A stretch of 6,643 nucleotides of DNA from a virus (Duplodnaviria; Heunggongvirae; Uroviricota; Caudoviricetes). The notes beneath the pieces were generated by a model. That model searched no databases and had not been told where the DNA came from. It saw only the letters and a program-made list of their open reading frames with translations. Each line of letters starts with the position of its first letter. Positions within the stretch are counted from its first letter, which is position 1. The position numbers and the translations under genes were made by a program. Positions 1 to 6,643 of the stretch are shown here, piece after piece. The stretch lies in IMG/VR virus record IMGVR_UViG_2778261696_000002, positions 1 through 6,643 of that record; one strand, given 5' to 3'.

Positions 1-767
1 AGGTCAGCATCGGTGCCGGACTCCTGCAAATCCCAGAAGACGGAGGCGCTGATGCCGGTAACACCGTTTACCCCGACATTGGACAGCGTTTTATGCCAGC
101 CCTGCTCCTGGTCGATTTTAGCGCGCAGACCCAGCGCACGGGCGGTGGCATACGCGGTGGCGGTGGTACTGGTGACCGTATCCCATGCGAGGAAATCCGG
201 CCAGATGACCATCAGCTCACGCTGGCTGAAATTCTGGCGGTAGGCTTTCACCTCGGAAATAGTCTTACAGCCCCATGCGCTGATATATCCGAAAGCGCGC
301 AGCTTCTGACAGACGGATGCCAGTGCAACAGCCACCTCTTTGGTATCCAGTCCCGGCACACCGAGAATACGCGGTTTAACACCAGTTACCGACTCCGCCG
401 CCAGCAGGGCTTTCAGTCCGGTGTACTGACCGTTTTCGTCGGTGGTGCCGATGATATTGGAAACGGTCTGCGCAAGTTTCGTTTCCTCGTCTTCGCCGGT
501 GCCGTCTTCCACACGCACGACAACGGTGACCGGTTTTGACTGGTCAGCGATGGCCTGCAACGATGCTGCCAGCGTGCCTTTTTTACCGGCCTTTGCAATT
601 GCGCTCTGCACATTGGTAATCAGCACCGGTTTATTGAGGGGGAAGGTTTCCGCATCCGCATCGCTAGCCGTACAGACCATGCCGACAACGGCAGTGGATA
701 CGGTGGAAATGACGCGGGTGCCGTCGTTAATCTCCAGCACCTGCACGCCATGATGATAGTCACTCAT
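1..767 (-). CDS. FI: Tail sheath protein, N-terminal about 255 codons (3' end beyond window start)
   Basis: Hand translation of the minus strand from ATG at 767-765 gives MSDYHHGVQVLEINDGTRVISTVSTAVVGMVCTASDADAETFPLNKPVLITNVQSA with no stop down to position 1. This matches the P2 FI N-terminus from memory. GGAG Shine-Dalgarno (reverse complement of 775-778) lies 7 nt upstream of the ATG. Not in the ORF track because no stop is in the window. Confidence 0.9.
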   Translation of the reverse strand, partial: MSDYHHGVQVLEINDGTRVISTVSTAVVGMVCTASDADAETFPLNKPVLITNVQSAIAKAGKKGTLAASLQAIADQSKPVTVVVRVEDGTGEDEETKLAQTVSNIIGTTDENGQYTGLKALLAAESVTGVKPRILGVPGLDTKEVAVALASVCQKLRAFGYISAWGCKTISEVKAYRQNFSQRELMVIWPDFLAWDTVTSTTATAYATARALGLRAKIDQEQGWHKTLSNVGVNGVTGISASVFWDLQESGTDAD

Positions 768-789
768 CCGTTTAACTCCGTGGTTAATG

Positions 790-860
790 GGTGCAACTAT
801 TTTCTGTTGGGCAGTGCATGAGACGCTATTTGACCTGGCTGGTCAGTGGATGAAACAACA
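790..860 (-). promoter_or_regulatory. Candidate late promoter region for the FI operon (PF-like)
   Basis: About 90 bp non-coding between the upstream terminator hairpin and the FI ATG. On the minus strand there is an imperfect TGT-N12-cCA element (about 840-857) and an AAAATA -10-like hexamer (about 799-806) spaced roughly as in Ogr-activated P2 late promoters. Positional inference only; the dyad is imperfect. Confidence 0.25.
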
Positions 861-891
861 GATAAAGAAAAGGCGGGCAATTCGCCCGCCT
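861..891 (-). terminator. Rho-independent terminator candidate ending the J-I-H-G-cargo transcript
   Basis: Plus strand 871-891 aGGCGGGCaattcGCCCGCCt forms an 8-bp GC-rich stem with a 5-nt loop. On the minus strand it is followed immediately by TTTCTTTATC (reverse complement of 861-870). It sits between the cargo gene stop and the FI promoter region. Confidence 0.45.
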
Positions 892-1087
892 GTCCTGATT
901 TGTACTCACTCATTTTCCGACTGACAATTTACATAGCCCAAACGCTATCAATTCTGACAGTCTGCTTTGAGCGAGGAGCGGACGTTGACAACGGTTTATT
1001 CAGTTTATTGAATGAATACTATATCCATTTACCCAGTTCGACCTGACAAACAATGGCATTTTAAAAATTTATCACACAATGATTATT

Positions 1088-2299
1088 TTATATTTTCCTC
1101 AAGGTTGATGTGTTGATACCTTTTATCAATTCATAACGGGGAAAACCTACGGAACACTCATTTAATATGTTCGAATGAGTTGTTACGATGGTTTGAAATG
1201 AAGTCTCAATGGAATTCAATCTTTCAATGTATGGTTTAAAAGATTCCTTTGATAAAAAGGTTTCATTCATTTCTATAAAAAGTAGTGTCGGTGTGTATTT
1301 GGAACGCTCATTTAATGATGCGATTATAACATCCAATAGCACTCTAGTTTTTTCACTTCCAGATAAACACTCGAAAGGCAAATAAGAATCATTACCTTGT
1401 ATCATGCAATAGATATCATGAATATCTCGCTCTTTTTCATCTTCACTATCATCATCCTGTTCCAGCTCTTCCTGAGTAGCAAATCTGATTGATTTAAGTA
1501 TGCCTTTTTTGTTTCTGCATACATAATCAAAAAGACTCTCAAGTAGCACTGGCGATATATTTATGAACTCAGCAAAAAAGTTAGATGTTTTATTATATTT
1601 TTTCTTTGAGTAATTAAAATCAAAAAAATAGCATGCAAAAGGAAAAGGACTTGAGGTAATGTCAAGAGAATCAACTTTATAGGAAATCCTTCCGCTATTT
1701 ACACTCACTTCAATTAAGTGTGGCTCTGGCGTGTGCAAATAAATTTCAATATTGAGCTTTTCACAATTAACCCAGCGCTCAAGTCTATTTATTGCACTGA
1801 CACTTGATAACCACTCGCATATTGCTGTTTTCCCTGCGCCATTACTATCACTCTCAATAATTGTTATTTTTGCAAAGTCGATGCTTATTGAATCTTGAAA
1901 TAAAGGACTATCAACTATTGATAGTTTTGATATCCAATGTAATTTATTGACGATCCTTCCCTGGTGATGTTTAATGAATTCCTCATGATATTTTTTCCAA
2001 CTAATTAGTTGTGATGCGGTAAATCCTGCTCCATTATTTGTATCAACTAACCTTGCGTGTACCTTACATAGCCAAATTCCATTCTCAGGGCTTTTTAACT
2101 GTTCTTCTGTTAGCCCACCTTGCCCTCTGGGGCCATTTTTAGCTGCACTATAAATATGTGATGCCTCACCGATGCTGGATGTCTCATCCTCTTTTTCACC
2201 TGGGCCAATAGTTATTATTGAACATTGAGGATGGCTACATTGGTATCCTGCTCTCCCAGCAAGTACATTCTTTGTTCTTTCTGTGAATTCTACTCTCAT
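1088..2299 (-). CDS. Hypothetical fusion protein: N-terminal HNH-type nuclease domain plus C-terminal ABC-type (AAA_21/SMC-like) P-loop ATPase; candidate anti-phage defence protein
   Basis: Uninterrupted 403-codon ORF with AGGAG Shine-Dalgarno (reverse complement of 2304-2308) 4 nt before the ATG. HNH motifs: C21-x4-C26, E45-A-S-H48-I, N55-G-P-R, N73-G-I-W-L-C78-x2-H81. ATPase motifs: beta-strand ITIIES then P-loop S-N-G-A-G-K157-T, signature-like L312-S-G-S-E, Walker B-like T-L-L-F-I-E343, H-loop T-T-H375-S. Spot counts give about 30-35% GC against about 55% in the flanking phage genes. Function is inferred from motifs, not from a database hit. Confidence 0.8.
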   Translation of the reverse strand: MRVEFTERTKNVLAGRAGYQCSHPQCSIITIGPGEKEDETSSIGEASHIYSAAKNGPRGQGGLTEEQLKSPENGIWLCKVHARLVDTNNGAGFTASQLISWKKYHEEFIKHHQGRIVNKLHWISKLSIVDSPLFQDSISIDFAKITIIESDSNGAGKTAICEWLSSVSAINRLERWVNCEKLNIEIYLHTPEPHLIEVSVNSGRISYKVDSLDITSSPFPFACYFFDFNYSKKKYNKTSNFFAEFINISPVLLESLFDYVCRNKKGILKSIRFATQEELEQDDDSEDEKERDIHDIYCMIQGNDSYLPFECLSGSEKTRVLLDVIIASLNERSKYTPTLLFIEMNETFLSKESFKPYIERLNSIETSFQTIVTTHSNILNECSVGFPRYELIKGINTSTLRKI

Positions 2300-2335
2300 A
2301 AAGCTCCTATAAACCTAAACGTTAATCTCCAGAAC

Positions 2336-2363
2336 ATTTTATGTTCACCTAGCGATGATGCAA
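2336..2363 (-). promoter_or_regulatory. Candidate sigma70 promoter for the cargo gene
   Basis: Minus strand reads TTGCAT (reverse complement of 2358-2363), a 16-nt spacer, then TAAAAT (reverse complement of 2336-2341), about 30 nt upstream of the cargo ATG. Consensus-like by eye only; other AT-rich hexamers nearby are possible alternatives. Confidence 0.3.
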
Positions 2364-2569
2364 GCATGGGAAAACATAGTTTATTCAATTGAACCAACTT
2401 AAAGGTAACTTGCGCTGCATACAAGTATGCATCCTGTTAACAATTTTACAGGCCTCATATACCAGAATTCCTTGAATACGGCATCATTTTAGGTCGATTG
2501 CCGTATGCCGTGCTTCAGACTACCACCCCTCGCAACATCATCCAATATCATACTTGTTACGTCCGCTAT

Positions 2570-2611
2570 TGGCACAGAGCGGACTGTCAGATTAGGCTTT
2601 ACTCTGTGCCA
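2570..2611. repeat. Perfect 10-bp inverted repeat (TGGCACAGAG ... CTCTGTGCCA) with a 22-nt spacer, just downstream of the G stop
   Basis: Read directly: 2570-2579 tggcacagag and 2602-2611 ctctgtgcca are exact reverse complements. No T-tract follows on either strand, so it is not a canonical intrinsic terminator. It lies at the junction between the GC-rich G 3' end and the AT-rich cargo region. Confidence 0.6.
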
Positions 2612-2645
2612 TAGATATGTAAGCTCACACCAGAGTTCATATAAC

Positions 2646-3173
2646 TTATTGCGGCATTTCCGGCCATTCAGGATTTGCAGGATCCACACGGCTGACCAGA
2701 ACACTGTAGCGTTCCCATGCTTCCAGTCGGCTACGCTCCTCATCTGTTGCCATGTTCAGCCTGACAGCGCGCTCCAGTGGCAAAATCACGGATTCAGCAT
2801 CTGCAAGAAGTCTGGCTTTCCGGTTTTCTGCCTGCTGCTGCAATTCCTCTGCCGTATAAATGCGTTTAATCACTGTACCGTCCTTAAACATCCAGTTCCC
2901 TGAAATGTCCGCCCGTCGGTTAGCAGTAATATCCGCCACTTCAACAACACTTAATCCATCCGGTCTGATAGCTGTCACATCCTTTTCCACATAGCGGATG
3001 ATATTATCTTTGTCGTACGCTATTTTTAGCGTGTCATCAGCAAAATACTTTTGTTCTTCGTACCAGTTCTTACCATCTTCTGAAAAAAACCAGACAACAT
3101 CAAAGTCTTTTGTCAATTGATATTGTTCAACCGTTTTTGGATTACCCGCCGTAATATTTTTTAAATGCTGCAT
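2646..3173 (-). CDS. G: Tail fibre assembly protein (Tfa/chaperone)
   Basis: 175-aa ORF starting [22 protein letters not shown] and ending ...[41 protein letters not shown], matching the P2 gpG/Tfa family from memory. The ATG at 3173-3171 lies 3 nt after the H stop. Located directly downstream of the tail fibre gene. Confidence 0.9.
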
Positions 3174-3176
3174 AAA

Positions 3177-5306
3177 TTATACCTGCGCCACGTTATACCA
3201 TGTCCCGTTAATGTATTTCTGAACCGGTCTGTAATATACACCACCAATGTTATCGGCAGAGTTTGAGCCGGTATCCTGAACAATAATGCCGGAATATACA
3301 CACCCGGACGGTGCCTGATGTGTCCATGTCATGCCATTGTTCGCAGGTTTGTATGTGGCAGCACCACCAAGCCGGATATCCCGGACATAGCGGGAATCAA
3401 AGTTACCGTAATCCGAGGGATTAACACGCCCCGTAATATTTATGGTTTTATTACTTTGAATGCTACCGGAGACAAAGCGCATAACATGGACGTTATTAGC
3501 ATAAACATCCAGATTACCGTCGCCATTTTGTTTAAAGCCCGTGTCATTATCACCCAAAACAATCGAGTTACCGCCAAGAGCACTGGATGTACCGATGCCC
3601 AGTGCACCATTCAATTGACCTCCAGATAATGATAACGCCCCAACATCAGCAGCAGTCGGTTTAATGTGCGAACTGTAAATTACATATACAGTTCCATCTG
3701 TCAGGCCTGTTGGTTTATTCGCTGTATAAGTTGGTGATGTATGAATCGTTACGCTGGCGTTACTGGTATAATCCCACTGAATATTAACACCTGTGGCGTA
3801 ATTACCTATTTCAACATAAACATCATAGGTATCACCGGATGTATTCACCCATGCAAAATTAGTAAATCCAACCGAGGTCCGTCGCCATAACGCACCAGTA
3901 AGACCTTTTGGATTTCCATTTCCCGCACGAAGAACAAGTTCAGATATACCAGCCTGCATAGGGGAGTTAACATTATATCCGGCACCACCAATCAGACTTA
4001 TGTAAACCACGGAACTGGCCTGTGGCATGGTTACAGTTGCCAGCCTGAACCATCCTGTACCACCACTAAAAGACATGGTTGTTGAATTTGTTGCTCCAAT
4101 ATTGCGCAGGAATAATCTTTTATCAGGAATATCCGCGCCATTTTGATCTTTCTGAAGACGTTTTTCAGCATTGTCATAGGCAGACTTCACCGCTTTTGGT
4201 GTTGCGGCCAGCGTTTCCGAATCACTGTTGGTGGCGCTACTGAGCTGGACAAGACCTTTTCGCGCTGTGGTGGCGTCCTGTGCGGTATATTTCCCGTTAG
4301 CAAGGTCATACGCTGTCTTAACCGCCTTTGGCGTTGCAGCCAGCGTTTCAGAATCGCTGTTTGTGGCGCTACTGAGCTGGACAAGACCTTTTCGCGCTGT
4401 GGTGGCATCCTGTGCGGTATATTTCCCGTTAGCGAGGTCATATGCTGCCTTTACCGCCTTTGGCGTTGCCGCAAGCGTTTCAGAATCACTGTTGGTGGCG
4501 CTACTGAGCTGGACAAGACCTTTTCGCGCTGTGGTGGCATCCTGTGCAGTGTATTTCCCGTTAGCAAGGTCATATGCTGCTTTTACCGCTTTTGGTGTTG
4601 CGGCGAGCGTTTCAGACGTGCTGTTGGTGGCACTACTGAGCTGGACAAGACCTTTTCGCGCTGTGGTAGCGTCCTGTGCGGTATATTTCCCGTTAGCCAG
4701 GTCATATGCGGCCTTAACCGCTTTCGGCGTTGCAGCCAGTGTTTCAGACGTGCTGTTGGTCGCACTGCTTAACTGAGTAAAACCTTTTGCGGTCAGCGAG
4801 GCGTCCGGGTGACGTCGTGACTGTTCATGTTCTGCAATTTTGTCATCAACGTAATCCTGCGTCGCCATCACCGTTGTGGTGTCAATGGTCAGCTCCACTG
4901 AGGTCACACTGCTGACGATGATGACCATACGGCAGGTCTGCGAACGCCCTGAGCCTTCGGCAAGAGCTGGCTTATAACTTTCGGCCATGTTCGCCACGGC
5001 AATTAACGTTCCAGCATCATCGTACAGGCCAAGCTCACGCATCCAGAAACCGCCCACCTCCGGCGGAATAACCAGCTCTGCGATAATATAATTACTGTTT
5101 CGTTTGTCCTGGCTGATTTTGTTCAGCGCATGTCGCCAGACTTCGTGGATAAGCCCGGTCTGTCCGGCATCCGGGACAGGCAATTTACCACCGCCATCCC
5201 CGACGGCCATCGTGGTAATGTTGATCTTCCGCCCTCCCGGCGCGGTTGCCGCTGCCAGCTTTGCTGCACCGGCAGTGGTGATAACGGTTCTGAATTTTGT
5301 GCTCAT
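3177..5306 (-). CDS. H: Tail fibre protein with five tandem phage-tail-fibre repeats and a distal receptor-binding region
   Basis: 709-aa ORF. N-terminus MSTKFRTVITTAGAAKLAAATAPGG is typical of P2 gpH-type fibres. GAGGA ribosome-binding site precedes the ATG at 5306-5304. Contains repeated units TAQDATTARKGLVQLSSATNS(T/D)SETLAATPKAVKAAYDLANGKY. The C-terminal third is Gly/Asn/Thr-rich, as in fibre tips. Confidence 0.9.
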   Translation of the reverse strand: MSTKFRTVITTAGAAKLAAATAPGGRKINITTMAVGDGGGKLPVPDAGQTGLIHEVWRHALNKISQDKRNSNYIIAELVIPPEVGGFWMRELGLYDDAGTLIAVANMAESYKPALAEGSGRSQTCRMVIIVSSVTSVELTIDTTTVMATQDYVDDKIAEHEQSRRHPDASLTAKGFTQLSSATNSTSETLAATPKAVKAAYDLANGKYTAQDATTARKGLVQLSSATNSTSETLAATPKAVKAAYDLANGKYTAQDATTARKGLVQLSSATNSDSETLAATPKAVKAAYDLANGKYTAQDATTARKGLVQLSSATNSDSETLAATPKAVKTAYDLANGKYTAQDATTARKGLVQLSSATNSDSETLAATPKAVKSAYDNAEKRLQKDQNGADIPDKRLFLRNIGATNSTTMSFSGGTGWFRLATVTMPQASSVVYISLIGGAGYNVNSPMQAGISELVLRAGNGNPKGLTGALWRRTSVGFTNFAWVNTSGDTYDVYVEIGNYATGVNIQWDYTSNASVTIHTSPTYTANKPTGLTDGTVYVIYSSHIKPTAADVGALSLSGGQLNGALGIGTSSALGGNSIVLGDNDTGFKQNGDGNLDVYANNVHVMRFVSGSIQSNKTINITGRVNPSDYGNFDSRYVRDIRLGGAATYKPANNGMTWTHQAPSGCVYSGIIVQDTGSNSADNIGGVYYRPVQKYINGTWYNVAQV
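4176..4793 (-). repeat. In-frame tandem repeat, 132-bp period (44 aa), about 4.7 copies, inside gene H
   Basis: The string tgagctggacaagacc recurs at 4241, 4373 and 4505, and as tgagctggacaagacc again at 4637, exactly 132 bp apart. The fifth (N-proximal, 4765-4793) copy keeps the protein sequence but uses different codons. Only a few substitutions separate the units (for example T/D and A/T/S in the protein). Confidence 0.85.
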
Positions 5307-5316
5307 TATTCCTCAC

Positions 5317-5847
5317 TTATCCGGGGTAAACCGTAATTACATCGCCGTCGTAAGCCACACAACCGGCGAACAGGTAGCCGGGAATGTCCCGGGTAATGTT
5401 CAGGCCAATAAGGTGGCGGCTTGCAGGTTTGGCATCGGCAATCAGCCGTTCCATTTCCTGATACATTGCCTCCGTGATGCCGCTTTCCAGTACACCAATA
5501 TCAAGCCGGAAGGTGCCTGGCGGGTCACTGTTTTCCCACCACTCCGTCACGTTGATGAGATAGCCGAGCGGCTCCACCACACGCCGGATTGCGCCGATAG
5601 TGCCTTTATGACAGTGGATGAAATAGGCATCGCGAATAACGGCGCGTTTGGTCGCTTCCGGCCACTTTTCATCCCACCTGTCGACCGAAAACGCCCACGC
5701 CAGCCACGGCAGCAGATTTCCCGGGCAGGTGTCCGGGTTCCACAGTTCACGAATACTGACCGGCGTTTTTTCAATTTCCGCACAGGCTTTTGCGGCAGCA
5801 ATTTCAAGCGGTGATGAGCCGGTCGGCAGCAGGCGCGAATCACTCAT
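5317..5847 (-). CDS. I: Baseplate assembly protein
   Basis: 176-aa ORF MSDSRLLPTGSSPLEIAAAKACAEIEK..., the same length and N-terminus as P2 gpI from memory. Its ATG lies inside ATGAGTGA, overlapping the stop of J. Its stop is 10 nt before the H ATG. Confidence 0.9.
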   Translation of the reverse strand: MSDSRLLPTGSSPLEIAAAKACAEIEKTPVSIRELWNPDTCPGNLLPWLAWAFSVDRWDEKWPEATKRAVIRDAYFIHCHKGTIGAIRRVVEPLGYLINVTEWWENSDPPGTFRLDIGVLESGITEAMYQEMERLIADAKPASRHLIGLNITRDIPGYLFAGCVAYDGDVITVYPG

Positions 5848-6643
5848 CCGAGCCTCCGGTCACGACGCGGTATTCGGTACAGAAAGACGCCTGCGTACTG
5901 TTGAGCACAATGTCGGCCAGTGGTGCGGCCAGCTCGACACGCTGCACGCCTTCCACATGCAAAGCGGCATAAATGGCAGACAGACGGATGTCGCGCCCCA
6001 GCCGGTGCTGCGCCGTGATGTACGCTTCCAGTTTTTTCACGGCAGCAGCGCGGATGGGTTCGCTTTCGGGACCAGGGTAAAGGTAAAGCGTGGCGTTTAT
6101 CTGGTATTCAACAATGGCGGCAGACTGCACGGTCACGCGGTCGGCCACCGGCCTGACGTCCTCGCCATTAAGGGCGTTACGCACCACGGCCAGCAGGTCT
6201 TCGGATGCCACACCGTTATTTTCACGTGACAGCACAGAGATGGTGACGCAGGCCGGAGACAGACTGGTGACAGAAATATCCGCGACACGCCCGTCGGCAC
6301 TGCGACCATGATACTGATAGGCCCCCACCGACCCGGCGACGCTTAAACCTTCAAACGCCTGCTGAATACGCAGACGATAATCAGTATCAGATTCCATCAC
6401 TGCCGGTGTCGGCGGGATGGTCGAATCGTCTGCCGGGGTGATAATCAGGCGTGTGGTGTTGTAATTGGCACCAATCACATCAAGGTCATTACCGGCGGCA
6501 CAGGCCAGCATTACCGCCCGTGCTGCCTCATTCACACGCTGACGCCAGATAAGCTCACGATAAGCATTTTCCTCCAGCAGTTTGACGAGAGGCTCGGATT
6601 CCAGCGTCAGGGTACGGGCGACCGCCTCCTGCTGGTCTTCCGG
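5840..6643 (-). CDS. J: Baseplate assembly protein J, C-terminal 267 codons (5' end beyond window end)
   Basis: The reading frame is open from the window edge (6643) to the TGA at 5842-5840. The track starts it at an internal Met (6535), but the frame continues upstream. Sequence ...NEAARAVMLACAAGNDLDVIGANY... matches P2 gpJ from memory. P2 J is about 302 aa, so about 35 N-terminal codons are off-window. Confidence 0.88.
   Translation of the reverse strand, partial: PEDQQEAVARTLTLESEPLVKLLEENAYRELIWRQRVNEAARAVMLACAAGNDLDVIGANYNTTRLIITPADDSTIPPTPAVMESDTDYRLRIQQAFEGLSVAGSVGAYQYHGRSADGRVADISVTSLSPACVTISVLSRENNGVASEDLLAVVRNALNGEDVRPVADRVTVQSAAIVEYQINATLYLYPGPESEPIRAAAVKKLEAYITAQHRLGRDIRLSAIYAALHVEGVQRVELAAPLADIVLNSTQASFCTEYRVVTGGSDE

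Follow-up and report, generated by a model that had tools for sequence, protein, structure and literature searches.

The AT-rich island between tail genes G and FI is a swappable 1.6-kb cassette that spans positions 960-2584 and occupies the Z/fun hotspot (G-FI) in a P2-like prophage. As judged from its sequence, the cargo gene is probably a putative one-gene abortive-infection defence against other phages. Taken together, the cassette model and a one-protein anti-phage defence form a reading that we consider reasonably likely. As the Z/fun hotspot has been described before, the insertion is of no new type. The window, that is, the whole 6,643-nt stretch of viral DNA analysed here, comprises the J-I-H-G / FI tail region of the prophage according to Pfam and homology, and the full prophage context around these genes is present in E. 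coli EC12 (Table 1).

Table 1. Features of the G-FI interval and adjoining tail genes, with positions counted along the window
Feature	Position	Strand	Basis and remarks
FI tail sheath gene, 5′ part	3..767	-	Pfam Phage_sheath_1 and Gp18_domIII_N; 95% DNA identity to P2-like phage FI
Conserved stretch preceding FI, with the late promoter region of the F operon	768..870	-	Conserved in 6/6 P2-like comparators
Intrinsic terminator hairpin	871..891	-	Terminator scan; 9-bp stem, 7 GC pairs, then T run
L-site, FI-side cassette end	960..983	-	24-bp palindrome GTCCGCTC-CTCGCTCA-AAGCAGAC; inverted repeat I1
3′ non-coding part of cassette	984..1087	-	Cargo-specific
Cargo gene, 403 aa, HNH + ABC ATPase	1088..2299	-	PADLOC, PDB profile, AF2, Foldseek
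Ribosome-binding site AGGAG	2304..2308	-	Read from sequence; 4 nt before ATG
Candidate sigma-70 promoter	2336..2363	-	Read from sequence; TTGCAT, 16-nt spacer, TAAAAT
R-site, G-side cassette end	2561..2584	-	24-bp palindrome GTCCGCTC-TGTGCCAA-TAGCGGAC
Backbone hairpin, overlapping R-site	2570..2611	-	Sequence; GGCACAGAG...CTCTGTGCC; inverted repeat of the original prediction
Tail fibre assembly gene G	2646..3173	-	Pfam Caudo_TAP, 1.5e-34
Tail fibre gene H	3177..5306	-	Pfam Phage_tail_fib and five Phage_fiber_2 repeats

The original prediction described a compositional island between GC-rich tail genes, and GC, GC3, CAI and segmentation all bore this out. In 200-nt windows, GC was 0.30-0.37 across positions 901-2100 and 0.51-0.61 in the flanks. 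Maximum-likelihood GC segmentation with two breakpoints, run on positions 1-3200, placed the island at 995-2490 (GC 0.346 inside versus 0.511 outside; log-likelihood ratio 44). The cargo ORF has a GC of 0.350, a GC3 of 0.275 and a CAI of 0.41, with the phage structural genes as the reference set for CAI; the corresponding values for FI, I and J are 0.56-0.59, 0.62-0.66 and 0.75, a strong deviation from the backbone. Two numerical details required correction. Of the range of 18-35% GC given for 60-nt stretches inside the ORF, the low end held and the upper limit did not, the measured span being 0.18-0.47. G (0.451) and the 3′ half of H (0.444) also have a GC below that of the backbone, so that the island stands out most clearly from FI, I and J and from the 5′ part of H. 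Within the cargo ORF, AT-richness is lowest in the 5′ part, which encodes the HNH domain. The long non-coding flanks were found as anticipated: 346 nt separate the G stop (2646) from the ORF start (2299), and the ORF stop (1088) lies 196 nt from the terminator hairpin and 320 nt from the start of FI (767; ATG 767-765), which continues beyond the left edge of the window. Also as described, the structural genes are tightly packed, with an 8-nt overlap between J and I and gaps of 10 nt between I and H and 3 nt between H and G. No known RNA was found in the long spacers, where all Rfam matches were sub-threshold noise.

Homology with six P2-like phages carrying other cargos stops at 986/987 and at 2552-2573. 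The latter breakpoint adjoins the inverted repeat near which it had been predicted; the former lies ~95 nt further into the island than the terminator hairpin proposed for it. That hairpin is inside a block conserved with Wphi, P2, 12474III, P24C9, P2_AC1 and P2-EC67, and in the stretch equivalent to 768-870 the P2 record places the activator-binding site and the F-operon start, positions that are mapped approximately. The L-site and the R-site lie within inverted-repeat arms at 953-985 (33 nt) and 2559-2591, respectively. Both sites share the arms GTCCGC/GCGGAC and differ in their centres, TGTGCCAA on the G side and CTCGCTCA on the FI side. A Salmonella copy, located beside an integrase, is 98.6% identical from 2584 to exactly 960, that is, from palindrome to palindrome. 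The inner arms show conservation over 35 unrelated cargos, and those of one cassette co-vary; at the L-site, conservation is full in the backbone half and partial in the inner arm. The phage-facing half of each site follows the backbone and the cargo-facing half follows the cargo, and exchange therefore occurs inside the sites. The stem of the hairpin at 2570-2611 is kept in the Proteus copy by a compensatory change (GGCACAGACC/GGTCTGTGCC), and AJ512685 (P2-EC67) carries annotated left and right inverted repeats at equivalent places.

Searches of the 42-kb EC12 prophage region, including the other P2 hotspots, yielded no R or L site beyond the G-FI pair, and all sites seen in the enterobacterial loci that were inspected lay where the cargo of a mobile element begins or ends. 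Multi-cassette loci contain internal R sites and L-19nt-R junctions, and cassette arrays adjoin a tyrosine integrase (E. coli 1428). The site sequences were absent from the open-access papers searched. Inverted-repeat-flanked exchange at the Z/fun locus was reportedly described by Nilsson et al. 2004; the notion of a site-specific mechanism here also goes back to 2004 but has seemingly been lost from the recent defence-hotspot literature. The 24-bp R/L layout, the internal R sites and L-19nt-R junctions of multi-cassette loci, and the arrays beside integrases would add to the picture of the locus insofar as the 2004 work does not already contain them.

The contents of the slot are variable. 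Among related phages the flanks are conserved and the content is non-homologous, with 35 unrelated cargos in the same G-FI slot across 60 viral contigs; in some P2-like phages the slot holds an HNH protein that is likewise of Cap5 type but distinct from the present one. The present cargo gene is rare in P2-like phages, not universal: it is carried by 10 of the 1033 complete E. coli genomes sharing the flanks, its distribution over E. coli genomes is patchy (10/5426), and no record of the phage collection has one. Copies of the cassette outside P2 are found in Salmonella (98.6%), Serratia (87%) and Proteus (88.6%), and horizontal movement is therefore shown directly; the 3′ non-coding part is common to these three copies and is not found in other P2 phages. 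Together with the rarity of the gene and its codon deviation, these copies support the proposal of a horizontally acquired moron. The position between G and FI, inverted repeats, low GC and atypical codons are all as found in G-FI cargo. The slot is said to be the 'second defence-enriched locus' of Vassallo et al. 2022. It has been reported as a defence-enriched hotspot housing fun (PMC9519451; bioRxiv 10.1101/2024.10.15.618418). Non-defensive cargo, such as a HAD+NUDIX cargo and toxins, also occurs at the hotspot.

No strong consensus promoter upstream of the cargo ORF passed the scan. The candidate promoter at 2336-2363 scored 8/12, below the consensus-scan cut-off, and is kept in the Salmonella copy. 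From this moderate sigma-70-like candidate and the good ribosome-binding site (AGGAG) we infer that the cargo may be regulated independently, as originally proposed; a terminator between G and the cargo is absent, and late read-through into the cargo is therefore also possible. The AT-rich cassette DNA may be silenced by H-NS.

We tentatively propose that the palindromes are recombination sites of an unrecognised integron-like exchange system, in which R (centre GTGCCA) would separate cassettes and L (CTCGCTCA) would close the array, the cargo being a new single-protein HNH-ABC immune nuclease. Such a system would shuttle AT-rich defence cassettes among the P2 tail-gene hotspot, prophages of other kinds, as in Proteus, and arrays next to integrases in chromosomal islands, as at ychF in E. 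coli and Salmonella. Exchange would depend on a trans-acting recombinase, possibly one of the host, and the sites would be related to a palindrome family abundant in soil Proteobacteria. If true, this would provide a mechanism for rapid defence swapping between unrelated mobile elements, which is left unexplained by a 2026 survey of P2/P4 defence turnover that names no swapping mechanism. The sites have the 8-8-8 layout of a tyrosine-recombinase core: inverted arms enclose an asymmetric centre, and backbone and cargo meet where the centre borders an arm. No recombinase conserved among the enterobacterial copies was found next to the sites. A common neighbouring recombinase was considered and rejected, as the ychF-island integrase, the Proteus integrase and a Serratia recombinase remnant are mutually unrelated, the two intact integrases (ychF island and Proteus) sharing ~21% identity. 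Assignment as an integron gene cassette was likewise rejected. Integron attC sites measure 57-141 bp, contain R''/R' with GTTRRRY and are used by the IntI integrase; the sites here are 24 bp without the GTTRRRY core, and the adjacent integrases are P4-type or other.

The lack of a recombinase common to the neighbourhoods of the enterobacterial copies, like the silence of the 2026 survey on mechanism, also fits a different reading, in which the cassette is real but the palindromes are REP-like and act as homology anchors or fragile hairpins, not as recombinase sites. We regard this as possible, short of probable, and give the same modest credence to the swaps then being due to replication slippage or to infrequent recombination by RecA or phage functions. 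At least 120 contigs from metagenomes, the majority of them soil metagenomes, contain the R-type motif, the soil-metagenome copies form doublets ~20 nt apart, and in two annotated contigs the motif is flanked by ordinary transport and metabolic ORFs, as is typical of REP/BIME-like repeats. However, the shared stretch is just 24-33 nt, at or below the usual RecA minimum, and exchange falls within it in every comparison. The combination of 8-bp arms with an asymmetric 8-bp centre bearing the junction at its edge also speaks against REP-like elements, as does the inclusion in the centre of GTGCCAA, the core of shufflon sfx sites.

The cargo protein consists of a Cap5/SPARHA-type HNH nuclease (aa ~2-122) followed by a coiled-coil-less SMC/Rad50-like ABC ATPase (aa ~123-403). 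In PADLOC, the CBASS HNH effector and PDC-M68A models matched with E-values from 1e-17 to 4e-22, and a PDB profile search retrieved 9om4 (1e-19), Cap5 7rwk (1e-14) and SMC/Rad50/PtuA heads. The AF2 model (pLDDT 84) had SMC heads as its top Foldseek matches, and a long coiled coil is absent from its secondary structure. Residues C21, C26, H48, N73, C78, G156, K157 and Q369 are invariant. The ATPase motifs are GAGKT at 154 (Walker A), SGSEK at 313 (ABC signature) and FQTIVTTH at 368-375 (H-loop region); the Walker B region reads LLFIEMNE. Some subclades have Asn at its acidic position or lack that position, and the Glu that should come next is missing. Compared with SMC/Rad50/RecN proteins, Walker A, the signature and Q..H are present, and the Walker B Asp-Glu and the coiled-coil insertion are not. 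Family-wide, degeneracy affects the catalytic acid and the H-loop but spares Walker A and the signature motif, a pattern that suggests binding of ATP and dimerisation, not a motor function.

The family is without a name or model, no whole-length model being found in Pfam, NCBIfam or PADLOC; it comprises 815 representative clusters (E<=1e-30, 50% identity) and occurs in many Proteobacteria and several prophages. Its gene is always solitary and lies in variable or mobile contexts with integrases, IS elements, toxin-antitoxin, Fic and Rhs/PAAR genes. The neighbourhoods of distant homologues appear 'conflict-like', not like classic defence islands. The fusion is stable, with the HNH domain present in all 10 distant ATPase relatives tested. 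The search with an ATPase-only profile gave these HNH-bearing relatives and thus no evidence of effector swapping on an ATPase module. We rejected a split-gene form, the ~250-aa homologues P0032 and P0069 being N-terminal truncations. A protein-alignment profile search of genome contigs gave HNH relatives without the ATPase among the matches listed. Classification as a CBASS Cap5 effector proper was also rejected: the HNH domain fits, but the C-terminus is an ABC ATPase and there is no neighbour gene inside the cassette. The OLD/Gabija/PARIS class was rejected in the same way, with no TOPRIM match and only weak similarity in the GajA/AriA ATPase region.

As an ABC ATPase joined to an HNH domain, the protein has the same two activities as Septu, and it could be a fused form (PtuA ATPase plus PtuB HNH) working as Septu does. 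Weak PtuA matches were obtained in PADLOC (5e-4 over 44 residues) and NCBIfam (0.005), and retron PtuA structures are among the fold matches. We nevertheless consider this identity very unlikely: the NCBIfam PtuA score was 15.8 bits against a cut-off of 500, the HNH domain comes first, the ATPase has about half the size of PtuA, and the HNH domain fits the Cap5/SPARHA clade (1e-17 to 1e-22), with the PtuB model absent from the PADLOC matches.

The HNH domains of CBASS and SPARHA effectors are activated by tetramerisation and cleave DNA collaterally (PMC12738770). In the defence reading, the weak promoter of the cargo gene would drive its expression during lysogeny, and the ABC-ATPase domain would serve as a nucleotide-dependent switch or sensor, on which ATP might act as an activator or, as in Septu PtuAB, as an inhibitor. 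Infection would cause this domain to license oligomerisation of the HNH domain, and the tetramerised HNH would cut double-stranded DNA indiscriminately. The outcome would be an abortive infection that shields the lysogen population, and hence the prophage, from competing phages. Weighing against this reading are the lack of a whole-length Pfam, NCBIfam or PADLOC model, the non-defensive cargo known at the hotspot, the neighbourhoods of distant homologues, and the weak promoter with possible H-NS silencing. A role outside defence, as a selfish or housekeeping nuclease-ATPase (SbcC/RecN-like repair or processing, an addiction module or the phage's own factor), is in our view unlikely. It would agree with an ATPase fold closest to SMC/Rad50/RecF heads, with the absence of a whole-length match to a validated defence model and with the non-defensive nature of part of the hotspot cargo. 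However, the protein has no coiled coil and no Mre11/SbcD-like partner, its HNH domain belongs to the CBASS/SPARHA effector clade and not to homing or repair HNH domains, and the gene is solitary and patchy. P2 can do without the gene, as most P2-like phages do. The same sites flank 35 other cargos, and the cargo protein is therefore not the mobility enzyme of the cassette.

For the preferred reading of a swappable cassette with a putative defence gene, the cargo and the palindromic-site grammar are moderately interesting, and the locus is ordinary, a textbook moron in a textbook hotspot. Being a single gene, the cargo could enter defence screens at little cost, and the protein offers a compact model for an ABC head gating a nuclease. 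With the exchange points mapped to 24-bp palindromes and sites found in integrase-adjacent arrays, defence-gene hopping becomes testable.

Compared with known systems, the cassette shares with P2 fun(Z) its G-FI slot, a foreign, AT-rich cargo equipped with expression signals, flanking inverted repeats and the occurrence of the cargo in bacterial chromosomes; the cargo protein, in contrast, is unrelated to P2 Fun(Z) and co-oriented with the tail genes. As in integrons, RMCE and shufflons, short imperfect palindromes mark off discrete gene cassettes, and arrays of these lie near a tyrosine integrase; the equal arms with different centres in the two sites recall heterospecific lox/FRT pairs, and GTGCCAA in the site centre equals the shufflon sfx core. 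Unlike in integrons and shufflons, the sites are 24 bp with no IntI or Rci nearby, and the integrases beside the arrays are, in contrast to integrons, unrelated to one another. The protein shares with CBASS Cap5 and SPARHA HNH-APAZ a homologous HNH domain with the same Cys/His zinc and catalytic His/Asn residues, but its regulatory domain is an ABC ATPase instead of SAVED or APAZ, and it has no cyclase or Argonaute partner. As in Septu (PtuAB), Gabija (GajA), PARIS (AriAB) and OLD, an ABC-type ATPase with weak sequence and fold similarity would govern a nuclease; the protein differs from these systems in being a single 403-aa polypeptide with an N-terminal HNH domain, no TOPRIM and a much smaller ATPase, degenerate in Walker B and H-loop, that falls below every family threshold.

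All genes of the window are encoded on the minus strand. Megablast searches against phage records showed that the structural genes are 92–94% identical to those of P2, Wphi, L-413C and other Peduovirus members, with any single record covering at most 64% of the window. The identical sequence is present in Escherichia coli EC12, within a complete P2-like prophage adjoining yegQ/ogrK.

Genes and palindromic sites of the window
Feature	Coordinates	Strand	Sequence or source
J	..6535-5840	minus
I	5847-5317	minus
H, tail fibre	5306-3177	minus	Pfam
G, tail fibre assembly	3173-2646	minus	Pfam
R-site	2584-2561	minus	GTCCGCTC-TGTGCCAA-TAGCGGAC
Cargo ORF, 403 aa	2299-1088	minus
L-site	983-960	minus	GTCCGCTC-CTCGCTCA-AAGCAGAC
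FI start, sheath gene	767 to left end of window	minus	Pfam

The compositional island between G and FI is real. GC content is 0.30–0.37 over 901–2100 against 0.51–0.61 outside (200-nt windows), and two-breakpoint likelihood segmentation placed the boundaries at 995–2490. The cargo ORF departs from the structural genes in codon usage as well, with a GC of 0.350, a GC3 of 0.275 and a CAI of 0.41 (reference, phage structural genes), compared with 0.56–0.59, 0.62–0.66 and 0.75 for FI, I and J. The long non-coding spacers of the original prediction were also confirmed, measuring 346 nt upstream of the ORF and, from its stop, 196 nt to the hairpin at 871–891 and 320 nt to FI. Two statements required adjustment: the ORF is indeed low in GC, but single windows in its HNH-coding part reach 0.47, above the 18–35% per 60 nt first given; and the flanking tail genes are GC-rich in FI, I and J, but not in G and the 3′ half of H, which at 0.44–0.45 lie markedly below the other tail genes. 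H also carries five tandem Phage_fiber_2 repeats of ~42 aa each. These features, at 2900–4200 and 4140–4800, fit the mosaic exchange for which tail-fibre modules are known.

Phage records matched only the ends of the G–FI stretch (768–2645; 16% coverage), and among 5426 complete E. coli genomes these ends were present in 1033 and the whole stretch in 10. The flanks are thus kept while the content is replaced, supporting the predicted acquisition of the cargo. Elsewhere the slot is filled by, among others, fun(Z) (P2), orf44 (Wphi), an SMEK protein, HAD+NUDIX, DUF6615 or a Shedu nuclease. An earlier proposal on exchange at the Z/fun locus was reportedly made by Nilsson et al. in 2004, as summarised in a review. 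Vassallo et al. described the slot as a second defence-enriched P2 locus, where fun and three systems new in their study reside (PMC9519451); the iLund4u preprint and a 2026 P2/P4 survey list a hotspot in the same tail-gene region; and in GenBank AJ512685, which covers the P2-EC67 Z-region, the features annotated around that record's own cargo are an inverted repeat on the left and one on the right, a promoter and a ribosome-binding site. Given this slot content and these descriptions, the reading as horizontally acquired cargo is right but the phenomenon is not new: the locus is the already known Z/fun hotspot. Two P2-like viral contigs (L025, 6001–6333; L026, 2196–2528) carry a different Cap5-type HNH protein in this slot on the opposite strand, with 40% identity to the cargo protein confined to residues 2–110.

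Alignment with six P2-like phages carrying other cargos showed that FI-side homology extends to 986/987 and that G-side homology restarts at 2552–2573. The G-side breakpoint therefore falls near the 2570–2611 inverted repeat, as predicted, but the other does not fall at the 871–891 hairpin, which is an intrinsic terminator conserved in the backbone. The top inverted repeat of the region (arms 953–985 and 2559–2591; 33 nt, 82% complementary) lies exactly on the breakpoints, and each arm contains one 24-bp palindrome, the R-site on the G side and the L-site on the FI side. A Salmonella enterica copy of the cassette (98.6% identity), with a P4-type integrase at ychF 48 nt upstream, is homologous from 2584 to 960, palindrome to palindrome, with nothing beyond. 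From these limits and the breakpoints, the 24-bp sites are the sole sequence common to the same cargo in another context and the same context with another cargo.

Further copies occur in Serratia fonticola (87% identity), adjoining an Rhs gene and a tyrosine recombinase remnant, and in a non-P2 prophage of Proteus mirabilis (88.6%), after int-dinI. The integrases beside the non-P2 copies are mutually unrelated, with no enzyme shared among them, so that a dedicated recombinase cannot be named. The Serratia remnant is a 65-codon tyrosine recombinase C-terminus (HSIRRT...LLGY...VRYLG; 7506–7700) immediately 5′ of the cassette, and downstream (9299–9365) a further degenerate R-like site (TCTGACAGCCTTGTGCCAGGACCGGAAGT) comes directly after the L-site. 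In Proteus, the extended G-side element is present as a copy (6265–6339) directly after dinI. Its long hairpin stem is kept by a compensatory change (GGCACAGACC/GGTCTGTGCC, compared with GGCACAGAG/CTCTGTGCC in the window), which suggests that the 2570–2611 hairpin itself is under structural constraint.

Scanning viral contigs with the backbone half of the R-site identified 80 P2-like loci, 60 of them with both sites; these 60 hold 35 unrelated cargos of 0.8–5.8 kb and GC 0.32–0.48. In a conservation profile built from a single representative of each cargo, no variation was seen in the backbone halves, for R partly an effect of the search pattern, and the cargo-side arms were 80–90% conserved (rrAGCGGACrTT ... 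AAyGTCCGCTyy), with random sequence beyond them. Within one cassette the inner arms are reverse complements and often co-vary (GCAGACATT with AATGTCTGC; GCGGAAGT with ACTTCCGC), and R-sites or an L-19nt-R junction also occur inside the larger cargos. The EC12 prophage also carries an ATP-binding protein and SIR2 anti-phage-associated pair in the portal/replication (old-tin) hotspot (37415–40481) and an oppositely oriented hypothetical gene between baseplate gene V and a virion morphogenesis gene (27049–27834). Both loci lack the R/L palindromes, and scanning found no flanking R/L sites at variable regions of this prophage other than the G–FI slot.

The palindromes might instead be short recombination anchors rather than sites of a dedicated recombinase. 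A metagenome scan for GTCCGCNNNGTGCCANNAGCGGAC returned at least 120 contigs, mostly from soil (GC 0.40–0.66), with P2 flanks at only 8 of 135 sites among the matches listed. Soil metagenomes are rich in the R-type palindrome GTCCGC-nnnGTGCCAnn-AGCGGAC, which typically has a second palindrome of another centre ~20 nt upstream (TTTACCCCCAAAAGCGGACAT...ATGTCCGCTTTGTGCCAAAAGCGGACAT). Such doublets, which look REP/BIME-like, are spaced every 1–4 kb between ordinary metabolic genes; in two annotated contigs the intervening genes serve ordinary transport, redox and signalling. Judged by this abundance, arrangement and gene content, the R-type site is probably part of a wider REP-like palindrome family, which keeps the anchor explanation alive. 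However, the site layout resembles a recombinase core site and the junctions lie within the sites, so that site-specific exchange appears somewhat more likely.

As a whole, the cargo protein scored below threshold for all Pfam, NCBIfam and PADLOC models. Residues 2–122 match the CBASS effector HNH and the candidate PDC-M68A (PADLOC, E 1e-17 to 4e-22), and profile searches matched the HNH part to the SPARHA HNH-APAZ protein 9om4 (1e-19) and to Cap5 structures. Across 43 aligned family members C21, C26, H48, N73 and C78 never vary and H81 hardly does; these residues are the zinc and catalytic set of Cap5/SPARHA-type HNH. The C-terminal remainder is an ABC ATPase without a coiled coil, closest in fold to SMC, Rad50 and retron/Septu PtuA heads, with Walker A GAGKT at 154, signature SGSEK at 313 and Q369...H375. 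At the Walker B acid the window protein has E, whereas some subclades have N or lack the residue, and the protein does not have the usual catalytic Glu. Family-wide, the Walker B acid, the catalytic Glu and the H-loop His (residues 339–376) vary while the Walker A Lys, signature Ser and Q369 are conserved; the enterobacterial subclade retains the H-loop His (TTHS). The full-length profile matched 815 representative clusters (E<=1e-30). Relatives found with the ATPase-only profile occur in Pseudomonas, Pectobacterium, Burkholderia, Ralstonia and Vibrio, and all 10 tested carry an HNH of the same type. The family gene, found in other prophages too, is solitary in every case, in variable, mobile or conflict-type neighbourhoods. 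The cargo is a new and as yet uncharacterised gene of the candidate-defence class that pairs an ATPase with a nuclease.

The HNH domains of Cap5 and SPARHA show no activity in monomeric or dimeric form and cut DNA indiscriminately as tetramers, and their clade is joined to many different sensor platforms (PMC12738770). By analogy, the minimal ABC head would be the platform here, with HNH oligomerisation controlled by ATP-dependent head engagement, or by its loss during infection, and the oligomers would cleave DNA, leading to abortive infection. A binding switch is favoured over a motor because the hydrolysis motifs are degenerate. Expression in the lysogen may start from a weak candidate promoter, TTGCAT-16-TAAAAT (2363–2336), with a good ribosome-binding site at 2308–2304 probably serving the ORF; late read-through from G is also possible, since the interval separating G from the ORF yielded no terminator. 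The transcript would end at the backbone terminator (891–871).

Among the by-products of this analysis the site grammar is of most interest, as a refinement of the 2004 proposal. The site centre GTGCCAA is identical to the core of the shufflon sfx sites on which the tyrosine recombinase Rci acts (PMC4176322), an identity that may serve as a lead rather than a test. In E. coli strain 1428 (NZ_CP023366.1), four R-type sites that all point the same way (1832, 3084, 3814 and 7014) come after the ychF integrase and divide one-to-three-gene units. This integrase is present in 640 E. coli genomes. The array (1832–8358) ends with an L-type site at 8292 and an R-type site 19 nt on; seven sites were observed against 0.6 in shuffled sequence. 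Among the listed matches in genomes with this integrase, homology to the Salmonella island ends at the start or end of the first site. Adjoining a tyrosine integrase, this array has an integron-like layout.

Follow-up and report, generated by a model that had tools for sequence, protein, structure and literature searches.

Here we describe a single-chain fusion of an HNH nuclease domain with an ABC-type ATP-binding head (WP_050487813.1), carried by a P2-like prophage of E. coli, which by its context and homology is probably an anti-phage defence protein of a large unnamed family. Its gene is the only one in a small cassette bounded by two hairpins, and alignments indicate that this cassette can move between elements that are otherwise unrelated. 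Both the genomic context (the P2 hotspot, islands of mobile genetic elements, adjacency to a restriction-modification system) and the ancestry of the domains make a defence role plausible. Taken as a whole, mechanism included, our preferred explanation is that the fusion is a stand-alone conflict protein, directed against phages or other mobile genetic elements, whose gene travels alone in a small mobile cassette at the Z-region hotspot of P2; we hold this explanation with moderate confidence.

If it does protect against phages, the fusion would rank among the smallest immune proteins to combine a nuclease with an SMC-like domain, and would offer a tractable single-chain model for the control that ABC/SMC heads exert over effector oligomerisation in Lamassu, Septu, PARIS and Gabija. 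Its head seems to bind ATP without hydrolysing it, and could therefore separate sensing from energy use, while its HNH domain does without a residue regarded as catalytic in its own clade. The two hairpins provide a sequence handle for finding more cargo genes, and the structure of the cassette bears on how prophage hotspots swap defence genes.

The G/FI locus and its hairpin-bounded cassette

The fusion gene occupies positions 1088..2299 of the 6,643-nucleotide stretch of DNA analysed here (the window), on the minus strand, with an ATG start and a stop codon at 1088-1090. The initial annotation had reported a 403-aa open reading frame between tail fibre assembly gene G and tail sheath gene FI, and ORF calling agrees on both counts: G lies at 2646..3173 (minus strand; also annotated in RefSeq for the identical locus), and the 5' part of FI at 1..767 (minus strand), starting at 767 and running off the window. 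In the identical E. coli locus, RefSeq gives the order tail fiber assembly protein, “HNH endonuclease” WP_050487813.1, tail sheath. As had been noticed from the letters alone, the gene is far more AT-rich than its neighbours, with a GC fraction of 0.350 versus 0.574 in the FI part, 0.451 in G and 0.586 in J, and its DNA looks foreign.

Variable cargo had been expected at this junction, and a survey of what other P2-like elements carry there bears the expectation out. The flanks are common to 823 of 5426 complete E. coli genomes, only 10 of which carry the cargo gene (eight with a 100% identical locus and two more at 99.5-99.9%). Other P2-like phages hold unrelated cargo between G and FI, namely a SMEK protein, NUDIX+HAD or a metal-binding protein, and reference P2 has a 181-aa ORF at the site. 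The deposited phage genomes searched yielded no copy of the gene.

The cassette extends for 1.63 kb (960..2584), from hairpin B to hairpin A, and consists of the fusion gene with 5' and 3' non-coding DNA. Hairpin B forms its FI-side end (960..983, plus strand; GTCTGCT-TTGAGCGAGG-AGCGGAC) and hairpin A its G-side end (2561..2584, plus strand; GTCCGCT-ATTGGCACAG-AGCGGAC), these being the two matches to a pattern for which 0.01 were expected. Hairpin B falls within the annotated “right inverted repeat”, and hairpin A within the “left inverted repeat”, of AJ512680.1. By blastn, the cassette recurs in a Salmonella integrase/AlpA island (98.6% identity), in a Proteus prophage (88.7%) and beside Rhs in Serratia (87.3%), with homology stopping within a few bases of the hairpins (947-960 and 2584-2587 of the window); P2-like phages with other cargo share DNA with it only outside about 984-2558. 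The same hairpins flank the cargo of P2 and that of vB_EcoM-12474III (the SMEK protein), and a NUDIX+HAD cassette between them is 99.2-99.5% identical in a P2-like and a lambdoid-type prophage. Since the hairpins also bound cargo that has no nuclease, mobility of the cassette is independent of the HNH-ABC gene. The exact hairpin is absent from the more distant homologue contexts inspected. IS200/IS605 or REP-like elements were considered as the identity of the hairpins; a sigma-54 reading of the hairpin A loop (TGGCAC) was rejected, there being no TTGC at the right spacing.

The expression signals first proposed for the gene fared unevenly. Its Shine-Dalgarno sequence is there, as an AGGAG at 2304-2308 (minus strand) read from the sequence 4 nt before the ATG. 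The promoter-like hexamers are reduced to one weak candidate sigma-70 promoter, TTGCAT-N16-TAAAAT (2336..2363, minus strand), picked out by eye with 8/12 matches and below the scan threshold; the scan itself gave zero sites within 250 nt upstream of the ORF, and fewer sites than in shuffled sequences. The downstream intrinsic terminator is real (871..891, minus strand; 9-bp stem, 7 GC, followed by a T-run), but it sits between the cassette and FI, in conserved P2 backbone and thus outside the cargo.

The HNH domain and the ATP-binding head

The chain divides into an HNH (His-Me finger) domain, aa 1-115 (1955..2299, minus strand), and a minimal SMC/Rad50/RecF-like ABC nucleotide-binding head, aa 123-403 (1091..1933, minus strand), which matches the original description of a single polypeptide with HNH first and a short ATPase after it. 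Conservation of individual residues was scored over 192 family members with a median identity of about 30%.

The N-terminal domain is a member of the zinc-finger HNH clade that supplies the DNA-cutting effectors of CBASS (Cap5), SPARHA and Lamassu-like ABC-3C systems: both a beta-beta-alpha-metal fold and significant profile similarity to the Cap5-SPARHA-ABC-3C clade were found, as the check proposed for the HNH reading had anticipated. His48 (codon 2156..2158, minus strand), the predicted general base, corresponds in alignment to the catalytic His on the beta-strand of the SPARHA/Cap5 HNH; together with Asn73 it is kept in 192/192 members, the two aligning with catalytic His46 and N71 of 9om4. 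The zinc finger is of CCCH type, formed by C21, C26 and C78 (at least 98% conserved) and H81 (95%, Cys in 9/192), and conservation reaches 95-100% for His48, Asn73, Asp86, GPRG56-59 and the zinc ligands. Of the motif set read initially, C21/C26, H48, N73 and C78 therefore stand; N55 does not, as position 55 is variable (G in 60 members, N in 58, D in 18, and others), and H81 proves to be the fourth zinc ligand, the place of the helix His being taken by Ala82.

This last substitution is the chief peculiarity of the domain. Ala82 of WP_050487813.1 aligns with H80 of AcaSPARHA, so that the second catalytic His of the “CxxHH” motif is absent; position 82 holds A in 105 members, G in 54, S in 7 and H in 25, which means that A/G/S replace the canonical helix His in 166/192 (87%). 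Bridging Glu45 is kept in only 58/192. In AcaSPARHA, H80 is the catalytic helix His and an N71A/H80A mutant is inactive (PMC12738770). With the helix His missing here and in most members, nuclease activity is not assured; the invariant Asp86, one helix turn past position 82, may substitute for it.

In the C-terminal domain an ABC head fold was found, and its best structural and profile matches are the heads of SMC, Rad50 and RecF. The P-loop, signature and Walker B were all correctly read at the outset. Walker A is SDSNGAGKT, aa 150-158 (1826..1852, minus strand; G156 and K157 in 190/192, T/S158 in 191/192, hence GK[T/S]156-158 in 99%), the ABC signature-like motif is LSGSE, aa 312-316 (1352..1366, minus strand; S313 86%, E316 81% of the 192), and the Walker B strand is LLFIE, aa 339-343 (1271..1285, minus strand; D/E343 in 180/192, 94%), with Met344 at the place of the catalytic Glu. 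Between the lobes, the roughly 70 residues of aa 228-300 form only short helices and strands with an acidic loop, and there is no coiled-coil arm.

The head thus retains the residues needed to bind ATP-Mg and to form the head-to-head ATP-sandwich dimer (Walker A Lys, Walker B acid, signature Ser). To call it an ABC ATPase overstates the case, however, because the hydrolysis residues are degenerate throughout the family: “DE” occurs at Walker B in only 5/192 members, the catalytic Glu being absent in 97%, and the H-loop His is absent in 87%. The H-loop reported as TTH375S, within FQTIVTTHS, aa 368-376 (1172..1198, minus strand), does carry His375 in this protein, but the residue is clade-specific (24/192, with Pro in 79), whereas the neighbouring Gln369 is found in 192/192. 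Binding residues kept and hydrolysis residues lost, the head is probably an ATP-binding switch and not a motor.

Family, proposed mechanism and alternatives

Clustered at 50% identity, the fusion family amounts to at least several hundred clusters, spread over several phyla. Eighty full-length homologues of about 400 aa each were collected, and a profile search returned 817 representatives at E<1e-30, the top 150 of them almost all full length; Priestia and Kitasatospora plasmids carry full-length relatives. A genome-collection scan (13-sequence alignment) yielded no full-length members, only HNH-domain relatives with other C-termini. H48, N73, D86, GPRG and C21/26/78 of the HNH domain and GK157 and Q369 of the head are invariant across the family, which indicates that both halves are under selection. 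Homologues adjoin integrases, IS elements, an Rhs locus, a type I R-M system with DUF3800 and an int-proximal prophage region, and no neighbour gene recurs in eleven homologue contexts. Several homologues, however, stand among ordinary metabolic genes, which counts against a defence role, as do the rarity of the gene in E. coli and its absence from the phage genomes searched.

The gene appears to act alone, as first surmised: neither a partner gene nor a reverse transcriptase or ncRNA is present in the window. None of its small ORFs is a credible partner; for an ncRNA partner, an Rfam search gave zero matches in the window, and the 300-nt leader folds no better than shuffles (z = -0.28). Nor was the protein matched to a named system, in keeping with the initial annotation. 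Pfam, NCBIfam and PADLOC v2 contain no full-length model, and matches in Pfam, NCBIfam and PHROGs are sub-threshold or unannotated and so supply no family name; since none of the Pfam, NCBIfam and PADLOC models tried picks the family up, it probably escapes defence annotation tools. The literature searched contains neither WP_050487813 nor a named single-gene HNH-ABC system, while Krishnan et al. 2020 (NAR 48:10045) might already list the architecture. The main text of DefensePredictor (PMC13092281), of Rousset 2022 (PMC9122126) and of a 2026 P2/P4 paper (PMC13586616), the last with a single-gene system, “Toga”, that has Ppl/SMC-like matches, makes no mention of the fusion.

We propose that the head would serve as a nucleotide-dependent dimerisation or sensing switch. 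Each protomer would associate with others through two surfaces, the N-terminal helix of the HNH domain, as in Cap5/SPARHA, and the ATP-bound head, so that inert dimers could assemble into tetramers or filaments once the engagement of the heads changes; structure prediction covered the monomer, and the oligomer model is a proposal. Candidate triggers are a fall in ATP, phage DNA ends or structures, or a phage protein. In the tetramers or filaments two HNH dimers would meet to form a composite active site as in Cap5/SPARHA, with the catalytic metal held by Asp86, in place of the missing His at 82, together with His48 and Asn73, and the outcome would be non-specific dsDNA cleavage leading to abortive infection or to destruction of invader DNA.

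Three other explanations were weighed against this one. The HNH domain could be catalytically dead, leaving an ATP- and DNA-binding factor that does not cut, such as a decoy, an anti-defence factor, a repressor or a DNA-end binder. The loss of the helix His catalytic in SPARHA and the patchy retention of Glu45 both speak for it, yet 95-100% conservation of His48, Asn73, Asp86, GPRG and the zinc ligands at such low overall identity would then be unexpected, and the helix His survives in 25 members. A single helix ligand is, moreover, common among active His-Me nucleases (Cas9 D839/N863, T4 endonuclease VII). We consider a dead nuclease unlikely. It is likewise quite unlikely that the fusion is an accessory of DNA repair, recombination or replication serving the prophage, that is, a miniature Rad50/SbcC/RecF-like head with its own nuclease, even though the heads of SMC, Rad50 and RecF are its best matches: the gene is sporadic, cassette-borne and exchanged for unrelated cargo at a non-essential site, the protein has neither a coiled coil nor an Mre11/SbcD-like partner, the hydrolysis residues that repair ABC ATPases need are missing, and the HNH domain comes from a clade of immune effectors.

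Homing endonucleases are commonly of HNH type, and four unrelated genomic settings contain the cassette from one hairpin to the other, as would befit a selfish homing-type enzyme spreading its own cassette. The presence of the same hairpins around nuclease-free cargo (NUDIX+HAD, that of P2 and the SMEK protein), with their absence from the distant homologue contexts, makes this highly improbable. The stand-alone conflict protein thus remains our preferred reading, and it can be extended, in a form that is possible but on balance doubtful: the fusion would found an unnamed and widespread immune family, a one-chain miniature Lamassu/ABC-3C in which the non-hydrolysing SMC-like head would be a latch gated by ATP or DNA and the HNH, devoid of its canonical metal-binding His, would be active in a higher-order assembly alone, and the hairpin cassettes would form a dedicated, integron-like exchange system, without a known recombinase, that moves defence genes among P2-like phages, lambdoid prophages and integrative islands.

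Relation to known defence systems

The two-gene logic of Septu had been offered as the nearest precedent. The pairing of HNH with an ABC-type protein stands, but the closest analogue is the ABC-3C/Lamassu-like candidate system PDC-M68, whose effector M68A shares the HNH clade and is the best PADLOC match to this domain (E 3.6e-22; hhalign probability 98%), the match being limited to the HNH at profile positions 2-121 of 253. In PDC-M68, too, a nuclease is combined with an SMC-like ABC protein, but by way of three genes (HNH effector M68A, a middle component and the DUF2326 ABC ATPase M68B) and an effector in trans, where the fusion is one gene. Its ATPase is long, coiled-coil and LmuB-like, whereas the fusion head has 280 aa and no coiled coil, gives no M68B/LmuB match among the PADLOC models and shows no detectable specific similarity to the DUF2326 ATPase. 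The fusion also has no counterpart of the middle component (LmuC), or of the LmuA-type C-terminal domain, of Lamassu/ABC-3C. Lamassu effectors become active when they are released and then tetramerise (bioRxiv 10.1101/2025.03.14.643221).

Septu itself (PtuA + PtuB) and the effectors of retrons Ec78/Eco7 and Ec83 consist of two proteins, in contrast to one with HNH first, and their HNH belongs to a different, monomeric clade (PMC12738770). The fusion has no PtuA-family ATPase and no separate PtuB gene, and so does not qualify as Septu: its PtuA match is weak (NCBIfam 15.8 bits versus a 500 cut-off; PADLOC 5e-4 over 44 residues), with a profile E of 0.018 compared with 8e-8 for SMC/Rad50 heads. 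Cap5 (HNH-SAVED) and SPARHA share with it a homologous N-terminal HNH, complete with CCCH zinc finger, GPRG motif, N-terminal dimerisation helix and long C-terminal helix, and their HNH domains are activated by tetramerisation through the N-terminal helix (PMC12738770). They differ in regulation, which passes through SAVED, a cyclic-nucleotide sensor, in Cap5, through APAZ/pAgo in SPARHA and through the ABC head in the fusion, near which there is no cyclase or Argonaute gene; the second His of HH is Ala here.

Within the same hotspot, and between the same flanking inverted repeats, lies ORF2 of the P2-EC46 Z region, a “putative lysogenic conversion protein” (AJ512680.1). The N-terminus of this uncharacterised protein is of the same HNH clade (39.8% identity over aa 2-110; PDC-M68A 9.6e-24), while its C-terminal 250 residues differ and are not an ABC head.

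An ABC-type head and a nuclease are also joined in one polypeptide in P2 Old, Gabija GajA (ATPase-TOPRIM), fused AriAB (PARIS) and Gao_Ppl (PHP-ATPase). Their nuclease is TOPRIM or, in Ppl, PHP, and C-terminal, as opposed to an N-terminal HNH, and their ATPases keep the DE and H-loop motifs together with helical dimerisation inserts. The fusion has no TOPRIM domain, and its weak matches to GajA (1.4e-4) and AriA (8e-3) concern C-terminal ATPase motifs only. Old and PARIS are likewise cargo of P2/P4 hotspots (PMC9122126 for PARIS), and the fusion is a putative variant within this well-populated class of single-gene designs for defence that combine a nuclease with an ABC-type head.

Variable cargo at the G/FI site

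The window shows late genes of a P2-like prophage in reverse-strand orientation: J (5840-6535), I (5317-5847), tail fibre gene H (3177-5306), tail-fibre assembly gene G (2646-3173), the 403-aa ORF (1088-2299) and tail sheath gene FI (start at 767) all lie on the minus strand. The initial annotation placed the ORF between G and FI without giving its strand, and gene order together with the variability of this site bears the placement out. RefSeq has the same order in an identical stretch of E. coli EC12 (tail fiber assembly protein, 'HNH endonuclease' WP_050487813.1, tail sheath protein), and the cargo in other P2-like phages is a 181-aa ORF (P2), a SMEK-domain gene on the opposite strand (vB_EcoM-12474III), a metal-binding-domain protein (pro147), or NUDIX and HAD hydrolases (P24C9). 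The GC content of the ORF is 0.350, versus 0.574 for FI and 0.586 for J. Flanks from query 900-2650 were matched in 823 of 5426 complete E. coli genomes, only 10 of which hold the cargo, all copies being chromosomal and adjoining the tail-fibre assembly gene. Within H, a 132-nt unit in tandem (4173-4760, minus strand; 4.5 copies, 90% matches) encodes repeated ~44-aa tail-fibre segments (…ATNSxSETLAATPKAVKAAYDLANGKYTAQDATTARKGLVQLSS…), and H length varies among related phages.

The annotated Shine-Dalgarno sequence is present as AGGAG, 4 nt 5' of the ATG. The case for promoter-like hexamers is weak, since no promoter came up within 250 nt upstream of the ORF in the consensus scan and TTGCAT-N16-TAAAAT (2363-2336) is the sole candidate by eye; over the whole 2-kb region the scan gave 1 site versus 6.9 expected from shuffles. 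The downstream intrinsic terminator (891-871) is real and of good quality, but is part of the phage backbone rather than the insert, as its DNA is ~95% identical to that of P2-like phages with other cargo. Folding of the 300-nt leader was no more stable than that of shuffled sequences (z -0.28).

A hairpin-bounded cassette

A repeat search of the window revealed an imperfect 33-nt inverted repeat (953-985 / 2559-2591), the core of which consists of two 24-nt hairpins with a common stem, GTCCGCT/AGCGGAC, and differing conserved 10-nt loops: hairpin B at the FI-side end (960-983, loop TTGAGCGAGG) and hairpin A at the G-side end (2561-2584, loop ATTGGCACAG). The window contains 2 matches to this pattern, with 0.01 expected. 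Where P2-like phages carry other cargo, their homology to the window is confined to DNA outside about 984-2558, while the 1.63-kb cassette (960-2584) reappears, hairpin to hairpin, between unrelated flanks in a Salmonella island (98.6% identity), a Proteus prophage (88.7%) and Serratia (87.3%). A second cassette, the NUDIX and HAD cargo of Peduovirus P24C9 (960-2449 of locus L236), has a counterpart between DUF977 and DUF968 genes in lambdoid-type prophages, with 99.2-99.5% identity over precisely the interval from hairpin B to hairpin A. An exact-pattern scan of viral contigs returned at least 120 loci, among which some chance matches are to be expected given 14 specified bases; among the matches listed, 93 usable hairpins nevertheless fall within the two loop families, and only 21 of the 120 loci listed are the G/FI site.

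Hairpin-bounded cassettes were observed in the window and at loci L109, L111, L007, L236, L209, L132, L200 and L224. At other loci hairpin A is followed by B after 0-18 nt (L193 about 1282-1329, where the two abut, L117, L126, L138, L191, L127 and L146), and in L144 (3094-3682) a B...A pair is separated by just 565 bp; such arrangements may represent empty sites or tandem-cassette joints, comparable to integron attC arrays. The conserved G-side flank also contains a perfect 9-bp stem at 2570-2609, GGCACAGAG-N22-CTCTGTGCC, which overlaps hairpin A and is kept, with single-base changes, in the 4 P2-like sequences compared.

The boundary repeats were already on record, in that GenBank AJ512680.1 ('P2-EC46 proviral Z-region', ~2003) carries annotated left and right inverted repeats, at 157-247 and 3298-3410, which include hairpins A and B. 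The paper behind this record is presumably that of Nilsson et al. The recent hotspot papers searched mention neither hairpins nor inverted repeats.

Domains, conserved residues and relatives of the fusion protein

Profile, structure and Foldseek matches define a His-Me finger domain (residues 1-115), a linker (116-122, pLDDT about 60) and an ABC head (123-403), so that both folds proposed from sequence were recovered. Against PADLOC, residues 2-122 matched PDC-M68A, the HNH effector of a Lamassu-like candidate system, at 3.6e-22, and CBASS 'Endonuclease' / SAVED_HNH effectors at 1e-17 and weaker. Among solved structures, the single query sequence matched 9om4 (6.6e-11), the HNH effector of a SPARHA short-Argonaute system (PMC12738770), and the Cap5 entries 7rwk and 8ysq; the family profile strengthened these matches to 7.6e-20 and about 1e-15, respectively. 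Pfam yielded only SMC_N and HNH_2, both sub-threshold, and NCBIfam only PtuA, at 15.8 bits versus a cut-off of 500. Residues 300-384 matched GajA, PtuA, HEC-01A and AriA in PADLOC weakly (1e-4 to 1e-2), and here the family profile also reached SMC1A heads (8e-8), Rad50 (1.5e-6), the retron Ec83 ATPase (5.5e-5), AriA (4e-4) and PtuA (0.018). Our comparison table ranks the SMC head 5xei (18.4), Rad50 (18.1) and RecF (17.4), in accord with Foldseek, ahead of PtuA (15.9-16.0), JetC (15.3), GajA (15.1), AriA (13.7) and, for the N-terminal part, Cap5 (13.0). At the coiled-coil position of SMC-type proteins there are only ~70 residues, made up of short elements plus an acidic loop.

Across 192 aligned full-length members (median identity to the query 30%), H48, N73, D86, P57, R58 and C78 of the HNH domain are invariant, C21, C26, G56 and G44 are retained in 98% or more, and F5, A14 and R16-G18 are conserved in the N-terminal helix region. 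The AcaSPARHA HNH domain has two catalytic histidines, on a strand and a helix, plus Cys/His zinc ligands, and N71A/H80A abolishes its nuclease activity (PMC12738770). Query N73, H81 and Ala82 align with N71, H79 and H80 of 9om4, and since H80 is catalytic in AcaSPARHA, the canonical helix histidine is absent from the query. Position 82 is Ala in 105 members, Gly in 54, His in 25 and Ser in 7; the invariant D86, one helix turn further on, could serve as a metal holder. Position 81 is His in 183/192 and Cys in 9/192, an exchange typical of a zinc ligand, as which H81 is assigned. The proposed HNH motif set thus stands for C21/C26, H48, N73 and C78 but not for N55, and H81 is conserved in a different role.

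In the head, G156-K157-[T/S] is found in 99% of the members, an acidic Walker B residue (D/E) in 94%, S313 in 86%, E316 in 81% and Q369 in 100%. The Walker B acid is followed by Gly, Ser, Ala, Leu, Trp or Asp, with 'DE' in only 5/192, and position 375 is His in 24/192 and Pro in 79/192; the annotated P-loop, signature and Walker B acid are therefore family features, but the H-loop His375 is not. Read from these residues, the pattern is one of ATP bound and sandwiched, with poor hydrolysis if any.

A word-indexed search recovered 80 proteins, of which almost every one is 390-420 aa long and spans the entire query. Identity is 98% for Salmonella, 85-88% for Serratia and Proteus, ~43% for Vibrio and Marinobacter, and 26-35% for Ruegeria, an acidobacterium and many metagenomes. 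Searched exhaustively with a profile, 1.84 billion representatives yielded 12,266 matches at E<1e-3, of which 817 reached E<1e-30. The weaker matches mostly cover the HNH domain by itself; the best 150 of the 12,266 (all <1e-79) are almost all full-length matches in a single stretch, 380-430 aa long. Plasmids of Priestia megaterium and Kitasatospora carry full-length relatives. Elsewhere, domains of this HNH clade (residues about 2-110/125) precede a wide range of other C-terminal domains in fusions from diverse bacteria, prophages and ~110-kb E. coli plasmids (viral loci L019-L055, genome loci L056-L105, plasmid matches H49-H70). Most of these proteins are annotated as hypothetical, and PHROGs 21516, 34329 and 29098, of unknown function, are of this kind.

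Neighbourhoods were entirely different across 11 family members, with no conserved neighbour gene. Members are flanked by metabolic genes (Vibrio fluvialis, Ruegeria), lie within an integrase/IS110 island (Marinobacter) or between IS21 and an integrase, adjoin a PAAR-Rhs locus (Serratia), a prophage integrase (Proteus) or the integrase of an island also carrying AlpA (Salmonella), have PIN_12 genes nearby and a Zot-encoding filamentous-phage gene about 5 kb off (V. splendidus), or, in a metagenome, follow a type I R-M operon immediately and precede DUF3800. The window holds no plausible small partner ORF and no Rfam match, and the fusion gene, annotated as lacking a partner, would act alone or with host factors. 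In Salmonella enterica (L109/L110 3493-6212, next to pth-ychF) the 98%-identical protein is encoded immediately adjacent to a tyrosine integrase, within an island carrying AlpA and a second integrase; 22 further similar places were seen. One defence candidate is thus common to the P2 hotspot and another integrative element.

Proposed mechanism and comparison with known systems

With domain identities, conservation pattern, single-gene status and a mobile, hotspot-linked context established, the protein is probably a defence nuclease gated by its nucleotide-binding head. The head would act as an ATP-dependent dimerisation or sensing latch, and each protomer would then be able to self-associate through two surfaces, the head and the HNH N-terminal helix interface (residues 7-16). 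A shift in how the heads engage could convert inert dimers into tetramers or filaments, or the reverse, and within these larger assemblies two HNH dimers would form a composite active site, as in Cap5 and SPARHA (PMC12738770); Lamassu effectors are active as tetramers only (bioRxiv 10.1101/2025.03.14.643221). ATP depletion, DNA ends or structures, or a phage protein may be the trigger, and non-specific DNA cleavage would lead to abortive infection or invader destruction. We hold this particular oligomerisation scheme far less firmly than the gated nuclease itself.

Ala82 might instead mark a catalytically dead HNH domain, which is unlikely given the invariant H48, N73 and D86 and the zinc site. 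Slightly less probable still is a repair or recombination accessory, as the SMC/Rad50/RecF fold might suggest: the distribution is sporadic and cassette-borne, hydrolysis residues are absent and the HNH clade is of the immune type. Cassette mobility would fit a selfish homing-type nuclease, but the same hairpins also enclose non-nuclease cargo, and we consider this explanation very improbable.

A Rhodococcus plasmid locus annotated as 'ABC-three component system protein / middle component 6 / DUF2326' matches PDC-M68A (8.8e-94) and PDC-M68B (7.5e-219), the latter protein also being matched by LmuB models, which identifies PDC-M68 as an ABC-3C system, the name given to the Lamassu class in the Lamassu/DdmABC papers. 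With the family profile, alignment to the M68A-type effector (98% probability) is confined to the HNH, and none is obtained to the DUF2326 ATPase. The HNH clade partners SAVED, pAgo-associated, STAND, PPR, ABC-3C and MTAN modules and is expected to work as tetramers or higher oligomers, the HNH domains of Septu, retrons and Cas9 being of a diverged, monomeric kind (PMC12738770). The suggested analogy with Septu consequently survives in its logic but not in kinship, as the nuclease has its nearer relatives in the Lamassu-like/Cap5 effector clade, and SMC/Rad50 is a closer match to the head than PtuA is. Old and fused PARIS are single-chain ABC-nuclease proteins already known in P2/P4 hotspots (PMC9122126), but their nuclease is TOPRIM and not HNH. 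The HNH-ABC architecture is neither named nor tested in the family libraries or literature searched. It is a combination of known parts, with defining catalytic residues that differ from both parent families, within the familiar class of nuclease-plus-ABC/SMC conflict proteins.

Follow-up and report, generated by a model that had tools for sequence, protein, structure and literature searches.

The distal part of H and the proximal part of G in this E. coli P2-like prophage very probably form an exchanged cassette, which carries the receptor-recognition end of the tail fiber together with the fiber-binding N-terminal part of the chaperone G. As read from the alignments, exchange is supported by the way in which adjoining segments of these two genes are discordant in their identity to different phages, and not by their base composition.

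Gene content of the window and organization of H and G

The window, i.e., the whole stretch of 6,643 nucleotides that was analyzed, belongs to a P2-like prophage of E. coli and covers its tail genes, with FI, a cargo ORF, G, H, I, and J on the minus strand, which is the strand of all the sizeable, family-assignable ORFs found in it. Nine complete E. coli genomes carry a P2-like prophage that is 99.8% identical to the whole window. The copy of the prophage in strain EC12 lies beside yegQ and contains the full set of P2 late genes. Peduovirus genomes align to about 60–64% of the window, with 92–94% identity. The genes and the segments into which H and G can be divided are as follows:

To about 770, minus strand: FI, tail sheath gene, end only
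1088–2299, minus strand: cargo ORF of 403 aa, 34.5% GC, unrelated to fibers
2646–3173, minus strand: G, tail fiber assembly chaperone of 175 aa (Pfam PF02413 Caudo_TAP, 1.5e-34)
2646–2877, minus strand: G aa 99–175, conserved C-terminal part (78–96% aa identity to all nine comparators)
2878–3461, minus strand: 584-bp block, H tip aa 616–709 plus G aa 1–98 (no mismatch to P22H1 and NC_070906)
3177–5306, minus strand: H, P2-type tail fiber of 709 aa (Phage_tail_fib plus five Phage_fiber_2 repeats)
3462–3662, minus strand: H aa ~549–615, common to Mu-like and P22H1-type fibers (from aa identity)
3663–4154, minus strand: H aa ~385–548, the middle module, a shaft module common to Mu-like and P1-like fibers (from DNA and aa identity)
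4173–4760, minus strand: array of tandemly repeated 132-bp units (44 aa each, with the ATPKAVK motif; found with TRF), a conserved shaft
4797–5306, minus strand: H aa 1–170, baseplate-proximal tail-collar domain (97–99% aa identity to Peduovirus backbones)
5317–5847, minus strand: I (Tail_P2_I)
5840–6535, minus strand: J (Baseplate_J; start codon as listed)

The true start of J is probably upstream of the listed one, since its homologues are 909 bp long. On the minus strand, the order Baseplate_J, Tail_P2_I, H, Caudo_TAP puts H at its position in the P2 late operon, i.e., after J and I and before G. G lies immediately downstream of H, with three bases between its start codon at 3173 and the end of H, stop codon included, at 3177. 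In NCBIfam, neither H nor G nor the cargo ORF had any match.

H, whose RefSeq name is "tail fiber protein", contains the Pfam domain PF12571 Phage_tail_fib over aa 1–151 (3e-58) and PF03406 Phage_fiber_2 in five stretches (6e-101). With an N-terminal tail-collar domain followed by Phage_fiber_2 repeats, H corresponds in its domain content to a P2-type gpH. From its homology to P2 H and to the Mu S tip, it would be a trimeric fiber that binds a receptor on the cell surface. G matches Mu U (5YVQ_B) over residues 1–175 (E 8.8e-84), its N-part being 67% identical and its C-part 79%, and these matches assign it to the family of Mu U, P2 G, and lambda Tfa type proteins (Caudo_TAP).

Base composition of the distal part of H and the proximal part of G

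The earlier note had described an AT-shifted stretch at 2880–4170, with a composition break inside both genes, and had read it as a fiber-tip and chaperone module swapped as a unit between phages. A two-breakpoint likelihood scan of 2501–6643, which was blind to these coordinates, recovers the stretch and places a low-GC block at 2856–4180 (42.9% versus 55.7% outside, log-likelihood ratio 29.7); this score was reached by none of 200 shuffles of 30-nt blocks. The GC content of 2880–4170 is 43.1%, and the structural genes on either side reach 56.3%, a significant difference (chi-square 65, p 7e-16). The two breaks also fall inside the genes, the upper one within H, at the point where the 132-bp tandem array ends (4173), and the lower one within G, around codons 75–105. 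The local estimates of the note were close for 3060–3120 (about 33%, measured 34.4%) and slightly low for 3180–3500 (40–45%, measured 46.7%). For the H 5' part (4171–5306) and the G 3' part (2646–2879), both given as about 57%, we measured 54.5% and 52.1%.

The shift also affects the third codon positions. Indeed, the GC3 of H is 0.36 for aa 379–709 versus 0.55 for aa 1–378, and that of G is 0.40 for aa 1–98 versus 0.48 for aa 99–175. The AT shift is thus found at synonymous sites as well and is not only an effect of amino-acid composition.

All six P2-like relatives examined (pro147, 12474III, Wphi, fiAA91-ss, P22H1, and NC_070906) present the same shift, with a GC content of 0.46–0.49 in distal H, 0.38–0.40 in G aa 1–98, and 0.51–0.53 in G aa 99–175, and yet their cassettes differ. 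The GC content of the Mu-like invertible segment is 0.43–0.44. Since the relatives are AT-shifted whatever their cassette, the composition marks the cassette slot and a shared pool and not a recent swap, and we therefore dropped it as a sign of recent exchange. The lower GC content characterizes the cassettes of this shared pool, and it does not tell how recently this phage gained its copy.

A profile that is alike in every P2-like relative, whatever its cassette, is also what could be expected if no exchange had taken place, the AT shift and the divergence then reflecting only constraints on the proteins and rapid local evolution in a fiber end that was inherited vertically. Fiber tips are under diversifying selection, which is in line with such a scenario. 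On the other hand, the AT shift reaches synonymous sites, and the identity profiles presented in the next section leave this explanation with a negligible probability.

Segmental identity of H and G to different phages

The mosaic was resolved by calculating the identity per 100 bp versus seven phages and by establishing explicit mismatch lists. From 4437 to 6643, i.e., over the part of J present in the window, the whole of I, and H from its N-terminus through most of its repeats, the window is 96–97% identical to pro147, Wphi, 12474III, and fiAA91-ss, versus only 71–89% DNA identity to P22H1 and NC_070906. At the protein level, H aa 1–170 are 97–99% identical to pro147, 12474III, fiAA91-ss, and Wphi, 98% identical to P2 H when compared over the 81 aa present in the P2 locus, and 84% identical to P22H1; no match to this part was found in Mu-like phages. 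A tblastn search with the same 170 aa retrieved P2-like phages and other tail-collar myoviruses only, which indicates that this part of H is tied to the phage backbone. The repeat array that follows (TRF period 132, 4.5 copies, 90% matches) is 78–99% identical to the P2-like relatives and contains five copies of the ATPKAVK motif, versus one to four in these relatives. Mu S also contains the array motif, immediately ahead of the boundary of the G segment.

Beyond the array, the identity passes to a phage of another genus. Indeed, 3367–4154 has a counterpart with 93.4% DNA identity in the Yersinia Muvirus vB_YpM_5, where it lies in an arm of the invertible segment next to hin, and, among the nine comparators, H aa 391–548 are matched only by vB_YpM_5 (94% aa identity). 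When the distal 331 aa of H were used in tblastn, the best hit was a Muvirus, with 83% identity over the full length; P2-like phages matched the last half only, and T-even gp37, FelixO1-like, and P1-like fibers matched at about 40% identity. The next segment, H aa ~549–615, is 97% identical in amino acids to vB_YpM_5 and 96% identical to P22H1, and the corresponding DNA (3462–3662) diverges by 11.9% from P22H1.

The last part of the fiber and G follow yet another relative. Over 2573–3662, a region that contains G and the 3'-terminal 162 codons of H, the DNA identity to P22H1 and NC_070906 is 96%. Inside this region, the 584-bp block is free of mismatches and its flanks diverge by 5.6% and 11.9% from P22H1; with 41 mismatches over 1090 positions, a mismatch-free run of that length has a probability of about 1e-12. 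The H tip and G aa 1–98 are thus 100% identical to those of P22H1 and NC_070906, and, despite this perfect block, the P22H1 H N-terminus presents only 71–82% DNA identity. The smallest specificity unit that appears as co-transferred in these alignments is 2878–3461. Compared with non-cognate fibers, the tip (aa 616–709) displays only 43–57% aa identity. Its aa 624–708 align with the Mu S tip (5YVQ_A residues 424–503, 4e-17). The same residues also align with 9cuy_c, a chain named "Short tail fiber" by its depositors.

G itself is divided by this limit. Its aa 1–98 are 67–73% identical to those of non-cognate relatives and its aa 99–175 are 78–86% identical. When G aa 1–98 were used in tblastn, the distribution was bimodal, with 22 records reaching at least 90% identity, 82 records at 60–80%, and an empty interval from 80 to 90%, whereas G aa 99–175 gave a continuous spread of identity across the phage collection, without any gap. 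At the codon level, the DNA identity to distant G/U genes is 83% for codons 1–15, 47% for codons 61–75, 70–73% for codons 106–135, and 86–93% for codons 136–175, these last 40 codons having been compared with six distant G/U genes. These data point to a two-part G, with a variable N-part and a conserved C-part, though the conservation is graded and not strictly two-state. A single-sequence AlphaFold model of G was unusable as a guide to the domain boundary, its mean pLDDT being 43.7 with moderate confidence only in a helical hairpin at about aa 108–161.

Taken separately, the parts of H and G thus have best hits in different lineages and a sharply non-uniform identity, as the earlier note had predicted for a mosaic; the opposite outcome, i.e., one lineage with uniform identity over H and G, was not observed, the profiles being segmental. 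Exchange is supported, but the cassette is made of several nested sub-modules, with breakpoints near 4154–4180, 3662, 3461, and 2878, and not of a single unit. These data fit a transfer in either direction.

The same profiles decide against the absence of exchange. The perfect 584-bp block, together with the 96% identity over 1090 bp, is found with a phage whose H N-terminus is far more diverged, and the 93% DNA match is found with a phage of another genus. Moreover, the segments sit on different types of replicons. Matches of 100% and 93% with phages that have far more diverged backbones or come from another genus exclude purely vertical descent. The distribution of the segments was established in 5426 complete E. 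coli genomes, a segment being scored at a coverage of at least 80%. The whole window was found in 9 genomes, the H N-terminus (4797–5306) in 636, the middle module (3663–4154) in 227, and the tip core (2878–3461) in 353. Plasmids account for none of the 1454 places of the H N-terminus, which are all chromosomal, for 140 of the 264 places of the middle module, and for 37 of the 1410 places of the tip core. The segments assort independently in E. coli genomes. The plasmids with the middle module are 90–115 kb long and encode phage lysis and fiber genes, and one of the matches adjoins darA; we read them as P1-like phage-plasmids, a label that is ours and not that of their annotation.

The match of the middle module to an arm lying next to hin raises another explanation for its presence in H. 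The cassette, now fixed, could descend from an invertible host-range switch like the Mu G segment or the P1 C segment, and would then be a remnant in which one arm was captured or frozen once the invertase and the second arm had been lost. The homology to vB_YpM_5 stops 27 bp short of the gix site of that phage, and a P2-type E. coli prophage that possesses a recombinase, two tfa genes, and a second fiber arm matches the same middle module at 88.8%, two observations that favor such an origin. However, the closest match in the window to the Mu-like gix 26-mer has 11 mismatches, no better than in shuffled sequence (8–11), and a vestigial gix site was thus dismissed; nothing resembling gix was found at 4150–4215, where the P2-type and Mu-type parts join. 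We detected no serine invertase among the ORFs of the window or in the annotated EC12 prophage. A second, oppositely oriented pair of fiber tip and tfa is likewise absent from both the window and the whole prophage, where the single G is followed by the cargo ORF. The locus is not an invertible-segment system of the Hin-Gin-Cin type, all three defining features having been looked for and none found. In addition, the tip and G aa 1–98 are only 55% and 70–73% identical to the Mu-like arms, which limits such an origin to the middle module at most. We consider it improbable that the cassette as a whole is such a remnant.

Exchange by recombination between phages could account for the observed segments in the following way. 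The fiber is made of sections, the N-terminal collar and the repeat shaft coming from the P2 backbone, and the distal shaft and the tip being taken from a pool common to Mu-like, P1-like, and other phages. In Mu, the chaperone binds the fiber tip and is needed for its folding (PMC9608196). The same source, citing North et al. 2019, describes a non-conserved N-terminal domain of TfaMu that binds the distal fiber and a conserved C-terminal helical domain that leads to trimerization. According to PMC10579305, TfaMu remains attached to the fiber tip, and the LPS receptor of the fiber may be contacted by TfaMu as well. The G N-domain would have to fit the tip, so that both would move together: since the N-domain of TfaMu binds the fiber and its C-domain trimerizes, the tip and the G N-domain would be inherited as a unit, the G C-domain being common to all. 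The most likely route is homologous recombination between co-resident phages and prophages. The left arm for this recombination is likely to be the Phage_fiber_2 repeat array in H, and the right arm is likely to be the region coding for the G C-terminal domain together with the sequence just downstream (2559–2877). The most likely outcome would be a new receptor specificity, directed at a variant of the lipopolysaccharide core. By analogy with P2 and Mu, whose receptor is LPS (PMC9594776), such a core variant is probably the receptor of this phage. The tip is at most 57% identical (44–57%) to any fiber with a characterized receptor, a level that supports no receptor prediction beyond the LPS core.

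A bolder proposal, which we hold as tentative and rather doubtful, is that the 584-bp block is a natural minimal specificity unit, which would move between diverged P2-like prophages and end at a fixed domain boundary of G, between its fiber-binding and oligomerization parts. If this were the case, selection would keep the region coding for the G C-terminal domain conserved partly as a recombination arm. If the boundary were to recur over many independent exchanges, it would provide a natural rule for choosing the cut site in the retargeting of P2-type particles and tailocins.

Comparison with known systems

Mosaicism of fiber tips and chaperones is known biology, as illustrated by P2 H/G, Mu S/U, and P1 S/U. 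The horizontal transfer of fiber genes between phages that are not related was first described for P2 H and G (Haggard-Ljungquist et al. 1992, cited in PMC9594776 and PMC10579305), and Mu S/U has since made it understandable in structural terms. The understanding of phage fiber evolution is unchanged by the present finding, which adds one more natural combination of tail-fiber modules, with breakpoints resolved to a few bases and one of them located inside G. These breakpoints may be of modest use as fusion points in P2-type phages, transducing particles, and tailocins.

The locus resembles P2 gpH/gpG in its gene order (J-I-H-G), in its shaft of Phage_fiber_2 repeats, in the junction of a backbone-specific N-terminus to a horizontally exchanged C-terminus, and in G aa 99–175, which are 83% identical. 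On the contrary, H aa 391–548 have no match in P2, and the tip and G aa 1–98 are only 44% and 68% identical, a divergence from which the receptor specificity is probably different. The locus also differs from the Wphi and pro147 types, with five repeat units here and two there. With Mu S/U (PDB 5YVQ), it shares a chaperone composed of a variable N-part and a conserved C-part. Unlike the Mu G segment, it has no gix site, no Gin/Hin invertase, and no second arm, its anchor is of the P2 type and not Mu Sc, and its tip is only 49–55% identical to those of Mu and Mu-like phages.

For G and the C-terminal 162 aa of H, the closest alleles come from the Peduovirus phages P22H1, P24E6b, and NC_070906, at 96% DNA identity. 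Nevertheless, H of the P22H1/P24E6b/NC_070906 type is 919 aa long and has a single repeat unit, its distal part of 721 aa is devoid of the Mu-like module, and its N-terminus, as well as I and J, present only 71–89% DNA identity to the window. In view of these comparisons, the combination found here, i.e., five repeats, a shaft module of the Mu/P1 type, and a tip and G N-domain of the P22H1 type, carried by a pro147/12474-type backbone, represents a new allele.

The repeat array of the tail fibre gene

Within the P2-type tail fibre gene H, the 44-aa ATPKAVK / Phage_fiber_2 motif is repeated five times in a tandem array:

Window 4173-4760: tandem array in H, made of 132-bp units

Among the P2-like relatives, one copy of this motif is found in P22H1, two in both pro147 and Wphi, three in fiAA91-ss and four in 12474III, as against the five of the H gene studied here. 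A change in motif copy number would shift the length of the fibre. Long plus-strand ORFs at 4143-4776 overlap the array and display the same periodicity; they are probably not genes.

A gix-like site and apparent invertible segments

In the Yersinia phage vB_YpM_5, a Muvirus, TTCCTGCAAACCGAGGTTTTAGATAA is located beside hin (L005 2969-2994, the locus of this phage) and resembles the Mu gix crossover site. The homology between H and vB_YpM_5 stops 27 bp short of TTCCTGCAAACCGAGGTTTTAGATAA; thus, H changes from P2-type to Mu-type sequence at a point that the variable arm of vB_YpM_5, by starting earlier, precedes by about 9 codons on the upstream side.

Among the E. coli loci that match the middle module of H (window 3663-4154) are a chromosomal one and one on a plasmid:

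L012 (E. coli RM14723 chromosome) 1815-6677: prophage locus with the P2-type order V-W-J-I-fibre
L011 (plasmid p2017-03-3CC_3) 3011-8153: fibre locus of a phage-plasmid of about 96 kb

The RM14723 prophage contains an 88.8% match to window 3663-4154. Its fibre gene is followed by the chaperone gene tfa, then by tfa' in inverted orientation, another fibre arm and a recombinase gene, so that this P2-like prophage seems to carry a host-range segment of the invertible kind. In p2017-03-3CC_3, the module is included, at 96.9% identity, in a 1474-aa fibre gene, and the truncated tfa and truncated recombinase adjoining this gene suggest a decayed invertible segment.

Cargo between G and FI and elsewhere in the prophage

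A cargo island with its ORF lies between the chaperone gene G and FI:

Window 987-2558: cargo island, 34.5% GC
Window 1088-2299, minus strand: cargo ORF of 403 aa, named 'HNH endonuclease' in RefSeq

PADLOC matched residues 2-122 of this ORF to PDC-M68A / HNH-effector (3.6e-22), residues ~300-384 gave faint matches to GajA/PtuA-type ATPase, and Pfam and NCBIfam searches of the ORF returned no match. The ORF is probably a candidate gene for defence against phages, sited in a known P2 hotspot.

The prophage of E. coli EC12, which matches the window, has additional cargo slots beyond it:

L008 33182-36248: pair of genes adjoining the portal gene, with the annotations 'SIR2 family anti-phage-associated protein' and 'ATP-binding protein'
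L008 22816-23601: hypothetical gene on the opposite strand, flanked by the genes for baseplate and virion morphogenesis

At the G-FI position, the cargo differs in every relative compared (fun(Z), orf44, a metal-binding protein, an SMEK protein, orf20 or a Sll1717-type ATPase). In P2 itself this position is occupied by fun(Z), whereas here the AT-rich cargo island stands instead.

Follow-up and report, generated by a model that had tools for sequence, protein, structure and literature searches.

Tail-fibre region of a P2-like prophage

The window, by which we mean the whole stretch of 6,643 nucleotides analysed here (IMG/VR record IMGVR_UViG_2778261696_000002, positions 1 to 6,643), comes from the tail-fibre region of an E. 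coli prophage of the P2-like (Peduovirus) type, with its late genes all on the minus strand. Nine complete E. coli chromosomes align over the full window length with 99.8% identity. In strain EC12 of E. coli, a complete P2-like prophage adjoining ogrK/yegQ contains the segment, with the gene order J-I-H-G-cargo-FI; the window differs from the EC12 sequence by 12 SNPs only, all of them in the sheath gene (positions 39-627), with positions 628-6643 identical. P2-like phage records match at 89-94% identity across 58-64% of the window. The genes are as follows.

1-767, minus strand: 3' part of the sheath gene FI
1088-2299, minus strand: cargo gene
2646-3173, minus strand: gene G, tail-fibre assembly chaperone (Pfam PF02413 Caudo_TAP, E=1.5e-34; annotated in EC12)
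3177-5306, minus strand: gene H, P2-type tail fibre protein of 709 aa (PF12571 plus five PF03406 matches; 'tail fiber protein' in the EC12 annotation)
5317-5847, minus strand: gene I, baseplate protein anchoring the fibre (Pfam PF09684 Tail_P2_I, E=4.5e-55; role in P2 according to preprint 10.64898/2026.09.14.750843)
5840 to the window end, minus strand: gene J

The H protein has the same sequence as RefSeq WP_100729285.1 from E. coli EC12, and the first 519 nt of the gene are 96.5% identical to P2 gene H. Judged by its N-terminal domain and by the J-I-H-G order within a P2-like late operon, H is the P2-type tail fibre gpH, for which formation of the virion fibre and binding of the host receptor are the predicted roles. 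Its domains, from the N-terminus onward, are laid out below.

4854-5306, minus strand: N-terminal baseplate-attachment (adaptor) domain, aa 1-151 (Pfam PF12571 Phage_tail_fib, E=3e-58)
4656-4787, minus strand: repeat unit 1, aa 174-217, KGFTQLSSATNSTSE... (profile HMM positions 1-44)
4524-4655, minus strand: repeat unit 2, aa 218-261
4392-4523, minus strand: repeat unit 3, aa 262-305, 'SDSE' type
4260-4391, minus strand: repeat unit 4, aa 306-349, 'SDSE' type
4128-4259, minus strand: repeat unit 5, truncated, from aa 350 (repeat-like over about the first 29 codons, 4173-4259; the remainder runs into the linker)
4083-4175, minus strand: conserved linker 3' of the array, aa 378-408, NAEKRLQKDQNGADIPDKRLFLRNIG... 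(common to the phage Mu fibre protein S)
3180-4082, minus strand: predicted distal receptor-binding part (PDB matches 5yvq/9ki1 and 9cuy; weak Pfam gp37_trimer match)

The P2 counterpart of the N-terminal domain binds gpI (preprint 10.64898/2026.09.14.750843). The repeats belong to Pfam PF03406 (Phage_fiber_2), which scores 330.2 bits against H in five matched stretches (gathering cut-off 22; E=6e-101), and these units (aa 170-380) sit between the PF12571 attachment domain and a linker and tip that resemble those of Mu S. A phmmer search of PDB pairs H aa 332-408 with residues 99-175 of Mu S (E about 1e-18 for this stretch), and the H tip (aa 623-708, window 3183-3440) is similar to those found in Mu S and in short tail fibres. 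The linker is a mosaic joint between proximal and distal fibre.

Structure of the repeat array

A first-pass annotation, made from the letters of the window, had described a tandem array of about five 132-bp (44-aa) units in gene H at 4176-4793, and both the array and, to within a few bases, its coordinates hold, in a gene that is read from the minus strand. In Tandem Repeats Finder the period is 132 bp over 4173-4760, giving 4.5 copies with 90% matches and without indels (score 903). A repeat search within the window likewise recovers 264-nt copies at 132-nt spacing, with identities of 92%, 89% and 76%. Counted as 44-aa units starting at aa 174, 218, 262, 306 and 350, the array spans 4128-4787.

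The four full units are less alike than the same annotation had supposed when it described them as nearly identical in DNA, and none of the units is conserved in protein alone, as it had supposed of the fifth. Any two of the four full units agree at 82.6-93.2% of their DNA positions, with 9-23 of 132 nt different, and at 91-98% of their protein positions. Unit 1 is the most divergent full unit, with 83-84% DNA identity to units 2-4, units 3 and 4 are the closest pair in the array, 9 nt apart, and adjacent units of this allele differ by 21, 13, 9 and 10 nt. The fifth unit is 75-90% identical in DNA to the others over its first 87 nt, whereas its last 45 nt are unrelated both in DNA (24-27% identity) and in protein, and the profile HMM matches positions 1-31 only. 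The differences between units lie mainly at third codon positions and are almost all synonymous (dS 0.29-0.85, dN 0.01-0.08), and pooled pN/pS among units is 0.11 in the H frame; the unit protein sequence is under strong purifying selection. The longest exact repeat in gene H is 56 bp; in register, the exact tracts common to neighbouring units reach 53-56 bp.

Two overlapping open reading frames with TTG starts lie wholly inside the array on the opposite strand.

4143-4772, plus strand: antisense ORF of 209 aa
4228-4776, plus strand: antisense ORF of 182 aa

These frames are long because just 1 of the 205 H codons in the array is TTA, CTA or TCA, the codons that would place a stop on the antisense strand. 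As genes they are ruled out by pN/pS values of 1.70 and 0.21, compared with 0.11 in the H frame, which bears out the earlier opinion that they are spurious; they are by-products of the repeat.

Age of the array

Near-identity of the units had been taken as a sign of recent amplification, a reading that is not supported for this allele. Its units are 7-17% apart and 9-25 nt from one another, whereas their same-position counterparts in other alleles lie only 0-7 nt away (0-7 for unit 1, 4-5 for unit 2). In P2, the first 87 nt of unit 1 differ by 3 nt from unit 1 of this array and by 15-21 nt from units 2-5. When 177 distinct units from 76 genes are clustered, they fall into position-specific types: first, second, internal and last. 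Since same-position units are closer between alleles than neighbours are within one, and since the types follow position, the duplications are older than the split among the E. coli P2-like phages, and the units are ancient paralogues whose position-specific DNA has been kept across alleles.

Copy number among related prophages

Related prophages, whose comparison the first-pass annotation had proposed, do differ in copy number, and the overall range is 2 to 6 units. We counted units in 73 complete H genes of IMG/VR, all with an N-terminal domain that matches that of H here at 98% identity or more, using fixed 132-nt slicing and an HMM trained on the four full units of the window, and counting a truncated last unit as one. 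The counts were distributed as follows.

2 units: 13 of 73 genes
3 units: 3 of 73 genes
4 units: 48 of 73 genes
5 units: 9 of 73 genes

With the N-terminus and the tip held constant, fibres of 621, 665, 709 and 753 aa have 3, 4, 5 and 6 units, respectively. The steps of this ladder are exactly 44 aa, the last 300 residues of its members are 97-100% identical, and their DNA flanks are 97.7-99% identical; the 665-, 709- and 753-aa alleles have a common distal part at 97-100% identity. Among the matches listed, at least 412 contigs carry a 665-aa allele, at least 674 a 709-aa allele and 7 a 753-aa allele. Five-unit arrays collinear with this one, and 93.5-100% identical to it, occur in at least 40 complete genomes. 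Elsewhere, P2 and pro147 have 2 units each, and H homologues of other Enterobacteriaceae have 1-4 units detectable with the window-derived profile. In the literature searched there was no explicit description of a 2-to-6-unit polymorphism, or of a same-tip length ladder, in P2-like fibres.

Stability in this lineage

Among the closest relatives compared, the array does not differ in number. Nine complete genomes, of human, pig and farm-environment origin, have the 801-bp array region without a single difference, which shows that the array is not hypervariable, although these nine genomes contain essentially one prophage, any SNPs being confined to the sheath gene, and give little resolution on rate. 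A broader view comes from IMG/VR pairs binned by the divergence of the 1.8 kb that comprise the upstream flank and the N-terminus. Where this flank diverges by less than 0.2%, copy number differs in none of nine pairs, and the arrays are identical in seven of the nine; where it diverges by 0.2-1%, copy number differs in 6 of 15 pairs. The five-unit state is fixed in this prophage lineage, and the array behaves as a slowly evolving structural polymorphism and not as a contingency locus.

Relation to known fibre systems

The repeat itself is familiar. The Pf2 repeat has been described as conserved in phage side tail fibres and was first noted in lambda Stf (PMC3368898), and PF03406/'Pf2' of lambda Stf, Mu S, P1 S and the collagen-like fibres of EHEC prophages forms one sequence family with the units here. 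However, the PF03406 proteins described so far mostly have one or two units, compared with five in direct tandem in H. In the collagen-like and coiled-coil segments of EHEC prophage fibres, lengths differ by whole periods, in multiples of 3 or 7 residues (PMC3368898). The 44-aa steps reported here follow the same principle of whole-period change, but the EHEC periodicity is a short structural one and the module here is the size of a domain.

The closest relative with a structural model is P2 gpH (NP_046775.1), which has the same J-I-H-G position, the similar 519-nt N-terminal segment noted above and the same repeat type, with a unit 1 that is 3 nt apart over the first 87 nt and a tip fold family that is also common to Mu S. 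The two differ in number of units (2 in P2, 5 here) and in their middle and distal parts, where the anchor and knob domains of P2 are replaced here; about 60% of the window aligns to P2-like phage records. The P2 fibre has been modelled as a 54-nm homotrimer of eight domains with "two repeat domains (RBPseg-D19)" directly after the adaptor (preprint 10.64898/2026.09.14.750843), and P2 H has one full and one truncated PF03406 unit, matching the two RBPseg-D19 domains of that model. By analogy, we infer that each unit here is a separate trimeric shaft domain of the RBPseg-D19 kind, and the sequence suggests that the fibre has three more modules than that of P2. According to the RBPseg atlas, D19 is also found in T4 gp34-like fibres and has similarity to the T4 short tail fibre.

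A search of the unit profile against PDB sequences identified no solved structure of the repeat: Mu protein S (aa 111-154, E=4e-24) was the sole match, and in the Mu cryo-EM paper protein S was modelled at its N-terminus only. A single-sequence AlphaFold2 model of the H monomer (aa 151-420) came out all-helix, at a confidence too low for use (pLDDT 45.8).

How copy number may change

Taken together, the explanation that we consider likely is that the window carries an old five-unit Pf2 array in the proximal shaft of gpH, which is stable here and rarely gains or loses units. The array consists of five consecutive 44-aa copies of PF03406 ('Pf2', or RBPseg-D19 in the P2 model), four full and one truncated, and the units would form the proximal shaft of trimeric gpH between the gpI-docking domain and the linker to the receptor-binding part. 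On rare occasions, in-register unequal homologous recombination or replication misalignment would add or remove whole units. Because the period of 132 is 3 x 44 and the exact tracts reach 53-56 bp, whole-unit changes would stay in frame and recombination would be possible; RecA-dependent recombination reportedly has a minimum of about 25 bp, which these tracts exceed. Divergence of a few percent between tandem repeats is said to lower deletion and recombination rates strongly, and synonymous divergence between the units probably stabilises the array against deletion. With each unit the proximal shaft would gain a module of roughly a few nm, and copy number would set fibre length in discrete steps, as the P2 fibre model suggests by presenting the repeats as separate domains. 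In addition, exchange of fibre segments between co-resident P2-like prophages would reshuffle arrays and tips: five-unit arrays are also joined to other tips (701 and 816 aa), and a 745-aa six-unit allele has another tip.

Traces of events within the array are visible in a few alleles. Adjacent units usually differ by 13-20 nt in most arrays. However, there are no differences between units 2 and 3 of allele L001, one between units 2 and 3 of L028, two between units 4 and 5 of L001 and four between units 3 and 4 of L015. Such near-identical neighbours argue for duplication in place (or conversion) of internal units.

Alternatively, copy number might change essentially only when whole segments are exchanged between P2-like prophages, at the N-terminus and the linker, with no gain or loss inside the array. 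In favour of this, H genes are highly mosaic, with one N-terminus joined to many tips and protein lengths of 322-816 aa, E. coli genomes have a median of 2 and up to 15 matching places, and the linker that follows the array is common to Mu S. Some copy-number differences may indeed represent whole fibre segments replaced and not events within the array. As the sole process, though, exchange appears very unlikely to us, since alleles with the same tip and the same N-terminus step by exactly 44 aa, and the in-place internal duplicates with 0-2 differences (in L001 and L028) are what in-array events predict.

A second alternative, that the array is a contingency-like locus, would have it recently amplified and changing by high-frequency slippage or unequal recombination, so that a population would contain a mixture of fibre lengths. 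Bacterial contingency loci are simple-sequence repeats that switch genes on and off. This array resembles them in being repeated DNA in a surface-interaction gene, with a copy number that varies among strains; but its units are long (132 bp) and 7-17% diverged, its changes are in frame only, and there is no variation among near-identical prophages. The case for such a locus draws on the differences in copy number among close relatives (the 621/665/709/753-aa ladder, with its 97.7-99% identical flanks), on the alleles with identical or near-identical adjacent units, and on the fact that all changes are in frame. However, two traits of a contingency locus are absent. There is no tract of near-identical units: the units of this allele are 83-93% identical, with 21, 13, 9 and 10 nt between neighbours, dS of at least 0.29 (0.29-0.85) and a longest exact repeat of 56 bp. 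Nor does copy number differ among near-identical isolates, whether these are the nine complete genomes with identical arrays or the IMG/VR pairs with less than 0.2% flank divergence, 0 of 9 of which differ. The drop in recombination that a few percent of repeat divergence is said to cause points the same way. We therefore regard a contingency-like locus as highly improbable, and the genomes compared give no evidence of contingency-like variation within a lineage, of the kind that the first-pass annotation had envisaged within a population.

It is least probable of all, to the point of being barely credible, that the true number of units is constant and that short-read assemblies have collapsed or expanded them. 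It is true that the 6-unit alleles and L001, the allele with two identical adjacent units, stem from draft or metagenome assemblies, that the top matches of the two 6-unit arrays in complete E. coli genomes were four-unit arrays (two overlapping pieces, 677-nt spans), with no 6-unit array among these top matches, and that many partial H proteins stop at contig ends. However, complete genomes contain both five-unit arrays (single 801-nt matches) and four-unit arrays (677-nt spans), many of them in each case, so this difference is not an artefact of assembly; P2 and pro147 have two. Moreover, alleles of different length have distinct unit sequences, which collapse could not produce. The first-pass annotation had warned of collapse in short-read assemblies, which is unlikely for this allele because its longest exact repeat, 56 bp, is shorter than usual reads and assembly k-mers, and at least 674 contigs, many of which extend over hundreds of kb, carry 709-aa alleles. 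For alleles whose adjacent units are identical, collapse would be a risk.

Switching of fibres by inversion, as in Mu G or the P1 C-type, was rejected, since no inverted repeats within the window bracket distal H (pairs of at least 18 nt are weak or lie elsewhere) and no invertase gene is found among the window ORFs or in the EC12 prophage annotation.

Implications

The repeat family, the gene and the exact protein (WP_100729285.1) are already in databases, and the two repeats of P2 have already been described; the array is an expanded example of a known repeat type, and it reveals no new mechanism. Its practical value is modest; one consequence is that a risk of misannotation is corrected, the antisense frames of the array being spurious.

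It is also possible, although we think it rather unlikely, that the number of Pf2 modules is an adaptive dial for fibre length, and that the unusually high synonymous divergence between units so alike in protein is itself selected, as a safeguard of a favoured copy number against loss by recombination. If this were true, 2 to 6 modules would match the depth of the host surface (O-antigen or capsule) or, alternatively, would set the register in which the stowed fibre docks on the sheath. Whatever the fate of this idea, the 621/665/709/753-aa ladder offers natural length variants with which fibre length could be related to adsorption. The P2-type proximal shaft tolerates 2 to 6 modules with one adaptor and one tip, a tolerance that would be useful for the engineering of P2, P4 and tailocin fibres.

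Possible recombination and cargo around the sheath gene

Comparison with the complete P2-like prophage of E. coli EC12 revealed 12 differences, all 12 of which lie within positions 39-627 (590 nt) of the window, in the 3′ part of the sheath gene FI, while positions 628-6643 are identical in the two sequences. Because these differences cluster in one stretch, they suggest a small recombination patch in FI.

The slot between FI and the tail-fibre assembly chaperone gene G carries the following features.

Open reading frames between FI and G
1088-2299, minus strand: cargo gene, 403 aa, in the P2 G/FI (Z/fun) slot; annotated as "HNH endonuclease" in EC12
2489-2743, minus strand: ORF of 84 aa, overlapping the end of G

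In PADLOC, residues 2-122 of the cargo protein match PDC-M68A, a model for a candidate defence system (E=3.6e-22), and the protein also matches HNH effector models; matches to GajA/PtuA-type ATPases, at residues 300-384, are weak. The cargo of this slot varies among relatives, which carry fun(Z), a metal-binding protein, DUF6602+SIR2_2, HEPN, DUF2971 or an Sll1717 ATPase. A 346-nt gap (2300-2645) separates the cargo gene from G, and the 84-aa ORF, which lies partly within it, gave no match in Pfam or PADLOC. On either side of the cargo gene lie the arms (953-985 and 2559-2591) of an imperfect 33-nt inverted repeat, 82% complementary, which may show where the cargo slot starts and ends, or may instead be a conserved regulatory sequence.

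Repeat units and mosaic joints of the tail fibre

Adjacent 132-nt repeat units in relatives' alleles of the fibre gene H usually differ by 13-20 nt. In a 753-aa allele known from a metagenome assembly (L001; scaffold positions 4520-5267), on which this case depends, units 2 and 3 are identical at 132/132 positions and units 4 and 5 differ at 2 nt; in a 709-aa allele (L028), units 2 and 3 differ at 1 nt. Within the family, these unit pairs alone point to a recent duplication or conversion.

Two separate segments of H show clear homology to fibre protein S of phage Mu (PDB 5yvq/9ki1): residues 332-408 (window 4083-4310), comprising the last repeat unit and a linker, and the tip, residues 623-708 (window 3183-3440), which also matches a "short tail fiber" (PDB 9cuy). 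Both segments are mosaic joints common to P2-like and Mu-like fibres.
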